Part shown: positions 1 through 64,000 of the stretch, piece after piece
Position numbering within the stretch: position 1 is the stretch's first letter
Layout of the letters: each line of letters starts with the position of its first letter
Assembly: GCA_035404085.1 (NCBI GenBank)
Contig: DAONGL010000001.1
Location: 42,195 to 106,194 of the forward strand
Source: Methanomassiliicoccales archaeon
Lineage (GTDB): Archaea; Thermoplasmatota; Thermoplasmata; Methanomassiliicoccales; UBA472
Direction of reading: 5' to 3'
Length of the DNA stretch: 64,000 nt
The notes under the pieces: generated by a model
Seen by the model: only the letters and a program-made list of their open reading frames with translations
Told to the model about the DNA's origin: nothing
Databases searched by the model: none
Made by a program: the position numbers and the translations under genes

Positions 1-603
1 GCACGGAGCCGCTTGGATGCTGGTGTAGAAGATGCTGCCGATGTTGTGGCTGTTCTCGAAGCCGAACACGGCCTTGGCCGTGGAGAAGGTCACACGCTTG
101 GCGACCTTGAGCGCCAACGGATAGAGGAGCTTGATGTCCTTGGTGTCCAGGATGACCTTGGTGTTCTCCGGTTCGAATCCCAGGGCGATGAAGTCCAGGA
201 CGTTCTCGTAAGCGGCCTTCCTGGTATCTTCCAGGCTGAGGTTCTCGTTGAAGAGGTACTTCTCGTCATCGGTGAGCTGGAAGTACATGTTGACCTTGAA
301 CAGGTCCTGCAGGTAGCGGTTGAACATCCAGGGCATGAGGTGGCCGAGATGCGTTCCGCCGGAAGGTCCCCGTCCCGTGTAAAGGAAGAAGCGGTTGCCC
401 TTATCGTACTGGTCCAGAAGCCAATCGAAGTCCCGGTGCGAGTACACCACGCCTCGGCGGAGCATAGGATGCAGCTCACCATAACCAGCAAGACGGTCCA
501 GCAGCTCCTGGTCCATCTTCTTGGTCCCGAAGCGGGTTATGAGCTGGTCGTAATCGATCTCCCCGGTTACTTCCCAGGGGGTGACCTTGAAGTCATCGTT
601 CAT
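1..603 (-). CDS. trpS: tryptophanyl-tRNA synthetase, N-terminal 201 codons (remainder lies beyond the window start)
   Basis: Not in the ORF track because it runs off the edge. The reverse complement of 1-603 is open from ATG (603-601): MNDDFKVTPWEVTGEIDYDQLITRFG...LYTGRGPSGGTHLGHLMPW...FQLTDDEKY. It has a class I HIGH-type motif (THLGH) and the VTPWEV / IDYDxLI / FG N-terminus typical of archaeal TrpRS. Confidence 0.85.
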   Translation of the reverse strand, partial: MNDDFKVTPWEVTGEIDYDQLITRFGTKKMDQELLDRLAGYGELHPMLRRGVVYSHRDFDWLLDQYDKGNRFFLYTGRGPSGGTHLGHLMPWMFNRYLQDLFKVNMYFQLTDDEKYLFNENLSLEDTRKAAYENVLDFIALGFEPENTKVILDTKDIKLLYPLALKVAKRVTFSTAKAVFGFENSHNIGSIFYTSIQAAPC

Positions 604-643
604 CGTTCCCAGTGGCCAGGAATGGCGTACAGGTTCAAAAGGA

Positions 644-1294
644 TTATTGAGCCCTCTCCGCCGAGGTCCGGGCCAGTTCCCTCGCTCGGTTCAGGAACCT
701 GGACAGATTCGCGGTACCGCAGGGGCGGTTCTCGTGGCGCAGGCCAAGCTCGTCGGCGAACTTCCGCGACAGTTCCTCATAATGCTCCGCATCGCCCACG
801 TCGGTGTCGACATAGACGCACAGCTCGTAGTTCTCGAACAGCATGTCCAGGAAGTACTTCGGCTCGTATCCCTGGTCCACCAGGGCGTCGAGGTGCAGCT
901 CCTTCACCGCCCCCTCGATCCCGCGCAGCGCCCAGCCGGGGGTGTTGAACCAGGTCCCGATGCACAGGCTCTTCTGCCGGGCGTACTCCACCGGTCCCAG
1001 TATCGCCGCTATGCAGTCGTCCCCTTCCAGCATCACCGACGGCACCTTGAGGTGGTTGGTTATCCCCGATAGGGACTGGCATACCGCATATCCCAGGAAC
1101 ACCGCGTCCACCTGCCCCTCCAGGGCGTTCACCTTGTCCTGGACCGTCGCTTTGAGCTTCTCGGCGTCGATGTGCAGGGCGAACTCCAGATAGTCCTTGT
1201 GCACCACGTCGTCCCAGCCCTCGGTCAGCTTTTCCAGCTCGGGCTTGAGTATCTCGCAGGCGATTATGGCCAGTCGTCCCTTGCCGTTCTCCAT
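644..1294 (-). CDS. DUF1638 domain protein
   Basis: 216-aa ORF with ATG start. The pattern LAIIACEILKPEL...LEFALH...AVFLGYAVCQSL...DDCIAAILG...GTWFNTPGW matches my memory of the DUF1638 family common in methanogens. Confidence 0.7.
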   Translation of the reverse strand: MENGKGRLAIIACEILKPELEKLTEGWDDVVHKDYLEFALHIDAEKLKATVQDKVNALEGQVDAVFLGYAVCQSLSGITNHLKVPSVMLEGDDCIAAILGPVEYARQKSLCIGTWFNTPGWALRGIEGAVKELHLDALVDQGYEPKYFLDMLFENYELCVYVDTDVGDAEHYEELSRKFADELGLRHENRPCGTANLSRFLNRARELARTSAERAQ

Positions 1295-1300
1295 GGGTGA

Positions 1301-1612
1301 TCAGCTCCTCTTCGGTAAGGCGAACAGACGTCTCAAGTATTCCAGCACAGTGTTCCAGTCCTTGCAGTCGATGATGGAGTCTCCGACCGGATTATCGTCG
1401 TCCAGGGTCCACATGTGCTCCGGGGCCGGAGAATCGTAATAGATCAGCATCATGCGGTAACCCCCCTTGTTCTTCAGATCGTTCTTGGGGCTGGACACCA
1501 CCGAGGCGCCGTAATCGTTCGGAAACCGGTAGATGTTATGAAAGCGGTCCCCGTCCATGCACCCGCAAACGCAGTCCGCGTTCAGATCGATCACGTACTC
1601 GTCGAACTCCAA
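1301..1612 (-). CDS. hypothetical small Cys-containing protein
   Basis: 103-aa ORF with non-repetitive composition, 6 nt upstream of the DUF1638 gene on the same strand. It starts at TTG (1612), with an alternative ATG at 1558. No family recognised. Confidence 0.4.
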   Translation of the reverse strand: MEFDEYVIDLNADCVCGCMDGDRFHNIYRFPNDYGASVVSSPKNDLKNKGGYRMMLIYYDSPAPEHMWTLDDDNPVGDSIIDCKDWNTVLEYLRRLFALPKRS

Positions 1613-1857
1613 TTCGCACCCCGTTCCCTATTTAATCATATCTTCAACGGACGAAATACGTTCATGCCCATCGAAGCGATGCTATACGAACGGCAATCTC
1701 AGTGATATTAGCATCATCTTCAAGAATTGGCTCGGAGCCACCCTGATCACTCTTACTTCCGAAAGCTCGCTCATCGAGAACGAAAAAGAACCATGGAGTA
1801 GATTATCATATCGTCCGAGGAACGATTATCTATCCCCAGCTGCGTATCTCGGCCGAT

Positions 1858-3300
1858 ATGACTCTCAAGGAAGGGCTGGTCGAGGAGATCGCCTCCATAG
1901 TTGGCCGAGAGAACTGCTCTACCAGCGTGGCCGATCTCTACACCTACGGTTTCGATTCATCGATCCATCACCACACTCCGGACGCGGTCGTTCGTCCCGG
2001 AAACGTCGAGGAGGTATCCCTCCTGGTGAAGTTGGCATCCCAGGAAGGTATCCCGGTGGTACCCCGGGGCGGGGGGACCGGTCTCTGTGGGGCGGCTGTT
2101 CCTATCAAAGGCGGAATGGTCATGGACCTCACCCGCATGAACCGGGTCAAGGAGGTCCGGGTGAACGACCTCTACTGCGTGGCGGAAGCGGGCGTGGTAT
2201 ACGACCGGCTGAACGAGGCGCTGTCACCGTTCAAGTTCTTCTTCCCACCAACGCCGGGAAGTGGCGAGGCCTGTACCATCGGCGGGATGGTGGCCACCAA
2301 CGCTTCGGGGATGAGGGCCGTGAAGTACGGCGCCACCCGGGACTACGTGCTCGGGCTGGAGGTGGTACTCGCTGACGGGTCGATCATCCACGTCGGCACC
2401 AACACCATCAAGAACTCCTCCGGCTACCAGCTGGAGCGTTTGTTCGTGGGGAGCGAGGGAACGTTGGGCATAATTACCGAGGTCACCTTGAAGATCGCCC
2501 CCCGGCCGAAGAAGGCGGCGATGGTCTTGGCGGCCTTCGACCGCCTAGAGGACGCTGGCAAATGTGTTTCCAACATCATCTCCGTGCCTCTCATCCCATC
2601 GGCCACCGAGCTGATGGACGATATATGCATCCGTGCCGTCAACAAAGCGGTCGGGGCCGGCCTTCCGGACGCCCAGGCCATATGCATGATCGAGGTGGAC
2701 GGGGAACCGGAGATGGTGGCCAAGGAGCTGAAGGTGGTGGAGGAGGTGGCTCGCAGGAGCGGCGCCTCCAGCGTTCAGGTCTCGGACGACAGCAAGCAGA
2801 TGGCCAAATGGACCAGCGCCCGCAAGTCCGTGATGTCCGCCCTCAGCCGCCTGGGGGATGATCTGGTCTCCGTTTCGCTGGCCGATGATATGGCGGTCCC
2901 CATATCCAAGATCCCCGATGCCGTCGTAGCGTTCCACCGCATCGCCGAGGAGAACCAGGTGATCGTCGGGACGTACGGTCACGCGGCGGACGGAAATCTG
3001 CACACCAAGATGTTGCTCGATCCTTGCTCGGAGGATTCCTGGGGTCGGGGCGAAAGGGCCGTCGGCCAAATATTCGACGTGGTGATCTCCCTGGGAGGCA
3101 CCGTCACCGGGGAGCACGGGGTCGGAATATCCAAAGCGCCCTACATGATGAGGGAGCGCCCGGACGCCTGGCAGACCATGCTGACCATCAAGAAGGCCCT
3201 GGACCCCCAGGACATACTCAATCCCGGAAAGCTCATGCAGTGGGAGGGCGGGATCATCCGCGACCTGCGCTATCCTTGCCGGGACCTATGTCTCAGATGA
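1858..3300 (+). CDS. FAD-linked oxidase (GlcD / D-lactate dehydrogenase family)
   Basis: 480 aa. The N-terminal FAD-binding PCMH pattern is PDAVVRPGNVEEVSLLVKLASQEGIPVVPRGGGTGL. The C-terminal part GGTVTGEHGVGISK...LDPQDILNPGK is typical of the GlcD/Dld family. Confidence 0.9.
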   Translation: MTLKEGLVEEIASIVGRENCSTSVADLYTYGFDSSIHHHTPDAVVRPGNVEEVSLLVKLASQEGIPVVPRGGGTGLCGAAVPIKGGMVMDLTRMNRVKEVRVNDLYCVAEAGVVYDRLNEALSPFKFFFPPTPGSGEACTIGGMVATNASGMRAVKYGATRDYVLGLEVVLADGSIIHVGTNTIKNSSGYQLERLFVGSEGTLGIITEVTLKIAPRPKKAAMVLAAFDRLEDAGKCVSNIISVPLIPSATELMDDICIRAVNKAVGAGLPDAQAICMIEVDGEPEMVAKELKVVEEVARRSGASSVQVSDDSKQMAKWTSARKSVMSALSRLGDDLVSVSLADDMAVPISKIPDAVVAFHRIAEENQVIVGTYGHAADGNLHTKMLLDPCSEDSWGRGERAVGQIFDVVISLGGTVTGEHGVGISKAPYMMRERPDAWQTMLTIKKALDPQDILNPGKLMQWEGGIIRDLRYPCRDLCLR

Positions 3301-3916
3301 GGCCATAGCCGATCGCCAGGGGGATGGCGGTCACGATCACCGCCAGGACCCAGGCCGTTGGGCTCCAGGCCAGCACTTTCTTGCCGTCCAACGGGCCTAG
3401 CGGTATCAGGTTGAAACCGGCCAGGAACAACGACAGCACGCCTATCCAGTTGAAGGCCGCCGACCACGTTCCTTCGGACGGGAACGCCAGCCATAGGATG
3501 ATGAACGTCGTTCCGAACAGAATGTTGGTGGACGGCCCTGCCAGGGATATCAACCCGTTCTGCTTCTTGCTTATCCTTCCTTGAATGTACACCGCCCCGG
3601 GGGCGGCGAACAGGAATCCTAAGAAGGAGAGGATCAAGGCCATGAACAGGCCCATCGGGTACATACGGTACTCGGCCCAGGCCCCGTAGCGCTGAGCTAC
3701 GAACTTGTGCCCCATCTCATGCAACAGGAATCCGGTCAGGGACACCGCCGCGGCCACCCCGAAGGCGAAATACCATGGGGAGTTGCCCGATAGCACGATG
3801 GTGAAGGCCGCGGTCAGGACCGCCACGCTGATGGCGATCTGAACGAGCTCTTGGCGGCCGAAATGGAATCGACCAAAGTCGCGTGGGATCACCAGGTTCC
3901 CGTATTCGTCGTACAT
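3293..3916 (-). CDS. M50 (site-2 protease) family membrane metalloprotease
   Basis: 207 aa, polytopic and hydrophobic, with the HExxH motif LHEMGHKF and the distal NLIPLGPLDG motif characteristic of the S2P/M50 family. Confidence 0.8.
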   Translation of the reverse strand: MYDEYGNLVIPRDFGRFHFGRQELVQIAISVAVLTAAFTIVLSGNSPWYFAFGVAAAVSLTGFLLHEMGHKFVAQRYGAWAEYRMYPMGLFMALILSFLGFLFAAPGAVYIQGRISKKQNGLISLAGPSTNILFGTTFIILWLAFPSEGTWSAAFNWIGVLSLFLAGFNLIPLGPLDGKKVLAWSPTAWVLAVIVTAIPLAIGYGLI

Positions 3917-4010
3917 TTCGCACGTCCACTGTACCCCCTCGTTTATAAAAGTTGCCCGCCCACGCCGCAGGATAAGGTTGAAGTACGTCCGCGCATCATA
4001 GCTTGCGGAA

Positions 4011-5930
4011 ATGAGAAATTACCAGCACGGCAAGGTCATCTTCCGGTGGTGCGACAGCTGCGGCACCCTGGTCCTGGGCGAGGTCTGCGGGATATGCGGC
4101 CGCCCTGGACGGGAGTTCGAGGTCTCCGCACCGGGGGACATCCGCCCATGTTTCGGGAAGGGCGTGGACACGGTGGCCGACCTGTTCCAAGGGCACTTCG
4201 GCACCTCCGCGTTACTTCGTACCAGGTCCGTATTCCTGAACAAGGTGGCCGGCGAGGACCGCACCGACGAGGTCATCCTGGACGGGAGGATCGTGGCGGT
4301 CATCCGCTTCGAGCTGGTTAAGGACGATTTCAGTCTGGAGCTAAAGGCCGAAGGGGCAGCGCTCCTGGCCAAGATGGCCCGCAAGGGCGTGATCAAGGCG
4401 CGGCGGCCACAGGGTCATCTAAAGGGCAAGAAGCTGGACGGAGCCGACGTTCTGGAGTTCTCTGGCGAGTTCAAGGCCGGCGACCCGGTGGTGGTCGTCA
4501 TGGGCAACAACATCGCCGCCGGGGAGGCCCGGGTCGACTCGTCCCAGGTCAAGGAAGGAGAGAAGGTCATCCACCTGCGCAGCGTGTGCAAGGCGGACGT
4601 CCCGTTCCCATTGGTCTCGGCGGACTGGAACGATTTCGTCAAGGCCAACGAGAAGCACCTTAGACAGTTGGAGTCCACCGCGGTCAGTGACATCCGTTCC
4701 TTCGTCAACAACACCAAACTTCCGATAACGCTATCCTTTTCCGGGGGCAAGGACTCCCTGGCCTGCTACGGCATCACCAAGAAGGCCCTCCGGAAGTTCG
4801 ACCTCCTGTTCGTGGACACTGGCCTGGAGTTCCCGGAGACGGTACAGTATGTCCAATCCTTCGCCAATGCCAAGGGGGAGCGCCTCAAGATCGCTCGGGC
4901 CGGAAACGCCTTCTGGGACAACGTCAAGGCCTTCGGACCGCCGGCCAAGGACTTCCGCTGGTGCTGTAAGGTGTGCAAGCTCGGTCCCCTGACCAATCTG
5001 ATCGAGGACAACTATCGAGATGGGACGGTCACCATCGAGGGCAACCGGGCGCTGGAATCCTTCGCCAGGATGGATATCGGTTTCGTGGAGAGGAACCCGT
5101 TCGTGCCGAACCAGACCGTGCTCAACCCCATCCGTCATTGGATGGCCATAGAGGTCTGGGGCTACATCTGGATGGAGGACCTGGAGTTCAACCCCCTGTA
5201 CGAGCAGGATTTCGAGCGTATCGGCTGCTACCTGTGCGCTTCCTGCTTAGGGAGCGAGTGGAAGTCCACCGGTGAGATCCATCCCGACCTGCACGCGCAA
5301 TGGGAGTCCAAGCTCGCTGAGTGGGGGAAGGCGGTAGGGGTCTCTCCGGAGTTCGTGCGCTACGGCTTCTGGCGCTGGAAGTCGCTGCCGCCCAAGATGA
5401 GGCTGGTGGCCGAGGAGCTGCAGATGAAGGTGCCCCAGATGAGGAACGATAGCATGGAGCTAAGAATATCCAAAGGAGCGAGTCCTTGCGTGGCCGGCGG
5501 TTTCTCCATGGAGGGCGTGCTGACCGTGCCGAGGAACAGGGATTTCTCCCAGGTGGCGGAAGTGCTCAAGACCGTGGGCAAGGTGAAGTTCTCCCCGGAG
5601 TTCGAGGTAGTTATGGTCAAGACCAGGGACGGCACCTTGAAGATGTTCGGCGGCGGGCATATTTCGGCCATAGCTCCGACCAAGGAAGGCGCCCAGGCGC
5701 TGTTCCGGGCCGGGGCGGAGGCCTTCCTGCGCGGTCAGCTGTGCACCAGTTGCCGCATATGCGAGCGCAACTGCAAGTTCAACGCCATCACGGCCGACGG
5801 GCAGCTCAAGGTGGACGATCGCCGATGCCGTCAATGCGGAAAATGCGCCCAGGCCTGCGTGGTAGCACATTACTATGACAAGTTGGTCAAGGCCGGAGAG
5901 GGTAAACCGGCCTACGCAGGCGTTAAATAA
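4011..5930 (+). CDS. PAPS reductase / PP-loop ATP pyrophosphatase family protein with N-terminal Zn-ribbon and C-terminal 4Fe-4S ferredoxin domain
   Basis: 639 aa. It contains CDSCGTLV...CGICG (Zn ribbon), the PP-loop LSFSGGKDSLA, and two CxxCxxCxxxC-type clusters (CTSCRICERNC, CRQCGKCAQAC) at the C-terminus. Confidence 0.8.
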   Translation: MRNYQHGKVIFRWCDSCGTLVLGEVCGICGRPGREFEVSAPGDIRPCFGKGVDTVADLFQGHFGTSALLRTRSVFLNKVAGEDRTDEVILDGRIVAVIRFELVKDDFSLELKAEGAALLAKMARKGVIKARRPQGHLKGKKLDGADVLEFSGEFKAGDPVVVVMGNNIAAGEARVDSSQVKEGEKVIHLRSVCKADVPFPLVSADWNDFVKANEKHLRQLESTAVSDIRSFVNNTKLPITLSFSGGKDSLACYGITKKALRKFDLLFVDTGLEFPETVQYVQSFANAKGERLKIARAGNAFWDNVKAFGPPAKDFRWCCKVCKLGPLTNLIEDNYRDGTVTIEGNRALESFARMDIGFVERNPFVPNQTVLNPIRHWMAIEVWGYIWMEDLEFNPLYEQDFERIGCYLCASCLGSEWKSTGEIHPDLHAQWESKLAEWGKAVGVSPEFVRYGFWRWKSLPPKMRLVAEELQMKVPQMRNDSMELRISKGASPCVAGGFSMEGVLTVPRNRDFSQVAEVLKTVGKVKFSPEFEVVMVKTRDGTLKMFGGGHISAIAPTKEGAQALFRAGAEAFLRGQLCTSCRICERNCKFNAITADGQLKVDDRRCRQCGKCAQACVVAHYYDKLVKAGEGKPAYAGVK

Positions 5931-5956
5931 TCGTAGGAAAGTGGAGCGAGACGGAC

Positions 5957-6652
5957 ATGAATTGGACGACTATGTTGGCCGCGGCACTGGGCGTAGGTCC
6001 GGCCCTGGCCCTGATGTTCTGGACCCTCCGCGATTACACCTATCCCAAGGTGGAGAGGCCCTTCTTCGACGATCGAAAGCTGTTCGGGCTTCTGGCGGTG
6101 GGCATGGTCATCGGGGTGGTGGTCTTCGTCCTACAATCATACTTCAACCTGGGTTACATTCTGTTCGCCCTGCTTTTCGCGGTGTTCGAGGAACTAATTA
6201 AATTGGTGATCCTCAACATGCCGCGCTTCGCTCGCAAGCTAGATACGTCGTTCTACGGCCTCTCGCTGGGATTGGGGATAGGCAGCACCATGGCCTTCGG
6301 GGTGGTGTTCTACACCATTCAGCAATCTGGCGAACTGGACGCCCTAGGTTGGACGACCGTGATCATTCTCGCTTTCCAGATGGTCCTCCTTCACGCTTCC
6401 GCCGGGGCGATGATCGGCACCGGCTCGGCCCGCGGCGAGGTCAAGGGCTATTTCGCTCAGGCCGGTCTTCTGCACATCGGTTTCAACCTGCTAATGGCCA
6501 TACCGCTGAACTTTGACAACATCTACCTGGCCTGGGTCGGCGTGATACTGGCCACCTTGCTGGTCGTTTACTACTATGCCCAGGTCCACCGCCATCTGCT
6601 TCCGGCCGTGATCAAGGGCGCCCTGAAGGCGATGGAAAGGGCGAAAGCCTGA
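5957..6652 (+). CDS. PrsW-like intramembrane protease family membrane protein
   Basis: 231 aa with about 7 hydrophobic segments. It has an EExxK motif (FEELIKL) and a later histidine motif (LLHIGFN), as in the PrsW family. Confidence 0.6.
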   Translation: MNWTTMLAAALGVGPALALMFWTLRDYTYPKVERPFFDDRKLFGLLAVGMVIGVVVFVLQSYFNLGYILFALLFAVFEELIKLVILNMPRFARKLDTSFYGLSLGLGIGSTMAFGVVFYTIQQSGELDALGWTTVIILAFQMVLLHASAGAMIGTGSARGEVKGYFAQAGLLHIGFNLLMAIPLNFDNIYLAWVGVILATLLVVYYYAQVHRHLLPAVIKGALKAMERAKA

Positions 6653-6678
6653 TTTAGCCAGAGATCACTGGAACGTTC

Positions 6679-7758
6679 GTGTCCGAAGGAAGGCGGAAAG
6701 CGGGCAAGACCCTTCTGGTCGTGGCCGTCGTACTGGTCGTGGTGCTCCTGCTCTTACTTCCACCCACCCAGGACCTTCTCCGTAAATATCTGCTGGACCC
6801 CTTCTCTCCGCAGTATCCAGAGGAGGTCCAGATGGAGATCGTTCGGACGATGACCTTGGATGCCAACGGGGGCGAGATAACTGGATACACCATCGACCTG
6901 CCAAGGCCGGTCAGCGTCTTCGAGGACGGCACATATCTCCAGAGGGTGAATTCTTTCACCGTCTCCCGAGCCTATGATCATCTTTGGGACAATGGCACGT
7001 ACGACACCATGGTCTGGGAAGGGGATGCCCTGTACGACACGTTCACCTTGACCATCACGATGAACGTCACGCAGAGGATGCAGGTCTGGAAGCTCGACGA
7101 GGAGAGCGTCCTGGACAAGAACGAGATACCTGAGTTCTACCGGGATAGCTATCTCGATGACCAGTGGAGGATAGTGGTCAACGATCCGGAGATCGAGGCC
7201 TTGCGGGACGATATCGTGGGCAACGAGACCAATGTGTATCTCATCGCCAAGGCCATCTACGACTGGATCGACGAGAACTTGGACTATTATATCTGGCCGA
7301 GCACGGACGGTCCGCTATCGTCCCTGGACACCTATGAGAAGCTCAAGGGCGATTGCGACGACCAGTCCATATTGTTCTGCGCCCTGGCCCGTTCGGCCGG
7401 GGTCCCAGCCTGGCTGCAGCTAGGGGCGGTGTACGATCCAGACAGCGGCGAGCTGGGGGGCCACGCCTGGGTGCAGATGTTCATGCCCACGGCGGACGGA
7501 GGAAAGAACGTCACCATCGACATCGTGAACAACAGGTTCCTGGTCTGGATGCCGAACCTTTTCTGTGAGTTCACCGATAATGGGAAAGCGGAAGACCTCC
7601 AGAAGGCGTATTACACGACCTCCATATTCTTCGATCCTTCGACCTATGGTCCCACTGAAGGACCGGTCAGAGAGGATTCTTGGACGGTGGTCAGCTACCA
7701 GGAGAGCGAGAGGACCGTCGCCCTGAACTTGATCCTTATCGCCAGAGAGGATTTCTAG
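6679..7758 (+). CDS. transglutaminase-like cysteine protease domain protein, N-terminally membrane anchored
   Basis: 359 aa with GTG start and the N-terminal TM segment LLVVAVVLVVVLLLLL. The transglutaminase core has Cys (KGDCDDQSILFCALARSAGVPAW) and His (GGHAWVQ). Confidence 0.8.
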   Translation: MSEGRRKAGKTLLVVAVVLVVVLLLLLPPTQDLLRKYLLDPFSPQYPEEVQMEIVRTMTLDANGGEITGYTIDLPRPVSVFEDGTYLQRVNSFTVSRAYDHLWDNGTYDTMVWEGDALYDTFTLTITMNVTQRMQVWKLDEESVLDKNEIPEFYRDSYLDDQWRIVVNDPEIEALRDDIVGNETNVYLIAKAIYDWIDENLDYYIWPSTDGPLSSLDTYEKLKGDCDDQSILFCALARSAGVPAWLQLGAVYDPDSGELGGHAWVQMFMPTADGGKNVTIDIVNNRFLVWMPNLFCEFTDNGKAEDLQKAYYTTSIFFDPSTYGPTEGPVREDSWTVVSYQESERTVALNLILIAREDF

Positions 7759-8156
7759 GCCATCCGGTAGCGGCCGGGGCCGCACTCGTAAACGAAACCG
7801 GAGGATACCAGGCGTCGCAGTGCCTCCTCGGCGTTCATCCGGCCGTCCAAGGCCTTCTCGAGGTCGTCCAGATCGAAATCCTTTAGTTCCGTGGCCAGGT
7901 CCTCCAGGGAGGATGGCTTGAAGGGGGGCGTTCTCTTTTTCAATACCAGCTTCCCTTGGAAACCCTTCGGCTCCCGACCCTTGGTGTTCAGTTCAGCGAC
8001 CGCCTGGGCGGTCAGAGATGCAGAATTAGAAGTGAAATGGGTTTTCATCCGGCGGGTCTGCACCGTTCGGCCGCAGTGGGGGCAGGTGGAGGAGCGATGC
8101 TCCAGGTCCACCGCGAAGCCCTTCCGACAACGGGGGCAGACCACGGCTCCGAACAT
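7755..8156 (-). CDS. zinc-ribbon protein with C-terminal helical (winged-helix-like) domain
   Basis: The track ORF 7755..8288 overlaps pdaD. The start is trimmed to the internal ATG at 8156: MFGAVVCPRCRKGF...CPHCGRTV (CxxC...CxxC). The longer N-terminal extension is Arg/Pro/His-rich and unlikely to be real. Confidence 0.6.
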   Translation of the reverse strand: MFGAVVCPRCRKGFAVDLEHRSSTCPHCGRTVQTRRMKTHFTSNSASLTAQAVAELNTKGREPKGFQGKLVLKKRTPPFKPSSLEDLATELKDFDLDDLEKALDGRMNAEEALRRLVSSGFVYECGPGRYRMA

Positions 8157-8626
8157 CAGTATTCTACGAAGACCAGGGCGCCCAGGCAGGTTCCGTAATG
8201 GTCCATGGGTATGGACAGTTCCTCGATGGCGTAGTTGATGCGGAGGAGCTCGATGCCACGCAGGGCGGACATCTCGGTCATCTTCCACTCCAGAACTTCC
8301 TTCAAGGCCTTCTTGGTCCCGTGCATGTGGCCCTCGGCGACGTAGCCGCCCTTGCCATCCTTGCGCTGGGCGTAAGCTATCCCGGCAGAGATCATCTCGC
8401 CCTCGCCGCCCCTCATCTGGGCCAGGACGCAGTGGGTGATGGCGCCCATGGGCAGCTCCCTTGCGGCCACCTTCTTGGCGCCTATGGGAAGCACGGAGGA
8501 TACGGACACCAGGTTCTGCTCGCCGATCTTGGCTTTCATAAGCGCCTCATCGAAGGCGTTGAGGTCGGAGACCTTGCTCACGGCCGATCCCTGGGTGACG
8601 AAGAACTTCTTCGGGACTAGATTCAT
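8156..8626 (-). CDS. pdaD: pyruvoyl-dependent arginine decarboxylase
   Basis: 156 aa: MNLVPKKFFVTQGSA...NLVSVSSVLP, with the Ser-Ser self-cleavage site, then HCVLAQMRG...GYVAEGH, typical of PdaD. Confidence 0.9.
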   Translation of the reverse strand: MNLVPKKFFVTQGSAVSKVSDLNAFDEALMKAKIGEQNLVSVSSVLPIGAKKVAARELPMGAITHCVLAQMRGGEGEMISAGIAYAQRKDGKGGYVAEGHMHGTKKALKEVLEWKMTEMSALRGIELLRINYAIEELSIPMDHYGTCLGALVFVEY

Positions 8627-8666
8627 AATGTCGATGTAAAACAGAATGTTGATATAAGGTTTGCCT

Positions 8667-9617
8667 TCAGCCGATCTCCAAGACCCGCAGCTCGCGTTCC
8701 AGCATCTTGACGTCCTGGGGGTTTAGCGCTTCTGGCACGACCGGGATGATGAGCATGGAGCTGGTCGTGGACACATTGTCATTGAGCAGCTGCAGAAGTT
8801 TGAGCACCTTCAGGAAGTTGTTCTGGCTGATGAGATACTCCAAGCCTGAGAGCAGCACCACCGCCCGACTGTTCGCCTCGAAGAAGTTCTTGATCTCGCT
8901 GTATATCATGGGGATGTCGGTCGGTTCCCGGGCGTAGCGCTTTCCTCTTTCGTAGGAAAGCCACAGTAATGCCCCATCTCCGATGCCATACGTCTTCTGG
9001 ACCTTCTCCGGGTACTCGCGGGCAAGCACCATTCCAGTGCAGCCCTCCGCCACCTGGTCCTTGTACATCTGATACGCAGCGTCCAAGGACGACGACTCCA
9101 CCAGGTAGGACGTTCCTGGTTCCAGCAGGTACTTCCTTCCCGATTCGTCCTTGTTCAGAGCGACCCCCTTCTCCGTCGGATAGGTGGTAGATGGGGTGAG
9201 AACGTGAACGCACTTTACCGCCCCGTCGGATATGCAGGACGCCTCGTAAGCATCGTAACGACGGCGCATTAGCGAGGAGATTATTCCGGAGAGGTAACCG
9301 CGGGTGAAGTCGCAATGGTCCCCGTTATCCGCTTCCACCGACTCCTTGAAGGTGATGACGATCTCCGTCTCGTTGATCATCTCGATGTTCATCCGGGAAA
9401 GGCCGGTCTCCATCCATACCTGCTCGATGATGGCCTTGGCATCCTGGATGTCAGCGCATTCCAGCCCTAGCGTTCGGACCAGGCCCACCCCGGCCCGGAA
9501 GCCGTAGCGCTCCATCGTCCGTCCAGCATCGTTCCCGTTCAGTAGCTGAAGCTCCTCCCTGAGGTCTCCCAGGGCCGAACCCGGCATGACGAAAAAGGGC
9601 CGCATGTCCTTGCCCAC
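8667..9617 (-). CDS. V4R (4-vinyl reductase-like) domain fused to a DUF835 domain
   Basis: 316 aa. The N-terminal half has the V4R pattern (RYGFRAGVGLV...HCDFTRGYLSGIISSL...CISDGAVKCVHVL). The C-terminal half is DUF835-like (LLWLSYERG...VVLLSGLEYLISQNNF.KVLKLLQLLND...LIIPV). It starts at GTG 9617 or ATG 9605, 1-13 nt after the GTPase stop. Confidence 0.75.
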   Translation of the reverse strand: MGKDMRPFFVMPGSALGDLREELQLLNGNDAGRTMERYGFRAGVGLVRTLGLECADIQDAKAIIEQVWMETGLSRMNIEMINETEIVITFKESVEADNGDHCDFTRGYLSGIISSLMRRRYDAYEASCISDGAVKCVHVLTPSTTYPTEKGVALNKDESGRKYLLEPGTSYLVESSSLDAAYQMYKDQVAEGCTGMVLAREYPEKVQKTYGIGDGALLWLSYERGKRYAREPTDIPMIYSEIKNFFEANSRAVVLLSGLEYLISQNNFLKVLKLLQLLNDNVSTTSSMLIIPVVPEALNPQDVKMLERELRVLEIG

Positions 9618-9618
9618 G

Positions 9619-10134
9619 TCAAACCTCCATGGTAAGCTCGCCTAGGGCCTGGAAGGCTTCCTGGACGTTCTGTCCGGTCCTGGCGCTGGTCAGCATGAAT
9701 TTACAGCCAAGCTTGTCAGCGAAAGCCTTCAGGTCCTGAAGGTCTATCGTCATCTCCAGGTCGCATTTGTTTCCCAGTATCAGGATAGGTATCTTTCCGG
9801 ATACCTCGAACAGGTCGGCCGCCCAATTCTCAAGATGTTCTAGCGTTTCCGGCCGGGTCATGTCACAAACCAGCAACACGCCGTTGGCACCGAGATAATA
9901 GGTGTTATGCAACTCCTTCTTCGTCTTCTGGCCCAGCACGTCCCAGATCATGAGGGTGAGATTGACGTCCTCCAGCTCCAGGACCTTCTTGCTGACCTTG
10001 GCTCCGAAGGTCTGTATGTACTGATCATCAAATTGGTCCAATACATAACGTCGGATGAGACTGGTCTTACCGACCTCCCCGTCCCCTAGGAGGCAGATCT
10101 TCTTGACGAACTGGCGCTTAGCCATCCAGTCCAC
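9619..10134 (-). CDS. Ras-superfamily small GTPase (Rab/Ras-like)
   Basis: 171 aa with all G motifs: G1 GDGEVGKTS, G2 Thr in YIQTFG, G3 WDVLGQ, G4 GNKCDL, G5 TSARTGQNV. There is no C-terminal CaaX or Cys. Confidence 0.9.
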   Translation of the reverse strand: MDWMAKRQFVKKICLLGDGEVGKTSLIRRYVLDQFDDQYIQTFGAKVSKKVLELEDVNLTLMIWDVLGQKTKKELHNTYYLGANGVLLVCDMTRPETLEHLENWAADLFEVSGKIPILILGNKCDLEMTIDLQDLKAFADKLGCKFMLTSARTGQNVQEAFQALGELTMEV

Positions 10135-10205
10135 AGTATGCCGCCGGCGTCTATATATTCATTTCACTAGGTGGGGTTTCGACCTATCCAGTAACGACAC
10201 ACCGG

Positions 10206-10757
10206 ATGTCATTCGCCGCAATAGTAATGTATCTCGAGCCCAAATTACCCGGTATGCCCAAGACCGAGATGAGGTTCGAGGACGTGCTCGTGGACGACGT
10301 CTTCGACAAGTTCGTGCTGAAGCCTTCCCAGGTGGGGAAGGGCGCCACCATCGCCATGGTCATCGACCAGATGTTGGCCAATCCATTATCCCGCAAGGTC
10401 TACGTCACCGATGCCGAGAACAGGTATATCGGAACGGTGAGCACGGAGACGGTGCTCCGGTTGATGGGTTACCGACTGGGGGTGCGAGAGTACGGCGGCG
10501 CCTCGTTCATTCGTTTCCTTAAGGACACCCTCAAGGAAAGGGCGGATGACATAATGGTCAAGGGGCGTACCGTCACCAGGGAGACGAAGCTGACGGCGGC
10601 CATGAAGATAATGATCGACGATCATCTGAACGACCTGCCGGTGGTGGACAATGAAGGACGGCTGGTCGGAGAGCTGGCCAGCCTACAGCTGCTGATGGCC
10701 GGAAAGAAGGTTTTCGAGGCCAAGGACCCCGCCGTCCCCCCGGTCAACGAGTACTAG
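10206..10757 (+). CDS. CBS-domain pair protein
   Basis: 183 aa with two CBS-like repeats (KVYVTDAENRYIGTVSTETVLR, and IMVKGRTVTRETKLTAAMKIMIDDHLNDLPVVDNEGRLVGELA). Confidence 0.8.
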   Translation: MSFAAIVMYLEPKLPGMPKTEMRFEDVLVDDVFDKFVLKPSQVGKGATIAMVIDQMLANPLSRKVYVTDAENRYIGTVSTETVLRLMGYRLGVREYGGASFIRFLKDTLKERADDIMVKGRTVTRETKLTAAMKIMIDDHLNDLPVVDNEGRLVGELASLQLLMAGKKVFEAKDPAVPPVNEY

Positions 10758-10758
10758 C

Positions 10759-11574
10759 TCAGCCGTAGAGCTGGGAGTACTCCACCGGCTTCTTCGGCTG
10801 CTGCACCGACTCCATGGCCTTCTGCATCTCGCTTTCGATCAGCTCGGCCTCCTTGATCAGCGGCTCCGGGTCCAACTTTATCTCCGGTAGCATGTCGCCG
10901 ATCACGTCCAGAAGGTTGGCCGCACCCCGGGCGTCCGGAACGTCCGTGCGAGCGGAACCCAGCAAGCAGATGACGTCCATCTGGTAGCGCTCCCCTTCGG
11001 AAAGGAGCAGTCCGGAGATACCGGTGACCATTCCCTCCTTAAGCTCCTTGATCCCATAGGTCTTGAGCATCTCCCGCGTGCGTTCCGTGGTTCCCACTCC
11101 ATAGACCTTGGTGTCGCTCTCACCGACCATGTTAATGCCCTCCAGGGTCAGGATGGTGGCTATCCCTTTCTTCTTGCACCATCCCAGGATGTCGTCCGAC
11201 AGCTCCTTGATGAGATCGGGCTGAGGCATGAACTCGCAGGTGATGACGGCCAGCTTCTCACACATTTCCCCCTTCACGCAATCCCGCTGTCCAGCGTAGA
11301 TGCGGACCGGGGGCGAGGGAACGCCCTCATGGATGATGGTGAAGGGAGGGAAATGTTTGGAGATTATGGCCGCCCTCCTCTCCAATTTCATGGTTCGAAC
11401 GATATAGTTGGACGCTATGGAGCTCACCAGCCCTACGCTGGGGAACCCGACCACGACCATTCCGTCCTTCAGGTCGACCTCGTCATACTCGTGGATGAAT
11501 ATCTCGCCGTCGCTAATGGGCATCACCTGACTTTGAAGGTAGGTCAGGGGCTTAATACTTGACGGTGCCGCCAT
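10759..11574 (-). CDS. proteasome assembly chaperone family protein (PAC2 / PbaA-PbaB-like)
   Basis: The track ORF 10759..12156 is trimmed to ATG 11574 (MAAPSSIKPL...), because the upstream part is antisense to the M16 peptidase gene. It shows the PAC2 pattern VVGFPSVGLVSSIASNYI and the C-terminal HbYX motif (…SQLYG) used to dock on the 20S alpha ring. Confidence 0.8.
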   Translation of the reverse strand: MAAPSSIKPLTYLQSQVMPISDGEIFIHEYDEVDLKDGMVVVGFPSVGLVSSIASNYIVRTMKLERRAAIISKHFPPFTIIHEGVPSPPVRIYAGQRDCVKGEMCEKLAVITCEFMPQPDLIKELSDDILGWCKKKGIATILTLEGINMVGESDTKVYGVGTTERTREMLKTYGIKELKEGMVTGISGLLLSEGERYQMDVICLLGSARTDVPDARGAANLLDVIGDMLPEIKLDPEPLIKEAELIESEMQKAMESVQQPKKPVEYSQLYG

Positions 11575-11610
11575 CGAAAGTCCATTATCCAGGGAAGGCG
11601 TTCCAGGGGC

Positions 11611-12888
11611 GTGGTGGAATCTGGTTTGGGTCTGCATCGGACCGCGGCGGGCATACCGGTGATAGTGGAGGAGGTCCCCCACTCCCGGACGGCCGCGCTC
11701 TCCGTCAACTTCAGCGTGGGCTGCCGGGACGAGGACAAGGAAAGCTCTGGCACCGCGCATTTCCTGGAGCATATCATGTTCAAGGGAACCAGGAAACGCA
11801 ACGCCAGGCAGTTCTCGGAACTGGTGGAGGGTGCTGGCGGGGAGATGAACGCCTACACCACCAAGGAGTCCACGTCCTTCCACGTTTTCTCGCTGGACGA
11901 GACGTTCGATGTGATGAAAGGTCTCATGGCGGACATGATGACCGCTCCCCTGATGGACGAGGAGCATGTGGACCTGGAACGAGGGGTGGTCATGCAGGAG
12001 ATCAGCATGCTGGAGGACGATCCAGAGGACTATTCCCGGGTGCTTCTGGACCGCTCGATCTGGGACGGGCATCCCATGTCCAACACCGAGACCGGCCGGC
12101 CGGAATGGGTGTCCAGCTTGAAGGCCGCCGACCTGCGCAAGTTCTTTGAGGACCATTACCGGCCGCCGAACCTATGCGTGGTGGCCTGCGGTCACGTGTC
12201 CGCAGAGGACGTGGTCTCCTGGGCCGAAAGGACATTCGACGGTCTCAGTCACGCAAAGTCACAGAAGGTCCGCACGCCGCCGGTTCCCAAGGCCTACACC
12301 AGGGTCTTCCCGAAAGAGGGGGACCAGGCCTACGTGGAGCTGGGGTTCCCAGGGCTCCCAGGGAAGCACCTGGACCGCAAGGCATTGACCCTGGCGTGCA
12401 TCATACTCGGCGGTGGCACATCGTCCCGGTTGTATCAGACGGTCAGGGAGGACCAGGGGCTGGTGTATCACATCAGCACCTTCCCGCAATCCTACACCGA
12501 CTGCGGGATAGTGGATACCTTCTTCTCGGCCTCCATCGACAACCTGGACCGGGTGGTCAACACTCTGGCCAAGGAGATATCCCTTTTCAAGGACCAGGGA
12601 CCTACGGAGGAAGAGGTCCAGAGGTCCAAGCGCTGGATCAAGGGGATGCTGGTCCGTCGGCTTGAGGGAACCGACAGCCGACTATACTGGCAGGGCGAAC
12701 ATTACATGATGAACGGCGAGCTGGCCGATGCTGAACGCTCCATAGCCGAGTTCGAGAAGGTGAACCGCGAGGACGTCACGCGGGTCATCAACGAGATATT
12801 CCAGAGAAAAAAGATGTGCGTGGCCATGCTCGCTCCCCAGAAGGAAGGGGAGGCGGCCGCCAGGCGTATGCAGTCCCTCGACTTCTAG
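11611..12888 (+). CDS. M16 (pitrilysin/insulinase) family zinc peptidase
   Basis: 425 aa with the inverted zinc motif HxxEH (GTAHFLEHIMFKGT) and a downstream Glu (EGAGGEMNAYT). GTG start. Confidence 0.9.
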   Translation: MVESGLGLHRTAAGIPVIVEEVPHSRTAALSVNFSVGCRDEDKESSGTAHFLEHIMFKGTRKRNARQFSELVEGAGGEMNAYTTKESTSFHVFSLDETFDVMKGLMADMMTAPLMDEEHVDLERGVVMQEISMLEDDPEDYSRVLLDRSIWDGHPMSNTETGRPEWVSSLKAADLRKFFEDHYRPPNLCVVACGHVSAEDVVSWAERTFDGLSHAKSQKVRTPPVPKAYTRVFPKEGDQAYVELGFPGLPGKHLDRKALTLACIILGGGTSSRLYQTVREDQGLVYHISTFPQSYTDCGIVDTFFSASIDNLDRVVNTLAKEISLFKDQGPTEEEVQRSKRWIKGMLVRRLEGTDSRLYWQGEHYMMNGELADAERSIAEFEKVNREDVTRVINEIFQRKKMCVAMLAPQKEGEAAARRMQSLDF

Positions 12889-13346
12889 TCGTTCAGGACC
12901 TTCAGGACCGCTTCCACGGCGGCGGGAACGGCCTTCTCCACATCCTCGGTCATGATGTCAGTGACAGTATAGACGTCATTGACCTCCACCGCCACGAACC
13001 GGATGTCCTCAGGCATTCGTCCCGGGAAGAGCAACTTACCCACCTCGATGGCCATGTGGATGTTGGTCTCGTGCGGGTTCGTCCCGTGCAGGGCGGTCTT
13101 GAAGTCCTCGGGTTCCAGCAACATGACCGTGCCGGCCGGGTACTTCTCGGTGATGATGGCATCGACCACGACCACCTTCTGGTAGTCCATCATTATCTCG
13201 ATGATGTCCAGACCGCTCACCGACTGTTGATCCACGTCCAGGTCCGGCAGGTTCCGGTTCTTGATCTCTTCCACGATCCGGAAGCCAACTCCATCATCGC
13301 AGACGATGGGGCTGCCGATGCCCAGCAATAAACGGGACGCTTTCAT
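12885..13346 (-). CDS. hydrogenase maturation endopeptidase (HycI/FrhD family)
   Basis: 153 aa: LLLGIGSPIVCDDGVGFRIVEEI...VVVVDAI...LHGTNPHE, typical of NiFe-hydrogenase maturation proteases. Confidence 0.85.
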   Translation of the reverse strand: MKASRLLLGIGSPIVCDDGVGFRIVEEIKNRNLPDLDVDQQSVSGLDIIEIMMDYQKVVVVDAIITEKYPAGTVMLLEPEDFKTALHGTNPHETNIHMAIEVGKLLFPGRMPEDIRFVAVEVNDVYTVTDIMTEDVEKAVPAAVEAVLKVLND

Positions 13347-13435
13347 CGTTCTGCCGAAGATGGCGGCGGTTATTAACTTTGCCTTTTCCGGCTCGGGACG
13401 GCGGATTAATCTAATCCGTAGTTCATCGCAGCACC

Positions 13436-14236
13436 ATGTCCTTGGTGCAGGCCTCGCTCACCGTGCAGGTCAACGGTCACGTCCTGACGGACAAGCAGGC
13501 CAAGGCCGTTCTGGCCCTTTATCTGAAGGGGACCCAGAGGGCCGCGGCCCGTTCGTTAGGGATATCCGCCCCCGTCCTGTGCCGTCATCTCCGCCAGGTG
13601 GAGGTCAAGGCTAGCGCCCCGATTATGGATTGCGGTCCCCGGGGCACGGTGCTAAACGAACTGGGCGAAAGCATCGCCAAGGAGCAGCTGGCTCTGCAAA
13701 GCAAGCTCAGGGAGCGGCAGCAGCTGGCGGTGGCCTGCACGCCTCTGACCGAGGAGCTGATGATGCAGGCCTTGAACGTCGCCGATCCGAAGGGCGATAT
13801 CGAAGTGGTGATATCGGACGACACGCACAACGTCACCGATTTCCAGGCCGGACTGCTGGACCTGGTTCTGCTGGACGATCCGTTGTTCGCCTACGAGGCG
13901 GAGGGGGCGAGCTGGGAGGAGGTGGGCAGCGATCGTTTGCTACATGTGCGCAAGGGCGAGGACTACGCCTCTTACCGCTTCGGACCGCAAAGGCTGGGGT
14001 TCAGGTCCCTGGAGGCTCAAAAGGTCCCTCACCGAGTGGTCAGGACCTATTCTTCGCTCGGAGCTCTGGTTCGCAGCGGTCATAGCTATTTCGTCAGCGA
14101 GGGGCTGCTGGTCCGCAAGGGCTATCGTCCCAAGGGGGACGAGCCCGCGATCCCCTACGCCATACTGTGCCTCTACCGCCCGGTCCCTAAGGTGGACGGG
14201 ATACTGAGGGCAATTCGTAATAAACCCGTGAATTAG
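13436..14236 (+). CDS. HTH regulator (ModE/LysR-type N-terminal domain) with uncharacterised C-terminal domain
   Basis: 266 aa. The N-terminus GTQRAAARSLGISAPVLCRHLRQVE....GPRGTVLNELGESI resembles the ModE/LysR winged-helix pattern. The rest is unrecognised. Confidence 0.6.
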   Translation: MSLVQASLTVQVNGHVLTDKQAKAVLALYLKGTQRAAARSLGISAPVLCRHLRQVEVKASAPIMDCGPRGTVLNELGESIAKEQLALQSKLRERQQLAVACTPLTEELMMQALNVADPKGDIEVVISDDTHNVTDFQAGLLDLVLLDDPLFAYEAEGASWEEVGSDRLLHVRKGEDYASYRFGPQRLGFRSLEAQKVPHRVVRTYSSLGALVRSGHSYFVSEGLLVRKGYRPKGDEPAIPYAILCLYRPVPKVDGILRAIRNKPVN

Positions 14237-14323
14237 TGTAACCTATTTAGGTAACACTCGTACGGTTTTCCGTTCACTTTTATATAGGATATCTCCGCTC
14301 CCCGAGACAAGAGGAAGACTTTC

Positions 14324-14833
14324 ATGTCAAACGTAAAGATACCAGACCCGGCCTTTACCCAGAGCATCATCGATGCTGGCGGTAAGACCTTGGACCTGTG
14401 CTACCAGTGCGGAACCTGCACTGGCAGCTGCCCCTCCGGCCGCACCACCGCGTTCCGCACCCGGCAGCTGATCAGGAAGGCCCAGCTAGGATTGAAGGAC
14501 GACATACTGCCCTCCGAGGAGCTGTGGATGTGCACCACCTGCTACTCCTGCGTGGAGAGATGCCCCAGGGACGTCGATATCGTCGATATCATCATCCTGA
14601 TGAGGAACATGGCCGTCCAGAAGGGTTACATGGCCGAGGACCACAAGAAGGTCGGGCGCTCCCTGATAAACAGCGGGCACACCGTACCTGCTTCCGACAA
14701 GCTGAAGCATCTGCGCGTCAGCATGGGCCTCTCCGAGAACCCGCCTACCACCATCGCCGACCCCAAGGCCCTGGCCGATTTCAAGAAGATCATGGCCAAG
14801 ACCGGATTCGACAAGCTGATCGGAGGTGCTTAA
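14324..14833 (+). CDS. hdrC: heterodisulfide reductase subunit C
   Basis: 169 aa with two 4Fe-4S motifs, CYQCGTCTGSCP and CTTCYSCVERCP. It lies immediately upstream of hdrB. Confidence 0.9.
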   Translation: MSNVKIPDPAFTQSIIDAGGKTLDLCYQCGTCTGSCPSGRTTAFRTRQLIRKAQLGLKDDILPSEELWMCTTCYSCVERCPRDVDIVDIIILMRNMAVQKGYMAEDHKKVGRSLINSGHTVPASDKLKHLRVSMGLSENPPTTIADPKALADFKKIMAKTGFDKLIGGA

Positions 14834-14834
14834 A

Positions 14835-15689
14835 ATGGCCGCTGACAAGTTCGCGTTGTTCCTCGGGTGCGTTGCGCCCCTGAGATACCCCGGCATCGAG
14901 AAGGCCACTAGGGAGCTGTTCAAGGCCCTGGGTTACGACCTGAGGGAGATGACCGGAGCCGGCTGCTGCCCAGCGCCGGGCGTTATCCGCTCCTTCGACC
15001 AGGCCACCTGGCTGGCTCTCGCCGCCCGCAACCTGGCCATCGCCGAGAAGCAGGACTGCGACATACTGACCATCTGCAACGGTTGCTATGGCTCCTTGTA
15101 TGAAGCGAACCACATGCTCCAGGAGGACCCCGAGCTCCTGAGGAAGGTCAACGTCATCCTGTCCGAGGTCGGCATGAAGTACGAGGGCAAGGTCCGCGTA
15201 CGCCACTTCGCTGACGTCCTGTTCAAGGACATAGGCATCGAGAAGATGAAGCAGAAGTTCACCAAGCCATTGACCTATAACGTGGCCGTGCACTACGGAT
15301 GCCACTTCTCCCGGCCGACCAAGATCAAGCACATCGACGACCCCGAGAGGCCGCACGTGCTGGATGAGCTGGTCGAGTGGACCGGCGCCAAGAGCATCCC
15401 CTACGCCGACAAGCAGATGTGCTGCGGCGCCGGCGGCGGTGTAAGGAGCAGGGACGCCAAGTTCGCCTTGAGCTTCACCGAGGCTAAGCTGAAGAACATG
15501 AAGGCGGTCAAGGCCCAGTTCATCATCGACGTCTGCCCGTTCTGCCACCTGCAGTTCGACCGCGGCCAGAAGGACCTGCCCGGATATGACATACCGGTCA
15601 TCCACCTGGCGCAGCTCTACGGCCTCGCTCTGGGTCTGCCCGTGTCCTCCCTGGGACTCGAGGCCCACGAGATCAAGGTCACCCTGTGA
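14835..15689 (+). CDS. hdrB: heterodisulfide reductase subunit B
   Basis: It has two CCG domains (GAGCCPAPG, and QMCCGAGGG with CPFCHLQ). I prefer ATG 14835, preceded by GGAGGTG at 14822-14828, over the track start GTG 14826. Confidence 0.9.
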   Translation: MAADKFALFLGCVAPLRYPGIEKATRELFKALGYDLREMTGAGCCPAPGVIRSFDQATWLALAARNLAIAEKQDCDILTICNGCYGSLYEANHMLQEDPELLRKVNVILSEVGMKYEGKVRVRHFADVLFKDIGIEKMKQKFTKPLTYNVAVHYGCHFSRPTKIKHIDDPERPHVLDELVEWTGAKSIPYADKQMCCGAGGGVRSRDAKFALSFTEAKLKNMKAVKAQFIIDVCPFCHLQFDRGQKDLPGYDIPVIHLAQLYGLALGLPVSSLGLEAHEIKVTL

Positions 15690-15698
15690 GGAGTCAGA

Positions 15699-15983
15699 TT
15701 GGAACAAGCGCACTTGGTCGGGGTATACACCCAAGAGGAGATGCCTGAGGAGCTGGAAGGCTTCGTCAGGTATCAGGCCGTCTGCGATGGCCATCAAATG
15801 AAGGCCGGGGAGAGGATAGCCGTGCTGAACGTCACCGGCACCTCCTCATACGTCCCGGTCTTCATGGCCGACCTCAAGGGCTACGACGATCTGGAATCCC
15901 GGCTCTCGAAGCATGGGGTTCAGGCAGACCAGGTGAGCGCCCTATCCCTGCGGCGGGTACTGCAGGAGATGGGTCACAGTTAA
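15699..15983 (+). CDS. hypothetical small protein downstream of hdrCB
   Basis: 94-aa ORF with TTG start 9 nt after the hdrB stop, preceded by GAGGAG. Composition is ordinary and no family is recognised. Confidence 0.45.
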   Translation: MEQAHLVGVYTQEEMPEELEGFVRYQAVCDGHQMKAGERIAVLNVTGTSSYVPVFMADLKGYDDLESRLSKHGVQADQVSALSLRRVLQEMGHS

Positions 15984-16100
15984 ACCCCTTCCCTACGTTT
16001 TTTATTGCCCAGTAAAAAGATGGTGATTGTTTTGGCAAGGAGAAAACTTATTAATAGGGTTACTGGTTTCCGAGTTCATCTCACGATTGGAGGCTATTAA

Positions 16101-16817
16101 TTGGCTGCTACTAAAAAAGCGTCTACGAAGGCCGCCTCACGGAAGGTCAAGGACCGGTGGAAGGCCAAGGAGTGGTATAAGATATACGCTCCGCGCATGT
16201 TCAACCAGGCCCAGCTGGGCGAAACCCCCAGTGCCGATGCCACTAACCTGATCGGCAGGACCACCGAGGCAACCGTTCACGATATAAACGGCGACTTCTC
16301 GAAGATGCACGTTAAGCTCAAGTTCAAAGTTCAGGACGTAAACGGGTTCGATGCCCACACCGTGTTCATCGGCCAGGACCTGACCAGCGATTACATTAGG
16401 CGTCTAACTCGCCGCAAGCGGACCAAGACCGACCATGTCATCGACGTCCGCACCAAGGACGGATACCTTATCCGCGTGAAGCCCATGAGCATCACCGAGA
16501 AGCGCATCCAGTCCTCCCAGGAGACCGCTCTGCGCACCTTGATGGACGCTGAGATGGCTAAGATGGGAGAGGAAAAGACCATCTCCGAGATCATCAAGGC
16601 CATCATCGATGGCGAGATGGCGCACAGGCTGGGCAGCGTCTGCAAGGTCATCGTCCCCATCAAGAGGGTCGAGATCCGCAAGACCGAGGTGCTGGAGATG
16701 GGCGCAGGCCCCCAGGACCAGCCGGTCTTCGCTCCTGAGGCACCCGCTGAGCCCGAGGCTGTCGCTGAAGCTCCGGCCGAGGAAGCCATAGTGGCTCCGG
16801 CCGAGGCCGAGCAATAA
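16101..16817 (+). CDS. rps3ae: 30S ribosomal protein S3Ae (eS1)
   Basis: 238 aa: KKASTKAASRKVKDRWKAKEWYKIYAPRMFN... is the canonical eS1 N-terminus. TTG start 7 nt after GGAGGC. It has an Ala/Pro/Glu-rich C-terminal tail. Confidence 0.9.
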   Translation: MAATKKASTKAASRKVKDRWKAKEWYKIYAPRMFNQAQLGETPSADATNLIGRTTEATVHDINGDFSKMHVKLKFKVQDVNGFDAHTVFIGQDLTSDYIRRLTRRKRTKTDHVIDVRTKDGYLIRVKPMSITEKRIQSSQETALRTLMDAEMAKMGEEKTISEIIKAIIDGEMAHRLGSVCKVIVPIKRVEIRKTEVLEMGAGPQDQPVFAPEAPAEPEAVAEAPAEEAIVAPAEAEQ

Positions 16818-16832
16818 ACCTCTTCCCCGAAT

Positions 16833-16936
16833 GCCGGGGTGGCTCAGCCTGGTGGAGCGTCGGACTCATAGGGATTAGGAACAAGACCCTCTCCAGGGAA
16901 ATCCGAAGGTCAGGGGTTCGAACCCCCTCCCCGGCA
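16833..16936 (+). tRNA. tRNA-Met (CAT, elongator type) with a ~30-nt intron after position 37
   Basis: Hand-folded. Acceptor is GCCGGGG/CCCCGGC, D arm GCTC/GAGC, and anticodon stem TCGGA/TCCGA with loop CTCATA[intron 16871-16900]A. T arm is AGGGG-TTCGAAC-CCCCT, with discriminator A. CCA is not encoded. Confidence 0.85.
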
Positions 16937-17006
16937 CTCCCCCGCCACTCTCTTATTCTCCTTATCATCGCCTGACAAAGCAATCATTCAAGTACGTCCG
17001 TTCATC

Positions 17007-18188
17007 TTGCATCTTTTCGGTGAGAGAACGAGGGTAATAATCTATACTGGCAAGGGTGGCGTCGGTAAAACTTCCGTGTCCGCCGCGACCGCCCTGCGCT
17101 GCGCCAAGATGGGCTATCGGACCATCGCCATAAGCACCGATTCCGCTCATTCACTGGCCGATTCCCTGGATATACCTCTTTCTGGCGAGATCCGGAAGAT
17201 CGGAAAGAACCTGGACGCCATCGAGGTGGACGTGATCCATGAGATGGAGAACCGTTGGCAGGAGATAGGAAAGTATCTCAGCGACTTCATGGTCTCCCAG
17301 GGCCTCGATCCAATAACCTCCAAGGAGATGACCGTCTGGCCGGGCATGGAGCTCATGTCCGCCCTGTTCTACATAGAGGAGTTCCAGAAGAGCGGGGTGT
17401 ACGACGTGGTGGTGATGGACACCGCGCCTACGGCGGAGACGCTGCGATTGCTTAGCTTCCCGGACACCGCCGACTGGTACTTCGACAAGATGTACAAGAT
17501 ATTCAGGAACACTGTCCGTCTGGCTCGGGCCACGGTCGGCAAGGTCATGAGCATGCCTATGCCCACAGACGCCTTCCTGAACGACCTAGATCACCTCAAG
17601 GACCGCCTGAAGTCAGTCCGTCAGATACTGCTAGACTCGGAAACGACCTCCGTGCGCCTGGTGCTCAATCCGGAGAAGATGGTCATCAACGAGACCAAGC
17701 GTGCCTACACCTACCTTTCCCTGTACAACCTGACCGTGGAATGCATCGTGGTCAACCGGCTGCTGCCCGAGGAGGCCCGACAGCACTATCCCGAGGTCAA
17801 GTACGAGGAGCAGTCCCGGTACATGCAGGTCATCGAGGAGTCCTTCTCTCCCCTGAAGATGCTCAAGGCCTACCAGTCCCCGACCGAGGTGATCGGCAAG
17901 AGGTCATTGGAGGCCTTGGCCAACCAATTGTTCGGAGATACGGACCCCGCGCAGGTGTATTCCACCGAGAAGAGCATGGAGATATACAACCGGGACGGGG
18001 TGGACCAGCTATCTCTGAAATTACCGTTCTCCAGCAAGGACCAGGTAGAGTTATATAAATCGAACGATGTCTTAATTGTGACCGTAGGCTGGTACAAGCG
18101 CTCGGTGGCCTTACCTTATTCGTTGGTGAAGAAGGAGGCCCACAAGGCGGAGTTCAAGGACGGCCGACTGGTCATCAGCTTCAAGTGA
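17007..18188 (+). CDS. ArsA/Get3-family ATPase with C-terminal HSP20-like (alpha-crystallin/CS) domain
   Basis: 393 aa with the deviant Walker A IIYTGKGGVGKTSVSAATA and switch DTAPTAETLRLL. The C-terminal ~90 aa form a beta-rich HSP20-like segment (LSLKLPFSSKDQVELYKSNDVLIVTVGWYKRSVALP...AEFKDGRLVISF). TTG start, with no in-frame ATG upstream of the P-loop. Confidence 0.9.
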   Translation: MHLFGERTRVIIYTGKGGVGKTSVSAATALRCAKMGYRTIAISTDSAHSLADSLDIPLSGEIRKIGKNLDAIEVDVIHEMENRWQEIGKYLSDFMVSQGLDPITSKEMTVWPGMELMSALFYIEEFQKSGVYDVVVMDTAPTAETLRLLSFPDTADWYFDKMYKIFRNTVRLARATVGKVMSMPMPTDAFLNDLDHLKDRLKSVRQILLDSETTSVRLVLNPEKMVINETKRAYTYLSLYNLTVECIVVNRLLPEEARQHYPEVKYEEQSRYMQVIEESFSPLKMLKAYQSPTEVIGKRSLEALANQLFGDTDPAQVYSTEKSMEIYNRDGVDQLSLKLPFSSKDQVELYKSNDVLIVTVGWYKRSVALPYSLVKKEAHKAEFKDGRLVISFK

Positions 18189-18197
18189 GGTATTCAA

Positions 18198-18500
18198 ATG
18201 GCAAGCAAGAAGGAAGGTACCGAGGAAAAGAAGCAGGAAACGCCATCTCCATCGTTCAGCAGCGGACCCATGCCGCAGGACGCCATGGTACATCTTTTAA
18301 AGTCGGGGACCGAGTTCCTGGCCGCCATCGACACCCTGATGCCGCGCAGCATAATGCCCCCGGAGGCCAAGGTCCATTACAACAACATCCGCAAGGAGAC
18401 GCTATTGATGTTCCGCTCCTTCATCGACTCCCAGCTGAGCGATATCGACAAGAAGAAGGAGGCGCCCGCCCCCCGCCTGCGCAAGATCGACCTCGATTGA
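18198..18500 (+). CDS. hypothetical small charged protein
   Basis: 100-aa ORF with ATG 9 nt after the ArsA stop, preceded by GAGGT. It has Lys/Glu-rich termini and no family is recognised. Confidence 0.5.
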   Translation: MASKKEGTEEKKQETPSPSFSSGPMPQDAMVHLLKSGTEFLAAIDTLMPRSIMPPEAKVHYNNIRKETLLMFRSFIDSQLSDIDKKKEAPAPRLRKIDLD

Positions 18501-18501
18501 A

Positions 18502-19068
18502 CTACTCCTCGCGGCAGTCCGGGCACAGCAGGGACCCGTTCTCCAGTTCCAGAGCGATCGAATAGGCGTCACAGCTCTCGCAGTATCCGGCCAGTTTGCC
18601 GAAGCCGTTGGCCCGGGCTCCTGGTATGGCGCCTATCTTCGACCATTCCCTGGTCAGCTCTATGAGCGACGGGGACAGTTTCAGGATGTCCTTCTCGGTG
18701 AGCATCCCTATGAGCTTGCCGTCCTCCACCACTGGTAGGCGTCTCATGTGCAGCTCGGACATGCGTTTGGCGGCTATGGACACGTTCGATCCCGGGGTGA
18801 TGGTTATGACCGGCGAGGACATCACCTTCTCCACCTTGGTCCTCGAGGGGACCTTGCCGACGGCGACCACCTTGTAGAGCAGGTCCCTCTCGGTCAATAT
18901 CCCGACCGGCTGTCCTTCCTCCAGTATGATCAGGCTGCCCACGCTCTCCCGGAGCATCAGGGCCGCTGCTTCCTTCACGGTCATGTCCGGTCGTCCCGTG
19001 CGAGGGCGGCTGGACATCACCTCCCGGACCAGTATCTCCCTTACCTCCTTGGACCGCATGTTTATCAT
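18502..19068 (-). CDS. CBS-domain pair protein with C-terminal zinc ribbon
   Basis: 188 aa with two CBS repeats (VGSLIILEEGQPVGILTERDLL, and RRLPVVEDGKLIGMLTEKDIL) and a C-terminal CESC...CPDC motif. Confidence 0.8.
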   Translation of the reverse strand: MINMRSKEVREILVREVMSSRPRTGRPDMTVKEAAALMLRESVGSLIILEEGQPVGILTERDLLYKVVAVGKVPSRTKVEKVMSSPVITITPGSNVSIAAKRMSELHMRRLPVVEDGKLIGMLTEKDILKLSPSLIELTREWSKIGAIPGARANGFGKLAGYCESCDAYSIALELENGSLLCPDCREE

Positions 19069-19184
19069 ATTCTCACGGGCACTAGATATCTCTGCCGTCG
19101 TGATTTCACGGTTCGAGAGAGAATCAGGGTCTGAACATCCACAGTTTTTAATATCGCGTAGGTCAACAATAACCGGGGTTAAGC

Positions 19185-19778
19185 ATGAAGGACCAGGAAG
19201 GAGGCATGGCGGTCAAGTTGGCCCGCCGGGCCATTGATGCGGAGACCAGGGACCTGGACGTCGACCGTTTCGACGTTCCGGATGGCTTCAGGAGGATGAG
19301 CGGAGCCTTCGTCACGCTCAAGACCTTCCCTGGGGACGAGCTGCGCGGCTGCATCGGTTATCCGGAACCGGTGTTCCCCCTGGCCGAGGCGATACTCAGG
19401 GCGGCACAGGGTGCCTGCCACGATCCGCGCTTCCCAACGTTGCGACCGGAAGAGCTGGACCAGGTGGTGGTGGAGGTGAGCGTTCTGACGCCACCGATGG
19501 AGCTAAAGGTGGACGACCGCCGGGAAGTGCCGAAGGCCATCGTCATCGGGAGGGACGGGCTGATCATGGAGCGGGGGATGTACCGGGGACTGCTGCTCCC
19601 CCAGGTCCCGGTGGAATGGGAATGGGACGTCACCACCTTTCTGGAGCAGTCCTGCCTGAAGGCCGGACTTCCCCCAGACATGTGGCTTGACCGGAAGACG
19701 AGGATATTCACCTTCCAAGCGGAGATCTTCCACGAGGAATCGCCATACGGTCAAATACTCCGGGAACGTACCCAGTGA
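19185..19778 (+). CDS. AMMECR1 domain protein
   Basis: 197 aa: SGAFVTLKT....LRGCIGYPEP...DPRFP...LEVEVSVLTPP...GLLLPQV, the signature of the AMMECR1 family. Confidence 0.9.
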   Translation: MKDQEGGMAVKLARRAIDAETRDLDVDRFDVPDGFRRMSGAFVTLKTFPGDELRGCIGYPEPVFPLAEAILRAAQGACHDPRFPTLRPEELDQVVVEVSVLTPPMELKVDDRREVPKAIVIGRDGLIMERGMYRGLLLPQVPVEWEWDVTTFLEQSCLKAGLPPDMWLDRKTRIFTFQAEIFHEESPYGQILRERTQ

Positions 19779-19782
19779 TGGC

Positions 19783-21033
19783 ATGGACGTCGTAGAGGGT
19801 AAGCTGTTCTACCAGGGAAGATTGCAGAAGGCCTGCGTAGGGATCGAGGACGGGCGTATCGTCAGCGTGAGGAAGGTCCTCAGGGGCGACGAGCATTTCG
19901 ATTTCGGTGATCGCCTGGTGCTTCCCGGAGCGGTAGATCCTCACGTTCATTTCCGCGATCCAGGTCTGACCGGTAAGGAGGACTTCTCTTCCGGTTCGCT
20001 ATCGGCCCTCTACGGAGGGGTGACCTGCGTTCTCGATATGCCGAACACCGTGCCACCGGTCATCGATGCTTCATCATTGAAGGAGAAGCGGGAGGCGGTG
20101 TCCGGCCGCTCCTGGATAGATTACGGTCTCATGGCCGGCATCGCTCCCCGGACGGATGTCGCCTCGCTCGGCAAGTGCATCGCCTACAAGATATTCCTCG
20201 GATCGTCCACCCAGAGCGTGCTCCTGAAGGAAGAGAAGGACCTGGCCAGGGCATTGGATGAGGTGGGAAGGGCCGGACGTCCGGTGAGCGTGCACGCCGA
20301 GGAGGACGCCATGCTGTTGCGAATGGACGAACGGTCTCTGCGCGATCACGAGGAGTGCCGTCCCCGCCAGGCGGAGCTGGCAGCCATCGAGAGGCTGAAG
20401 AGATATCATGAACGCGCTCGTATCAATGTATGTCACGTGAGCTGCTCCGATTCATTATCGTCGCTGAAGGGAAGCGGGATGACCTTCGAGGTCGCGCCGC
20501 ACCACATGCTGCTGGACTCCAGCATGGACCTGGGCGTGTGGGGGAAGGTGAATCCTCCTTTAAGGCGCAGGGCCGATCGGGAGGCCTTGTTCCAAGCGTT
20601 CTGTCGGGGAGAGGTTCCGATGCTGGCCACCGACCACGCTCCGCACACTGCCGCGGAGAAGGAGAGAGGGTTCGGCGAGGCGCCCTCCGGACTACCTGGG
20701 GTGGAAACAGGTTTCGCCATGATGCTGGCGTTGGTCAAGAAGGGGTTCCTATCCATGGACGTGCTGCTCAATGCGGCCTGCTCCAATCCCGCCACGACCT
20801 TCGGATTGAACAAGGGTCAGATAGCGGAAGGTCGAGACGCCGACCTGGTGGTCATCGACCCCCGAGAGGTCACGATAATAAAGGGGAGAAACATGCACAG
20901 CAAGTGTGACTGGACTCCCTACGAAGGGAGAGAGGCGCTGTTCCCGCAGGCGGTGTTCCTGCGAGGAACGCTAGTGCTCAAGGACGGCTCGACCATGGCC
21001 GAGCGCAAAGGGAGGGAGATATCGTATGCTTAA
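19783..21033 (+). CDS. pyrC: dihydroorotase (cyclic amidohydrolase family)
   Basis: The track ORF is trimmed to ATG 19783 (MDVVEGKLFYQG...), 4 nt after the AMMECR1 stop. It has the metal motif PGAVDPHVHFRDPG, then VSVHAEE, TDHAPH and DADLVVID. Confidence 0.85.
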   Translation: MDVVEGKLFYQGRLQKACVGIEDGRIVSVRKVLRGDEHFDFGDRLVLPGAVDPHVHFRDPGLTGKEDFSSGSLSALYGGVTCVLDMPNTVPPVIDASSLKEKREAVSGRSWIDYGLMAGIAPRTDVASLGKCIAYKIFLGSSTQSVLLKEEKDLARALDEVGRAGRPVSVHAEEDAMLLRMDERSLRDHEECRPRQAELAAIERLKRYHERARINVCHVSCSDSLSSLKGSGMTFEVAPHHMLLDSSMDLGVWGKVNPPLRRRADREALFQAFCRGEVPMLATDHAPHTAAEKERGFGEAPSGLPGVETGFAMMLALVKKGFLSMDVLLNAACSNPATTFGLNKGQIAEGRDADLVVIDPREVTIIKGRNMHSKCDWTPYEGREALFPQAVFLRGTLVLKDGSTMAERKGREISYA

Positions 21034-22156
21034 CGGACCGCTGCCGCTGGACCTTAGCGAGCTGGAAGGAAGGAAATTCGTGTGCCAGGACCCCTGCAAG
21101 CTTTGCTGCCTATGCCAGCCGGAGTGCCTGCCTGAAGAGGTCGATTTCTTCAAGAAGAACTATCCGAACCGCCTGGTGCTCAAGAAGGAACCGCATAAGC
21201 ATTACGCTCTGGCCCTGAAGAAAGGTCAGGGATCGTGTTCCTTCCTGCAGGGAGGAAGATGCGAGGTCTACCCACACCGCCCGCATTTCTGCCGGCAATT
21301 CCCGTTCCACATTCACGTCGGGTCGAGGGCCCAGATAGAGCTGGACCTCAGCTGCCGCGGGGTGTGGCTGGGTCAGGGGGAGGACGCCATGACCGAAGGG
21401 CTGCGCATGGTGCAGGAAAAGGAGACGGAGATCCGACGGACCCTGAAGGAATCCGTTCCCGTCTACCGGGAGTTCACCCTGAACTGCCAGGAGGCCGGTT
21501 TGGAAATTGACGTCAGCAAGGTGCGCGCCCAGGTAGCCGCTCGATTGGACGAGCTTACGGACCTGCGCTTGATCGCCTCGCTGCTGGAGGAGAGCGTGGA
21601 GGAGGACGAGCTCTCCATTCCCGGGCTGAAGGCGAAACCGTTGCTGGACGCCAAGACCATGGGCGAGCTGTCGCATTCCGCCCTGGAGATGGTCACCGAT
21701 TCCATGGCCGCCGACGAACTGTTCCAGGCCCCGGTGTACTGCGCCCCGGACGGGAGCTGGAACCTGTTCCGCGTTCTAGGTCAAAAGGTGGAGTGGCACG
21801 TGCTGGGCGTCGAGGGTGACGTGACCAAGAGGGGCGAGCTTCCGATCAAGGACATCAAGCTGCAGCAGCCCGAGGGCCGGGACCGCCAGGTGCTGCGAGA
21901 TTACCTCAAGATACTGAACGACCGGGACAGCTTCATGGGCTACGCCTTCTATCTGATGGACGACTACGATTACGAGGACCCCTGGCCGAACGTGTACGGC
22001 GGAGTTCTGTCCACATCCATATTGGACCTGCTATGGAGGACCTCCCTGATCGCCGCCTTCTTCCCCGGGATGAAGGACGGGGAGCGCATGAGGGAGGGGA
22101 TAATCTTCTACGACATGGACCGCTTGGACGCGCCTACGCTGGGGGCGTTCATCTGA
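21026..22156 (+). CDS. YkgJ/UPF0153-type cysteine-cluster protein with a long C-terminal extension
   Basis: 376 aa with CQDPCKLCCLCQPEC and CSFLQGGRCEVYPHRPHFCRQFPF, matching the YkgJ (COG0727) motifs. Its ATG overlaps the pyrC stop (ATGCTTAA). Confidence 0.7.
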   Translation: MLNGPLPLDLSELEGRKFVCQDPCKLCCLCQPECLPEEVDFFKKNYPNRLVLKKEPHKHYALALKKGQGSCSFLQGGRCEVYPHRPHFCRQFPFHIHVGSRAQIELDLSCRGVWLGQGEDAMTEGLRMVQEKETEIRRTLKESVPVYREFTLNCQEAGLEIDVSKVRAQVAARLDELTDLRLIASLLEESVEEDELSIPGLKAKPLLDAKTMGELSHSALEMVTDSMAADELFQAPVYCAPDGSWNLFRVLGQKVEWHVLGVEGDVTKRGELPIKDIKLQQPEGRDRQVLRDYLKILNDRDSFMGYAFYLMDDYDYEDPWPNVYGGVLSTSILDLLWRTSLIAAFFPGMKDGERMREGIIFYDMDRLDAPTLGAFI

Positions 22157-22235
22157 CTGGCTGTTACAGGCGCTACACTGGAGCACAAAAACTTCATATA
22201 GTGAACTCTCATTCGCACGATAAGGTGAAGTGAGC

Positions 22236-22451
22236 ATGCAGAAACCGCTGAATGTCCTCAACCAGGCGATAAACAACCAGGTCATCGTCACGTTGAAGGG
22301 CAACCGCGAGTACCGAGGGGTGCTGGACGGATACGATCCCCACATGAACTTGGTGCTCAAGAACGCGGAGGAGCTGATCAACAGCGAGGTCGTCCGCAAG
22401 CTCACAGTGACCATTGTCCGCGGCGACAACGTAATTTACATCTCACCCTGA
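22236..22451 (+). CDS. Sm-like archaeal protein (LSm/SmAP)
   Basis: Sm1/Sm2 motifs: [31 protein letters not shown]...[12 protein letters not shown] prefer ATG 22236 after GGTGA over the track GTG 22230. Confidence 0.9.
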
Positions 22452-22461
22452 GGTTATTCTT

Positions 22462-22629
22462 ATGACGAAAGGTACGGCATCACACGGAAAGATGGGAGAC
22501 AAGAAGACGCACGTCCCCTGCCGCAGATGCGGAAGGAGGGCCTACAACATACGCGCTTCCTTCTGCGCTTCCTGTGGATATGGCAAGACCGCCACCATGA
22601 GAACGTATAACTGGGCAAAGACCCATTGA
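22462..22629 (+). CDS. rpl37e: 50S ribosomal protein L37e
   Basis: Not in the ORF track (55 aa). Translation is MTKGTASHGKMGDKKTHVPCRRCGRRAYNIRASFCASCGYGKTATMRTYNWAKTH, with the canonical L37e zinc ribbon (CRRCG...CASCG). It follows the LSm gene, as in many archaea. Confidence 0.9.
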   Translation: MTKGTASHGKMGDKKTHVPCRRCGRRAYNIRASFCASCGYGKTATMRTYNWAKTH

Positions 22630-24053
22630 CGTTCGAGGTAGCTCCCTTGGAGGATGACCGTCCGAAGCATTTTTGCGGGATCGTCGGCATGGCCCTGGAG
22701 GGCGATGTCGTCCCCCATCTGAAAAAGTCACTCCGGATCATCCAACACCGTGGCCAGGAGGCCGCGGGAATAGCCGTCTTCAACGGCAAGACCATGTCCT
22801 ATCATAGAGGGATGGGGCTAGTGCATGAGGTATTGGTCGGACGGCAGTACAATGCGCTGGTGGGCAACACCGGCATCGGCCATGTCCGCTACTCCACTTC
22901 CGGCTCGTCCTGCGCGGAGAACTGCCAGCCTATAACCGTCACCACCAAGGAAGGCGATCTGGCCCTAGCTCATAACGGCGATATCGTCAACGCCGCTTCC
23001 ATCCGGACCAAGTTACAGGCGGAAGGCTGGGCGTTCTTGACGTCCACCGACTCCGAGATCATCGTTCGCATAATGGCCACGGAGCTTTCGATAAGTCCTG
23101 ATCCGATTCGGGCGATCAAGACGGTCATGAAGACCCTGGAAGGCGCCTACTCCATCGTAATGATGATCGGGGGCCGCACCTTCGGCTTCCGCGATCCTTA
23201 CGGTTTCCGGCCCCTGTGCCTCGGTAAGCTATCGAACGGCTACGTTCTGGCCTCCGAGAGCTCCGTGTTCGACGTCCTGAGGGGGGAGTTCATCCGGGAC
23301 ATCCTTCCGGGCGAGATAGTGGAGATAACCCCGACCGGGGTCACCTCCACCCGAACTCCCGCCGCGCCGCATAAGGCGCATTGCATGTTCGAATGGGTAT
23401 ATTTCGCACGTCCGGACGCGGTGATCGACGGTCAGGAGGTCTATCGCGTACGCACCAGCATAGGACACATCCTGGCCAAGGAGCAGCCGGTGGACGCTGA
23501 TGTCGTCGTCCCGGTTCCTGACTCCGGGCGAGCTCACGCCTTGGGGTACGCGGAAGGCTCTGGTATTCCGTACGCTGAAGGGTTCATGAAGAACCGTTAC
23601 ATCGAGAGAACGTTCATCTTACCGGACCAGGCCCAGAGGGACGAGGGCGTTCTCCTGAAGCTGAATCCCATAAGGTCCACCGTGGCCGGGAAGAAGGTGG
23701 TCATCGTGGACGATTCCATCGTCCGCGGAACGACCATGCTCAAGATCGTTCAGATGACCCGAAGGGCCGGAGCCAAGGAAGTTCACGTTCGAATCGGTTG
23801 CCCGCCCGTGATCGCGCCGTGCTTCTATGGCGTGGACATGAAGACCAGGGAGCAGTTCGCCGCTCTGAACCGCACCCCGCAGCAGATAGCCGAGCTTATT
23901 ACCGCTGACTCGGTCGGCTACATCAGTCAGGCCGGTCTCGTGGAAGCTCTACGGATCCCGGAGTCCGAGCTATGTCTCGCCTGCGTGAACGGCGAGTACC
24001 CGACCAGGATCGTCGGCGAGAAGATGCGCTTCCAGAAGACCCTTGAGGTCTGA
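22626..24053 (+). CDS. purF: amidophosphoribosyltransferase
   Basis: 475 aa with the Ntn catalytic Cys in HFCGIVGM, PRT motif VVIVDDSIVRGTT, and C-terminal Fe-S cysteines (CFYGVDM, CLACVNGEYP). Only TTG starts (22626 or 22647) lie upstream of the catalytic Cys. Confidence 0.9.
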   Translation: MTFEVAPLEDDRPKHFCGIVGMALEGDVVPHLKKSLRIIQHRGQEAAGIAVFNGKTMSYHRGMGLVHEVLVGRQYNALVGNTGIGHVRYSTSGSSCAENCQPITVTTKEGDLALAHNGDIVNAASIRTKLQAEGWAFLTSTDSEIIVRIMATELSISPDPIRAIKTVMKTLEGAYSIVMMIGGRTFGFRDPYGFRPLCLGKLSNGYVLASESSVFDVLRGEFIRDILPGEIVEITPTGVTSTRTPAAPHKAHCMFEWVYFARPDAVIDGQEVYRVRTSIGHILAKEQPVDADVVVPVPDSGRAHALGYAEGSGIPYAEGFMKNRYIERTFILPDQAQRDEGVLLKLNPIRSTVAGKKVVIVDDSIVRGTTMLKIVQMTRRAGAKEVHVRIGCPPVIAPCFYGVDMKTREQFAALNRTPQQIAELITADSVGYISQAGLVEALRIPESELCLACVNGEYPTRIVGEKMRFQKTLEV

Positions 24054-24094
24054 TCCGTCCGTCTCATCGATCGGCCGGTAAGCATTATTATCCT

Positions 24095-24505
24095 ATGGAA
24101 ATATTGTCAACCATGGGTAACAAGGTCCGTAGGAATCGTCCGCTCGGCGTGACGATAATCGGCGTTCTGCTATTCATTTTCGGCCTGTTCATGATCCTAG
24201 GTGGCATCACCTTGGGTGCCCTGACGGACCTGGAAGGGTTGGACCTGGCCATCGAGATGGTCGCTCTGGCCATGGGAGTGATCTATATCCTGGCCGCCTT
24301 CGGATTCTTCAAGGGCTGGGGTTTCGTCTGGCTGCTGACCATGATAGTGGTCGTCATCGGGATCATCTGGAACATACTGTCCTGGGTCCTCGGCGGTCTG
24401 GATATGGACAAGGTCGCGAGCCTGTTGATCGGTCTGATAATACCGATCATAATCCTGCTGTACATGAACAGCAGCAACGTGAAGACGTTCTTCCGCCGTG
24501 GCTGA
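24095..24505 (+). CDS. small integral membrane protein
   Basis: 136 aa with four clear hydrophobic helices. No family recognised. Confidence 0.6.
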   Translation: MEILSTMGNKVRRNRPLGVTIIGVLLFIFGLFMILGGITLGALTDLEGLDLAIEMVALAMGVIYILAAFGFFKGWGFVWLLTMIVVVIGIIWNILSWVLGGLDMDKVASLLIGLIIPIIILLYMNSSNVKTFFRRG

Positions 24506-24601
24506 AAACCATTTCCTTCGTTCAATTTTTCCAGGAATGCCAGGCCAGACCGGGATATTAAGATAAGATTAAATAGAGAAAATCGCTTTGCCAATTCCAC
24601 T

Positions 24602-24674
24602 GGGCAGGTAGATCAGCTGGAAGATCGCTACCTTGGCATGGTAGAGGCCGGGGGTTCAAATCCCCCCCTGTCCA
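24602..24674 (+). tRNA. tRNA-Ala (GGC)
   Basis: Hand-folded. Acceptor is GGGCAGG/CCTGTCC with the G3:U70 alanine identity pair, D arm GATC/GATC, and anticodon stem CTACC/GGTAG with loop TTGGCAT. T arm is GGGGG-TTCAAAT-CCCCC, with discriminator A. Confidence 0.9.
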
Positions 24675-24806
24675 CTTCTCATCAATGATTTTTACCTCAT
24701 TCCATTTTTATCAAGATCCATTATCAGGTCCGATGGATGGGCGCCGGGAAAACGCCAAGGATAGCAGATTTATAAAGTTAATAAACACACATATGATAGT
24801 TCACCA

Positions 24807-25799
24807 ATGAAGGCGATCGTATGGACCAGATACGGTCCTCCTGAAGTCCTGGAATATAGAGATGTCTCCAAGCCCGTTATATGTAAGGGCGAGGTTCTGA
24901 TCAGGGTATACGCCACTTCCGCTTTTACCGGCGATTGCGAGCTAAGGCGTTTCCAGGTTCCTTCATCCCTCTGGCTTTTCACCAGGCTGTACCTGGGTTT
25001 GACCAGACCAAAACGGGTCACCATTCTCGGCCAGGAGATGTCTGGCATGGTGGAGGCTGTCGGCCAGGGCGTATCTAATTTCGCGGCCGGGGACATGGTC
25101 TTTGGCCTGACCGGGATGCGCTTCGGAACCTACGCCGAATATGTATGCGTTCCAAATGGCGCTTTGATGGTCGAGAAGACGGACGGTCTCACCTTCGAGG
25201 AAGCGGCGGTACTGTCCGTCGGGGGGTTGGAGGCGCTGCATTTCATAGAGAGGGCGAAAATACGGGAAGGACAGAGGGTGCTGATAAACGGGGGAGGAGG
25301 TAGCATAGGCACCCTGGCCTTGCAGATGGCTAAGGATGTGGGCGCCAAAGTGACCTGCGTGGACAGCCAGATAAAACTGGACATGTTGAAGGATCTGGGC
25401 GCCAATCAGGTACTAGATTATACGAAAGATGATATTCTTGGCAACGCGGAGGGATACGACGTGATCCTGGACCTGGTGGGGAAAACACCTGTCCCAGAGC
25501 TGGTGCGCGCGTTGAAGGATCACGGGCTCCTCGTCATGGGCAACTCAGGACCCTTCGCTCCCAAGCTTTTCGGCCTCTGGGCGTCTATGTCTGGCGGAAA
25601 GAGGGTGGTGTCCAATCAATCGTCCGGTACGATCGAGGAGCTCGAGAGGCTTAGAGACCTGGTGACATCAGGGAAAATCCGATTGGTCATCGACCGGAGC
25701 TTTCCACTGGAGAGGACCGCCGATGCGCATCGCTACATAGAACAGGGTCTGAAGAAGGGCAACGTCGTGATCAATGTGGCCGGAGGAAAGGGAAGCTGA
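24807..25799 (+). CDS. medium-chain dehydrogenase/reductase (quinone oxidoreductase / Zn-ADH-like)
   Basis: 330 aa with a GroES-like N-terminus (EVLIRVYATS...), the Rossmann motif VLINGGGGSIGTLALQMAK, and a C-terminus ending GKIRLVIDRSFPL...H.Y.E.G.KKGNVVI. Confidence 0.85.
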   Translation: MKAIVWTRYGPPEVLEYRDVSKPVICKGEVLIRVYATSAFTGDCELRRFQVPSSLWLFTRLYLGLTRPKRVTILGQEMSGMVEAVGQGVSNFAAGDMVFGLTGMRFGTYAEYVCVPNGALMVEKTDGLTFEEAAVLSVGGLEALHFIERAKIREGQRVLINGGGGSIGTLALQMAKDVGAKVTCVDSQIKLDMLKDLGANQVLDYTKDDILGNAEGYDVILDLVGKTPVPELVRALKDHGLLVMGNSGPFAPKLFGLWASMSGGKRVVSNQSSGTIEELERLRDLVTSGKIRLVIDRSFPLERTADAHRYIEQGLKKGNVVINVAGGKGS

Positions 25800-25816
25800 A
25801 GCGATCTAGCCAGGCG

Positions 25817-26488
25817 TTAAGGTTCTTTCGGTGAGTATCCGGTCAGTATCTCCCTCAGGATGCGGCCTTCGGCCTTTCTCAAGTGCTCCATCAGCGTGCC
25901 CTTGCTGATCCCCAACTTCTTGGACAGTTCTTCGCTCGATATCTTCTTTGGGTAGTCGTAATAGCCATGCTGATAAGCGGTCATCACCGTCTCCCTCTGT
26001 CTGTCCGTCAGCACGCTCAGGACATCCTGCTTTTGATAGGCTGCCCTCATGAAGGACATGCTCGTGATCCGCTCCGCGGTGGGCTTGACCAGTTCCAGGA
26101 ACCTCCGGAGCTCCTTTTGCTCCGCTAGAACGCTGACCACCATTCGGTCCTCCGATATCTTTGTCGGGGCTGTATAGATCAGGTCAAGGTCGAACTCCCG
26201 GAACTCGTCCTTTCTCTCTTCCGGCTCATGATGTTTGATCAGGCAGACCCGCTTCCTCCCTTCCGATCGGAGGACGCTGAGTATCTCCATATCACCTATG
26301 TTCGTCCGTTCCGCGATCTCGATGTCATCCTTCAGTATGAACTCGACCAGATCGATGCAGGTGCATTCCTCCAGATCGATTCTCAGAGACTCGAGGATCT
26401 CATAGGAATGAATCTTTTCGAATAAGGGCCGCATCTCCTCTTTCGTCGATGGGCTAGGAACCATGTCCAAGATGAGCTTTCTCATCAA
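25817..26488 (-). CDS. HTH_10 (bacterio-opsin activator-type) DNA-binding protein
   Basis: 223 aa. The C-terminal LTDRQRETVMTAYQHGYYDYPKKISSEELSKKLGISKGTLMEHLRKAEGRIL is the canonical Bat-type HTH. Confidence 0.8.
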   Translation of the reverse strand: MMRKLILDMVPSPSTKEEMRPLFEKIHSYEILESLRIDLEECTCIDLVEFILKDDIEIAERTNIGDMEILSVLRSEGRKRVCLIKHHEPEERKDEFREFDLDLIYTAPTKISEDRMVVSVLAEQKELRRFLELVKPTAERITSMSFMRAAYQKQDVLSVLTDRQRETVMTAYQHGYYDYPKKISSEELSKKLGISKGTLMEHLRKAEGRILREILTGYSPKEP

Positions 26489-26595
26489 TGTACAATAAAA
26501 TTGTATGGCTATTTAAAGAACCCCACATGTAAGGCTCAATTTGCTTCAATTCGACCATCACTACCTTCGAACAAGGAATTAGGAAGTGATAATGA

Positions 26596-27402
26596 ATGTA
26601 CAGCGAAAGGGTGTGGAAAAAGAGAACGGACAGGTCCGTGTCGGGTCAAGCAGATCAGGATGGACCAGGGGCAAGGACCGCATGGCCAACGAAGAGGCTT
26701 GCGCTCACGGCAGGCCTTCTCTATCTAGGGGTGATCATCTTCGGGATATTCGCCCAGATGGCCAGAATGGATCTCATAGTGCCGGAGGATGCCGGGGCGA
26801 CCGTAGCTAATATCTTGGGTTCAAGTGGATCGCTCCAGTTGGCTCTGGTGAGCGATATCGCCATGTGCTCCTGCTTTATTCTGTTGGGGGTGGTCTCCTA
26901 CGTGATGTTCAAGAAGACCCATGACTGCGTCGCGTGGATCATGCTGCTCCTGGTGGTTGTCAGCGGTGCGTACGCCTTTTACAACCTACACAACGTTATA
27001 GAGGCCATCCAGATAGTCAATGGCGCCGGTCAGTTGACCGTTGACGAACAGGAAATGGTCTTGGCTCTGCTGAACGCTCACGAGGACGGCACGTACATCG
27101 CGAACGTCATTGGTTGGGGGCCGTGGCTGGTTCCCCTGGGTTACCTTGGGTACCGGTCAGGGTTCGTTCCCAAGGCGATAGGGTTCATCCTTATCGCCGG
27201 GGGCATCGGTCTGACCGCCCAGAGCCTGCAGTATTTCCTGCTCCCGGACCTGGGCGACCTGTTCGCTCCCGGGGTCGTTCTATCGATCATCGGGGAGTTC
27301 GCAATCTGCGCCTGGTTCATCTATTCCGGGGTTAGAGGGAACAGGTTCTCTTCGGGAATTGATGAGCGCACGAAAGAGATCGATCCAGTCGATCCTCGAT
27401 AA
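26596..27402 (+). CDS. DUF4386-like integral membrane protein
   Basis: 268 aa and polytopic. LTAGLLYLGVIIFGIFAQ... and the later WLVPLGYLGYRSGFVPK resemble the DUF4386 family. Confidence 0.6.
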   Translation: MYSERVWKKRTDRSVSGQADQDGPGARTAWPTKRLALTAGLLYLGVIIFGIFAQMARMDLIVPEDAGATVANILGSSGSLQLALVSDIAMCSCFILLGVVSYVMFKKTHDCVAWIMLLLVVVSGAYAFYNLHNVIEAIQIVNGAGQLTVDEQEMVLALLNAHEDGTYIANVIGWGPWLVPLGYLGYRSGFVPKAIGFILIAGGIGLTAQSLQYFLLPDLGDLFAPGVVLSIIGEFAICAWFIYSGVRGNRFSSGIDERTKEIDPVDPR

Positions 27403-27417
27403 ACCTCTCTTCAAAAA

Positions 27418-27454
27418 GGACAGGAGTGATCCTCCTGTCCCCACTTTTTCTTTT
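27418..27454 (+). terminator. hairpin plus T-tract downstream of the DUF4386-like gene
   Basis: A perfect 9-bp stem, GGACAGGAG (27418-27426) with CTCCTGTCC (27432-27440) and loop TGATC, is followed by TTTTTCTTTT (27445-27454). It begins 16 nt after the stop codon. Confidence 0.45.
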
Positions 27455-27668
27455 CATATTCTTGGGCAACATTGGTTCAAAAGGGTTCAAATTCCCGCTC
27501 GCATGGATCTCGGACGGTACAATGACCCATGGACAGAATCATCGATGATCACCAGGGTGATCTATTGACAACCTTCGGCGCCCTTCAATCCTTCTCAATC
27601 TGATCCGCCATATGTTCTTTCCCCCAACAGTAGAGCTGCTCGACCATTGGTTGAAGTGAATGACATCG

Positions 27669-28583
27669 TCAGCAGGAGAACAGGTTCGTGCTCAGGTACT
27701 TCTCCCCACGGTCCGCGAACAAGGTGACTATGGTCCCGGAATCGATGCGTTTGGCGATCTCGGCCGCGGCGTACATGGCCGCCCCGCTGCTCATTCCCAC
27801 GAAGATGCCTTCCTGTTTGACTATCTGGCGGGTCATCTCGTAGGCGTCCTCGGTCTCCACCATGATGGTGATGTCGATCTTGCTCGGATCGTATATCGCC
27901 GGGACGATGGCCTCCTCCATGTTCTTCAGGCCCTGGATGTAATGCCCTTTGACCGGATGAGCGCTGACGATCTTGACGTTGGGATTGTGCTCCTTGAGCG
28001 CCCTGCCCACGCCCATGATGGTTCCGGACGTTCCTAAAGCGGAAACGAGGTAGTCCACCTTCCCGCCGGTCTGTTTCCAGATCTCGTCGCCGGTGGTCTT
28101 GTAATGCGCTATCTTGTTGTACTTGTTGGAGAACTGGTCGGGCATGAAGTACTTGTCAGGGTTCTCGGCCACCAGCTTCTTCGCCAAGCGGATCGCCCCG
28201 TCCGTGCCGTCCGTGGCTGGACTCAACGTTACGGTTCCGCCGAAGGCCTTGATCATCTGCCTGCGCTCGACGGAAACCGCCGCGCACATGACGATCTCCA
28301 CGCCGTAACCCTTAATCGCACCGATCATGGCCAAGGCCACACCGGTGTTCCCCGAGGTCGGTTCAATTATGGTCTTTCCCTTGGTCAGCTTGCCTTCCTG
28401 CTCGGCCTGCTCGACCATGGCCAAGGCTATGCGGTCCTTGATGCTGCCAGTGGGGTTGAAGCCCTCTATCTTGGCCAAAATGGTGACGTTGGGATTGGGA
28501 TTCAGCTTATTGATCCTAACCAAAGGGGTGTTTCCGATCGACTGGAGTATGTGTTCCTTGTAATCGGGGGTTGGAGTTTTCAT
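27669..28583 (-). CDS. cysK: cysteine synthase (O-acetylserine/O-phosphoserine sulfhydrylase, PLP fold type II)
   Basis: 304 aa with the PLP lysine motif EGFNPTGSIKDR, then EPTSGNTG and GTSGTIMG. Confidence 0.9.
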   Translation of the reverse strand: MKTPTPDYKEHILQSIGNTPLVRINKLNPNPNVTILAKIEGFNPTGSIKDRIALAMVEQAEQEGKLTKGKTIIEPTSGNTGVALAMIGAIKGYGVEIVMCAAVSVERRQMIKAFGGTVTLSPATDGTDGAIRLAKKLVAENPDKYFMPDQFSNKYNKIAHYKTTGDEIWKQTGGKVDYLVSALGTSGTIMGVGRALKEHNPNVKIVSAHPVKGHYIQGLKNMEEAIVPAIYDPSKIDITIMVETEDAYEMTRQIVKQEGIFVGMSSGAAMYAAAEIAKRIDSGTIVTLFADRGEKYLSTNLFSC

Positions 28584-28687
28584 GGTCAGCTCTCCAGATA
28601 GGAAAGGTGAGATTAATAATTACTATATCTCAGCTAGGGAGCTAATCGAATAAGACGGCAGGCGTTTTTTTCCCATGTCAACATGGA

Positions 28688-29011
28688 TCAGATATCAATT
28701 AGGACGTCCCCGCCCTCGATCGAGATCTTGTAGATGCCCAGGGGTTTAGCCTTCCCGATCAGTGGTATCCTGACCTGAGAAACTACTTCGCCAGTTCGCA
28801 CGTCGTATCTTGAACCATGTTTAGGGCATTTTACGACATGTCCATCAAGCGAACCCTCCCAAAGCCGAGCGGCCATATGGGAGCAGAGTCCATCCATGCC
28901 ATAAATTACCCCATCCACATTGGCTAGCAAGATATGTCTGCCATCTATTTCCACGCCTTTCATGGTCCCTGGCGGCATCTCTGAGAGCAAAGCAACCTTC
29001 TTGGTCGGCAT
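28688..29011 (-). CDS. Rieske [2Fe-2S] domain protein
   Basis: 107 aa with CSHMAARL (CxH) and CPKHGSRYD (CxxH) at Rieske spacing. Confidence 0.85.
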   Translation of the reverse strand: MPTKKVALLSEMPPGTMKGVEIDGRHILLANVDGVIYGMDGLCSHMAARLWEGSLDGHVVKCPKHGSRYDVRTGEVVSQVRIPLIGKAKPLGIYKISIEGGDVLIDI

Positions 29012-29238
29012 GATCTAAGATAATGCAGGGATTGAGGATATATTATCGCCGCGAACGGTCTTTCCTCTATCCAAGGTCCTGAAAGACCCGGTCTCGTGTC
29101 CCAATACGCCTAATGACCTTTTCCAATCGAAAAAGGAACCATATGGTCGCTCGCCGTCACGAATTAGACACATCATCATTCATCGCGACTGAGGCAAGGG
29201 CCATATAATCACGATCTCCTTCTATGGGCGGGACCCAG

Positions 29239-30129
29239 ATGATAATCGACAGCCACGTTCACCTCTGGTTACGGGACCATCTCCCGGACGCCATGGTCCG
29301 CATGTACCTTGAACCACTCATCGCCCTGGAAGGGCTCATGGACTGGGACGTGCAAACGGAAACGGTCTGGCCCGAGTACACCGTGGGCCCAGATAAGATC
29401 CTGGAGGCGATGGACGACGGCGGCGTGGACAAGGCGGTCATTCTGCCCATCGACTTCAATCTGGTCGAGAAGGCCAGGCTTGATGTGAACGAGTACAATA
29501 CCTGGGTGTTCGAAACCTGCGCCACCGCCGCCGACCGTCTGATACCGTTCATCGGCGTAGACCCCCAGAGAGGCGACCAGGCGCTCGATGTTCTGGACCG
29601 TTACGTGAAAAGATACGATGCCAGGGGGGTTAAGCTCTACCCGTCCACCGGCTGGTATCCCAACGAAGAGCGTGTGCGCAGGTTCCTGGACCGCGTGGAC
29701 GAACTGGGTCTGGTGATCGTCACCCACGCCGGGGCGGCCTGGGGCTCACTTGATGAAAGGTTCAGCGAACCATCCTTCTGGAACGAGGTCCTGCACCGCC
29801 ACCCCGATACGAACATCGTGCTGGCCCACCTAGGCGGAAGGTGGAGACAGCAGGCCTACCAGATGTGCAAGGAATATCCCAATTGCTTCACTGATTGCTC
29901 CGCTCTGCAAGGCTGGCTTCCTTCCGATCCGGAGACCGCCATCTCACGGTTGAAGGAACTGGCCGCGACCATCCCGGACAAGGTGTCCTTCGGTTCCGAT
30001 TTCCCGCTGTTCGAGCTGAGCTACACCACTCCGATGTGGGCGCACTTCGTCAGGACCCAGCCTTGGGCGGACGAAGATACCAGGGCCAAACTTCTAGGCG
30101 GGAACATGCGAAAGGTCCTGGGCATCTGA
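29239..30129 (+). CDS. amidohydrolase-2 family metal-dependent hydrolase (paralog 1)
   Basis: MIIDSHVHLW... (HxH metal motif), then VTHAG, and FGSDFPL near the C-terminus. I prefer ATG 29239 by alignment with the paralog start MIIDGHVHMW. The track start is 29224. Confidence 0.85.
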   Translation: MIIDSHVHLWLRDHLPDAMVRMYLEPLIALEGLMDWDVQTETVWPEYTVGPDKILEAMDDGGVDKAVILPIDFNLVEKARLDVNEYNTWVFETCATAADRLIPFIGVDPQRGDQALDVLDRYVKRYDARGVKLYPSTGWYPNEERVRRFLDRVDELGLVIVTHAGAAWGSLDERFSEPSFWNEVLHRHPDTNIVLAHLGGRWRQQAYQMCKEYPNCFTDCSALQGWLPSDPETAISRLKELAATIPDKVSFGSDFPLFELSYTTPMWAHFVRTQPWADEDTRAKLLGGNMRKVLGI

Positions 30130-30171
30130 GCGGCAAAATCTAATCTAGTCTGGAGTCGATTCACCCAAGCG

Positions 30172-31062
30172 ATGATCATCGACGGTCACGTCCACATGTG
30201 GCTCCGGCCTATGTATCCGGATGTCATCATAAACGCCTATCTGGAACCCTGGCTGGCCATGTCGGAGTTCCTGGACATGACCGAGGAGATCGAGAAGAGC
30301 TTTCCCACTTCCGAGGTGCGCCCGGACCTTCTAGTGGAGTTCATGAAGCAGGGCGGCGTCGACCGGTCGGTCGTACTGCCGTTGGACTTCGGCCTGGTTC
30401 AGGAACCTAAGGTCGGCGTCGAGGAGTTCAACGACTGGATATTTGAGTCCGCGGCGATCTACCCGGACAAGCTCATCCCGTTCATGGGCATCGATCCTGG
30501 CCGAGGCGAGCAGGCCATACGCCTGATGCGCAAGTACTTCGCCAAGTTCGAGCCCAAGGGCATCAAGATCTATCCTCCGAACGGTTTCTATCCGTATGAA
30601 GAGAGGCTAAAGCCGTTCTGGAAGGAGGTCAGCGACATGGGTCTGGTCGTAGTGAGCCACGCCGGCGCCAGCTGGGGTCCCCTGGACGAGGAGAAGAGCC
30701 GTCCCATACACTTCCGCAGCGTTCTTGACAAGTACCCGGACCTCAGACTCATCATCGCCCACCTGGGCGGCAAATACCGGGCGGACACTTACGAACTGGC
30801 GAAGGAGTACGATAACCTATACACCGACTGTTCCGCTCTGCAAGGCTGGCTTCCGGCCGAGCCGCAGATGGTCAAGGACCGCCTGACCGAAGCGTTCTCG
30901 GTAATGGGCGACCGGGTGATCTTCGGGACGGATTGGCCACTATTCGACCTCTCCTATCCCTACGAATCGTGGTGCTCCTTCGTAAGAGAGCTGGACATCT
31001 GCTCCGAGGGGCGTAGGGAGAAACTGCTCGGGGGAACGATGCAGAAGCTGCTGGGGATCTGA
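30172..31062 (+). CDS. amidohydrolase-2 family metal-dependent hydrolase (paralog 2)
   Basis: 296 aa and collinear with paralog 1 over the full length, roughly half the residues identical by eye (MIIDGHVHMW, LIPFMGIDP.RGEQA, VSHAG, TDCSALQGWLP, LLGG.M.K.LGI). Confidence 0.85.
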   Translation: MIIDGHVHMWLRPMYPDVIINAYLEPWLAMSEFLDMTEEIEKSFPTSEVRPDLLVEFMKQGGVDRSVVLPLDFGLVQEPKVGVEEFNDWIFESAAIYPDKLIPFMGIDPGRGEQAIRLMRKYFAKFEPKGIKIYPPNGFYPYEERLKPFWKEVSDMGLVVVSHAGASWGPLDEEKSRPIHFRSVLDKYPDLRLIIAHLGGKYRADTYELAKEYDNLYTDCSALQGWLPAEPQMVKDRLTEAFSVMGDRVIFGTDWPLFDLSYPYESWCSFVRELDICSEGRREKLLGGTMQKLLGI

Positions 31063-31629
31063 TCAGGCCCAGGGGTTCCCCCAGCTGCCATCAAAGAAGT
31101 TCTCTCCGACCGGCTTGCGCGGCGGTCTTTCCACCTCGGCCAAGAGCTGCTTCTCCGAGAGCATGGAAACGTCCGAACCCGGATAGCCGCATATGATCAA
31201 GGTTATCAGGACCTGCTCCGCCGGTATCCCAAGCTTTTCCTTTATGGCTACGGGGTCATATCCAGCTATGGGATGGGCGATCAGTCCCATCTCGGTGGCC
31301 CGCAACATCATCTCGCCCACGGCAAGTCCGGTGCTGAAAAGATGATAATCACGCCGGTCGGTGAGCTTGCAATCATCGTCCAGGCGGGAGCATACGACGA
31401 ATATCAACGGTGCTTTCGTAGCCCATCCGTTTCCTCGGGGCAGGGAGGAGCGGATAGCTTCCAGGGACGATGGGTCCCTGGCCACTATGATCCGCCATGG
31501 TTGGTTGTTGTTGCAGGACGGTGAAAGCCGCATGGCGTCTACGAGCTCAGAGATCAATCCATCCGACACTGGCTTGGCGTCGAACGCCCTGGTGGCCCGG
31601 CGCTTGTCAACAGCTTCCTTCACGTCCAT
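31063..31629 (-). CDS. nitroreductase family protein
   Basis: 188 aa: RRATRAF...PSCNNNQPWRIIV...GLIAHPIAGYD, typical of the FMN nitroreductase fold. Confidence 0.85.
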   Translation of the reverse strand: MDVKEAVDKRRATRAFDAKPVSDGLISELVDAMRLSPSCNNNQPWRIIVARDPSSLEAIRSSLPRGNGWATKAPLIFVVCSRLDDDCKLTDRRDYHLFSTGLAVGEMMLRATEMGLIAHPIAGYDPVAIKEKLGIPAEQVLITLIICGYPGSDVSMLSEKQLLAEVERPPRKPVGENFFDGSWGNPWA

Positions 31630-31780
31630 GTTATCCGAATGTGAACGCTCGGTCAGTTAATATCGTTTGCCGGCGCGGCACTTGGTTCATCCTTGATCTC
31701 CCGTAGATGTGCGCCGCGTATGGATTCTGCTCCATCCTACCATAAACCTTTAAATCGGAAACGGTAATTGCGGAGCGTTC

Positions 31781-31881
<101 letters not shown>

Positions 31882-31924
31882 ATGAATATTCTAAAGAAAA
31901 ATAAAAAAGGTGGGCGGAGGGCTC

Positions 31925-32764
31925 TCAGAGCTCCTCCAACGCCTCCTTGCGTTCCTTCTCATACTCTTCCTGGCTGATGATTCCCCTCTTGCGCAGGTCC
32001 TCGATCTTGTCCAGCTTCTCCGCGGCGCTCATCTTCGAAGGCTGGTTGACGATGGAGACCGGCGTAACGTCCATGTGTATGACCGCGCTGGCGATCTTGG
32101 TGACCTCGAACGGCTTACCTACGTTCTCCCAGGAGACCGCTCCGCCGCTCATCAGCTTGATGCCCGGCGATTCGTAATCGATACCGCCCTTCTCCCCGGC
32201 GGTGGCGAAGAACACGTCCCCATATCCCAATATCCTCTCGTACCAGGGTTGGATGGTGGTGACGCTCTGCACCTTCTCTATTCCGGTGTCAGCGTATCGC
32301 AGGGTGAAGATACCATAACGGGTGATTATCCTCTGGTCGGTGACCACAAAGAGCACCCGGCTGAGATAGATGTAGTTGATGGCCAGGAGCAGCAAGGCGA
32401 AGACCAGCGGTATCAGGTACCAATACCAGGGCAATTGCTTGTCGATCAAGGCGGTCCAGGTGATTATGGCGATCCCGGCCAGTCCTCCGATCAAGCCGAG
32501 CCTCTTACGATCGGTGATGATCATCAACAAACAGGCCGCGACCGCGATCACCAGCACCAGAAGGTCTTCGTTGCTGTTGTATAAGAACTCCATCAGCACT
32601 AAGTATACCAAGGCGAAGGCGGTCAGCAACAATCCTTTGCCCATGATGATGATGGCGGCCGGTTTCCCCTGCCACTTGATGTTCTCCCCTGATATCAGGT
32701 AGTCCGAGGCCGGCGAACCGCTCGCCGCCCGGGATAACAATGAACCCCCCTTGTTCTTCCCCAT
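31925..32764 (-). CDS. membrane protein with bacterial PH-like (YdbT/DUF304-type) domain and C-terminal SHOCT domain
   Basis: The start is trimmed to ATG 32764, preceded by GGAGGAGGGG. It has TM helices followed by a TDQRIITRYGIF...VQSV... PH-like segment. The C-terminal SAAEKLDKIEDLRKRGIISQEEYEKERKEAL is the SHOCT pattern. Confidence 0.7.
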   Translation of the reverse strand: MGKNKGGSLLSRAASGSPASDYLISGENIKWQGKPAAIIIMGKGLLLTAFALVYLVLMEFLYNSNEDLLVLVIAVAACLLMIITDRKRLGLIGGLAGIAIITWTALIDKQLPWYWYLIPLVFALLLLAINYIYLSRVLFVVTDQRIITRYGIFTLRYADTGIEKVQSVTTIQPWYERILGYGDVFFATAGEKGGIDYESPGIKLMSGGAVSWENVGKPFEVTKIASAVIHMDVTPVSIVNQPSKMSAAEKLDKIEDLRKRGIISQEEYEKERKEALEEL

Positions 32765-33049
32765 TTTTCTCCCCTCCTCCTGCACCATGGCAATACAAGT
32801 CCTTTCGGCCACATCGTCCTAGGATGCGGAAGAAACATGGTCGTGTTGAATATTATAATGATTTGTGATACGGTGCCAGTCTTCGACAGGGTGGCGGTCA
32901 TGCCCTTTCTTGGTCGAGTGGCTTTTAATATACTCTCATTGGTGCGAGAAAAGGAAAATCATGGGCCATATGAGAGCTCGGAGGGACGTCGGGGAGCAAA
33001 AGGTTATTAAAGAACGATTGGATGAGGGCAGCTAGTCTGGTGTGTACTG

Positions 33050-33157
33050 ATGAAGAGAAGTTCACGCGCCTGGAAGAAGAAAGGCAAGCAGCGCTGGAAA
33101 TGGCGCAAGAAAAAGATGAGACGGCGAAAGCACGCCCAGAAGATGCGTAAGCGTTAA
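33050..33157 (+). CDS. rpl41e: 50S ribosomal protein L41e-like basic peptide
   Basis: Not in the ORF track (35 aa): MKRSSRAWKKKGKQRWKWRKKKMRRRKHAQKMRKR. The KRSSRxWKKKGxxRWKWxKK pattern matches my memory of archaeal L41e sequences. It ends 12 nt before tRNA-Trp. Confidence 0.65.
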   Translation: MKRSSRAWKKKGKQRWKWRKKKMRRRKHAQKMRKR

Positions 33158-33169
33158 AGCTGAACCAGT

Positions 33170-33341
33170 GGGGGTATGGGGTAACACGGTATCCTCGCGG
33201 GCTCCAGTTAATATGGAGTGATTGCTAACGGGTTTGCTGATCCGGTGATGACTAACTGGAGCGATGACCTGTTAATTCGCGTGGGGTCGCTCCCCACGTG
33301 GTGGAAACCCGCTGATCTGGGTTCAAATCCCAGTGCCCCCA
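33170..33341 (+). tRNA. tRNA-Trp (CCA) with ~99-nt intron (approx. 33208-33306)
   Basis: Hand-folded. Acceptor is GGGGGTA/TGCCCCC, and anticodon stem GCGGG (33197-33201) pairs with CCCGC (33308-33312), with loop CTCCAG[intron]A. T arm is CTGGG-TTCAAAT-CCCAG, with discriminator A. Intron boundaries are good to a few nt. Confidence 0.85.
33218..33267 (+). ncRNA. box C/D guide RNA module embedded in the tRNA-Trp intron
   Basis: In order: GTGATTG (C-like, 33218-33224), 12-nt spacer, CTGA (D', 33237-33240), 4 nt, GTGATGA (C', 33245-33251), 12-nt spacer, ATGA (D-like, 33264-33267). The spacers are complementary to the anticodon loop and to the 3' anticodon-stem strand of the same tRNA. Confidence 0.7.
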
Positions 33342-33514
33342 CCTCATTAACTTTCCAAACAGGCCAGCACCGTTAAAGGTGCGGCCCCCCTTTGCTTTTT
33401 TATTTTTTATCATTTCTTATCTACGCCATGCATGACTGAGTCGACGAGGCCTCTTTTCACAGATTAATCAGTTTGGTCGATAGGTTAGGCTTCGTGGGGC
33501 GGATGTTTATATGA

Positions 33515-34120
33515 ATGGCTCTCATACAAAGATTGAGGCTGCTATTGAACATCACCATCTTCGCCTTCATCTACGTCATCTGCGCTGCCGCGGCTCTGTT
33601 CATCAGGGTCATCTTCATGCTGATGATCGGTGACCGTAAGGCTTACAGGAGCTCCTTTACGGACAAACTGCTGGTCTTCCTGATAGTCGCCAGTATGATC
33701 GCCCCTCTGGCATACATTCTCACTCCTCACCTCAACTTCGCTAACTATCACGTACCGGACGCCATGGCCTGGTCAGGTGCCGTACTGATCGTGGCATCAC
33801 TTCTTCTATTATGGAGGTCGCACGCCGACCTGGGCGTTAACTTCGCGCTAACCCCCGGAGTTCATGGGGAGCAATCGTTGGTGAGGAAAGGGGTATACCG
33901 CCGGGTGCGGCATCCGATGTACACCTCGTTATGGTTATGGGCCTTCTCCATGCCGCTGTTGCTACATAACCTGGTCGCCGGGGCCATATTCATTGCGGTG
34001 TTCGGTTCCTTCTACTTCGCCCGCGTTCCGATCGAGGAGAACCACATGACCGAGAGGTTCGGTGATAAGTATAAGGAGTACATGGGGGAAACTGGTAGAC
34101 TGTTCCCCCGTTTCAAGTAA
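33515..34120 (+). CDS. isoprenylcysteine carboxyl methyltransferase (ICMT)/phospholipid methyltransferase family membrane protein
   Basis: 201 aa and polytopic. The C-terminal LVRKGVYRRVRHPMYTSLWLWAF...E matches the ICMT/PEMT SAM-binding motif. Confidence 0.8.
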   Translation: MALIQRLRLLLNITIFAFIYVICAAAALFIRVIFMLMIGDRKAYRSSFTDKLLVFLIVASMIAPLAYILTPHLNFANYHVPDAMAWSGAVLIVASLLLLWRSHADLGVNFALTPGVHGEQSLVRKGVYRRVRHPMYTSLWLWAFSMPLLLHNLVAGAIFIAVFGSFYFARVPIEENHMTERFGDKYKEYMGETGRLFPRFK

Positions 34121-34475
34121 TAGTCACTAGTCCTTGGCCGATCCAGTTATTGAGGATCAAGAATCCGACAGAACGGTGAACACTAATCGGGGCAGCTTCG
34201 ATCGTGGCGTTCATTGAATTCTCCCGGTGAACCGACGTCATTTCCGCGACCACGACTACTTATGCGTTACTGTGTCCAATGGGTGAAAATGGGTCTCATG
34301 GGGCGTTCAAAGATGGTGAATAATCACCAGTCCTCACCTTTCTTTTCAAGAAATGATACAACTAAAGCGTAATCTTTATATTCAGCAAGCAATCCTGAAA
34401 TTGGGAGCACCCCGCGGACCTTCTCCAACTTCCCCACCAACTACGTTTTGCGGGGGGTCTCCTTCAACTTCTCCA

Positions 34476-35579
34476 TCATTTGATCTCCTTCCAGGGGAAC
34501 CTGCTCTTGATGGCCGAAATTACCCTCTGGTCCCTGGCCAGTCGGTCACTTAGCACCGAGCCGTCCGGAACGGTGACCCGGACCTTCTCGTTCCGGTAAT
34601 CGTCAACGGTCTTGCCCATCCACTCCCCTTTGATTCGTATCCCGGTGCCCTTCAAGCTCAAGGAGGTGTGCAGTATGCTCAGGTCGTACAGCAGTTCGAT
34701 CATCAACCACGGATCGTAGGAGATGGTCAACGGCACCTCGTATGGGTAGCTTATCAGCATCGAGGGCACCTTGTGAGCGTTGGCATGGGCCCTCGTCTTA
34801 TCGTCATTGGTCAGGAAGAGCACGTCCACCCGTTGTTCGAGCATCTCTGCGGCCACGGAACGGAGCATCTCATCGTCCCTAGCCTCCTTATCATCAACAA
34901 AGGAGCCGCCCTGTGCCGACCAGCAGTTGTAGTGTTGCTTGAGCGCCACCACCTCCGCCTGTCCGTTCAGTGCCTTACGCCCGTTCTTGTTCAGGCAGTT
35001 GAACAGGTCGTCTGCCACAATGCGGTCCCGCACCGCCCTTCTCAGCTCATCCACGTCTCTCCGATCGTACTTCTTGCCGACCCGCCTGGACAGCTCCTCC
35101 TCGGCCATGGAGGGGATCAATACCTGTACTCTCTGGGGATCGAAGGAGCGGACGTTGCAGCCCTTTCCCGCCAGAAGCAAACGGGAGAAAAGTCTGCGAT
35201 AAAGGAGATTGGTATCCAGTCCGATGCACGTCTGCCGCGGGAAGCGGTAAGGGTCGCCCCGCCTCTCGTTAAAACGGTATATCTCGGCCATCAGAGCGTC
35301 CAGGTTCGTAGGGGGCATGAACAAGGAGGCCTGTAACGCCTCTCGCAGGTCCAGGAACGTCGGGATGTCCCTGGCCATCTGATCCCCCAGGGCGCTTCTC
35401 ATTCGACCATATGCCTCGTCGTAATCCCTTTCCCGGACCACCCATTGCACCTGCTGGTGGTCCAGGTCCAAGGCTAGGAGGTCTAGGTCGAGAAGGTCCG
35501 AGCGCACGATCAGGTTGCCCTTATCGGCCATCCTGGATTCGTTGAGAACGACGGTGATGAACTCCTTATCCACCTCCAT
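34476..35579 (-). CDS. PIN-domain nuclease with unrecognised N- and C-terminal domains
   Basis: 367 aa. The four acidic PIN positions occur in canonical order: CIGLDTNLLYRR, PSMAEEEL, DDEMLRSVAAE, VLFLTNDDKT. Its ATG shares one nucleotide (35579) with the TGA of the upstream ORF. Confidence 0.75.
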   Translation of the reverse strand: MEVDKEFITVVLNESRMADKGNLIVRSDLLDLDLLALDLDHQQVQWVVRERDYDEAYGRMRSALGDQMARDIPTFLDLREALQASLFMPPTNLDALMAEIYRFNERRGDPYRFPRQTCIGLDTNLLYRRLFSRLLLAGKGCNVRSFDPQRVQVLIPSMAEEELSRRVGKKYDRRDVDELRRAVRDRIVADDLFNCLNKNGRKALNGQAEVVALKQHYNCWSAQGGSFVDDKEARDDEMLRSVAAEMLEQRVDVLFLTNDDKTRAHANAHKVPSMLISYPYEVPLTISYDPWLMIELLYDLSILHTSLSLKGTGIRIKGEWMGKTVDDYRNEKVRVTVPDGSVLSDRLARDQRVISAIKSRFPWKEIK

Positions 35580-36052
35580 CAGCGCACCTCCTTCAAGAGA
35601 TCATGCGAGCTCTGCAGTTCCAACGGGATCTCCAGATACGGTCGCGAAGCGTTCTGTAGCGATTCGATGTACAGGTAGAAGATATGGTTGACCTTGACCT
35701 TGCCCGCGCCGATTATCGTGCCCAGCACGGTGGCCTTGGTGCCCGGCGTAACGTCGACAGCCACTATGTTGCCCTTACCCTTCTCCGCGGCGACGATATC
35801 GTTGACCGTCTGTCCGATCTGTTTGATGTCATCCCCCGGAACGTCCACCAGCTCCACATCCGCCGGGGAGCCGTGCTCTTTGAGCAAGACTATCAGCATG
35901 TCCCTGGCCATCTGGCCTTGGGCTGCTTCACAGCCTGCGGTCAACACGTACACCTTGTCCGGAAGGTAATCGAACTGGCGGATGTTGGACCAGACGGAGT
36001 TGAACAATCCCCAGAAGCTCCGTCCCATCATGGTCAGCAGGACCTTGCCCAT
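35579..36052 (-). CDS. stand-alone Rossmann-like protein with CARF-like motifs
   Basis: 157 aa: KVLLTMMGRSFWGLFNSVW (strand-Gly-x-Ser-helix) and IVAVDVTPGTKATVLG (D-x-T-x-G-T-K) resemble the two ligand-pocket motifs of CARF domains. No effector or HTH domain is present. The assignment is tentative. Confidence 0.5.
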   Translation of the reverse strand: MGKVLLTMMGRSFWGLFNSVWSNIRQFDYLPDKVYVLTAGCEAAQGQMARDMLIVLLKEHGSPADVELVDVPGDDIKQIGQTVNDIVAAEKGKGNIVAVDVTPGTKATVLGTIIGAGKVKVNHIFYLYIESLQNASRPYLEIPLELQSSHDLLKEVR

Positions 36053-36133
36053 GCCCTAGCCATGGTGATGGGGAATTAATCATCCTTTCCCTAAAGAATA
36101 AAAAAAACATCCGGAACGGCCATAAAAAGGTGA

Positions 36134-36141
36134 TAAAAAAA
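36134..36141 (-). terminator. oligo-T tract downstream of the secreted-protein gene
   Basis: On the minus strand, a T8 run begins 14 nt after the stop at 36155. A second T-run lies at 36099-36107. Archaeal termination commonly uses such tracts. Confidence 0.4.
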
Positions 36142-36154
36142 GAATGAAAGGGGT

Positions 36155-36772
36155 TTATGCTTCGCAGACCGGCATCTCGAGGAATTCCGGCAGCCAGAGC
36201 TTGAAGTGCATCTGCCCGTTCACATAGTGCAGCAGGAGATGGGCCTTCAGGTCCAAGTTGAAGTCCAGCGGCAGCGAGGATATCTCCCCGTTGACATGGG
36301 CGTTGATGATGGCCGATCCGATGCCTCCGTCGTAGATGATGACGTGGGCCATTATCTGAAGGTTCTTGATCTCCAGGGCCAGCACCTGCTCTCCGTCAAT
36401 GAATATGGTGATGTCCCCGTGCCAGAACGCCTGTAGCTTCACATCCAGGCTGTCCTTCTTCTCCCAGGTCTTCAGGTTTACATGGACCATTCCGTCCAAG
36501 GCCACGGTTATGACCTCATCGTCCCACTCCTCTACCAATCTCAGCAGGCAGGGGTGCTCTTCCGCGATCCTCTCCAGGTCCTCCGGCGGGATCATTTCCA
36601 GGAGCGCGTCCAGGTCTCCCCGCTCAATATCAAAGGCCACGTCGATCTTCTCGGTGATCACGACATCCGCGACCTTGCCGGCAGCGGAGGTCGTAGGGGC
36701 GCTCAAACAAAAGGCGCCCAGCATCGCAAATGCCATCACGATAGCTAGAACTGTCCTTAGCATGTGTTTCAT
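36155..36772 (-). CDS. secreted/exported hypothetical protein
   Basis: 205 aa with an N-terminal signal-like segment (MKHMLRTVLAIVMAFAMLGAFCLSAPTTSAAG). The remainder is acidic and beta-rich, with no family recognised. Confidence 0.6.
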   Translation of the reverse strand: MKHMLRTVLAIVMAFAMLGAFCLSAPTTSAAGKVADVVITEKIDVAFDIERGDLDALLEMIPPEDLERIAEEHPCLLRLVEEWDDEVITVALDGMVHVNLKTWEKKDSLDVKLQAFWHGDITIFIDGEQVLALEIKNLQIMAHVIIYDGGIGSAIINAHVNGEISSLPLDFNLDLKAHLLLHYVNGQMHFKLWLPEFLEMPVCEA

Positions 36773-36846
36773 TAGGTCCCCCCTAGGGACTCGGGTCCCC
36801 GGTGATATTCACTTGAGATTGGCGCTTTAAATAATCTGCGGCCCGG

Positions 36847-37782
36847 TCAACCCAGTATGCGGCGTATGGCCGCCTGGGTTTCCTGCGGGGTGGCGGTGGT
36901 GTTCACCAGATGGACCCTCGATTGGGACAGGAACTTGCGGAAGAACGTCTCCCGGAGCTTCATCTTCCGCTCGTCTCGCACCATCTGGTGGGGGTTGCAA
37001 AGGTCGTTCGCCGATAGGTACTCCCAGGCCTCCTCTGATGTTAGCTCCCTCACCAGTCGAGCATCGCTCTTGTCGCGCTTGAGCATGACCACTTCGTGAA
37101 TGGTGGTCAAGGGGACGACTGAACCTTTACCGGTGACCCATCGAACGTTCACGACCGCCCTCTGGCGGTTGTCGAACTTGGCCTTCTCCACCAGTTCGCG
37201 GTACTCGTCCCATATGCTCCCGATGTCCGCGTCGATGTAGCAGTTCTTCTCAGAGCCGTAGGCCACCGGTCGCCTCTCCGACAGACGGACGAAGTACCAG
37301 TCATCGGTGACCAGCCGGGCGTTCTTGTCTCTCAGTAGGCCCCAGGAGTGGGTGGTCTTGCCGGTCTTCGACGGGGCGATGAGCGTTATCCCCTTTCCGT
37401 TTATGTCCAGGGCGGCGCCGTGCACCGAATGGATCTGGTGCTCGTCCTCCAGTATGTCACCGGCCAGAGCCAACGCCACGCTCTTGATCCACCCGTAATA
37501 GTCGAAGTTGAACAGGAAGGCCGTCTTGGTGTTGGGTTCAAAGAGCACTTCCAGGGGTCGTCCCGGATCGTCCAGGCAGATCACCCGGCCATGGGAGCGA
37601 ACCGTTTCGGACATGGAGTAGAAGTTGTCCTCCCACATGTCCTTGATATGGTCGTTCAGCGTGTACAGTTTGACACAACAGCCGCTGATGTCCGCTTTGG
37701 CGGTGTGGAACGGGAACGAGGAATACTTCTCGTACAGGGCGTCCTTCTCCTCATACGATATCAATTTCACCGGGTAGCTCAT
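36847..37782 (-). CDS. HPr kinase/phosphorylase C-terminal-domain-like P-loop protein (HprK-related)
   Basis: 311 aa: VHGAALDINGKGITLIAPSKTGKTTHSWGLL...ARLVTDDWYFV parallels the HprK pattern HG.L..i.G.GvLi.G.SG.GKS......L......LV.DD. Confidence 0.7.
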   Translation of the reverse strand: MSYPVKLISYEEKDALYEKYSSFPFHTAKADISGCCVKLYTLNDHIKDMWEDNFYSMSETVRSHGRVICLDDPGRPLEVLFEPNTKTAFLFNFDYYGWIKSVALALAGDILEDEHQIHSVHGAALDINGKGITLIAPSKTGKTTHSWGLLRDKNARLVTDDWYFVRLSERRPVAYGSEKNCYIDADIGSIWDEYRELVEKAKFDNRQRAVVNVRWVTGKGSVVPLTTIHEVVMLKRDKSDARLVRELTSEEAWEYLSANDLCNPHQMVRDERKMKLRETFFRKFLSQSRVHLVNTTATPQETQAAIRRILG

Positions 37783-37797
37783 GGGCAGTGGAAGGCG

Positions 37798-39453
37798 TTA
37801 CTGGCAATTCAAGCTAACGCCGTTCCCGTTCACGCCGGCCCTCATCAGCTTGTATTCGATGCTGTCTATGAGCGCCATGAGCGAGGCTTCGATGATGTTG
37901 CCCGAAACACCGATGGTGGTCCAGGTCTGGTTACCATCGGTCGAGGTTATGAGGACGCGCACCTTGGCCGCCGTAGCGTCCTTTCCATCTATGACCCTTA
38001 CCTTGTAATCGATCAGTCGAACTTCCTTGAGCACCGGGTAGAAGCGCTCCAACGCCTTGCGCAAAGCCCGGTCCAGAGCGTTCACTGGCCCGTTTCCATC
38101 GGCGGCGGTATGCTCCATCGTACCGTCGGAATCCACCACTCGTACCGAGGCCTCGGACGTCATCACGTCCCCGGTGACGTCCATGAAGGTACGGAAACCA
38201 TCCAATCGGAACGGGGAGGTGTTCTCTCCCTTCAGCTTGCGTATCAGCAGTTCCAGGCTGGCCTCGGCCGCCTCATAATGGAAGCCTTCCGCCTCCCGGC
38301 GCTTCATCAGCTCCAGGATCGATCGTCCGCCATCCTTCTCGGTGTCTATGCCCATCTCCCCGGCCTTGGCCATGATGTTGGATACGCCGGAAAGTTCGGA
38401 AACGAGTATGCGACGCAGATTGCCGACCAGTTCCGGCTCCACATGCTCGTACGTGCGGGAGTCCTTCAGCACCGCGCTGACATGTATTCCGCCCTTATGA
38501 GCGAAGGCGCTCTTACCCACGTAGGGAGCTCTAGGATCGGGAGATACGTTAGCCATCTCGGCCACGAAGTTAGAGAGCTTGGAAAGCTGGTCTAGGTTCT
38601 TTACCCCGGTCTCGACTTTCATCTTGAGCATGAGGTTGGGGATGACCGAGCACAGGTTGGCGTTGCCGCAGCGTTCTCCCAGTCCGTTGATGGTCCCCTG
38701 CACCATGGACGCCCCGGCCTCCACGGCCGCCAGTGAGTTTCCGACCGCCAGTTCGCCGTCGTTATGGGCATGAACGCCGATCGGCACCTTCATCTCTTGG
38801 CGCACCTGAGAGACGACCTTCCCGACCAGGCTGGGAAAAGCTCCTCCGTTGGTATCGCACAGGCAGATCCATTCCGCCCCGGCGTCCTCCGCCTCATGGA
38901 GCACCTTCATGGCGTAATCGGGATTGTCACGGTAACCGTCAAAGAAGTGTTCGGCATCGAATATCACGTGCCGCCCTTTCTTCCTGAGAAATGCGACGGT
39001 ATCATGCACGATGCGTAGATTGTCGTCCAAGGACACCTGTAAGGCTTTCTCCACGTGCAGGTCCCAGGACTTGCCGAACACGCTGACCCATTCGGTCTTG
39101 GTTTCGACCAAGGCTTCCATGCCCTTGTCCTCTTCCGGACGTACTCCAGGACGATGCGTGGCGCCGAAAGCCACCAGCTTACCGTTCTTCAGCTTGACCT
39201 TCTGGGCCGCTTTAAAGAACGCCTTGTCCTTGGGATTGGAGGCCGGATAACCGCCTTCGATGAAATCAATGCCGAAGGCGTCCAGACGTTCCAGGATCTT
39301 CAGCTTGTCCTCGGTGGAGAAAGAGACTCCCTCGGTCTGCGCGCCATCCCTCAAAGTGGTGTCAAATATGCTAGCCCTGGCGGGCAATAAATAAATCCCA
39401 CCCGTTGTTTGATTTTGACATTGAGATACCTCAGGTAAGGTATGCTTTATCAT
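37798..39453 (-). CDS. cimA: (R)-citramalate synthase / 2-isopropylmalate synthase family (long CimA type with LeuA-dimer domain)
   Basis: 551 aa: IFDTTLRDGAQTEGVSFS, GVHAHNDGELAVGNSLAAVEAGA, the HMGL-like TIM barrel, and a C-terminal regulatory domain. It lies next to hom. Confidence 0.85.
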   Translation of the reverse strand: MIKHTLPEVSQCQNQTTGGIYLLPARASIFDTTLRDGAQTEGVSFSTEDKLKILERLDAFGIDFIEGGYPASNPKDKAFFKAAQKVKLKNGKLVAFGATHRPGVRPEEDKGMEALVETKTEWVSVFGKSWDLHVEKALQVSLDDNLRIVHDTVAFLRKKGRHVIFDAEHFFDGYRDNPDYAMKVLHEAEDAGAEWICLCDTNGGAFPSLVGKVVSQVRQEMKVPIGVHAHNDGELAVGNSLAAVEAGASMVQGTINGLGERCGNANLCSVIPNLMLKMKVETGVKNLDQLSKLSNFVAEMANVSPDPRAPYVGKSAFAHKGGIHVSAVLKDSRTYEHVEPELVGNLRRILVSELSGVSNIMAKAGEMGIDTEKDGGRSILELMKRREAEGFHYEAAEASLELLIRKLKGENTSPFRLDGFRTFMDVTGDVMTSEASVRVVDSDGTMEHTAADGNGPVNALDRALRKALERFYPVLKEVRLIDYKVRVIDGKDATAAKVRVLITSTDGNQTWTTIGVSGNIIEASLMALIDSIEYKLMRAGVNGNGVSLNCQ

Positions 39454-39461
39454 GGCACGAC

Positions 39462-40484
39462 CTATTTAACCTTGCCGTTAGAAAGGCAGGTGTTCCTCTT
39501 CAGCAGGCTGACCAGATCGCTCATTATCGCGCTGGCCGTCTCCTTTCTTCCCGCGCCCCGTCCGGTGACGGTTATCGCCCCCGCCAGGTCGGTGTGCATG
39601 TGCAGCACGTTGAGCGTGCCGGATATGGAGAGCGGATGTCCCATCGGGACCATGCGCGGTGATACTTCGACCCCACCGCCATTGACCTCTCCTATGAGCC
39701 TGATGACCTTTTTCTCCTTGGTCGCCAGCTCCACAGCTTCCTGGGTGATGCGGCGGATGCCGGTACGCCGAACATCGTGATAGGTAACGTCCAGGCCCAT
39801 GATGGCGTTGGCCAGGATAGCCAACTTGCTGGCGCTGTCGATGCCGTCGATATCGTAGCTGGGGTCCGTCTCCGCGTAACCCATCTCCTGCGCTTCCTTG
39901 AGCACATACTCGAACGGCAGGCCCTCCTCGCCCATGCGGGAGAGTATGAAGTTGCACGTTCCGTTCAGAATGCCCTTCATGGACTCCACCTTCTCGGCCA
40001 TGAGCAGCTCCCTGGACAGATTGATGATCGGGGTGGCGCCGCCGACGGTGGCTTCGAAACGGAGCTCCACACCGTTCTTCTTGGACAGGTCGTCAAGCGT
40101 CCTGTACTTCAAGGCGAGGGGTCCTTTATTGGAAGTGACCACGTCATGGCCGCACTCCAGAGCGGTACGGATGTTGGTGTACCCTGGCTCAGCGTTCTCG
40201 ATGTTGGTAGGGGTCATCTCCACCAGGACATCGTAATCCAGCTCGCGCAGCATCTCGGCCACGCTCTTTGGTCTGGTCTTCCCCAATCCTTTTCCGGATT
40301 GTTTCTTGGACACCAGTTCCAGGGGCTTCAGCCCCTTGGGGTCCATGGCGTAGGTCATGGAGTCGAAGGCGGCCACTATCTTCAGGTCCGTTCCGAACCG
40401 GTCGAACACGAAGTCCTTCTTCATGGCCACCGCCTCGGCGACTCCCTGGCCAACGGTGCCGAATCCTACCAGCGCAAGGCGCAT
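39462..40484 (-). CDS. hom: homoserine dehydrogenase
   Basis: 340 aa: MRLALVGFGTVGQGV (NAD-binding), VVTSNKGPLA, LNGTCNFILSRM, and AETDPSYDIDGIDSASKLAILAN. Confidence 0.9.
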   Translation of the reverse strand: MRLALVGFGTVGQGVAEAVAMKKDFVFDRFGTDLKIVAAFDSMTYAMDPKGLKPLELVSKKQSGKGLGKTRPKSVAEMLRELDYDVLVEMTPTNIENAEPGYTNIRTALECGHDVVTSNKGPLALKYRTLDDLSKKNGVELRFEATVGGATPIINLSRELLMAEKVESMKGILNGTCNFILSRMGEEGLPFEYVLKEAQEMGYAETDPSYDIDGIDSASKLAILANAIMGLDVTYHDVRRTGIRRITQEAVELATKEKKVIRLIGEVNGGGVEVSPRMVPMGHPLSISGTLNVLHMHTDLAGAITVTGRGAGRKETASAIMSDLVSLLKRNTCLSNGKVK

Positions 40485-40485
40485 G

Positions 40486-40983
40486 TCACACCCCCATCCC
40501 GCGGACCAGGAGGAAATCGTTCCGTTTGCTTCTGGTCATGAGATAATCGTCGATATCCTTGATCTTCTCCTTGTTCCGGAGGCTGACCAGGAGCAGCACT
40601 GATTTATTGGCGGTGCTGGTCGAAAGTGAATATTGAAGGTCGATGGTCTCCACTCCTTCCATCTTCTCTATGCCCTCGGTGATGGCCCGCAGGGTGGAAT
40701 GGGCGAGATTTCCGACCATGAGGTACTCGGCCGGGTAGGTGCGTACGATCTCACCCATCTTGACGACCTCCACGCCCCTCTCCTTCCAGGCGGAGAATAT
40801 GGCTTCCAGGGACCTCTGGTCCTTGTGCTCGAAAGTGACGTTGACGGATATGCGTCCTCCGGTGACCAGGTCATGGTTGTGCACCACCCCCACTATGTTC
40901 CCTTCGTTGATCGATATCGGCTCCAGGGCTTTGATTAACTGCCCCGGCACATCCTTCAAGCGCAGATCCACGTTGACCCTCAT
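40486..40983 (-). CDS. ACT-domain protein upstream of hom
   Basis: 165 aa beginning MRVNVDLRLKDVPGQLIKALEPIS..GNI (ACT-like beta-alpha-beta). It is 1 nt from the hom start, an arrangement common in archaea. Confidence 0.7.
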   Translation of the reverse strand: MRVNVDLRLKDVPGQLIKALEPISINEGNIVGVVHNHDLVTGGRISVNVTFEHKDQRSLEAIFSAWKERGVEVVKMGEIVRTYPAEYLMVGNLAHSTLRAITEGIEKMEGVETIDLQYSLSTSTANKSVLLLVSLRNKEKIKDIDDYLMTRSKRNDFLLVRGMGV

Positions 40984-41103
40984 CTGGTCATCACCTCAAT
41001 ATGTGGGCAAATTGCCAATCGGCGGTGCCCGGCCACATATATGGGTTCGATTATGTAATGCTTTCAATCCACAGTGTCCGAGGCTGGAAATATGAACGAA
41101 GAA

Positions 41104-41204
41104 TGGCGCCGAGGGGGAGATTTGAACTCCCGAGGCGTTGCCGCCACGAGCTAGCTGGCGGAAATTTTCCAGGCTCGCGCCTTACCGGTCTGGGCCACCT
41201 CGGC
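41104..41204 (-). tRNA. tRNA-Ser (GGA) with short (~14-nt) intron; CCA encoded
   Basis: Hand-folded on the reverse complement. Acceptor is GCCGAGG/CCTCGGC, with a 3-bp D stem GCC/GGC, and anticodon stem CGAGC/GCTCG with loop CTGGAA[intron]A. The long variable arm is TGGCGGCAACGCC, T arm GGGAG-TTCAAAT-CTCCC, and discriminator G followed by CCA. Confidence 0.75.
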
Positions 41205-41254
41205 ACTCCTGCGGCGATAACCGTGGGCTCATTTAAAACTATTTGCCATGTCCA

Positions 41255-42037
41255 TTATCGCAGACCGCCCAGCGAGTCCCTGATGGTCGGACGGGCCCTC
41301 CTGGCCGGCTCGGTCTGGAGCATGTCCACATCGACGACATCCACCGATTCCCGCAGGTAAGGGAGCTTAGCCAAGAGCCGTCCACGGGCGTCGTAGGCCT
41401 GGCTTCCCCCGAAGTAAACCATGTTCTGCTGGTTCCCCACGTTGTTCACGTAGGCGATCGGACAGGTGTTCTCCACGGCTCGGGCAGGGATGATCTTCTC
41501 GAAGGGCATCCTGGAAGTTACCGGTGAGGCGGCGATGCAGAGCAGAAGGTCCGCTCCTTGCATGGCGTAGGCCTTGCATATCTCCGGGAAGAAGAGGTCG
41601 TAGCATATGCACACCCCAACGCCTCGGCCGCGGAAACTGAACATGGCCGGCGATTGTCCAGGTGTGAAGTATAGCCCCTCTTCGAACGGTCCGAAGTTGG
41701 CCGGGTGAAGTTTATCGTAACGCTGCACGCGTCCGTCCGACGTCACCATAACGGCGCTATTGGTGATCAGTCCGTGAACGCATGGATCGTTCAAAGGCAT
41801 CCCGAACACCACCGCCTTGCCGGTGCGGTCCGCCAGATCCAGCACGAAGTTCACGGAATCTCCGTCAATGTCCTCAGCCAGGGTGATGAAGCGGTCCCGG
41901 ACCATGTATCCAGTGACATAGGTCTCCGGAAAGACGAACAGGTCGGCGTCCGTCCCCTCCACGGTCTCGACCATTCTCTGAAGGTTCCTCTCCTTGTCGC
42001 CGACCGCGCTCCTGAGCTGGCAAAGGGCCAATCGCAT
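41255..42037 (-). CDS. carbon-nitrogen hydrolase (nitrilase superfamily)
   Basis: The Glu-Lys-Cys triad contexts are LFVFPETYVTGY, RYDKLHP and VCICYDLFFPE. It starts at MRLALCQL (42037), with an alternative ATG at 42049. Confidence 0.85.
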   Translation of the reverse strand: MRLALCQLRSAVGDKERNLQRMVETVEGTDADLFVFPETYVTGYMVRDRFITLAEDIDGDSVNFVLDLADRTGKAVVFGMPLNDPCVHGLITNSAVMVTSDGRVQRYDKLHPANFGPFEEGLYFTPGQSPAMFSFRGRGVGVCICYDLFFPEICKAYAMQGADLLLCIAASPVTSRMPFEKIIPARAVENTCPIAYVNNVGNQQNMVYFGGSQAYDARGRLLAKLPYLRESVDVVDVDMLQTEPARRARPTIRDSLGGLR

Positions 42038-42116
42038 GAGGTGTAGCATTGAGGCGAACGGTATTCAACCTTTGCCAGAAAGACAATTATTAAACGGGAG
42101 GGCATTATCCTATTCG

Positions 42117-42914
42117 ATGCCGCAGCTGAAGGAGCTCACCGTGGAGACGATACAGGAGTTCATCCAGACCCAGTTTAAAGAGTCCGGCGCTTCTGGCGTG
42201 GTGGTGGGCCTTTCCGGCGGCATCGATTCGGCCGTGGTGACCAAGCTCTGCGTGGACGCCATCGGGGCGGACAAGGTGCTTAACGTCTTTCTGCCCTCGC
42301 CAAGCACGCCCAAGCAGGACCTTCAGGACGTTCAGGATATGAGCAAGGCCTGGGGCACGACGTTGCTGGTCTACGATATAGGGCAGCTGCTGAAGGCGTA
42401 TCACAAGATCATGCCTGGGTCGGACGGCAAGGAGGTCTCCGGGAACCTCATGGCCCGCATACGCATGACGATACTGTACGCGCACGCCAATCTGGATTGG
42501 CGATTGGTCATGGGCACCGGGAACAAGTCCGAGCTGCTCATGGGCTACTTCACCAAGTACGGCGATGGCGGAGCCGACCTTTTACCGATAGGTGACCTAT
42601 ATAAGACGGAAGTTCGGGAGCTGGCTCGGGCCATCGGAATCCCGGAGAGGATAATCGATAAGGAGCCTTCCGCCGGACTGTGGGAAGGTCAGACCGACGA
42701 ATCGGAGATGGGCATCGCCTACGACGATCTAGACCTGGTGCTTTCCGGTCTGGAGGACCAGCAGTCCTTGGACTTCATCTCCAGGAAGACCGGGGTGCCC
42801 ATGGCCCTGGTGGAGATGGTGGCCTCAAAGAACGCCATGTCAAGGCACAAGAGGCGTCTGGCGCTCATACCAAAGCTAGGCAACCGGACCATCGGTTGCG
42901 ACTGGCGTGAGTGA
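42117..42914 (+). CDS. nadE: NAD+ synthetase (single-domain NadE)
   Basis: The track ORF is trimmed to ATG 42117 (MPQLKELTVETIQEFIQ). It has the PP-loop VVGLSGGIDSAV, then GTGNKSELLMGYFTKYGDGGADLLPIGDLYKTEV. Confidence 0.9.
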   Translation: MPQLKELTVETIQEFIQTQFKESGASGVVVGLSGGIDSAVVTKLCVDAIGADKVLNVFLPSPSTPKQDLQDVQDMSKAWGTTLLVYDIGQLLKAYHKIMPGSDGKEVSGNLMARIRMTILYAHANLDWRLVMGTGNKSELLMGYFTKYGDGGADLLPIGDLYKTEVRELARAIGIPERIIDKEPSAGLWEGQTDESEMGIAYDDLDLVLSGLEDQQSLDFISRKTGVPMALVEMVASKNAMSRHKRRLALIPKLGNRTIGCDWRE

Positions 42915-43394
42915 TCACAGCGATCTGGTGACCTCGGCCACGAAGCGGTCCGGGTCAGATACGTCGAATATCACCACGTCCACCCTCTTCCAGAAGGCCG
43001 CTGGGACTCGTACGACACTTTTCATCTCCAGTCGAATTCCATTGACCTTGCTGTCGGTCATGACCAGGGTACGGTTGAAGGCATCGAGCAGAACGCCTTC
43101 CTTGACCTCTATGCGTTCCAATCGCTGCAACCGCTTGACCTGGTCCAAAGGTATTACCACCTTGGAGTGCCAGCCCTGCCGGAGAACGATCTTACCATCG
43201 ATGACCTCGTGCATGGTCAGCAGAGGCGACACTCCGATCACCAGGACAGTTATCACCAACAGGGCGCCCATCACCACGACGAACAACAACCGTTCGTGGG
43301 GAAGGAACGCTAGGATGATCATCAGCCACATCGCCATGATGGCCCACAGGACCAGATTGACGAATGCCGGCCGCCGGTCGTGCTCGAACTGCAT
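42915..43394 (-). CDS. small membrane protein with PH-like soluble domain
   Basis: 159 aa with two N-terminal TM helices followed by a beta-rich segment (IDGKIVLRQGWHSKVVIPLDQV...). It is weakly reminiscent of bPH/DUF304 proteins. Confidence 0.55.
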   Translation of the reverse strand: MQFEHDRRPAFVNLVLWAIMAMWLMIILAFLPHERLLFVVVMGALLVITVLVIGVSPLLTMHEVIDGKIVLRQGWHSKVVIPLDQVKRLQRLERIEVKEGVLLDAFNRTLVMTDSKVNGIRLEMKSVVRVPAAFWKRVDVVIFDVSDPDRFVAEVTRSL

Positions 43395-43489
43395 GATGAA
43401 AAAGATAGGTGGCAGGGGGATTATTATTGCTTCCTTTTCCCAGCCATCCGCAAGGTTTAATTATGGCCATTTAATTGGGGACGATACAC

Positions 43490-43564
43490 GCTCCCGTAGT
43501 GTAGTCCGGCCAATCATGAAGCCCTCTCGAGGCTTCGACTCGGGTTCAAATCCCGACGGGAGCA
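43490..43564 (+). tRNA. tRNA-Glu (CTC); CCA encoded at 43565-43567
   Basis: Hand-folded. Acceptor is GCTCCCG/CGGGAGC, with the GTAGTCCGGCCAATCAT D region typical of archaeal tRNA-Glu, and anticodon stem AAGCC/GGCTT with loop CTCTCGA. The T loop is TTCAAAT, with discriminator A then CCA. Confidence 0.9.
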
Positions 43565-43681
43565 CCAGTCTCTTCTACTAGGGTCTCAACGAACTCGGTC
43601 ATTATTTGTTCTAGTGGTCTGGAAGCAAGGGTCATCGCCCACCAATTACACATACACAAGGAAGGTCCGGCTAATCGGCGT

Positions 43682-44575
43682 TCAATCATCGGCGGGCCTT
43701 TCCTTGATCAACAACAAGGTACCCGCGGCCATAAGCAGACCGGCGATCACCAGCTTCGCGGTGACGGACTCTCCCAGCAGTGGTATGGCCGCCATGGCCG
43801 CGGCGTACGGGCCGACCGAAAAGAGAGTGCCGGTCCTGCTGGCGCCAAGATGCCTCAGGCCGAAAAAGAACAGCACATTGCTGAACCCGTAGCTGATGGC
43901 GCCAATGATCATCGCGAAGACCATGGCCACCACCAGGTCCTGTCCGCCGTATAAGATGAAAGCCAGCGTCAGCGAGAAGGTGGCCGCGATGCCGCTCCTG
44001 ATGGTGGAGAGCTTGACTGGATCAAGATGGGAGATCTTCTGCATCAGGTTGTTATCGATGCCCCAGCAAAGCATGGAAAGTACGATCAGGATCGCCCCGC
44101 TCCCCCCGAACCCTCCCCCCGGGGTGTAGGAGAGAACGGTGCTTGCTATGGTCATGGCCGCCAGGGCGAGCCACAGCCGGTATCCCCCTTTGTCATGGAA
44201 GAACGCCACGGCGATCACCGCGGTCATCACTCCCTCCAGGTTGAGGAGGAGGGATGCGTCGGATCCGGCTGTCCATTTCAACCCGACCATGAGCAGGATG
44301 GGGGCGATTATCGCCCCGAAAAGGGTGCTTCCCATCAAGTTAAGGACGTCTGAACGCGCCAACTTGGATGGCTTCGGCCTAAGGGAGGTTCTACGCCTCA
44401 GCACGAACAATGTCCCCGTGAAAACGGTAGCCCCGGCATAGAGGAGACCGGCCATCATCACTGGCTCTATATCCCCGATCAGGACCTTGGAGAAAGGAAC
44501 GCAGAGGCCGAACAGCGTGCCCGCCACAAGCACGAGCAGCACCGGACCTTTGTCCATGCCGGGGAAATAATGCAT
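43682..44575 (-). CDS. EamA/DMT-superfamily transporter
   Basis: 297 aa with about 10 TM helices in two similar halves, and a Gly/Ala/Leu-rich composition typical of EamA repeats. Confidence 0.85.
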   Translation of the reverse strand: MHYFPGMDKGPVLLVLVAGTLFGLCVPFSKVLIGDIEPVMMAGLLYAGATVFTGTLFVLRRRTSLRPKPSKLARSDVLNLMGSTLFGAIIAPILLMVGLKWTAGSDASLLLNLEGVMTAVIAVAFFHDKGGYRLWLALAAMTIASTVLSYTPGGGFGGSGAILIVLSMLCWGIDNNLMQKISHLDPVKLSTIRSGIAATFSLTLAFILYGGQDLVVAMVFAMIIGAISYGFSNVLFFFGLRHLGASRTGTLFSVGPYAAAMAAIPLLGESVTAKLVIAGLLMAAGTLLLIKERPADD

Positions 44576-44701
44576 ATGTTAATTGGTTTTTGCGTCCTTC
44601 AATAGATATTCAGGTCATGGCGCCAAGGTCCCATCACTCAAGGCATGTGAGACAGCGATCATACTGGTTAGGGAGGAACCCGACGAATTATCGTTGCTGA
44701 C

Positions 44702-45034
44702 CTAATCGTTAACGAACTCGATGCTGAGCGGTATTCCCTTCTTCGTATTGGAACGAGCGATCATCCCCGCCTCCACCCAGGCCGCCGTGAGAACCGCCGA
44801 CGGCGTCAGGCAGTTGGCGCTCATGTCCGAGATAACGAACTCCCGGAACACCTTGCTCTCTGTCTTGTCGGTAAGGTCGGTCATCGATAACGGGTTCAGG
44901 CCATTCACGAACCTCTCGACCTTGGGGCAGGTGCTGGTCACCTTGACCTCAAAATCCCCGTCATCCGTCATGCTAACCTCGATGTTCGACCTGTTGTCGC
45001 AAGGGAACATGTGATACCGCACCTTCGATGTCAT
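44702..45034 (-). CDS. hypothetical protein
   Basis: 110-aa ORF with ordinary composition and three Cys. No family recognised. Confidence 0.5.
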   Translation of the reverse strand: MTSKVRYHMFPCDNRSNIEVSMTDDGDFEVKVTSTCPKVERFVNGLNPLSMTDLTDKTESKVFREFVISDMSANCLTPSAVLTAAWVEAGMIARSNTKKGIPLSIEFVND

Positions 45035-45292
45035 TTAATCACTCTCGAATATTTGCAAAGGACAACGGCTTTGAGTCCTTATTAACCATTTCTAATAAAA
45101 TAGAACATGAATATTTATCGGTCCTCATATCCTTGAAACATCATCGAATCGATGTTGTCCATTCTCCTAGATCGGTCCTGGTCCTTGGGCATCGGACGGC
45201 CCTTAGCGTTCCATTTTTGTCGTTTTAGGTTCTATCGCATTTTAGGTCAGCAATGTCGACGAAGATCCACGATCTTACAGATCTGCCCACAT

Positions 45293-45376
45293 GAACTTTT
45301 TAAATTGAATTATATTAAAAATATATAAAAAATAATAATTAAGTTAGAATAATAACAACAACATATAAATACTATC
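45293..45376 (+). promoter_or_regulatory. extremely AT-rich promoter region upstream of the surface-protein gene
   Basis: Positions 45301-45360 contain only 5 G/C in 60 nt (counted), with multiple TATA-like elements (TATATTAAAAATATATAAAAAATAATAATTAA). An AGAGGT Shine-Dalgarno-like element lies 7 nt before ATG 45465. Confidence 0.5.
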
Positions 45377-45464
45377 AGGCCCAAAGGTGTATTATACTTT
45401 TACGGTCGCCTAGAATTCGATCGTTGTCTGGTTTTTTCTGGATATATTCAACAGAGGTTACAGT

Positions 45465-47093
45465 ATGAACATTGTTTTACATAAAAAAGGCAAGAGCCTC
45501 AGTAGCAGAAATGCTACGAACAAGACCTATTTTGGAAAAGGTTTTGTCATCGCGGCCGCAGCGCTGATCGCTGTTCTGATGGTTTTGACCGCGGTCCCGG
45601 CCGCCGGTCTCGGGTCTGGTGCGAACGGAGCGATAAACAATTCTTTGGTCATGACCAACGTCGAGTCCCAAGCATCGGTCGATCTAGGGTCGGCGGGTAA
45701 TTTCGTAGCGCTCGCAAAATCTGGAATATCCACCACTGGTTCCACGAACATAGTCGGAGATATCGGTGTTAGTCCCATCGACAGCACCGCGATTACCGGA
45801 TTCGGACTTATAATGGATTCCTCCAATGAGTTCGCGACATCATCCCTCATAACTGGAAAGGTGTACGCGTCAGACTACGCTCAACCGACCCCATCCATTA
45901 TGACCACCGCCATCGGTGATATGGAAACCGCCTACACCAATGCCGCTGGGCGTACATCGCCGGATCATACCGAGCTAGGCGCCGGGGATATCGGCGGAAT
46001 GACGCTCGCTCCGGGACTGTACAAGTGGAGCAGCAACCTGTTGATCCCAGCTGATGTTACGTTAGAGGGCTGTTCGAGCGCGGTATGGATATTCCAGATC
46101 GCCCAGGACCTCCTGATCAGCGAGGGAAAGCAGGTCATGTTGAGCGGTGGCGCCCAGGCAGATAATGTCTTCTGGCAGGTCGGTGGACAAACGACCCTCA
46201 GCACCACTTCGGTTCTCTACGGCAACGTTCTCTGTCATACAGCTATCGTTCTGAACACTGGCGCAACGTTGAACGGAAGGGCCCTGGCGCAGACCGCCAT
46301 CAGCCTTGACGCAAACGCCGTCACCGTTCCTGAATCCGCCAGTGAGCCCCGGGTGATATCGACCATTCCGGCGAACGCCGCCACCGGTTTCTCGATCAAC
46401 TCGAGGATATCAGCCACCTTCAACATGGCCATGGACGCATCCACGATCACCACTTCGACGTTCTTAGTGATGCAAGGGGCAACGTCCGTTACCGGCAACG
46501 TTACCTATAACGGCGTGACCGCGGTATTTGAGCCAATCAGCGATCTGGCGATCAGCACTGTGTACAATGTCACCATAACCACCAGTGTCGAGGACAGTTC
46601 TGGAAATGCTCTGATCAGCAATCACACCTGGTCCTTCACCACTGGTACGACCGCGGATGTTACCGCACCTACCGTGACCTTGACGGTCCCGATCAATGTG
46701 GCGACGGAAGTGGCGGTGGATGGAACGGTCACCGCGACGTTCAGCGAAGGGGTCGATCCTTCCACCGTCTCCACCACCACGTTCACTGTGAAGAAGGGAA
46801 CGATGGCGGTCGAAGGCACCGTGACCTACTCTGGTTTGAAGGCTATCTTCACCCCTAGCGAGGACATCGAGTACAGCACCAACTACACGGCCACCATCAG
46901 CACCGGGGTCGAGGACCTGGCAGGCAATGCCATGGTGAGCGCTCACACCTGGAGGTTCACTACAGTTGATGCACCGGAAGAGGACGGATCAACCGAGTTC
47001 CCCCTCTGGGCGATGGCCTTGATCATACTGGTCGCCGCCGGAGTGATAGGGGTGGTAGTCTACCGCGTGGTCAAGAAACCCTCAAAGAAGTAA
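45465..47093 (+). CDS. cell-surface protein: signal/TM, ice-binding-like (DUF3494) beta-solenoid domain, two Ig-like repeats, C-terminal TM anchor
   Basis: 542 aa. The DUF3494 pattern is LGSAGNFVALAKSGISTTGSTNIVGDIGVSP...ITGF, then LAPGLYKWSS, AVWIFQI, GGAQADNVFWQVGG and LNGRALAQTAISL. The C-terminal anchor is FPLWAMALIILVAAGVIGVVVYRVVKKPSKK. Confidence 0.85.
   Translation: MNIVLHKKGKSLSSRNATNKTYFGKGFVIAAAALIAVLMVLTAVPAAGLGSGANGAINNSLVMTNVESQASVDLGSAGNFVALAKSGISTTGSTNIVGDIGVSPIDSTAITGFGLIMDSSNEFATSSLITGKVYASDYAQPTPSIMTTAIGDMETAYTNAAGRTSPDHTELGAGDIGGMTLAPGLYKWSSNLLIPADVTLEGCSSAVWIFQIAQDLLISEGKQVMLSGGAQADNVFWQVGGQTTLSTTSVLYGNVLCHTAIVLNTGATLNGRALAQTAISLDANAVTVPESASEPRVISTIPANAATGFSINSRISATFNMAMDASTITTSTFLVMQGATSVTGNVTYNGVTAVFEPISDLAISTVYNVTITTSVEDSSGNALISNHTWSFTTGTTADVTAPTVTLTVPINVATEVAVDGTVTATFSEGVDPSTVSTTTFTVKKGTMAVEGTVTYSGLKAIFTPSEDIEYSTNYTATISTGVEDLAGNAMVSAHTWRFTTVDAPEEDGSTEFPLWAMALIILVAAGVIGVVVYRVVKKPSKK
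46347..46964 (+). repeat. two tandem ~100-aa Ig-like (SbsA/Big-type) domain repeats inside the surface-protein CDS
   Basis: Repeat 1 is 46347-46643 (PRVISTIPANAATGF...ISATFNMAMDASTITTSTFLV...GNALISNHTWSFTT). Repeat 2 is 46665-46964 (APTVTLTVPINVATEV...VTATFSEGVDPSTVSTTTFTV...GNAMVSAHTWRFTT). They align collinearly at the protein level. Confidence 0.6.
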
Positions 47094-47118
47094 ACTATCT
47101 TCTTTCCTAAAACCGTCG

Positions 47119-47162
47119 AGGGGGCGCTCGAGCGAACGGGCGCCCCTCCGGCCACCTTTTTT
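47119..47162 (+). terminator. GC-rich hairpin plus T6 tract after the surface-protein gene
   Basis: AGGGG(G)CGCTCG (47119-47130) pairs with CGGGCGCCCCT (47137-47147) with one bulge. TTTTTT follows at 47157-47162. Confidence 0.5.
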
Positions 47163-47230
47163 CAACCAGAATTCAGCATCCCACACATCCTACCTGTCTA
47201 TCAGGCACCTTTAAGTATTGTTAAGACAAG

Positions 47231-47569
47231 GTGATACTCATGGTCGAGGTAATCACAATTGCAGGATTCCTCGTCGCCTGGTTGGTCTCAACCTTAGTGA
47301 TCTACTTTGTCACTAAACTATTTGGGCAGACGGAAGATATCGGAAAAGCGATAATGGCCGCTCTTATCGGAACGGTCATTTATGCTCTGGCTTACTTTTT
47401 ATTTGGGAACGGACTGCTGGCAGCATTAGTGGCAGGGATCGTCTGGTTATTGGCGCTGAGAAGCCTGTACAAGATCGATTGGGGCAAGGCACTGATCATA
47501 GCCATAATCGTCTGGATAGTGGCGCTCGTGATCGGTTTCTTCTTACCGACCCTTTCCGGTCCGTTCTAA
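47231..47569 (+). CDS. small integral membrane protein
   Basis: 112 aa with three or four hydrophobic helices. GTG start, with an alternative ATG at 47240. No family recognised. Confidence 0.55.
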   Translation: MILMVEVITIAGFLVAWLVSTLVIYFVTKLFGQTEDIGKAIMAALIGTVIYALAYFLFGNGLLAALVAGIVWLLALRSLYKIDWGKALIIAIIVWIVALVIGFFLPTLSGPF

Positions 47570-47638
47570 AACAATAGAAAACCTTTTAGAGGTCGAAACC
47601 GGCCTTATTCCTATTTTTCCAAGCGAGCATGACCGTTC

Positions 47639-48406
47639 TTATCTGCTTACCTTTTGATTCGGCCATTCATCTATGACAGTGGCCAGGCACGGCGCCTCGT
47701 TCATTTTCTTACCGAAGCGGTCGAAAAGCCTTCCGTTCCGGATCGCCACCTCGCCGCTTACCAGCATCTTGATGGTCTCTACAAGCAGGGGGACTTCCCT
47801 CTTGACCTCCCGGGCTCGTATGGCCTTAGCCAGATCATCCCGTGAGCCGATATCCTCCCGTAGGTCGGAAATATCGAACTGGTCATAGGCCACCGTATCA
47901 CCGCGGTCCAGCTCCGGTGTGCACACGTGCACCATCGAACCGTACGTCGCGTCATCGCTCTCCGCCACCCGGTGGACTATCTCTTCCCAGGTTCCCTGAT
48001 AGGTGTTGGGTAAGGCCGGGTGCAGGTTGATGATCTCGTGTTTAAGGCAGGTCTCGGGGTCTAGGATGAGCATGTATCCGGCCAGCACCCCGAAGTCCAT
48101 GGGATGCTCCGAGATCTTATCGCGCATGGCCTTTCCGTAAGCTTCGCGCCAGGCGTTCAGGTCCTTTCCCTTCAGGTCGTTACGGAATCCGTCCGAAGGC
48201 AGTATTATGACCGGGATGCCATCCTCCTCGGCCATGGCGATCAGCTTGGCCCGGTGCTGGTTTCCCTTTACCTCCCGGTTCATGAACACGAACGATAGCT
48301 CGGCATCGATCTCCCCACTATTGATCATGGACCTCACGGTGCTGAACAGCCCAAGGGAGCCGGGCCCTCTTCCGGTGGTGAACCAGCCTATGCGCTTCAT
48401 TTCCAT
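47639..48406 (-). CDS. formyltransferase family protein (PurN-like)
   Basis: 255 aa with an N-terminal Rossmann-like segment (IGWFTTGRGPGS), the catalytic-region motif IINLHPALP, and GSMVHVCTPELDRGDTVA, resembling GAR transformylase / formyl_trans_N. Confidence 0.75.
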   Translation of the reverse strand: MEMKRIGWFTTGRGPGSLGLFSTVRSMINSGEIDAELSFVFMNREVKGNQHRAKLIAMAEEDGIPVIILPSDGFRNDLKGKDLNAWREAYGKAMRDKISEHPMDFGVLAGYMLILDPETCLKHEIINLHPALPNTYQGTWEEIVHRVAESDDATYGSMVHVCTPELDRGDTVAYDQFDISDLREDIGSRDDLAKAIRAREVKREVPLLVETIKMLVSGEVAIRNGRLFDRFGKKMNEAPCLATVIDEWPNQKVSR

Positions 48407-48431
48407 CCCTCAATCCCTTGCTAGGAGATAT

Positions 48432-48845
48432 TTATTCGCGCCCCGGGTCGGAGCGTTCCTTGGGCCTCAGTGAGGCCACGTGGACGGTCACAGCCACTGC
48501 TATCACAAGGAGCAGGACCCTTAGCCAGTCATCTTCGATGAAGAGCACGGTCGTCAGCCCCATGGTCAGCCAGAGCATGGCGATGGTGAACGCTCGTACC
48601 TTGATGGGAAGACCCTGTCCTTCCCGGTAGCTGCGGATGTAAGAGCCTAACAGACGATTGTTGATGAGCCAACAATAAAAGCGCTGCGAACCGCGGGCGT
48701 AACAGGCGGCAGCCAAAAGTAACAGGGGCGTGGTCGGCAGCACCGGGATGAAGATACCCACCAAGCCCAGGGACAGGCACAGCGTGCCGGCCACTATCAG
48801 GGACCACCTGACCAACTTTGACCCCGATTCGCACTCTTCTTTCAT
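48432..48845 (-). CDS. DUF454 (YbaN) family inner-membrane protein
   Basis: 137 aa: LSLGLVGIFIPVLPTTPLLLLAAACYARGSQRFYCWL is the YbaN signature. Confidence 0.75.
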   Translation of the reverse strand: MKEECESGSKLVRWSLIVAGTLCLSLGLVGIFIPVLPTTPLLLLAAACYARGSQRFYCWLINNRLLGSYIRSYREGQGLPIKVRAFTIAMLWLTMGLTTVLFIEDDWLRVLLLVIAVAVTVHVASLRPKERSDPGRE

Positions 48846-48867
48846 CTGCTCTCCCGAAGGTCCGAAC

Positions 48868-49674
48868 TCAGAACCTATCCAACGTACCCTTGCTCCTGGC
48901 CAGGTATTCGAACCCCCGGAACATCAGGTATCCGGCGATCATCACGATGAAGCCGACCAGCGCCTCCATGCCCAGCAATCCCGATAGCTCTCCCAGGGAA
49001 GCGCCCTGCACGGCCATCCTGGCCGCCTCCGTCCCGTAGGTCATCGGTATGGCGTAGGAGAACGGCTGCAGATATCCCGGAAGGAACGAGACCGGGAAGT
49101 TGACCCCGCAGAGCAGCAGCCCGATGAACAGGAATATGTTGGCGACGATCATGGATGTGCGCAGGAACAGTCCCAGCGAGCTCAGCATCAGTCCGAAGCC
49201 GGTCATGGCGAAGGTGGTGACCAGAATGACCGTCGCCAGGCCCAGGTAGTTGGCCTGGGAGAAGTCCACGTTGAAGATAAGGGCGGCGTAAAGGAACGCT
49301 ATGGTGACCGTGGCCAATCCGTTCACGATCTGGAAGGCGGCTCTTCCCACGAAGACGGAGAAGCGGTTCGCGGGGGACACCAACAGGTTCTCGATGGTCC
49401 CCTGGTTCTTCTCCTCCCCGGTGATGTTGCACACCGCGAACACGCTCACGTAGGCCAGGGATTGCAGCGCGTTCCCGATGGCCACGAACTCCATGGAAAC
49501 CTCGGAATTGTTGACGAACTTAGCGACGTAAACGAAGAAGGCAATCTGGAACAGGGACATGCCGAACAGCTGCATGATCCACATGGCCGGGTTCAGCCAG
49601 GCGAATAGCGCCCGCTTCGCAAGCACCGCCGAGCTCCAGAAGACCCGCAAAGGGTTGCTGACGTTTTCGGACAT
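48868..49674 (-). CDS. ABC-2 type transporter permease
   Basis: 268 aa with six TM helices. It lies in an operon with a second permease and an ATPase. Confidence 0.8.
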   Translation of the reverse strand: MSENVSNPLRVFWSSAVLAKRALFAWLNPAMWIMQLFGMSLFQIAFFVYVAKFVNNSEVSMEFVAIGNALQSLAYVSVFAVCNITGEEKNQGTIENLLVSPANRFSVFVGRAAFQIVNGLATVTIAFLYAALIFNVDFSQANYLGLATVILVTTFAMTGFGLMLSSLGLFLRTSMIVANIFLFIGLLLCGVNFPVSFLPGYLQPFSYAIPMTYGTEAARMAVQGASLGELSGLLGMEALVGFIVMIAGYLMFRGFEYLARSKGTLDRF

Positions 49675-49675
49675 A

Positions 49676-50464
49676 TCAGTACCTCATCAGATTGGCGGTC
49701 TTGCGCGCCCGGTGGTCCACCGCCTTGTACAGCCAGATGGAGACGGTTAGGTATAGTACGGACAATATGGCCAGATACAGGATGTCCCCCCAGTATCCGA
49801 CCGAAAAACCGTCAGCGTAAGCGGGAAGGGCGGCGTACCTTATGGCGTCGATGCCCCAGGTCGGTGCCAGACTATAGGAAAGGGGATGCGACCAGTAAGG
49901 CAAAAGGAATATCGGGAACATGCTTCCAGTGCCGACGTAGATAGGGAACTCCAGCCCGTTGGTGAGCACCTGCGCCGAACGCGTCAGCACGAAGGCGGCG
50001 CTGAACAGCATGCCCAGGGTCGCCAACGAGAGCAAGGTCAGCACGAAGGCCAGCATGAACAGCCAGAAGTCGGCCACCTCCAATGGGGTCTGGAATATGA
50101 CCATGGCCGCCACCAGGACGAAGAGGCCGTTGACTATGCCGACCAGGGCGTTCCAGATGGTCCTCCCGCCGATGATCCAGATGAGCGGGCTAGGCGCGGA
50201 GAATATGGCATCCACCGTACCCCACCAGCGATCGGACTGTATGGAGAAGCCGGAAGCGTACAGGGTGTTGCCCCACATGCCCATCATGCCCCCGCCCAGC
50301 ACCGCGTACAGCACCGCTTCCGGACTTGGTTCCTGGTAGAGCATGAGCACCACCATGGCCAGGACGAACGGGGCGATGATGTTCGGGATGATCCACTGCG
50401 GCTCGGCCCAGAACATCGCGGCCTGGTGCCGGAAGGAAGCTGCCGTCGCGCGGAGCCTAGGCAT
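49676..50464 (-). CDS. ABC-2 type transporter permease
   Basis: 262 aa with six TM helices. There is a 1-nt gap to the next permease, and it overlaps the ATPase gene by 8 nt. Confidence 0.8.
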   Translation of the reverse strand: MPRLRATAASFRHQAAMFWAEPQWIIPNIIAPFVLAMVVLMLYQEPSPEAVLYAVLGGGMMGMWGNTLYASGFSIQSDRWWGTVDAIFSAPSPLIWIIGGRTIWNALVGIVNGLFVLVAAMVIFQTPLEVADFWLFMLAFVLTLLSLATLGMLFSAAFVLTRSAQVLTNGLEFPIYVGTGSMFPIFLLPYWSHPLSYSLAPTWGIDAIRYAALPAYADGFSVGYWGDILYLAILSVLYLTVSIWLYKAVDHRARKTANLMRY

Positions 50465-51440
50465 CTTCCCTCACCAGCCAGAGGTAGGCGTCCTCCAACG
50501 TGGGTTCCTTGACCTTCATGCCGATGACCTTGCGGTCCTCCAGTAGGTGGGTGACCTTCGGCAATAATGATACCGGATCGCAGACCTGCACTCGCATGGT
50601 CTGCTTGTCCTCGGACATGTTGGCGGTGACGGTGCGAACGCCGTCCAAGGCCTTCAGCAGGTCCAGGTCCTTCTCGGTGATGCCGAAACCTTCCACCTCG
50701 ATGACCGAGGTGTCCTTGACCAGCGATTTTAGCTTGCTTGGGGTGTCCAAGGCCACTATCTTTCCCCTGGTTATAACCCCGATACGATCGCAGAGCTCGT
50801 CCGCCTCGTACATGTAATGGGTGGTGAGCAGGATGGTCTTACCCTCGGCTACCAGGTCCTTGGTCATGTCCCGGGCGTCCCGGGCCGCCTCCGGGTCGAG
50901 GCCAATGGTCAGCTCGTCCATGAATATCAGCTCGGGATCGTGGATGATGCCCTTGGCGATGTGCAGCCGCTGCTTCATTCCCCGGGAGTAGTCCTCCACC
51001 CGGGTGTCCGCCTTGTCCAGGAGGTTTACCCTCTTGAGAACTTCCTCGATGCGCTTGTCGCGTATGGAAATGGGAACGCCATAGATGTCAGCGAAGTAGC
51101 GGAGGTTCTGCCGGGCGGTAACTCGATAATAGAGGCCTCGCTCGCCTCCGAGAATTAGCCCGATGCGCTTCCGCACCTCCATGGACTCCTTGACCACGTC
51201 GTAACCGAGTATCTTCACGCTACCAGATGTCGGCAGCAGCAGAGTGGTCAGAACCTTGATGGTGGTGGTCTTGCCGGCGCCGTTAGGGCCTAGGAGGCCG
51301 AACAGCTCGCCACGTCGTACCTGGAAATCGATGTCGTTCACCGCCACGGTCTCCTTCTTCTTCTGATGAAGGATGCCAGTGGTGCTGTGGTATTTCCTTA
51401 CCAAGCCCTTGACATCGATGACGATCTCATCACTATCCAT
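50457..51440 (-). CDS. ABC transporter ATP-binding protein (DrrA/CcmA-like exporter type)
   Basis: 327 aa with Walker A GPNGAGKTT, the signature YSRGMKQRL, and Walker B LIFMDELTIGLD. Confidence 0.9.
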   Translation of the reverse strand: MDSDEIVIDVKGLVRKYHSTTGILHQKKKETVAVNDIDFQVRRGELFGLLGPNGAGKTTTIKVLTTLLLPTSGSVKILGYDVVKESMEVRKRIGLILGGERGLYYRVTARQNLRYFADIYGVPISIRDKRIEEVLKRVNLLDKADTRVEDYSRGMKQRLHIAKGIIHDPELIFMDELTIGLDPEAARDARDMTKDLVAEGKTILLTTHYMYEADELCDRIGVITRGKIVALDTPSKLKSLVKDTSVIEVEGFGITEKDLDLLKALDGVRTVTANMSEDKQTMRVQVCDPVSLLPKVTHLLEDRKVIGMKVKEPTLEDAYLWLVREDA

Positions 51441-51608
51441 CTGACTTCCCCTTTTTCGTCATTCCCTGTTCGGTAATAACCTTTACCGTGGGCGATAAAA
51501 ATGTTTGCGCACGATGGGACGAAGGGTTAGGACCATGACATCGAAAAAGCGCCTGACATATAATCTCCAGGTCTGTGATAAGGCCAATCAGGGTGGATGG
51601 TCTATCGA

Positions 51609-52022
51609 TCAGCGAAGGGGAGCTCCGCAGAAGCGGCAACGCAGGTCGCCCTCGGCGTTCATTCCCCCGCAGTAATCGCAGAGCAATCTTTCCTCGTTCT
51701 TCCTCAGCCGGTCCTCATGGCTGACCCGGGTCTTTCTCCAAATGAACCATGCGGACAGCATCATCAGGACGGCCACGGCGATGACCACCAGGGCGGGAAC
51801 GAGGAAACCGTCAACCCCCAACCCGGCCACCAGCAGGAAGAACAGGCCCATGAAGAGTATCATTCCGCCTACCGAGGCCAGGATTATGGCCGGAAGCGGC
51901 ACCTGTGGAGGTTTTGGTCTCTGTTCGGCCGTCTCCTCCACTTGGTGGAGCTTCGGCATCTCTCTCCGGTCGCTGCTCCCGCCGTACATCCCTTCAGACC
52001 TCTTCGGCCGACATGGGTTCAA
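51609..52022 (-). CDS. membrane protein with C-terminal zinc ribbon
   Basis: 137 aa with two TM helices, followed by CDYCG...CRFCG. The start is uncertain (an internal ATG gives MYGGSS...). Confidence 0.55.
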   Translation of the reverse strand: MNPCRPKRSEGMYGGSSDRREMPKLHQVEETAEQRPKPPQVPLPAIILASVGGMILFMGLFFLLVAGLGVDGFLVPALVVIAVAVLMMLSAWFIWRKTRVSHEDRLRKNEERLLCDYCGGMNAEGDLRCRFCGAPLR

Positions 52023-52117
52023 GACGATTTATTCGTTGCTAGTTGGTCCATCACGTTCGGCGCGACGGTTTCCATCACGCTTATGAGTCCCTAAGTCCGT
52101 TCATCTTTTCAGATACC

Positions 52118-52399
52118 ATGATGTCCAAGATACCCGTAGAACTAGGGGCACTGAAGGCCGATCATCTGGACCGCGAGATACTCCGAACGGCGATGATCGC
52201 TGAGCTGGACGCGGTAAGCCTGTACGAGCAGTTGGCCGCCATGACCGCCGACCATAAGATCCGCCGGATACTGCTGGATGTGGCCAGGGAGGAGAAGACC
52301 CATGTGGGGGAGTTCCAGGTCCTGCTGCTGCTCATCGATCCGGAGCAGAGCGAGGAGCTGGAAGAGGGACGAAAAGAAGTGGAGGAAGAGCTGGGCTGA
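52118..52399 (+). CDS. small ferritin-like (rubrerythrin/EncFtn-like) protein
   Basis: The track ORF is trimmed to ATG 52118. The 93-aa product has AMIAELDAVSLYEQLA...LDVAREEKTHVGEFQVLL, the ExxH di-iron half-site pattern seen in encapsulated-ferritin-like proteins. Confidence 0.7.
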   Translation: MMSKIPVELGALKADHLDREILRTAMIAELDAVSLYEQLAAMTADHKIRRILLDVAREEKTHVGEFQVLLLLIDPEQSEELEEGRKEVEEELG

Positions 52400-52429
52400 C
52401 GCGCCAGGTTGGGAAAGGAAGTTCTCGGC

Positions 52430-52966
52430 TCACTTGTACCCGAACTTGTTGCGGAACAAGGTGAGGGAATCGGAAACTATCTCAGTGGCCCGGGCCCGTC
52501 CCTGCCAGCCGATGACGTTGGTCCCCTTCTTCTCTTCCAGCCTCTTGTAGGTCTTGAAGAACTCGGAGATCTCGTCCAGAAGGTGCTGGGGAATGTCCTC
52601 CAGCTCCAAGTACTGGTTGTTGCGCGGGTCGCCGCACGCGACGGTAAGGATCTTGTCGTCCTGCCCCTTCTCGTCGCTCATTTCCAGGACCCCGACCGGC
52701 CGGGCCTCTACGACGCAGCCAGGGAAGGTCGGCTCGCTGATGAGCACCATGGCGTCCAGGGGATCGCCGTCCTCGTAAAAGGTGCGCGGTATGAGCCCAT
52801 AGGCCAACGGGAAGACGACGCTGGAATGCAGCACGCGGTCCAGCAGCATGCAGTCGAACTCCTTGGACACCTCGTACTTGTTCTTGCTGTCCTTGGGGGT
52901 CTCGATGATGACGTTGACGATCTCCGGGGGGTTGCGCCCAGAAGGAAGGTTCTTCCATAATGACAT
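52430..52966 (-). CDS. ppa: inorganic pyrophosphatase (family I)
   Basis: 178 aa: VIIETPKDSKNKYEV..., YGLIPRTFYEDGDPLDAMVL and DDKILTV are the canonical family I PPase motifs. Confidence 0.95.
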   Translation of the reverse strand: MSLWKNLPSGRNPPEIVNVIIETPKDSKNKYEVSKEFDCMLLDRVLHSSVVFPLAYGLIPRTFYEDGDPLDAMVLISEPTFPGCVVEARPVGVLEMSDEKGQDDKILTVACGDPRNNQYLELEDIPQHLLDEISEFFKTYKRLEEKKGTNVIGWQGRARATEIVSDSLTLFRNKFGYK

Positions 52967-53122
52967 TTCAATTCCTCTCGGCCGCTTCGATTGTCTTTAG
53001 TTACTTATCTTTTTTCCCCTGACACAACCGCAGGTATTGATATCAAGGACCGGCGAGAAGCATGGTCGGAGCGGACGAACTAAGCTCATCTGGTAGCCCC
53101 CTCAGAAATTAATATAGGACCT

Positions 53123-54409
53123 ATGGCATACTGTAACCCGATGGGAGAGGACTACATACAGACCGTGCTGTTCCAGCTTTTTATAATCATCTTAATGGTC
53201 GAAGTGGCCAGGATGATCTGCAACAGGGTCAAGATACCCACGGTGATCGGTGAGATACTGGTCGGCATAATCATCGCCAACACCTTCCTGTACAATTTCA
53301 TCAACCTAGGCTCGGACCGGGAGGTGTTCGAGGTCCTCAAGGAGCTCGGTGTCATATTCCTGCTGTTCACGGTCGGTCTGGAGACCCCGTTCAGCTCCAT
53401 ACGCAAGGTGGGTAAGACCGCCATGTTCGTGGCGACCTTCGGGGTCATCATCCCGTTCTTCGTGGGTTATGTCTTCATGATCCTGACCTTAGGTCCGGAG
53501 AAGCAGCTGGAATCCATGTTCGTAGGGGCGGCCATGGTGGCTACCAGTGTCGGCATCACGGCGCGAGTGATCAAGGACATGAACCTCATGCAGGCCGTGG
53601 AGTCCCGGGTCATCATCGGTGCCGCAGTCATCGACGATGTCATGGGCATGATCGTCCTGGCGGTCGTCGTAGGTATCGCCAGCGGTGGAAGCCTGGACAT
53701 CATCCAGGTGGCTGCCGTTTCCATACAGGCTGTGCTGTTCGTCCTGGCCATCATATTCATCGGTTCCCTATTGCTACCAAAGATGGTCAAGCAGAGGGAT
53801 GAGAAGAAAGCGAAGCAAGTGTGCACCGCGGACCGCAAGCGCAAGGGATTCGGCCCGCTGCCGCTGGCCCTGATCGTCTGTTTCGCGCTGTCGTCCATGT
53901 CCGCATTCCTTGGCCTGGCCGCGATAATCGGTGCCTTCCTGGCCGGCATGGCCTTCGGGGAGTTCAAGGACAAGTGGCCCTGCGAGGAGAAGATCGAGCC
54001 CATCACCGAGTTCCTGACCCCGTTCTTCTTCGTGTTCGTAGGCATAGAGGTCTCCCTGGCCGCCTTCGGGGAGTTCGAGGTTCTGCTCCTTGCCGTAGCG
54101 ATCACCGTACTGGCCATAATCACCAAGTTCATCGGCTGCGGTCTCGGGGCGAAAAGCCTGGGAGGCAAGTCGGCGGCCATCATCGGCGTGGGCATGATAC
54201 CCCGAGGTGAGGTCGGTCTGATCGTGGCCAGCATCGGTTTCGCAATGAAGGACCCGATCACCGGGCTGAACATCATAGAACCAGGGCTTTACAATGCCAT
54301 AGTGTTCATGTCCCTGTTCACCACGTTGCTTGCCCCGCCCCTGTTGACGTACACGTTCCGTCGGAAACTGGGTAAGAAGTGCGAAATGGTCCCGCCCGAT
54401 ATAGAGTGA
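53123..54409 (+). CDS. cation:proton antiporter (CPA2, Kef/NapA type)
   Basis: 428 aa with about 12 TM helices: GEILVGIIIAN, LLFTVGLE, and IIGAAVIDDVMGMIVLAV are typical of the Na_H_Exchanger family. Confidence 0.85.
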   Translation: MAYCNPMGEDYIQTVLFQLFIIILMVEVARMICNRVKIPTVIGEILVGIIIANTFLYNFINLGSDREVFEVLKELGVIFLLFTVGLETPFSSIRKVGKTAMFVATFGVIIPFFVGYVFMILTLGPEKQLESMFVGAAMVATSVGITARVIKDMNLMQAVESRVIIGAAVIDDVMGMIVLAVVVGIASGGSLDIIQVAAVSIQAVLFVLAIIFIGSLLLPKMVKQRDEKKAKQVCTADRKRKGFGPLPLALIVCFALSSMSAFLGLAAIIGAFLAGMAFGEFKDKWPCEEKIEPITEFLTPFFFVFVGIEVSLAAFGEFEVLLLAVAITVLAIITKFIGCGLGAKSLGGKSAAIIGVGMIPRGEVGLIVASIGFAMKDPITGLNIIEPGLYNAIVFMSLFTTLLAPPLLTYTFRRKLGKKCEMVPPDIE

Positions 54410-54445
54410 TTTTGAGAAACGACTTCCCCAACCCTATTTAGTTGT

Positions 54446-54613
54446 TTATGTGGGAAAGAGGGAGCTGGCCACCACCACGACGGCGATGGTTATGACGCAC
54501 AGCGCGATCACCAGGTAGGGGCTGAGCTTAAGGGCCTTCTCATCCTCGTTATCGAAATACCTGATGAGGCCCGCCGCGGACTGGAATCCCCCGGTCTTGT
54601 TATCCTTCGCCAT
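54446..54613 (-). CDS. secG: preprotein translocase subunit Sec61beta (archaeal SecG)
   Basis: The start is trimmed to the internal ATG: MAKDNKTGGFQSAAGLIRYFDNEDEKALKLSPYLVIALCVITIAVVVV. It has the conserved AGLIRYFD motif and a single C-terminal TM. Confidence 0.8.
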   Translation of the reverse strand: MAKDNKTGGFQSAAGLIRYFDNEDEKALKLSPYLVIALCVITIAVVVVASSLFPT

Positions 54614-54735
54614 GTCGATCGCACCTGCTACCTCCAAAAGGATATAAAAGAATTATGCCCCCGCACCGTCCTCCTTTCCAGGCACCCAACCGCGATAAAC
54701 CTTATAATGGGCAGGGGACTTCACGGCTTGATAGC

Positions 54736-56268
54736 ATGCATTGGGCAGACGTGATAGCTAACACCCTTATCGAAAGGGGCGGTAAGCATCTGATATCTAC
54801 TGGCATCACCCCCTCCGGCTCCATACACGTCGGCAGTCTGCGGGAGTCCATCACCGCCAACGCGGTCTACAAGGCGCTCAAGGACAAAGGGGCCGACGTC
54901 GACTTCATCTATCTGGTCGATTCCTACGATCCGCTGCGAAAGCGCTACCCCTTCCTTCCGGAATGCTTCGAGAAGGAGGTAGGGAAGCCGATATGCTACA
55001 TCCCTTGCCCGGACGGCTGCCACGCTTCCTACGCCGAGCATTACATCACTCCCTTCCTGAACGCCATAGGCGAGCTGGGCATCAAGCCCCGCATCATATG
55101 GACTCACAAGCTCTACGAGGAAGGGAAGTTCACCGAGATCGTGGACCTGGTGCTCAGGGAAAGGTCCAAGGTCGGCCAAATACTCGGCGAGGTCACCGGC
55201 CGCAAGATGCCCGAGAACTTCTGGCCCTTCAGCGCCGAATGTCCGAAGTGCGGAATGTTCAGCGACAAGATCAGCGGTTACGATTTCCCGTACGTGCACT
55301 TCAAATGTCACTGTGGCTACGAGGGGGACGCCGACATTCGCAAGGGGGAGGGAAAGATGCCCTGGCGCGTCGAATGGCCCGCCAAGTGGAAGCTGTTCGG
55401 GGTCACCTGCGAACCATTCGGCAAGGACCACGCCGCCGCCGGAGGTTCATACGACAGCGGGGTGCGCCTGTGCCGGGAGATATACGGCGTCGAGCCGCCT
55501 CATCCAGTTCCCTACGAGTTCATCCAGTTCAAAGGAAAGGGGCAGATGCACAAGTCCACCGGCAACGTGGTCACCGGTACCGACGCGCTGCTCATCACCC
55601 CCGCCCCGGTGCTGGCCTTCAGCGTTCTTCGCTATAATCCGGAACGACACATCGACTACGACCCGGGGATGGGAATACTGGACATCGTCGACGAGTTCGA
55701 CAAGGTGGAAGCCTACTACTTCAATGGCGGGGCGGACGAGAAGGAGAAGGACCTGTTGCGGGCGTACGAGATAGCGCAGCCCTCGGCTGTCCGCTCCAAG
55801 TTACCCTTGCAGGTCCCCTACCGACACCTGGTGAGCGTGGCCCAGGTATCCGATTCCTTCGAGAGCGCGGTCAAGGTCCTGCGGCGTTCCATGGACCTGC
55901 CTGACATATCCACGGAGGACATGGAGGTCCTGGACCAAAGGCTGAACTGCGTTCGCCACTGGCTGAACGCCTTCGCCCCCGAGGAGGTCCTGTACACCGT
56001 CAGCCAGGAGAGGCCAGACGTGGAGATCACCGACGAGGAACGGGCCTACATCTCCGTGCTCCGGGAGCGGCTGGCGGAAACGGAGTGGGTCGGTGAGTTG
56101 GTACACAACGCCATCTTCAACACCGCCAAGGAGCTGGGAATGCAGCCCAAGGTGTGCTTCCTGGCACTGTACCGGCTGTTCATAAACAGGCGCTCCGGGC
56201 CAAGGCTAGGGTTCTTCCTTTCCACCCTGGACCGGGACTTCGTGCTGAAGAGGCTTTCCGAAGCCTGA
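54736..56268 (+). CDS. lysK: lysyl-tRNA synthetase, class I
   Basis: The start is trimmed to ATG 54736 (MHWADVIAN...). ITPSGSIHVGSLRE is the HIGH-region equivalent of class I LysRS. KGQMHKSTGN is KMSKS-like. The zinc cysteines are CPKCG...CHCG. Confidence 0.9.
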   Translation: MHWADVIANTLIERGGKHLISTGITPSGSIHVGSLRESITANAVYKALKDKGADVDFIYLVDSYDPLRKRYPFLPECFEKEVGKPICYIPCPDGCHASYAEHYITPFLNAIGELGIKPRIIWTHKLYEEGKFTEIVDLVLRERSKVGQILGEVTGRKMPENFWPFSAECPKCGMFSDKISGYDFPYVHFKCHCGYEGDADIRKGEGKMPWRVEWPAKWKLFGVTCEPFGKDHAAAGGSYDSGVRLCREIYGVEPPHPVPYEFIQFKGKGQMHKSTGNVVTGTDALLITPAPVLAFSVLRYNPERHIDYDPGMGILDIVDEFDKVEAYYFNGGADEKEKDLLRAYEIAQPSAVRSKLPLQVPYRHLVSVAQVSDSFESAVKVLRRSMDLPDISTEDMEVLDQRLNCVRHWLNAFAPEEVLYTVSQERPDVEITDEERAYISVLRERLAETEWVGELVHNAIFNTAKELGMQPKVCFLALYRLFINRRSGPRLGFFLSTLDRDFVLKRLSEA

Positions 56269-56276
56269 AACGCAGG

Positions 56277-56636
56277 TCACCTCTTCTTCAAGGTGAACAG
56301 GATCACAGCGATCCCCAACCAAACGAGGAAGCCGATAACCAGGAACAGCACGTTCCCCGGGTAGGCGTAGTTAATGGCCCATATGGCCCCGAAGGCCACC
56401 AGGAGCGTGCCCCAGAACATCAGGAAGTTGCCGTCGTTGCTGCGCCTCCTTTCCAGAGCACCGCTGCGCTGCTTGAACCCTACGAAAGTGGCGAACATCC
56501 CTCCCAGGAGCAGCATGGACGGTATGAACAGCGTCCAATCCCTAACTATCCAGGCGATCAGTATGGCCGCCGCGGTGGCGATTATGAGGTACGAGGCCGT
56601 CAAACTGGTCAGGGTGACCGAGGCTCTATCGTTCAT
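56277..56636 (-). CDS. small integral membrane protein
   Basis: 119 aa with four hydrophobic helices. No family recognised. Confidence 0.5.
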   Translation of the reverse strand: MNDRASVTLTSLTASYLIIATAAAILIAWIVRDWTLFIPSMLLLGGMFATFVGFKQRSGALERRRSNDGNFLMFWGTLLVAFGAIWAINYAYPGNVLFLVIGFLVWLGIAVILFTLKKR

Positions 56637-56685
56637 TTCACTTCAGGTGAAAAAGGAAGGCCGGTATTATCAAACTTGCCCTCGT

Positions 56686-56973
56686 TCACTCGCGTAACAC
56701 CTTCTCTGGGCCGTTTCGGCAGTAGAAGGAGTACTTCAATCCCAGATCGTCCGTCACCTTGCATACCGGGCAGTCGCAGGTCTTGGCCGGCATCTCACAG
56801 CCGACGCTCTTGCCCAGGTAGCAGTACAGAAGCTCCCGGTTACTGGCGTTGCACTCCGTATACGTAGCGCAGCCCGGACAGCGGCAAGTTCCCTTCGCGG
56901 CCTCGATCCAACGTTCCAGCTCCTCCGGTCGCAGGGCGTCTAAGCGCCTTATCTCCGATTCGAAGCGGTCCAT
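56686..56973 (-). CDS. DUF2769-like cysteine-rich protein
   Basis: 95 aa: CRCPGCATYTEC...LYCYLGKS.GC....CDCPVCKV matches the DUF2769 Cys pattern. Confidence 0.7.
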   Translation of the reverse strand: MDRFESEIRRLDALRPEELERWIEAAKGTCRCPGCATYTECNASNRELLYCYLGKSVGCEMPAKTCDCPVCKVTDDLGLKYSFYCRNGPEKVLRE

Positions 56974-57023
56974 GATATCGCCAATATCACTAGCGGGCGG
57001 AGGGCATATAATCGTTATCTGTC

Positions 57024-58118
57024 CTAGCGCAGCACTCCCATGTTGGTCAGCTTCTCCGGCAGGTACTTGTCGGTGACGAAGTCCAATCCGTATTTGGCCA
57101 GGGCCTGCTGTTCGGCCTTCTTGTTCAGCTTGAGCATGGTCTCGATCTCACCGCGCCAGTACTCGTCGGCGAAGCGGGGGTCCTTGAGCTCAGCGTGCAA
57201 AGCCCGTATGTCCATGTCCGTCAGCTTGTCGGTCGGCAGCTTGTAGTTCGTGATATCGGAAGCGGTGATGCCCACGAACTCGGCGGTCGGTGTGGCCAGA
57301 TACTCCGAGATGTGTGCGGTCTTGATCGCGCCGTACGCCACGGAGGCGAATATGCGGAAGGACCAGGGATCGCCGTCGGTGAATACTACCACTGGCAGCC
57401 TCATCTCCTCGTTCATGCGCTTGATGATGCGGCGGGTGGAACGAGCAGGTTGTCCTTTCAGATGCACCAGCACGGCATTGTACTTGTCATCGAAGCCGTT
57501 CTCCACCAGCCTATCGAACATACCACCAGTTTCGATGGCCACCACGAACTTGGCGTTGGTGCTGATCAACTGCAGCTTCTCCTTCTCCACGTTGTTCGGG
57601 ATGCCGTAACCGGAATCGCCCACGTCGTCCCGGCAGTTGATGGTCTTCAACCGTCCCTTGCGGTCCATCTCGCTTATGGTGATGTCCCCGATGATGCTGG
57701 CCCCGTTCTCTTCCGGCCGCAGCTTGAAGTCCTCGCGCAAGCAGGCGGTCACGATCTCCAGGTCCTCTGCCAGCATGTTGCTCTCGTCCTGCGAGTTGAA
57801 CTTCGCCTTTTCCCAGCCCTCGGAGATATAGTACATCTCCCTCAGGGTGGAGGACTTCTTATCCGCGATCATATCCTCCAGGAACTCCAGCACGTACATG
57901 GTGCGCAACAGCATCAAGGCCCCATTGACCTTCTTCGCGGAACGGGCGCCCGTGGCCTTGCCGTACTTGAACACCCCGTGCTTGGGGTCGAATCGAATGT
58001 TGCTCTTGGTCCTCAGGGGCAAGGTCATCTTCGGTATCTTTCCGGTATCGATCTGATCGTAGATCGACTGGGCTATCTCCTTCAGGGAGCTGACCGCCTT
58101 ATTCTCTTCCTCAGTCAT
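57024..58118 (-). CDS. top6A: DNA topoisomerase VI subunit A (Spo11 family)
   Basis: The start is trimmed to ATG 58118, which overlaps the top6B stop (ATGACTGA). It has [11 protein letters not shown] (catalytic Tyr region) and the Toprim motifs [14 protein letters not shown] and [10 protein letters not shown]. Confidence 0.9.
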
Positions 58119-60096
58119 CGTTAAGCGCCTCCGTGGACTCGTCGTAATCGACCTCTTCGTCCTCATCCTCGACCACCGGCGCCTCATCGCTCTCGGTGAT
58201 CTGCAGCCCCTTCAGGTCCCAATCACCTGGTAACGGCTCAGCTCCGATTATGAACACCGGATTGATGCCCGAGGCGTAGATCTCGTTCTCATCGTAATCG
58301 TCCTTGTTCAGGCCGTTCAGCGAGAAGTTGATCTCCAATCGTTCCGTGGACGCTATCTTGGGTAGTTCCCAGGATACCTTGCCGTCCTCGCGTACCTCCG
58401 AGGGAAAGAACTGCAGCCCCTTGTAATCGAACGATCCGGGCGGCAGCACCATGTGCAGGTTGAACTTCTGCGATTGCGGCGTATAGTTGTAAATGGACAC
58501 TCGCACCCGTTGATGTCCTTTCTCGAACGTAACCGCGTCATCGATCCAGACCACGTTCATGATCTTGGTTATGCTTCCGCTGAGCTTGGGTATCGGTTTA
58601 CCGACGATCTTAGCGCTCTTCTGGGCGATGAGCGGCAGTATCTCCTGCACGATCTCGAACTTGACCTTGGTCTTGCTCTTGGTCTCCCTCTTGTTGAGGT
58701 GCGTCTTCAACGAGCGGCCGCATATCTTCAGGGCCAGCTCGATCTCCGCCTGTAGCTCCGGAAGATTGGCTATGGCCTCCTTGGCCTCGGAGGTGAACGG
58801 TACCTTCGTGGATGCCACATGCACCAATATTATCGCCGGGCCGAACGGTATGCCGGACCCTCCGCGCTGCTCCAGGCCGTATCGTCTCCAGTCGGTGTTC
58901 TCGATGGCCTTGGTGATCACGCACGCCCCCTGCTGATAGAGCAAAGGCACGCGGTTGGCGAACCTCAGGATCTGGACCTGGGAGTCCTTCGCCAAGCCTC
59001 CTCCGTAGACGATCCCCACCTCTATCAGGAAGGGATTCCCGGAATGCACCTTGGGGTCTCTGGTCACCGGTGGGGCGTAGAACTCCGGACGGACCTCGTC
59101 AAGGACGTTGCGCAGCCCCTTCTTGATCAGATTGGCGCCTATCGGCGAAAGGCAGTCGGTGGGCGGGGCCATTATCTTCACCGCGGCGATGGCCGCCAGC
59201 AGTGCCTTCTGCTGGTCCAGGCTGAGCTTGGCCGGGTTGACCTCCATGCTCAGGCCGGCCTTGTCGCAGATCTCTTTGGCCAGGCGGTCGCTTATTCGTG
59301 AAAAGTCCAGTTGCAGGAACTTGCCCAGGGTCTTGTTCTTGGTGTCCTTGGACATGTTCATCAATGTTCCAAGCTCCAGTCCCGACGGGTGGGGCTTGAT
59401 CTCCTTGGTGGCCGGGGGCATCTTGTCCGTGGCCCTTTCGAAGGTGGTGCGCTTTCCATCCGGATCTACGAAGGTTATCTTGGAATGCGGGTTCACGATG
59501 GCGGTCTGCTTGAGGTATTCCATCACCGACTGCTTGCCGCCGACGTAACGGCCGTTCATGTGGTAGGTGATCTTCGTCCCGTGCTCCTTCCCGTCCCAGA
59601 TGAACGGGTCCTCCTTCAGCACGTCGGGCATGTTCTTCTTGGTGTTGACCATTATCTCCATGCGCCAGGCCACGTCCTCCACTCCGGTCTTGGAGACGAC
59701 CACCGCCGGCTTCCCGGTGGTGATCTGCCCGTACATGACCGTGGCCGATATCCCGATGCCCTGCTGGCCTCGGGACTGGCGCACGGCGTGGAAACGAGAG
59801 CCGTATAGGAGACGCCCAAAGACGTTGGGGATGGCCTTCTTGACGATGCCCGGTCCGTTATCCTCGACGGTGACCCGGAACTCATCCTTGTCCACCCTCT
59901 CCACCATGACCACGACATCGGGGAGAATTCCGGCTTCCTCGCAGGCGTCCAGGGAATTGTCCACCGCCTCCTTTATGCCCATGATGAGCGACTTGATCTG
60001 GGAGTCGAAGCCCAATATGTGCCGGTTTCGTTCGAAGAACTCGGAGACCGATATCTCCTTCTGCTTTTTCGCCAGTTCGTCAGCTATAGAAGACAT
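58111..60096 (-). CDS. top6B: DNA topoisomerase VI subunit B (GHKL ATPase)
   Basis: 661 aa with the Bergerat fold motifs [17 protein letters not shown] and GQQGIGIS, a transducer domain, and an acidic C-terminal tail. Confidence 0.9.
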
Positions 60097-60174
60097 TGGA
60101 CCATCCCTTCATAGAAAAGACCGATTGCATCCCGGGGTGCATATCCCCGGGAGCGGTAAAAAGGTTTTGTGTTT

Positions 60175-61152
60175 TTAGAGCTTCTTTCCGCAGTTCCAGC
60201 ACTTGGTGTCGGACTTCAGTAGCTTCGCCGAGCACTGCGGGCAGCTCAGTTCGTCATCGTCGAACTTGGCGCCGCAGGACGGGCACTTATTGGCCTCGCC
60301 GGGAACCTCAGTGCCGCAGTCGGAGCAGACGAACTTCTCCTCCTTGGCATCCTTCACCTTCTTGTCCTTGGTCTGGGCCCGCTTCTGCTCCATCTCGAAG
60401 ATCTTCTTCTTGGAGCGGTCCATCCACCAGGTCAGCAGTATCAGTATGTAGAACAGCACGGCCATGCTGTAGAACGAGTAGACCGTCCCGGACATCAGGG
60501 AGTTGGTGAGCACCTTGCTCAGCTCGGCGTTCACCGGACCGAAGGTCTGCGGGGTAGTGGTCCAAGCGGTGCCGTTGACGACGCCGTACTGGAAATAGTA
60601 GACGCCTTCCTCCAGGCTGGTCACGTTGTACAAATAGACCGCCCCTAGCGAGGTGCTGTGGGAGTAGTCCATGGTGTAATTGGGATTGTCCTCCGGCTCG
60701 CCCCAATTGTTGAACAGGAGCAGGCTCACGTTGGCGTTGGTATCTCCCGCGGTCAGCACCACGCTGAACTGCAACTGGTCACCAGGCTCGGTATGGGACG
60801 GTGAAACGGTCCCTCCGACCAGCAGGCTGTTCTTGGAGCTCACGTCCTGCACCTCATAGTTGGCCACAGTGCTATACAAGGCGCCTCCCAGAGAAAGTCC
60901 GATTACCAGGAACAACACCAGTCCGAACACTGCCAGCCTCTTGCGTTCCTTTAGCCCGAAGTAGGTCGGTATGTAATAGGCGAGCAGGGCCACAAGGATA
61001 GGTAGTAGGCAGACCACCTGGGCTAGCCAGAGCTGCACGGTCAGGGTAAGGGAGACGGTGACCAAGAGGGCCAGCGCCATGCCCACCCAGATAGACATCT
61101 TGGACTGCCGCACCCCCTTCGTCATCTCATTTATATCGCCGATGAAAGACAT
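60175..61152 (-). CDS. membrane protein with extracellular domain and C-terminal double zinc ribbon
   Basis: 325 aa with three or four TM segments. The C-terminus has CSDCG...CPSCG...CPQCS...CWNCG. Confidence 0.65.
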   Translation of the reverse strand: MSFIGDINEMTKGVRQSKMSIWVGMALALLVTVSLTLTVQLWLAQVVCLLPILVALLAYYIPTYFGLKERKRLAVFGLVLFLVIGLSLGGALYSTVANYEVQDVSSKNSLLVGGTVSPSHTEPGDQLQFSVVLTAGDTNANVSLLLFNNWGEPEDNPNYTMDYSHSTSLGAVYLYNVTSLEEGVYYFQYGVVNGTAWTTTPQTFGPVNAELSKVLTNSLMSGTVYSFYSMAVLFYILILLTWWMDRSKKKIFEMEQKRAQTKDKKVKDAKEEKFVCSDCGTEVPGEANKCPSCGAKFDDDELSCPQCSAKLLKSDTKCWNCGKKL

Positions 61153-61197
61153 CGGCCGGCCATAATTATTGTATCTTTAAACACTTTCGTTAGGACC

Positions 61198-62166
61198 ATG
61201 GCAGAAATGAGGCCGGGGGAAGGCAGGATGGCCGTTCTGGCCCTGGGCGGCAACGCCATACTCAAGGCCGGCCAGGAGGCCAGGGACGACGTGCAGATCG
61301 CCAACCTCCAGGTGGCCTTCCGCTCCATGCTGCCCCTGCTTGACCGTTACCCCCGAATGATGATCACCCACGGCAACGGTCCTCAGGTCGGGAACATCCT
61401 GCTGCGGAACGAGCTGTGCCATACGGAGGTGCCGCCCATGCCTCTGGACGTCTGCGTCGCGGAATCGCAGGGACAGATAGCGTACCTGGCGATGCAGGCC
61501 TGGGACCGGGCCTGCCGTTCGGCGTGCAGGGAGGTCCCCATGCTTCCGATCATCACCCGCACCGTGGTCTCGGCGGACGATCTGGCCTTCCGGGACCCCA
61601 CGAAGCCCGTGGGACCTTATTATTCGAAGGAGAGGGCGCTCGTCCTGGCGAGGGAGAAGGGATGGGTCTTCCGGGAGGATGTCAAGAGGGGTGGCATGCG
61701 TCGGGTGGTCCCGTCCCCGGACGTGGTCAAGGTGGCCAAGGAAGAACATTTACGAACGCTAGTCGAATCACTTACCCCTCCTTTCGTGGTGCTGTGCGGA
61801 GGGGGCGGAGGTGTCCCGGTGGTCCTAAGCGGGGCTGGTCTCATCGGCGTGGAGGCGGTGGTGGACAAGGACCTCGCATCGGCCAGATTGGCCGAGGTGT
61901 TGCATGCCGATATTTTAATAATGGTGACCGATGTTGAGTCGGTCTATCTGGATTTCACGAGCGAAAGGCCGCGTCCTCTCCGTAAGGTGACGGCCAAAGA
62001 ACTGAGCCGCCACGCCGCGGAGGGCCAGTTCCCCCTAGGGTCCATGGGACCCAAGGTCGAGGCGGCGACCAGGTTCGTGAAGGCCACCGGTAGAAAGGCG
62101 ATCATCACTTCCGCCGACCGGTTGATGGATGCCCTGGACGGAAAGGCGGGCACCACAGTGGAGTGA
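61198..62166 (+). CDS. arcC: carbamate kinase
   Basis: 322 aa: MAVLALGGNAIL, ITHGNGPQVG, GGGGVPVV, and DKDLASARLAEVL.ADILIMVTDV are typical of the carbamate kinase/AAK fold. Confidence 0.85.
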   Translation: MAEMRPGEGRMAVLALGGNAILKAGQEARDDVQIANLQVAFRSMLPLLDRYPRMMITHGNGPQVGNILLRNELCHTEVPPMPLDVCVAESQGQIAYLAMQAWDRACRSACREVPMLPIITRTVVSADDLAFRDPTKPVGPYYSKERALVLAREKGWVFREDVKRGGMRRVVPSPDVVKVAKEEHLRTLVESLTPPFVVLCGGGGGVPVVLSGAGLIGVEAVVDKDLASARLAEVLHADILIMVTDVESVYLDFTSERPRPLRKVTAKELSRHAAEGQFPLGSMGPKVEAATRFVKATGRKAIITSADRLMDALDGKAGTTVE

Positions 62167-62178
62167 GGAAAAGCAAAG

Positions 62179-63294
62179 ATGGCCTCGACGATCGAAGATC
62201 AGATAAAGGCGATCCAGGAAGAGATCGACAAGACCCAGAAGAACAAGGCCACCGAATACCACATCGGGAAGCTGAAGGCCAAGATAGCCAAGCTGAAGGA
62301 GGATGTGGAAAAGCGGAGGTCTTCCAGCGGAGGCCCTGCCAAGGGTTACTCGGTAAAGAAGAGCGGGAACGCCACCGTCGCGCTCGTGGGTTTCCCGAGT
62401 GTCGGAAAGTCCACTTTACTCAATACCCTGACCGGGGCGAGGAGCGAGGTCGGCGCTTACGACTTCACCACCCTGGATGTAGTTCCGGGCGCTTACGAGT
62501 ACATGGGGGCCAAGATACAGGTCCTGGACATGCCCGGCCTGATACGGGACGCCTCTAAGGGCAAGGGCCGCGGCAGAGAGGTCATCTCCGTGGTCCGCGC
62601 CTCGGACCTGGTGCTTTTCGTTCTGGACTTCTACGATACCAACCTGCAGGTGCTGGTCCGGGAGCTGGAGAACGCCGGGATGCGCATCAACACCCATCCC
62701 CCGGACGTGGTGATCGCCAAGAGGGACCTCGGCGGAATCGACATCAAGACCACCGTCAAGCTGACCAAGCTGGACCTGGACCTGGCCAAGGCCATGATCA
62801 TGGAGTTCGGGATGGTGAACGCCGATGTGGTCATCCGCGAGGACATCGACCAGGACCAGCTGGTGGATGTCCTGGCCGGGAACCGCATTTACATAAACGC
62901 CGTGCTGGCCATCAACAAGATCGATATCTCGGACGCGGAATACCTCAAGGAGGTCCGCAAGAAGTTCAAACACTGGGACCCGGTCTTCATCTCCGCGGTC
63001 AAGAACATAGGTATAGACGAGCTCAAGGCCCGGATATTCGATAGGTTAGAGCTAATTCGAGTCTACATGAAGAAGCAGGGAGAGGACGCCGATCTGGACG
63101 TGCCGATGATCACCAAGCACGGTGCCACGGTCGGCGATGTCTGCGACTCCATGCACCGTGTTTTCAGGCAGAACTTCCGCTACGCCCTGGTCTGGGGAAA
63201 GAGCGCCAGGTTCCCCGGTCAGATGGTCGGTCTGGAGCATCGTCTGGCAGACGGAGACGTCCTATCGGTCATCATTCGCCGCACCGGCGAGTGA
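62179..63294 (+). CDS. developmentally regulated GTP-binding protein (DRG/OBG-HflX-like) with TGS domain
   Basis: 371 aa: KTQKNKATEYHIGKLKAKIAKLK, G1 GFPSVGKSTL, G3 DMPGL, G4 NKID, and a C-terminal TGS (VGDVCDSMH...GDVLSV). Confidence 0.9.
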   Translation: MASTIEDQIKAIQEEIDKTQKNKATEYHIGKLKAKIAKLKEDVEKRRSSSGGPAKGYSVKKSGNATVALVGFPSVGKSTLLNTLTGARSEVGAYDFTTLDVVPGAYEYMGAKIQVLDMPGLIRDASKGKGRGREVISVVRASDLVLFVLDFYDTNLQVLVRELENAGMRINTHPPDVVIAKRDLGGIDIKTTVKLTKLDLDLAKAMIMEFGMVNADVVIREDIDQDQLVDVLAGNRIYINAVLAINKIDISDAEYLKEVRKKFKHWDPVFISAVKNIGIDELKARIFDRLELIRVYMKKQGEDADLDVPMITKHGATVGDVCDSMHRVFRQNFRYALVWGKSARFPGQMVGLEHRLADGDVLSVIIRRTGE

Positions 63295-63334
63295 AGGGAT
63301 AACGATTAAACGCCTCCCAGGGAATGTCCGGCCG

Positions 63335-64000
63335 ATGTCAAGGAAAGGAATGTCCACCCGCTCCGTGCACGACGGAGACAAGTCCCTGCATTACGAAGGG
63401 GCGATCAACACCCCGATATTCCAAAGCACCACCTTCGCCTTCCCTACCGAGGAACCGCGCACCTGGAACGGGGAGATCCCCGACGGCACCTACATCTATT
63501 CGCGGGACAGCAACCCCACCGTGAGAGCGGTCGAGGATAAGCTGGCCTCCCTGGAGGGCGCGGAGTCGTCCCTGGCCTTCTCCTCGGGAATGGCGGCCAT
63601 AACCTCAGCGCTGCTGACCTTCCTGCAGAAGGGAGACCGTCTGGTCGCCATGCAGGACCTCTATGGAGGCACTTACGCCTTCCTTAAGAACGAGATGTCC
63701 CGCCTAGGCGTGGACGTCACCTTCGTACCGACCACTGACCCGGCGGAGCTATGCGCGGCGATAGACGGCAGGACAAAGGTGCTCTACCTGGAGAGCCCGA
63801 CGAATCCGCTGCTCAAGCTCATCGACATCCGCGAGACGTGCAGATTGGCGCACCAGAAGGGGTGTCTGGTCATGATCGATAACACCTTTGCCACTCCCAT
63901 CCTGCAGCGGCCGCTGGAACTGGGCGCGGACATCGTTCTACACAGCGCCACCAAGTACCTCAACGGCCACTCGGACGTCATCGCCGGCTTCGTGGCCGGA
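63335..64000 (+). CDS. Cys/Met-metabolism PLP-dependent enzyme (cystathionine gamma-synthase / O-acetylhomoserine sulfhydrylase family), N-terminal 222 codons
   Basis: Not resolved in the ORF track (it runs off the edge). From ATG 63335: MSRKGMSTRSVHDGDK...PIFQSTTFAF...YSRDSNPTV...SSGMAAI...VLYLESPTNPLL...IDNTFATP...HSATKYLNGHSD, including the PLP lysine motif SATKY. Confidence 0.85.
   Translation, partial: MSRKGMSTRSVHDGDKSLHYEGAINTPIFQSTTFAFPTEEPRTWNGEIPDGTYIYSRDSNPTVRAVEDKLASLEGAESSLAFSSGMAAITSALLTFLQKGDRLVAMQDLYGGTYAFLKNEMSRLGVDVTFVPTTDPAELCAAIDGRTKVLYLESPTNPLLKLIDIRETCRLAHQKGCLVMIDNTFATPILQRPLELGADIVLHSATKYLNGHSDVIAGFVAG

Follow-up and report, generated by a model that had tools for sequence, protein, structure and literature searches.

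[quoted passage not shown] MglA-type operons are likewise kept over long evolutionary distances and are presumed to be signaling switches. However, the partner in this locus consists of V4R and a dead KaiC domain rather than Roadblock/LC7, and the GTPase carries the eukaryote-type DxxGQ and resembles Rabs rather than MglA; neither V4R nor KaiC is mentioned in that survey (PMC4316618). In archaea, ArvA of Haloferax is a small GTPase that also has conserved operon partners, ArvB and ArvC (Mills et al. 2024, PMC10927574), and the importance of the Haloferax Arv operon for vesiculation was shown experimentally (PMC10927574). ArvA, however, belongs to the Arf-like type, has an amphipathic helix at its N-terminus, and is encoded with a DUF2073 protein and a Zn-ribbon protein; this locus has none of these. 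Asgard archaea offer both a Rab-like core (Thor-Rab 7ezb, 1.2e-28) and a Zn-binding Bet3/V4R fold (7yh3) comparable to those of this locus (Tran et al. 2024, PMC10933270), but the GTPase genes of Asgard MK-D1 generally do not share an operon with Roadblock, longin, or TRAPPC3 genes (PMC10933270), whereas the locus here belongs to Thermoplasmatota and its pairing is obligate.

The two domains of the partner are each known from other settings. Dead KaiC-like modules behind input domains are a feature of iKaiC/DUF835 systems (PMC5847659), and neither a V4R input nor an obligatory GTPase neighbor is mentioned in the available portions of that paper. PoxR, MopR, DmpR, and MsvR share with the V4R domain here its fold, its Zn/Cys site, and N-terminal helices of the dimer type. 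All four are transcription factors, either AAA+ sigma-54 activators or HTH proteins, whereas the partner here contains neither a DNA-binding nor an ATPase-active domain and comes with a GTPase.

The core of eukaryotic TRAPP consists of Bet3/TRAPPC3, Trs31, and Trs33 plus the longins Bet5 and Trs23, and TRAPP is the GEF for Rab1/Ypt1 and Rab11. The locus resembles TRAPP in its combination of a Bet3-superfamily fold with a GTPase nearest to Rab1, in its GxxxG helix-packing motifs, and in the extra V4R paralogues of some clusters; it differs in having no linked longin subunits, no Bet3 match at the sequence level, a bacterial-type Zn/Cys site, and a KaiC-like fusion. To our knowledge, the prokaryotic small GTPases that have an operon partner of their own are either paired with a Roadblock-type protein or part of a multi-gene conservon. 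The partner class here differs, being a Bet3-fold sensor domain joined to a dead KaiC domain, and the GTPase and the V4R-DUF835 protein very probably constitute an uncharacterized signaling module. No description of this module was found in the literature searched, which did not extend to Makarova et al. 2017 (mBio 8:e01959-17), where the neighborhood may be listed.

Open reading frames were read across the window, which is the whole stretch of 64,000 nucleotides that was analyzed. Both genes were located on the minus strand where the original prediction had put them (Table 1).

Table 1. Features of the GTPase/V4R-DUF835 locus, in window coordinates.
Feature	Position	Strand	Basis
TATA-like box AATATATA, in the 71-nt divergent intergenic region	10152..10159	-	direct reading
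Rab-like small GTPase, 171 aa from GTG 10134	9619..10134	-	Pfam Ras 6.3e-40
GTPase G1 GDGEVGKT	10063-10086	-	
GTPase G3 DVLGQ, within WDVLGQ	9928-9942	-	
GTPase G4 NKCD	9760-9771	-	
GTPase G5 SAR, within TSARTGQNV	9679-9687	-	
GTPase stop TGA	9619-9621	-	
Shine-Dalgarno GGAGGT of the partner gene, inside the last GTPase codons (...ATGGAGGTTTGAcGTG)	9623..9628	-	direct reading
V4R-iKaiC partner, 316 aa, GTG 9617, stop 8667-8669	8667..9617	-	ORF, Pfam
V4R domain, about aa 7-143	9189..9599	-	fold, conserved residues
V4R Cys3-His cluster, C102	9312-9314	-	
V4R Cys3-His cluster, C128	9234-9236	-	
V4R Cys3-His cluster, C136	9210-9212	-	
V4R Cys3-His cluster, H138	9204-9206	-	
Variable low-confidence linker, aa 144-162	9132..9188	-	pLDDT, alignments
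DUF835 / inactivated KaiC-like domain, aa 165-316	8670..9125	-	Pfam DUF835 4.2e-26
TATA-like box CTTATATC, in the 40-nt spacer before the next gene	8651..8658	-	direct reading

The GTPase carries the hallmarks of the Ras superfamily, namely G1 GxxxxGK[ST], the switch-I Thr, G3 DxxG, G4 NKxD, and G5 SA[KR], and G1 through G5, including the catalytic Gln, were invariant or nearly so among 24 and 47 relatives. WDVLGQ, NKCD, and TSARTGQNV, which the original prediction had quoted, were all found. Besides Pfam Ras, the protein matched Pfam Roc (8e-29). When it was compared by sequence with the PDB, the top 60 matches were all Rabs, with Rab1A first (1.5e-30); likewise, its AF2 model had a Ras fold (pLDDT 88, pTM 0.86), and the top 50 Foldseek matches of that model were all Rabs, with Rab1 first and TM 0.8-0.85. 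The protein is therefore closest to Rabs in both sequence and structure, as the predicted Rab/Ras-like identity had it. The regions aligned to the RabF positions of Rab1A were FGAKV, TLMIW, KTKKELH, YYLGA, and LVCDMT. The five RabF motifs are reportedly IGVDF, KLQIW, RFRSIT, YYRGA, and LVYDIT, as set out by Pereira-Leal and Seabra in 2000; against these motifs, RabF2, RabF4, and RabF5 of the GTPase were similar, RabF1 was partial, and RabF3 was absent. A C-terminal Cys prenylation motif was lacking, as predicted, since the GTPase ends in ...GELTMEV, and its relatives were also without a C-terminal Cys. The Rab1 ranking drawn from these matches measures similarity rather than phylogenetic position. 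In the work of Vargova et al., no archaeal sequences came out as specifically sister to Rabs, and in published trees archaeal RasL lies outside the Rab clade. Homologues already bear the NCBI name "Rab family GTPase," and Rab-like proteins were noted in a Thermoplasmatales archaeon and in Aciduliprofundum (Surkont & Pereira-Leal 2016).

The AF2 single-chain model of the partner had a pLDDT of 81.7 and a pTM of 0.52, which makes the relative placement of its two domains uncertain; the linker between them had a pLDDT <50 at residues 145-160 and varied in length in two alignments (A1 and A2). The C-terminal DUF835 match exceeded the Pfam cut-off (PF05763). This domain has a RecA/KaiC-like fold (Foldseek matches FlaH 4yds at 1.6e-5, PH0284 2dr3, and KaiC-RS 8fwj), its conserved residues are G258-x-E260-Y261 and Q276, and by direct reading the Walker A motif GxxxxGK[ST] was absent from residues 160-316. 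It thus combines the PF05763 match, the fold, and the lost Walker A of the domains for which Galperin et al. 2018 (PMC5847659) give the name "iKaiC" from Makarova et al. 2017. The N-terminal V4R domain scored 1.5e-5 and 25.4 bits in Pfam, below the 31-bit cut-off, and the assignment was confirmed by the match to the alpha-beta V4R/Bet3 fold (PoxR, MopR, and MJ1460 at 1e-8 to 1e-4), by precomputed PF02830 matches of orthologues, and by conserved V4R hallmarks: two GxxxG pairs (G39/G43 and G107/G111) and the Cys/His site, which binds metal in many V4R domains. The partner is accordingly a V4R-DUF835 fusion, as proposed. That DUF835 is an inactivated KaiC-like domain, and that V4R is the prokaryotic homologue of Bet3/TRAPPC3, had been overlooked in the original prediction.

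Bet3/TRAPPC3 is a subunit of the Rab1 GEF, and this raises the scenario that the pair is a true relative of TRAPP-Rab1, with V4R as a Bet3-like exchange-factor subunit of a GEF-Rab module that would be pre-eukaryotic and outside Asgard. V4R is a homologue of Bet3 (Podar et al. 2008, PMC2253512), and here it keeps both Bet3-type GxxxG pairs; Rab1A/B were the best GTPase matches in sequence and structure. The V4R model also matched TRAPPC3/Bet3 (6e-6 to 1e-4), including chains from TRAPPII-Rab complexes, as well as Thor-TRAPPC3 7yh3 and the MJ1460 V4R, and the extra stand-alone V4R gene carried by many clusters would permit a Bet3/Trs33-like heterodimer. However, PoxR/MopR/DmpR were the closest Foldseek matches (1e-8 to 1e-6). 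Bet3, at about 6e-6, was a more distant match than these bacterial phenol sensors, at about 1e-8, and V4R has retained the Zn/Cys site of the sensors. The sequence of the partner matched nothing in the PDB even at E<=10, the fold search alone giving matches, and TRAPP PF04051 matched neither the partner nor anything else in the genome in a search run without a prokaryotic positive control; as modeled, the likeness to TRAPP/Bet3 is at the fold level only. No longin subunit was linked to the pair, and none was detected with PF04099, a profile that was silent in the controls as well; longins are the core of the TRAPP catalytic surface (PMC10933270); moreover, the Rab1 ranking is one of similarity, and Vargova et al. 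reported no archaeal sisters of Rabs. We consider common descent with TRAPP-Rab1 improbable, and equally so a V4R-GTPase contact homologous to that of Bet3 and Rab1, which would make the locus an exchange-factor/Rab pair in non-Asgard archaea wired to a sensor and to KaiC. If that contact were homologous, eukaryotic TRAPP would descend from such a small-molecule or redox sensor-GTPase switch. A TRAPP-like GEF function of the partner is possible and would bear directly on the origin of TRAPP-Rab signaling; if the partner is not a GEF, the pair would still be a new input route to archaeal signal transduction in methanogens of gut, wetlands, and digesters.

The V4R cysteines of MsvR are redox-sensitive, and the module might likewise be an MsvR-type redox/metal switch, in which oxidation or Zn loss at the Cys3-His site of V4R, and not a hydrophobic ligand, would gate the GTPase in strict anaerobes. 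C102, C128, and C136 were invariant or nearly so in alignments and H138 was nearly invariant, and the Zn of Thor-TRAPPC3 and of PoxR is bound by four Cys (PMC10933270). The only NCBIfam match of the partner was the V4R part of MsvR (1.6e-6), although at 28 bits it was far under the cut-off of 220. In addition, some or all of these cysteines are missing from two subfamily members (rows L077 and L079) and from a natural fusion protein, P0326, and the site may be purely structural. We regard this scenario as rather unlikely. The ligand-responsive switch of the original prediction is suggested by the V4R fold and the Cys/His site, from which a redox or zinc switch would be equally possible.

Homologues of the GTPase are 168 aa long with the N-terminus MAKRQF, and this together with the position of the TATA-like box AATATATA indicates that the true start is probably ATG 10125, which would give 168 aa. 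The box lies ~30 nt upstream of that ATG; the geometry of archaeal promoters is well established, and AATATATA is the probable promoter of a two-gene operon. The partner start, GTG 9617, follows the GTPase stop after a 1-nt gap and stands 5 nt after GGAGGT, and ATG 9605 is an alternative start. With this gap and with GGAGGT internal to the GTPase gene, the two genes are read as a bicistronic, translationally coupled operon, in agreement with the predicted co-translation. The next gene encodes a pyruvoyl arginine decarboxylase (8156-8626, PvlArgDC 1.2e-40), and the CTTATATC box in the spacer before it suggests that the GTPase and its partner form a bicistronic unit of their own. The neighboring arginine decarboxylase and CBS genes are not taken to have a role, since conservation in distant loci was confined to the pair. 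A bacterial-type promoter/terminator scan was uninformative, its consensus being bacterial and the host archaeal.

In Methanomassiliicoccales, the GTPase gene adjoined the partner gene at 30/30 loci. A sample of the phylum, where partner identity fell to 28%, gave 30/30 for the loci with a full-length partner, and the named Thermoplasmatota loci gave 43/45. Gene order was sometimes inverted in the phylum sample with adjacency kept. The pairing was found again in nearly every locus examined and is therefore far beyond chance; the original prediction depended on the adjacency recurring in other genomes, and it recurs phylum-wide. A GTPase was present in 0/34 DUF835-only loci, and no third conserved gene was present around the pair in 14 diverse loci. 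Within its own genome, which has 9 DUF835 genes, the one Ras gene adjoins the sole V4R-DUF835 gene, so that the linkage looks specific to V4R. Among 201 genomes of the order, both genes occurred in 68, the partner alone in 0, and neither in ~131, counts that overstate the number of independent events because genomes of one order are kin. All 68 genomes with the partner were within the 70 with the GTPase; the two GTPase-only cases were a non-orthologous match (G181) and a truncated GTPase match in a genome where the partner had no match (G109). With 70/201 genomes positive and the gene near-universal in 5/7 families of the order, the expectation that Rab-like GTPases are uncommon outside Asgard archaea did not hold for this lineage. 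Both genes were absent from family f7 (0-1/114), from g13 and g19, and from genomes G043 and G099, which are 90-97% complete. The pair is thus kept or lost together across Thermoplasmatota. Some clusters, of three or four genes, include a stand-alone V4R gene, and in two loci a second GTPase gene lies directly 5' of it. Neither protein had a match in PADLOC, and so there was no sign of a defence system.

These data also bear on whether the GTPase belongs to a characterized system, either as ArvA or as MglA with a distant Roadblock GAP, with V4R-DUF835 merely co-transcribed. ArvA homologues are widespread in Euryarchaeota (PMC10927574), and a Roadblock/LC7 gene was found in 79/201 genomes of the order, including one in this genome (G000:C64:399-767); the claim that no Roadblock partner is present held for the neighborhood of the pair but not for the genome. 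However, that gene is unlinked to the pair, lies hundreds of kb from it in complete relatives, and stays in genomes where the pair is absent: g13 (4/4), g19 (5/6), G043, and G099. No Roadblock, ArvB, or longin gene was linked to the pair in the loci examined. MglA/MglB membership was rejected on the G3 motif, which is WDxLGQ and not MglA-type, on the lack of an adjacent Roadblock gene, and on the differing phyletic pattern. ArvA/ArvB/ArvC membership was rejected on the downstream gene, which is V4R-DUF835 where that system has ArvB (DUF2073/OapB) and ArvC (DUF2072), and on the lack of an N-terminal amphipathic helix, the first strand of the GTPase model beginning at residue 7. ArvB/OapB PF09846 had no match in the genome, while the positive control, H. 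volcanii, was matched; longin PF04099 had no match in the genome, and this profile matched nothing in the controls either. Co-transcription alone would also leave the joint loss, the inverted order with kept adjacency, and the fusion unexplained. Membership in a characterized system is therefore largely refuted and highly improbable, and the GTPase is distinct from MglA and ArvA with their known partners, as the original prediction required. The Roadblock protein of the genome could be the real GAP in trans, a point that counts against a dedicated regulator encoded beside the GTPase.

Our preferred reading, which we consider rather likely, is a dedicated GTPase-regulator/sensor complex in which V4R would be cognate to the GTPase and the dead KaiC domain would do the docking. 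The operon would make a Rab-like GTPase, predicted to be catalytically competent, and its dedicated partner in matching amounts, and we infer that the two bind each other as a complex. V4R, whose fold is that of a small-molecule/zinc-cysteine sensor, would be the domain that contacts and regulates the GTPase, as a ligand- or redox-gated exchange factor, a GAP, or a GDI-like lock, and the dead KaiC domain would serve in oligomerization or in docking onto KaiC-type ATPases, for which the genome has 13 PF06745 matches. The signal, presumably chemical, would be read by V4R, passed to the GTP/GDP state, and put out to the KaiC network; KaiC-type ATPases are thought to be archaeal signaling hubs (Makarova et al. 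2017, as cited in PMC5847659). Such a complex would give an archaeal Rab-like GTPase a concrete cognate partner, which is difficult in Asgard archaea, where informative neighbors are mostly lacking (PMC10933270), and would connect lines of work so far treated apart, on Ras-like switches, on the ancestry of V4R/Bet3, and on KaiC signaling hubs.

Alternatively, the partner could be a downstream effector or adaptor. GTP-bound GTPase would then bind V4R-DUF835 and switch the contact of the dead KaiC domain with KaiC ATPases; the cavity and the Cys site of V4R would either play a structural role or add a second input. The conserved linkage and fusion P0326 apply to this scenario as well, and the GTPase has its own catalytic Gln, so no residue would be needed in trans. 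Furthermore, DUF835 is joined to REC, 7TM, IleRS, and other input domains in proteins of this genome, and REC-DUF835 and REC-PAS-DUF835 proteins are described elsewhere (PMC5847659); the domain commonly serves as the output for REC, 7TM, and PAS inputs, to which the GTPase could be added. However, the characterized operon partners of prokaryotic GTPases, MglB and conservon CvnB/D, are regulators (PMC4316618), and V4R occupies the position of the sensor domain in DUF835 proteins. A regulator and an effector would look the same in sequence, and we give the effector a minor but real share of the probability, below that of the dedicated regulator/sensor complex.

P0326 is a natural fusion of 527 aa on one NCBI contig and consists of Ras (1e-17), a V4R-like region, and DUF835 (5e-30); it is a singleton in one MAG, without close homologues. 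When it was aligned by MAFFT with the separate homologues, the GTPases fell on its KaiC-like region. The two V4R-DUF835 loci without a GTPase, from two related MAGs, divergently adjoin KaiC ATPase genes (1e-43 and 1e-64). These KaiC ATPase neighbors, together with the attachment of DUF835 to varied input domains, count in favor of docking.

The Rab-like GTPase gene was directly followed by a V4R-DUF835 gene in all of the best 30 GTPase loci of the order Methanomassiliicoccales, which represented several of its families. When the partner was used as query at the level of the phylum Thermoplasmatota, a Rab-like GTPase adjoined it at each of the 30 loci where the match was full-length, including loci with partner identity down to 28-40% and with inverted gene order. 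A scan of named genomes (185,579 species genomes, yielding 79 loci) placed a GTPase in 43 of the 45 loci with V4R plus DUF835 and in 0 of the 34 with DUF835 but without V4R; the V4R-DUF835 loci were in Thermoplasmatota without exception. The adjacency noted in the original prediction is therefore conserved elsewhere. No further conserved gene was found around the pair in 14 diverse loci.

In a sample of 201 genomes from the order, 70 had the GTPase; 68 of these had the partner as well, and no genome had the partner by itself. One of the two GTPase-only genomes had a non-orthologous match, and in the other (G109) the GTPase match was truncated and the partner had no match. The latter (contig C15, about 266 kb), to judge from the size of the contig and the place on it, is probably the locus L126 of a long-read Methanomassiliicoccales MAG (CAVQBH010000015.1). 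There a truncated GTPase (residues 4-128) stands beside a partner gene interrupted by frame breaks; this may reflect joint decay of the pair or indel/assembly errors of the long-read MAG. The large family f7 (0-1 of 114) lacked both genes, and so did two genera (g13 and g19) and two near-complete genomes, G043 and G099. In MAG GCA_030595765.1 they form one 527-aa protein, P0326, in the order Ras, V4R-like, DUF835. We hold with high confidence that both proteins work together.

In the source MAG (Methanomassiliicoccales, 1.41 Mb, 88.75% complete), the sequence across the junction is ...ATGGAGGTTTGAcGTG, with GGAGGT 5 bases before the partner GTG and within the GTPase gene. Judged by its sequence, this internal GGAGGT, together with a single base between stop and start, is a textbook layout for translational coupling, in line with the co-translation originally proposed. 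The true GTPase start is probably the ATG at 10125, because of its spacing from the upstream box and because homologues are 168 aa with the N-terminus MAKRQF; the transcript would then be nearly leaderless. The pair looks like its own bicistronic unit, since a second TATA-like element sits in the 40-nt spacer between the partner and the arginine decarboxylase gene. Neither this gene nor the CBS gene was kept beside the pair in distant loci.

Coordinates of the gene pair, its surroundings and related genes (G000, source genome; C, contigs; L, loci of other MAGs)
Feature	Position	Strand	Details
GTPase ORF	9619-10134	-	171 aa
Partner ORF (V4R-DUF835)	8667-9617	-	316 aa
GTPase stop TGA	9619-9621	-	one spacer base, then partner GTG start at 9617
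AATATATA box	10152-10159		upstream of GTPase, ~30 nt before ATG 10125
Pyruvoyl-dependent arginine decarboxylase	8156-8626	-	flanking gene
CBS-domain protein	10206-10757	+	divergent flanking gene; common 71-nt TATATA-containing spacer with GTPase
Further DUF835 gene	G000:C25:3689-4636	-	
Further DUF835 gene	G000:C11:16861-18030	-	
Further DUF835 gene	G000:C16:7824-8831	+	
Further DUF835 gene	G000:C5:15923-17542	+	
Further DUF835 genes	G000:C19		three genes
Isoleucyl-tRNA synthetase-DUF835	G000:C2:58254-62414	+	outside window, 1386 aa
Roadblock/LC7 gene	G000:C64:399-767	-	122 aa, Pfam 1e-6, 1.5-kb contig
Second GTPase of four-gene cluster	L071:4539-5105		
Second GTPase of four-gene cluster	L072:4239-4805		
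V4R-DUF835 locus without GTPase	L109:2142-3957		JACRNV010000039.1
V4R-DUF835 locus without GTPase	L110:1559-3954		JBFMEL010000127.1

The GTPase motifs first quoted for this protein were all present, and it matched Pfam Ras (6.3e-40) and also Roc. The best 60 matches in a PDB sequence search were all Rabs, with Rab1A at the top (1.5e-30); the Thorarchaeota Rab 7ezb matched at 1.2e-28. Likewise, the top 50 structural neighbours of its AlphaFold2 model (pLDDT 88, pTM 0.86) were all Rabs (Rab1b, Rab8, Rab11, Rab5 and others; TM 0.8-0.85). In two sets of 24 and 47 relatives spanning the whole phylum, G1 GxxxVGKTS, the switch-I Thr/Ser, G3 WDxLGQ with the catalytic Gln, G4 NKxD and G5 TSAK/R were invariant or nearly so; with these motifs conserved, the GTPase is predicted to be an active switch. 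A C-terminal cysteine and the RabF3 motif were absent from the sequence, as was an N-terminal amphipathic helix from the model. Strictly speaking, the protein is no Rab; it resembles Rabs in sequence and structure. Rab-like GTPases in Thermoplasmata relatives were already noted in 2016 (Surkont 2016), and NCBI annotates homologues as 'Rab family GTPase'.

The partner matched Pfam DUF835 (4.2e-26) and V4R at 25.4 bits, under the Pfam cut-off of 31 bits. Its AlphaFold2 model (pLDDT 81.7) has two domains and a disordered linker (residues 145-160). The best fold matches of residues ~7-143 were the V4R sensor domains of DmpR, PoxR and MopR (1.5e-8 to 2.8e-6), then TRAPPC3/Bet3 of Naegleria, human, mouse, yeast TRAPPII and Drosophila (6e-6 to 1e-4), and then an M. 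jannaschii V4R protein, H-NOX and Thorarchaeota TRAPPC3, in that order. Orthologues down to 28% identity kept two GxxxG pairs (G39/G43 and G107/G111), a hallmark common to V4R and Bet3 (Podar et al. 2008, PMC2253512), and a C102/C128/C136(/H138) cluster that resembles the site at which PoxR and Thor-TRAPPC3 bind zinc (Tran 2024, PMC10933270). This fold similarity, together with Rab1 as the top GTPase match, makes TRAPP ancestry of the pair an attractive reading. However, we regard it as quite improbable: the resemblance is at fold level only, the V4R domain is nearer to bacterial sensors, Pfam TRAPP had no match to the partner or in the genome (the genome search lacking a prokaryotic positive control), and no longin gene was found at the loci or in the genome (by a profile search silent in controls too).

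Residues ~165-316 matched the RecA/KaiC-type ATPases FlaH, PH0284 and KaiC, and a Walker A motif was not found in this domain. Galperin et al. (2018, PMC5847659) give DUF835 as 'iKaiC', an inactivated form of the KaiC domain that follows REC and PAS domains. Some partner subfamilies (L081-L084, P0326 and L109:2965-3957) have a C-terminal extension with a short hydrophobic/basic end (...GLSMFSKMLR, ...KKLFEFFGAR, ...EFFGGK); this extension, absent from the window's protein, may be an amphipathic tail that binds a membrane or a partner.

The source genome has nine DUF835 genes, including REC-DUF835, multi-span membrane-anchored and IleRS-HhH-DUF835 types. Several of the eight outside the pair have unrecognised N-terminal parts, and none of the eight has a GTPase neighbour. 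The only Ras-type gene lies beside the sole V4R-DUF835 gene. In many clusters of non-methanogen Thermoplasmata there is also a V4R gene standing alone, which in two of the clusters comes directly after a second GTPase gene. From this distribution in the source genome and in the clusters, we conclude that the GTPase goes with V4R, not DUF835. In this second GTPase, His replaces the catalytic Gln (WDITGH), and hydrolysis by this paralogue may be slow or may require a partner. The sole two V4R-DUF835 loci without a GTPase (L109 and L110) are divergent from adjoining genuine KaiC-family ATPase genes (Pfam 1e-43 and 1e-64), with further KaiC-like genes nearby, which weakly suggests docking of the dead KaiC domain on live KaiC proteins. 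We lean toward a dedicated complex, in which the V4R domain would bind the GTPase and regulate it upon ligand or redox/zinc state, and the dead KaiC domain would tie the switch to KaiC-type hubs. Candidate roles for the partner are exchange factor, GAP, GDI-like lock or effector.

An MglA/MglB identity was rejected. The GTPase has a Ras-type G3 instead and, as originally stated, no adjacent Roadblock gene; the sole one of the genome is on another contig, with no GTPase gene beside it there. Hundreds of kb separate it from the pair in complete relatives; 79 of the 201 genomes sampled from the order keep it, among them lineages from which the pair has been lost. ArvA/ArvB/ArvC (Mills et al. 2024, PMC10927574) was rejected for lack of an Arf-like N-terminal helix and of ArvB, which had no match in the genome while a positive control matched. 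PADLOC matched neither protein to a defence system. No mention of a GTPase with a V4R-DUF835 partner was found in the portions consulted of the literature compared (Wuichet 2014, Surkont 2016, Podar 2008, Galperin 2018, Tran 2024, Mills 2024, the Vargova preprint and a ParA/V4R preprint), a set that does not include the key iKaiC paper, Makarova 2017.

The isoleucyl-tRNA synthetase fusion contains tRNA-synt_1 (3.6e-126), Anticodon_1, DUF5915, two helix-hairpin-helix modules, a CxxC...CxxC ribbon and a C-terminal DUF835/dead-KaiC domain (7e-34). Such attachment of a signalling module to an essential translation enzyme is unusual, and at least nine relatives in the order have open frames of 1386-1465 aa with DUF835 at the end.

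Follow-up and report, generated by a model that had tools for sequence, protein, structure and literature searches.

The gene pair and its junction

The minus strand of the 64-kb stretch of Methanomassiliicoccales DNA analysed here (the window) carries two adjoining genes, the first encoding a 157-aa protein with a CARF fold and the second a 367-aa protein with a PIN nuclease domain (Table 1). At the minus-strand junction (...GGTGCGCTGATGGAGGTG...), base 35579 is common to the TGA stop codon of the CARF gene and the ATG start codon of the PIN gene, and the GGAGG element that precedes this ATG falls within the final codons of the CARF gene. Junctions of the form TGATG, ATGA, TGAATG or TAATG, with a GGAGG-like element upstream, are also seen at other loci of the pair. 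The one-nucleotide overlap described in the original prediction is reproduced, both in the exact ORF coordinates and in the TGATG junction, and its proposal of translational coupling is strengthened by the family-wide retention of an overlap-type junction; every motif that it quoted is present in the two proteins.

Both ORFs are real genes under purifying selection rather than chance ORFs, because their homologues form 62 and 44 clusters, an exhaustive search recovers at least 326 cluster representatives of the Crf6 (formerly CARF_m1) family at 50% identity, and dN/dS against close relatives is low (0.11-0.17 for the CARF gene and 0.05-0.12 for the PIN gene). The T/A-rich stretch that had been claimed upstream of the pair is indeed poor in GC relative to the window and is the probable promoter of the pair in the window's lineage. 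This intergenic region owes its existence to a 205-aa ORF (36155-36772) that lies between an HPr-kinase-like (HprK-like) gene and the pair, an insertion found only in the window and at loci L012 and L013.

Table 1. Coordinates of the gene pair, its junction and its protein domains in the window
Feature	Position	Strand	Description
AT-rich intergenic region 5′ of CARF gene	36053..36154	-	39% GC vs 57.6% for the window
CARF gene (157 aa)	35579..36052	-	From ORF list; predicted Crf6/CARF_m1 sensor subunit; stop TGA at 35581-35579
CARF C-terminal tail, residues 129-157	35582..35668	-	pLDDT <50, yet conserved residues
Coupling junction	35577..35591	-	GGAGG 35591-35587, spacer of 7 nt, TGATG stop/start overlap 35581-35577
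PIN nuclease gene (367 aa)	34476..35579	-	From ORF list; predicted Crf6 effector subunit; ATG at 35579-35577
N-terminal alpha/beta domain, residues 1-110	35250..35579	-	High pLDDT; beta-alpha-beta-beta-beta plus helices
PIN catalytic core, residues 117-275	34755..35231	-	D122, E162, D235, D259; conserved helical insert (K170, R201, E209)
C-terminal alpha-beta-beta-beta-alpha domain, residues 290-367	34479..34712	-	AF2 secondary structure; conserved

A CARF protein and a three-domain PIN protein

The 157-aa product is a CARF domain of the CARF_m1 clade, in agreement with its original description as CARF-like. The PADLOC model PDLC01971 ('CARF_m1--CARF') matches it at E=1.6e-25, with residues 3-155 aligned to model positions 2-153 of 156, and PDLC01972 (E=1.2e-20) and the fused model PDLC01973 ('CARF_m1--CARF_PIN'; profile positions 2-148, E=3.4e-17) match it as well. 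In the AF2 model (pLDDT 79), residues 1-128 form a beta-alpha Rossmann-like core, and a Foldseek search of the PDB with this model returns the CARF fold throughout: all 50 of the top 50 matches are CARF proteins (Cam1, Can2, Card1, Csm6, Crn1 and Csa3). Family alignments contain three segments that are invariant or nearly so, G10-R11-S12, F17-N18-S19-x-W21 and D100-V-T102-P-G104-x-K106, and these include the putative pocket motifs G10-R-S12 and T102-P-G-x-K106. No DNA-binding domain is found in the protein by Pfam, PADLOC, the AF2 model or Foldseek.

When the CARF-protein profile is compared with PDB sequences, the best matches are to ring nucleases of the Crn1 type, Sso2081 and Sis0455 (E from 1.3e-4 to 0.0095). 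Ser12 falls opposite the catalytic Ser11 of Sso2081 in an alignment that ends at residue 117, short of any counterpart to the C-terminal catalytic Lys with which Crn1 acts on cA4. A match of the same profile to a TAL effector is a repeat artefact in which no single stretch is significant. Crn1 enzymes are likewise stand-alone CARF proteins of similar size (~180 vs 157 aa), and the 2025 family table (PMC12669027) marks Crf6 with 'r' for ring nuclease. Conceivably, then, the small protein could be an independent Crn1-like ring nuclease for cyclic oligoadenylates, with the PIN protein a separate RNase that merely shares its operon. However, Crn1 acts alone in type III-containing genomes, whereas the window-type CARF is always paired or fused with PIN: co-occurrence with the PIN gene is obligate in all subfamilies, and no system producing cyclic oligoadenylates (cOA) lies nearby to be regulated. 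Ring-nuclease activity within a sensor domain, as in Csm6, would also fit the two-subunit ribonuclease proposed below, and a wholly independent ring nuclease seems extremely unlikely.

The C-terminal tail of the CARF protein is modelled with low confidence, yet N134, R137, I142, P143 and H150 within it are invariant. Single-chain fusions keep the full CARF protein with its tail, immediately before the N-terminal domain of the PIN protein. The tail is a candidate for docking the CARF protein onto the PIN subunit or for linking the two.

The second product contains a PIN domain with the four acidic residues in canonical order, as originally proposed. Pfam PIN_4 matches it over the gathering score (E=5.8e-5), and the fused PADLOC profile PDLC01973 matches at positions 224-454 (E=1.2e-10); no HEPN match is present, and a sequence-level PDB search gives no significant match. 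The AF2 model (pLDDT 89.4, pTM 0.89) retrieves SiRe_0806 first in Foldseek, with and without cA4, followed by the PIN domains of 3i8o, 3ix7, Rrp44 and Nmd4. In this model the acidic residues occupy the canonical sites: one follows beta1, one lies in the helix behind beta2, one opens the helix behind beta3 and one follows beta4. Among 134 diverse representatives, D122 and E162 are each conserved in 134, D259 in 133 and D235 in 132, as is R201 of the helical insert (132/134).

The PIN core is flanked by two further conserved domains. The N-terminal domain has no Pfam match and no PDB sequence match; its N13 and P73 are kept across the wider family, and in the fusions the domain stays between CARF and PIN. 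It could be that this family-specific domain acts as an adaptor to the CARF subunit. At the other end of the protein, G318, W320 and K323 of the C-terminal domain are kept in 104-122 of the 134 representatives. This domain is a possible RNA-binding module.

PIN toxins are common in archaea, and the arrangement of the pair, with a small gene 5′ of a PIN gene and an overlap of 1-4 nt, is the classic layout of VapBC, whose PIN protein also has four acidic residues. A toxin-antitoxin reading would make the PIN protein a toxin bound by the small protein and freed when this antitoxin is degraded or displaced, and some copies of the pair do lie in defence or mobile contexts. Against this reading, the partner is a CARF ligand-binding domain and not a DNA-binding antitoxin of the AbrB, RHH, PHD or HTH type, and the PIN protein, at 367 aa with two extra conserved domains, is far from a VapC of ~130-150 aa. 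The natural single-chain fusions are hard to square with a labile antitoxin, and a reversed gene order exists. Such a function for the pair is thus very unlikely.

Pairing and genomic settings of the Crf6 family

The CARF_m1 family was reportedly catalogued in the 2020 census of Makarova and colleagues and later renamed Crf6. The renaming is given by Makarova et al. in 2025, where Crf6 (CARF+PIN) carries the annotations sensor, effector and ring nuclease, its RNase being of the PIN type, and is described as typically not CRISPR-associated (PMC12669027, Suppl. Table 2 for the assignment). Since 'CARF_m1--CARF' models exist alongside the fused one, CARF-only members are already counted in the CARF_m1 family. 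Both window proteins fit these models (PDLC01971-01973), matching separate parts of the fused 465-position profile PDLC01973, and they share with the family the PIN RNase effector and the lack of a CRISPR link. The pair departs from the listed architecture, a CARF+PIN fusion on one polypeptide, in that it consists of two separate, coupled ORFs with one common base. By its profile matches, then, it is a two-gene version of the catalogued Crf6/CARF_m1 family, and the original claim of an undescribed system does not hold; the window pair alone does not open a new category.

In the loci and representatives surveyed here the split form predominates, which is a new observation. CARF and PIN genes adjoin, overlapping or abutting, at nearly all of ~70 loci. 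In Methanomassiliicoccales the CARF gene lies immediately 5′ of the PIN gene with stop and start codons overlapping or abutting, and in other subfamilies the PIN gene has a CARF ORF next to it in 29 of 29 metagenomic loci. The gene order is reversed in one lineage (L070-L075). Single-chain CARF-PIN fusions number about 8 among the best 150 of the 326 representatives; at least seven of these, 527-701 aa long, contain a complete CARF protein and a complete PIN protein.

No CRISPR-like array is present in the 64 kb of the window, and none of its 70 ORFs matches a Cas, Cas10 or CD-NTase model in PADLOC, so that the original report of a locus empty of CRISPR, cas and cyclase genes stands. Beyond the window, CRISPR arrays are absent from 47 sequences of the loci (~700 kb together), Pfam-annotated neighbourhoods of the pair hold no cas genes, and a PADLOC scan of 142 neighbour ORFs gives no Cas10 among the matches listed (25 of 63 families). 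A run of genes at L064/L068 considered as a cas operon was rejected, with zero PADLOC matches. Because Crf6 is described as typically not CRISPR-associated, a CRISPR-free context is what is already expected of its members. A literature search for type III systems or Cas10 in Methanomassiliicoccales returned nothing usable. Elsewhere, the conserved neighbours of the pair at L043 (366 aa and ~800 aa) and L063 (720 aa and 1362 aa) were searched for a cyclase in Pfam, PADLOC and the PDB without a match, the sole hint being a similarity to guanylate kinase at E=0.098.

In many Methanomassiliicoccales the pair occupies a fixed site after hom-leuA, which is newly noted here. The order ACT-like/HomDH/LeuA-like/(HprK-like)/CARF/PIN is kept in ~20 species-level genomes, down to ~40% PIN identity, and in the syntenic loci merely 10-40 bp separate the pair from the preceding gene. 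Two closed Methanomassiliicoccales chromosomes, OY968769.1 and OW818644.1 (loci L018 and L019), are among the carriers of the pair. The dN/dS of the pair resembles that of neighbouring genes, and the content of the window is purely housekeeping. Such long-term synteny among housekeeping genes is unusual for a defence gene. Relatives of the pair are also absent from IMG/VR viral contigs, PLSDB plasmids and GenBank phages, and carriage on mobile elements was rejected within these searches.

These features speak for a domesticated housekeeping RNase, no longer antiviral in this clade, that adjusts RNA turnover on sensing an endogenous nucleotide metabolite or alarmone; the neighbouring HprK-like P-loop protein and the amino-acid biosynthesis genes of hom/leuA type might take part. 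The HprK-like gene, however, is missing at L005/L028 and in every other lineage, and was rejected as an obligatory third component. The pair itself is deleted from the syntenic site at L039, and it was detected in 35 species-level genomes by a pattern-based scan that may miss some; it is therefore not universal in Methanomassiliicoccales. In other lineages the pair is found in clear defence islands, and we know of no metabolite ligand for any CARF domain. Domestication to a metabolic role is thus unlikely, if the most tenable of the alternatives to a ligand-gated Crf6 ribonuclease. Of the distribution that the original prediction named as counter-evidence, a conserved housekeeping module absent from variable islands, about half is seen: in its own clade the pair is stably inherited among housekeeping genes, and family-wide it is patchy, has been lost from at least one genome and resides in islands elsewhere.

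The defence islands, also newly noted here, occur in other Methanomassiliicoccales and in Asgard-type lineages. One neighbourhood of the pair contains a D12 methylase and a PLD-helicase, another GmrSD, AIPR, Z1, DUF4420 and Dcm, and a third a DpnII restriction-modification system. In Asgard-type archaea the pair is near viperin (E=1.4e-77), an MkoA-like helicase (6.8e-84), a PLD protein and a CARF3-wHTH protein, and PLD together with the same uncharacterised protein appears again beside the pair in an unrelated lineage of 58% GC.

A possible two-subunit, ligand-gated ribonuclease

It seems fairly probable that the two genes encode subunits of one ligand-gated ribonuclease, a split form of the Crf6 CARF+PIN protein. 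The original idea of sensor and effector as one unit gains from the natural fusions and from the match of both models to SiRe_0806, a CARF-PIN protein crystallised with cA4. In the proposed mechanism, the CARF subunit, which probably dimerises as other CARF domains do, would bind a small nucleotide signal, most plausibly a molecule of the cyclic oligoadenylate type, and pass this signal to the PIN subunit. The metal-dependent site formed by D122, E162, D235 and D259 would then cut RNA, so that growth is slowed or stopped, as in abortive infection or another ligand-gated RNase response. Because the conserved Ser12 aligns with the catalytic serine of Crn1, the sensor may in addition break down its ligand and thereby switch itself off. 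Coupled translation, through the GGAGG element and the TGATG overlap, would supply both subunits together. Nothing in the window makes the signal, whose origin would lie in another part of the genome or in a source unrelated to CRISPR.

The PIN model finds its best structural match in SiRe_0806 of Sulfolobus islandicus, a single-chain CARF-PIN protein whose structure is solved both apo (PDB 9JXW) and with cA4 (9JXX) and whose sensor and effector folds are the same as those of the window pair. In Foldseek the PIN model aligns with it at E=6e-5 over 340-358 columns, longer than the PIN core, and the CARF model at E=3e-4; the TM-score is low, at ~0.40. SiRe_0806 binds cA4 according to its PDB title, and Sulfolobales, from which it comes, carry type III systems. 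Unlike the window pair it is one chain of ~406-418 residues, and HMMER finds no sequence-level similarity between it and the window proteins. Its probable relatives include ST0035, Msed_1167 and proteins of Crf10/11 (CARF_m3), although its membership in Crf10/11 is a guess; a literature search found no paper on it. In the sole biochemical note found on a fused CARF-PIN protein, ST0035, which is of a different CARF clade, bound cA4 weakly and showed no activation of its RNase (PMC6546367). In the literature found on Crf6 members there is no demonstrated ligand, RNase activity or complex.

Comparisons can also be drawn with better-known CARF effectors. In Csm6 and Csx1, CARF-HEPN proteins that type III CRISPR-Cas systems switch on with cA4 or cA6, a CARF sensor likewise controls a non-specific RNase, and some CARF domains cleave their own ligand; Csm6 structures are among the matches of the CARF model. 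The window pair differs in having a PIN rather than a HEPN effector, in its division into two polypeptides and in the lack of cas10 or a type III locus nearby. Panoptes (mCpol plus a CARF-TM effector) offers a parallel for CARF signalling independent of CRISPR: its CARF effector answers cyclic oligoadenylates from a non-Cas10 cyclase outside CRISPR loci (PMC13577387). The effector of the Crf6 pairs is a different one, and no mCpol or other cyclase adjoins any pair examined.

A broader proposal, considerably more doubtful, places Crf6 pairs at the output end of a CRISPR-independent pathway with a ligand not made by Cas10. It would have the Asgard-type pair wired to the CARF3-wHTH regulator, viperin and a Mokosh-like helicase/PLD module, and the Methanomassiliicoccales pair established in the core genome, where it would stand guard permanently or serve as a metabolic RNase switch. 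Were such a pathway to exist, it might use a new type of CARF activator, such as a modified nucleotide or the product of an unrecognised synthase.

CARF effectors are understood almost wholly through type III CRISPR-Cas, and Crf6 resides habitually outside CRISPR loci. The window pair is a clean representative of this family: both genes are small and well modelled, and their catalytic and pocket residues are conserved. The contrast between its core-genome locus and the defence islands suggests where the source of the signal may be sought. Since the natural unit has two subunits, the sensor can be expressed, mutated and titrated independently of the effector, and the natural fusions provide a ready positive control for the CARF-PIN interaction.

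Architecture of the gene pair and its products

The two genes of the pair lie on the minus strand with a 1-nt overlap, at exactly the coordinates of the original prediction (see table). At their junction, which reads GCGCTGATGGAGG on the minus strand, the CARF TGA (35581-35579) and the PIN ATG (35579-35577) have base 35579 in common. The 102-bp region upstream of the pair has a GC content of 39%, against 57.6% in the window. Between the CARF gene and an HPr-kinase-like gene resides a 205-aa ORF (36155-36772, minus strand) that displays a signal-peptide-like N-terminus and has no match in Pfam. Because it occurs, among syntenic relatives, only in the window and in loci L012 and L013 (74-77% identity), this ORF represents a lineage-specific insertion, which provides the pair with its own upstream region. 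L024 and L069 carry weak relatives of the ORF downstream of the pair.

Features of the CARF-PIN locus, its products and related loci (L043-L046 are collected contigs; domain positions are residues)
Feature	Position	Strand	Basis or remark
CARF gene, 157 aa	35579..36052	minus	ORF listing
PIN gene, 367 aa	34476..35579	minus	ORF listing
GGAGG element	35591-35587	minus	7 nt upstream of PIN ATG
HPr-kinase-like gene, 311 aa	36847-37782	minus	weak Pfam similarity to the HPr-kinase C-terminal (P-loop) domain, E=2.7e-5, sub-threshold
N-terminal alpha/beta domain of PIN protein	~1-110		model
PIN core of PIN protein	~117-275		model
C-terminal alpha-beta-beta-beta-alpha domain of PIN protein	~290-367		model
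Asgard-type viperin/helicase/PLD cluster and pair	L043:2640-11098, L044:2696-11092, L045:2420-11083, L046:371-9099

The 157-aa protein had been proposed to be a CARF-like sensor, an assignment borne out by both profiles and predicted structure. Its full length is matched by the PADLOC model ‘CARF_m1--CARF’ (E=1.6e-25), and the fused ‘CARF_m1--CARF_PIN’ also matches it through its N-terminal 148 positions (E=3.4e-17). These model names come from the 2020 CARF census. Pfam returns sub-threshold CARF-type matches only (HFX_2341_N, CARF_Card1, Cas_APE2256). A PDB search with the family profile recovers the Crn1 ring nucleases Sso2081 and Sis0455 (E=1.3e-4 to 0.0095), with G10-R11-S12 aligned to G9-T10-S11 of Sso2081 and T102-P-G-T-K106 to its T-G-G-R-K. 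In the AlphaFold2 model (pLDDT 79), residues 1-128 are confident and residues 129-157 are not; its top 50 PDB matches are exclusively CARF proteins (Cam1, Can1, Can2, Card1, Csm6, Cdn1, Crn1 and Csa3).

The 367-aa protein passes Pfam PIN_4 and corresponds to positions 224-454 of the fused PADLOC model (E=1.2e-10). Its three-domain model is confident (pLDDT 89.4, pTM 0.89), and structurally it most resembles SiRe_0806 of Sulfolobus islandicus, for which apo (9JXW) and cA4-bound (9JXX) structures exist and which the CARF model matches as well; the PIN domains 3i8o, 3ix7, Rrp44 and Nmd4 follow. The four acidic residues read as a PIN active site in the original prediction all hold canonical positions in the secondary structure and are kept almost without exception among 134 representatives of 50%-identity clusters (D122 and E162 in 134/134, D235 in 132/134, D259 in 133/134). 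Residues characteristic of the flanking domains (N13, P73, G318, W320 and K323) are also widely conserved, and thus the sequence that could not previously be placed constitutes family-specific domains rather than unstructured filler.

Coupling of sensor and nuclease, and family membership

In the 35 species-level Methanomassiliicoccales genomes that encode the PIN protein, the CARF gene immediately precedes the PIN gene wherever the contig permits. The stop and start codons overlap or abut in every case (TGATG, ATGA, TGAATG, TAATG), with a GGAGG-like element inside the CARF 3′ end. In a metagenome scan seeded from a different subfamily, 29/29 loci (GC 36-62%) have a CARF ORF of this family next to the PIN gene, and in metagenome loci L070-L075 PIN precedes CARF. 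This reversed order is found in one low-GC (36-38%) sublineage (L070:9806-11321 and L072:9806-11306, also L071, L074 and L075), in which the genes still overlap. An exhaustive profile search yielded 326 cluster representatives, most of them full-length matches of 330-385 aa. Seven are longer (527-701 aa), one from a Lokiarchaeota MAG, and carry this CARF in full at the N-terminus ahead of a complete homologue of the 367-aa protein. The proposed operon is upheld, and the natural fusions, together with conserved adjacency in both orders and translational coupling, argue strongly that CARF and PIN form a physical sensor-effector complex. Purifying selection acts on both genes: dN/dS relative to close relatives is 0.11-0.17 for CARF and 0.05-0.12 for PIN (0.03-0.06 for the neighbouring homoserine dehydrogenase gene).

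The best-supported reading, which we regard as reasonably probable, takes the pair as an RNase of two subunits that is gated by a ligand; we infer that the subunits form a complex, and likewise the identity of the ligand, the substrate and the biological role. A CARF dimer would sense a nucleotide messenger and activate the PIN subunit allosterically, and the signal may travel via the CARF tail (residues 129-157, conserved and poorly modelled) and the PIN N-domain. The conserved motif-I serine of CARF hints at a self-limiting ring-nuclease activity. A VapBC-like toxin-antitoxin pair is improbable, since the small protein has a CARF fold, fusions exist and the PIN protein has three domains. An independent ring nuclease beside an unrelated RNase, the most remote of the alternatives, sits badly with obligate pairing and fusion.

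The pair is a split-form member of the catalogued, experimentally uncharacterised family Crf6/CARF_m1, and so the earlier view of an undescribed system does not hold: PADLOC models match both proteins, and the family, like the window pair, typically lacks CRISPR linkage, as already noted in the literature. In the 2025 list, Crf10/11 (CARF_m3) stands separately as a second archaeal CARF+PIN group (PMC12669027), and the 2014 CARF paper already noted two PIN-fused CARF families (PMC4012209). Shah et al. (2018; PMC6546367) record a type III-linked CARF+PIN cluster (Msed_1167) and the CARF-PIN protein ST0035, which bound cA4 weakly and whose RNase was not activated. No experimental work on Crf6 itself was found in the literature. 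What the present analysis adds is the Rosetta-stone fusions, a contrast between core-locus and defence-island settings, and evidence that the family normally occurs as two genes, the split form being predominant.

Genomic settings of the pair

The predicted lack of CRISPR context in the window is corroborated: it contains no CRISPR array, and PADLOC on 70 window ORFs returned only the pair's own CARF and CARF_PIN matches plus scattered single ones attributable to housekeeping folds. Pfam content is likewise housekeeping (LysRS, S3Ae, Topo VI-B, NAD synthase, pyrophosphatase). One window protein, probably 4011-5927 (plus strand), strongly matches BrxP (E=1.1e-45), mad3, SspD and DndC in PADLOC; Pfam identifies one PAPS_reduct-domain protein in the window, and the BrxP/DndC-matching protein is more likely a housekeeping enzyme with a PAPS-reductase fold than a defence protein. 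Three window tRNA genes (16833-16936, 31781-31878, 41107-41204) are ~98-104 nt long and align with the Rfam tRNA model over all of its 71 positions, implying introns and making ARAGORN bacterial-mode anticodons (e.g. Asn-ATT, Phe-AAA) unreliable. Together with the names carried by homologues, the intron-containing tRNAs assign the window to a Methanomassiliicoccales archaeon.

In the window's clade, the gene order is ACT-like 165-aa protein, homoserine dehydrogenase, LeuA-like synthase, HPr-kinase-like P-loop protein, CARF and PIN, and it is kept in ~20 species, down to ~40% PIN identity. The HPr-kinase-like gene is the immediate upstream neighbour (10-40 bp gap) in ~20 Methanomassiliicoccales species and is absent in L005/L028 and all other lineages. 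Downstream genes are variable, none of them defence. This deep synteny among housekeeping genes favours a domesticated metabolic or regulatory RNase in the clade, a reading that deserves some weight while remaining unlikely beside the ligand-gated RNase. The pair can be lost, as at the syntenic site after the HPr-kinase-like gene in L039 (9700-10806), where CARF residues 3-50 are followed by PIN from ~70, an internal deletion of ~0.5 kb that inactivates both genes. The CARF genes of L021 and L022, nanopore-derived MAGs, are frameshifted, possibly through assembly errors.

Elsewhere, the pair is flanked by a D12 methylase and a 1050-aa PLD/helicase/DUF3427 protein (L041), lies between GmrSD/VWA and an AIPR-DUF4420-Z1-HATPase-Dcm cassette (L042), or adjoins a DpnII restriction-modification system and a PLD protein (L031, RumEn M1); in L035-L038 it is located between msrA and a PAS histidine kinase. 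The Promethearchaeota-type contigs L043-L046 (29-32% GC), one lineage with PIN identity of 66-85%, share a conserved cluster of viperin (pVip, E=1.4e-77), an MkoA-like SF1 helicase (E=6.8e-84), a 354-372 aa protein with a very weak guanylate-kinase match (E=0.098) and a DrmC/MkoB-like PLD protein, transcribed divergently from the genes for the CARF_m1 and PIN proteins and for a CARF3-wHTH regulator. DndB, methylase, Vsr and HNH genes additionally flank it in L043. The same PLD (E=7e-54) and ~366-aa (E=2.5e-21) proteins follow the pair, on the opposite strand, in an unrelated 58%-GC metagenomic contig (L063:9351-13434). The viperin cluster of L043-L046, with the pair, may represent a single integrated system or no more than a defence island.

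Other neighbourhoods of the metagenomic subfamily are heterogeneous and mostly housekeeping, the collected loci (~700 kb) contain no CRISPR array, and no copies of the pair were found on viral contigs, plasmids or phages. The pair is a fixed core-genome locus in Methanomassiliicoccales versus a defence-island resident elsewhere, with a recurrent PLD/helicase and viperin neighbourhood.

A 509-aa SAVED-domain protein is encoded at L044:19463-20992 (minus strand), ~8 kb away from the pair in a stretch of sugar-modification genes, with no annotated cyclase in its vicinity. Further loci in which the pair is flanked by PLD nucleases are L030/L041, L031, L032, L034 and L040.
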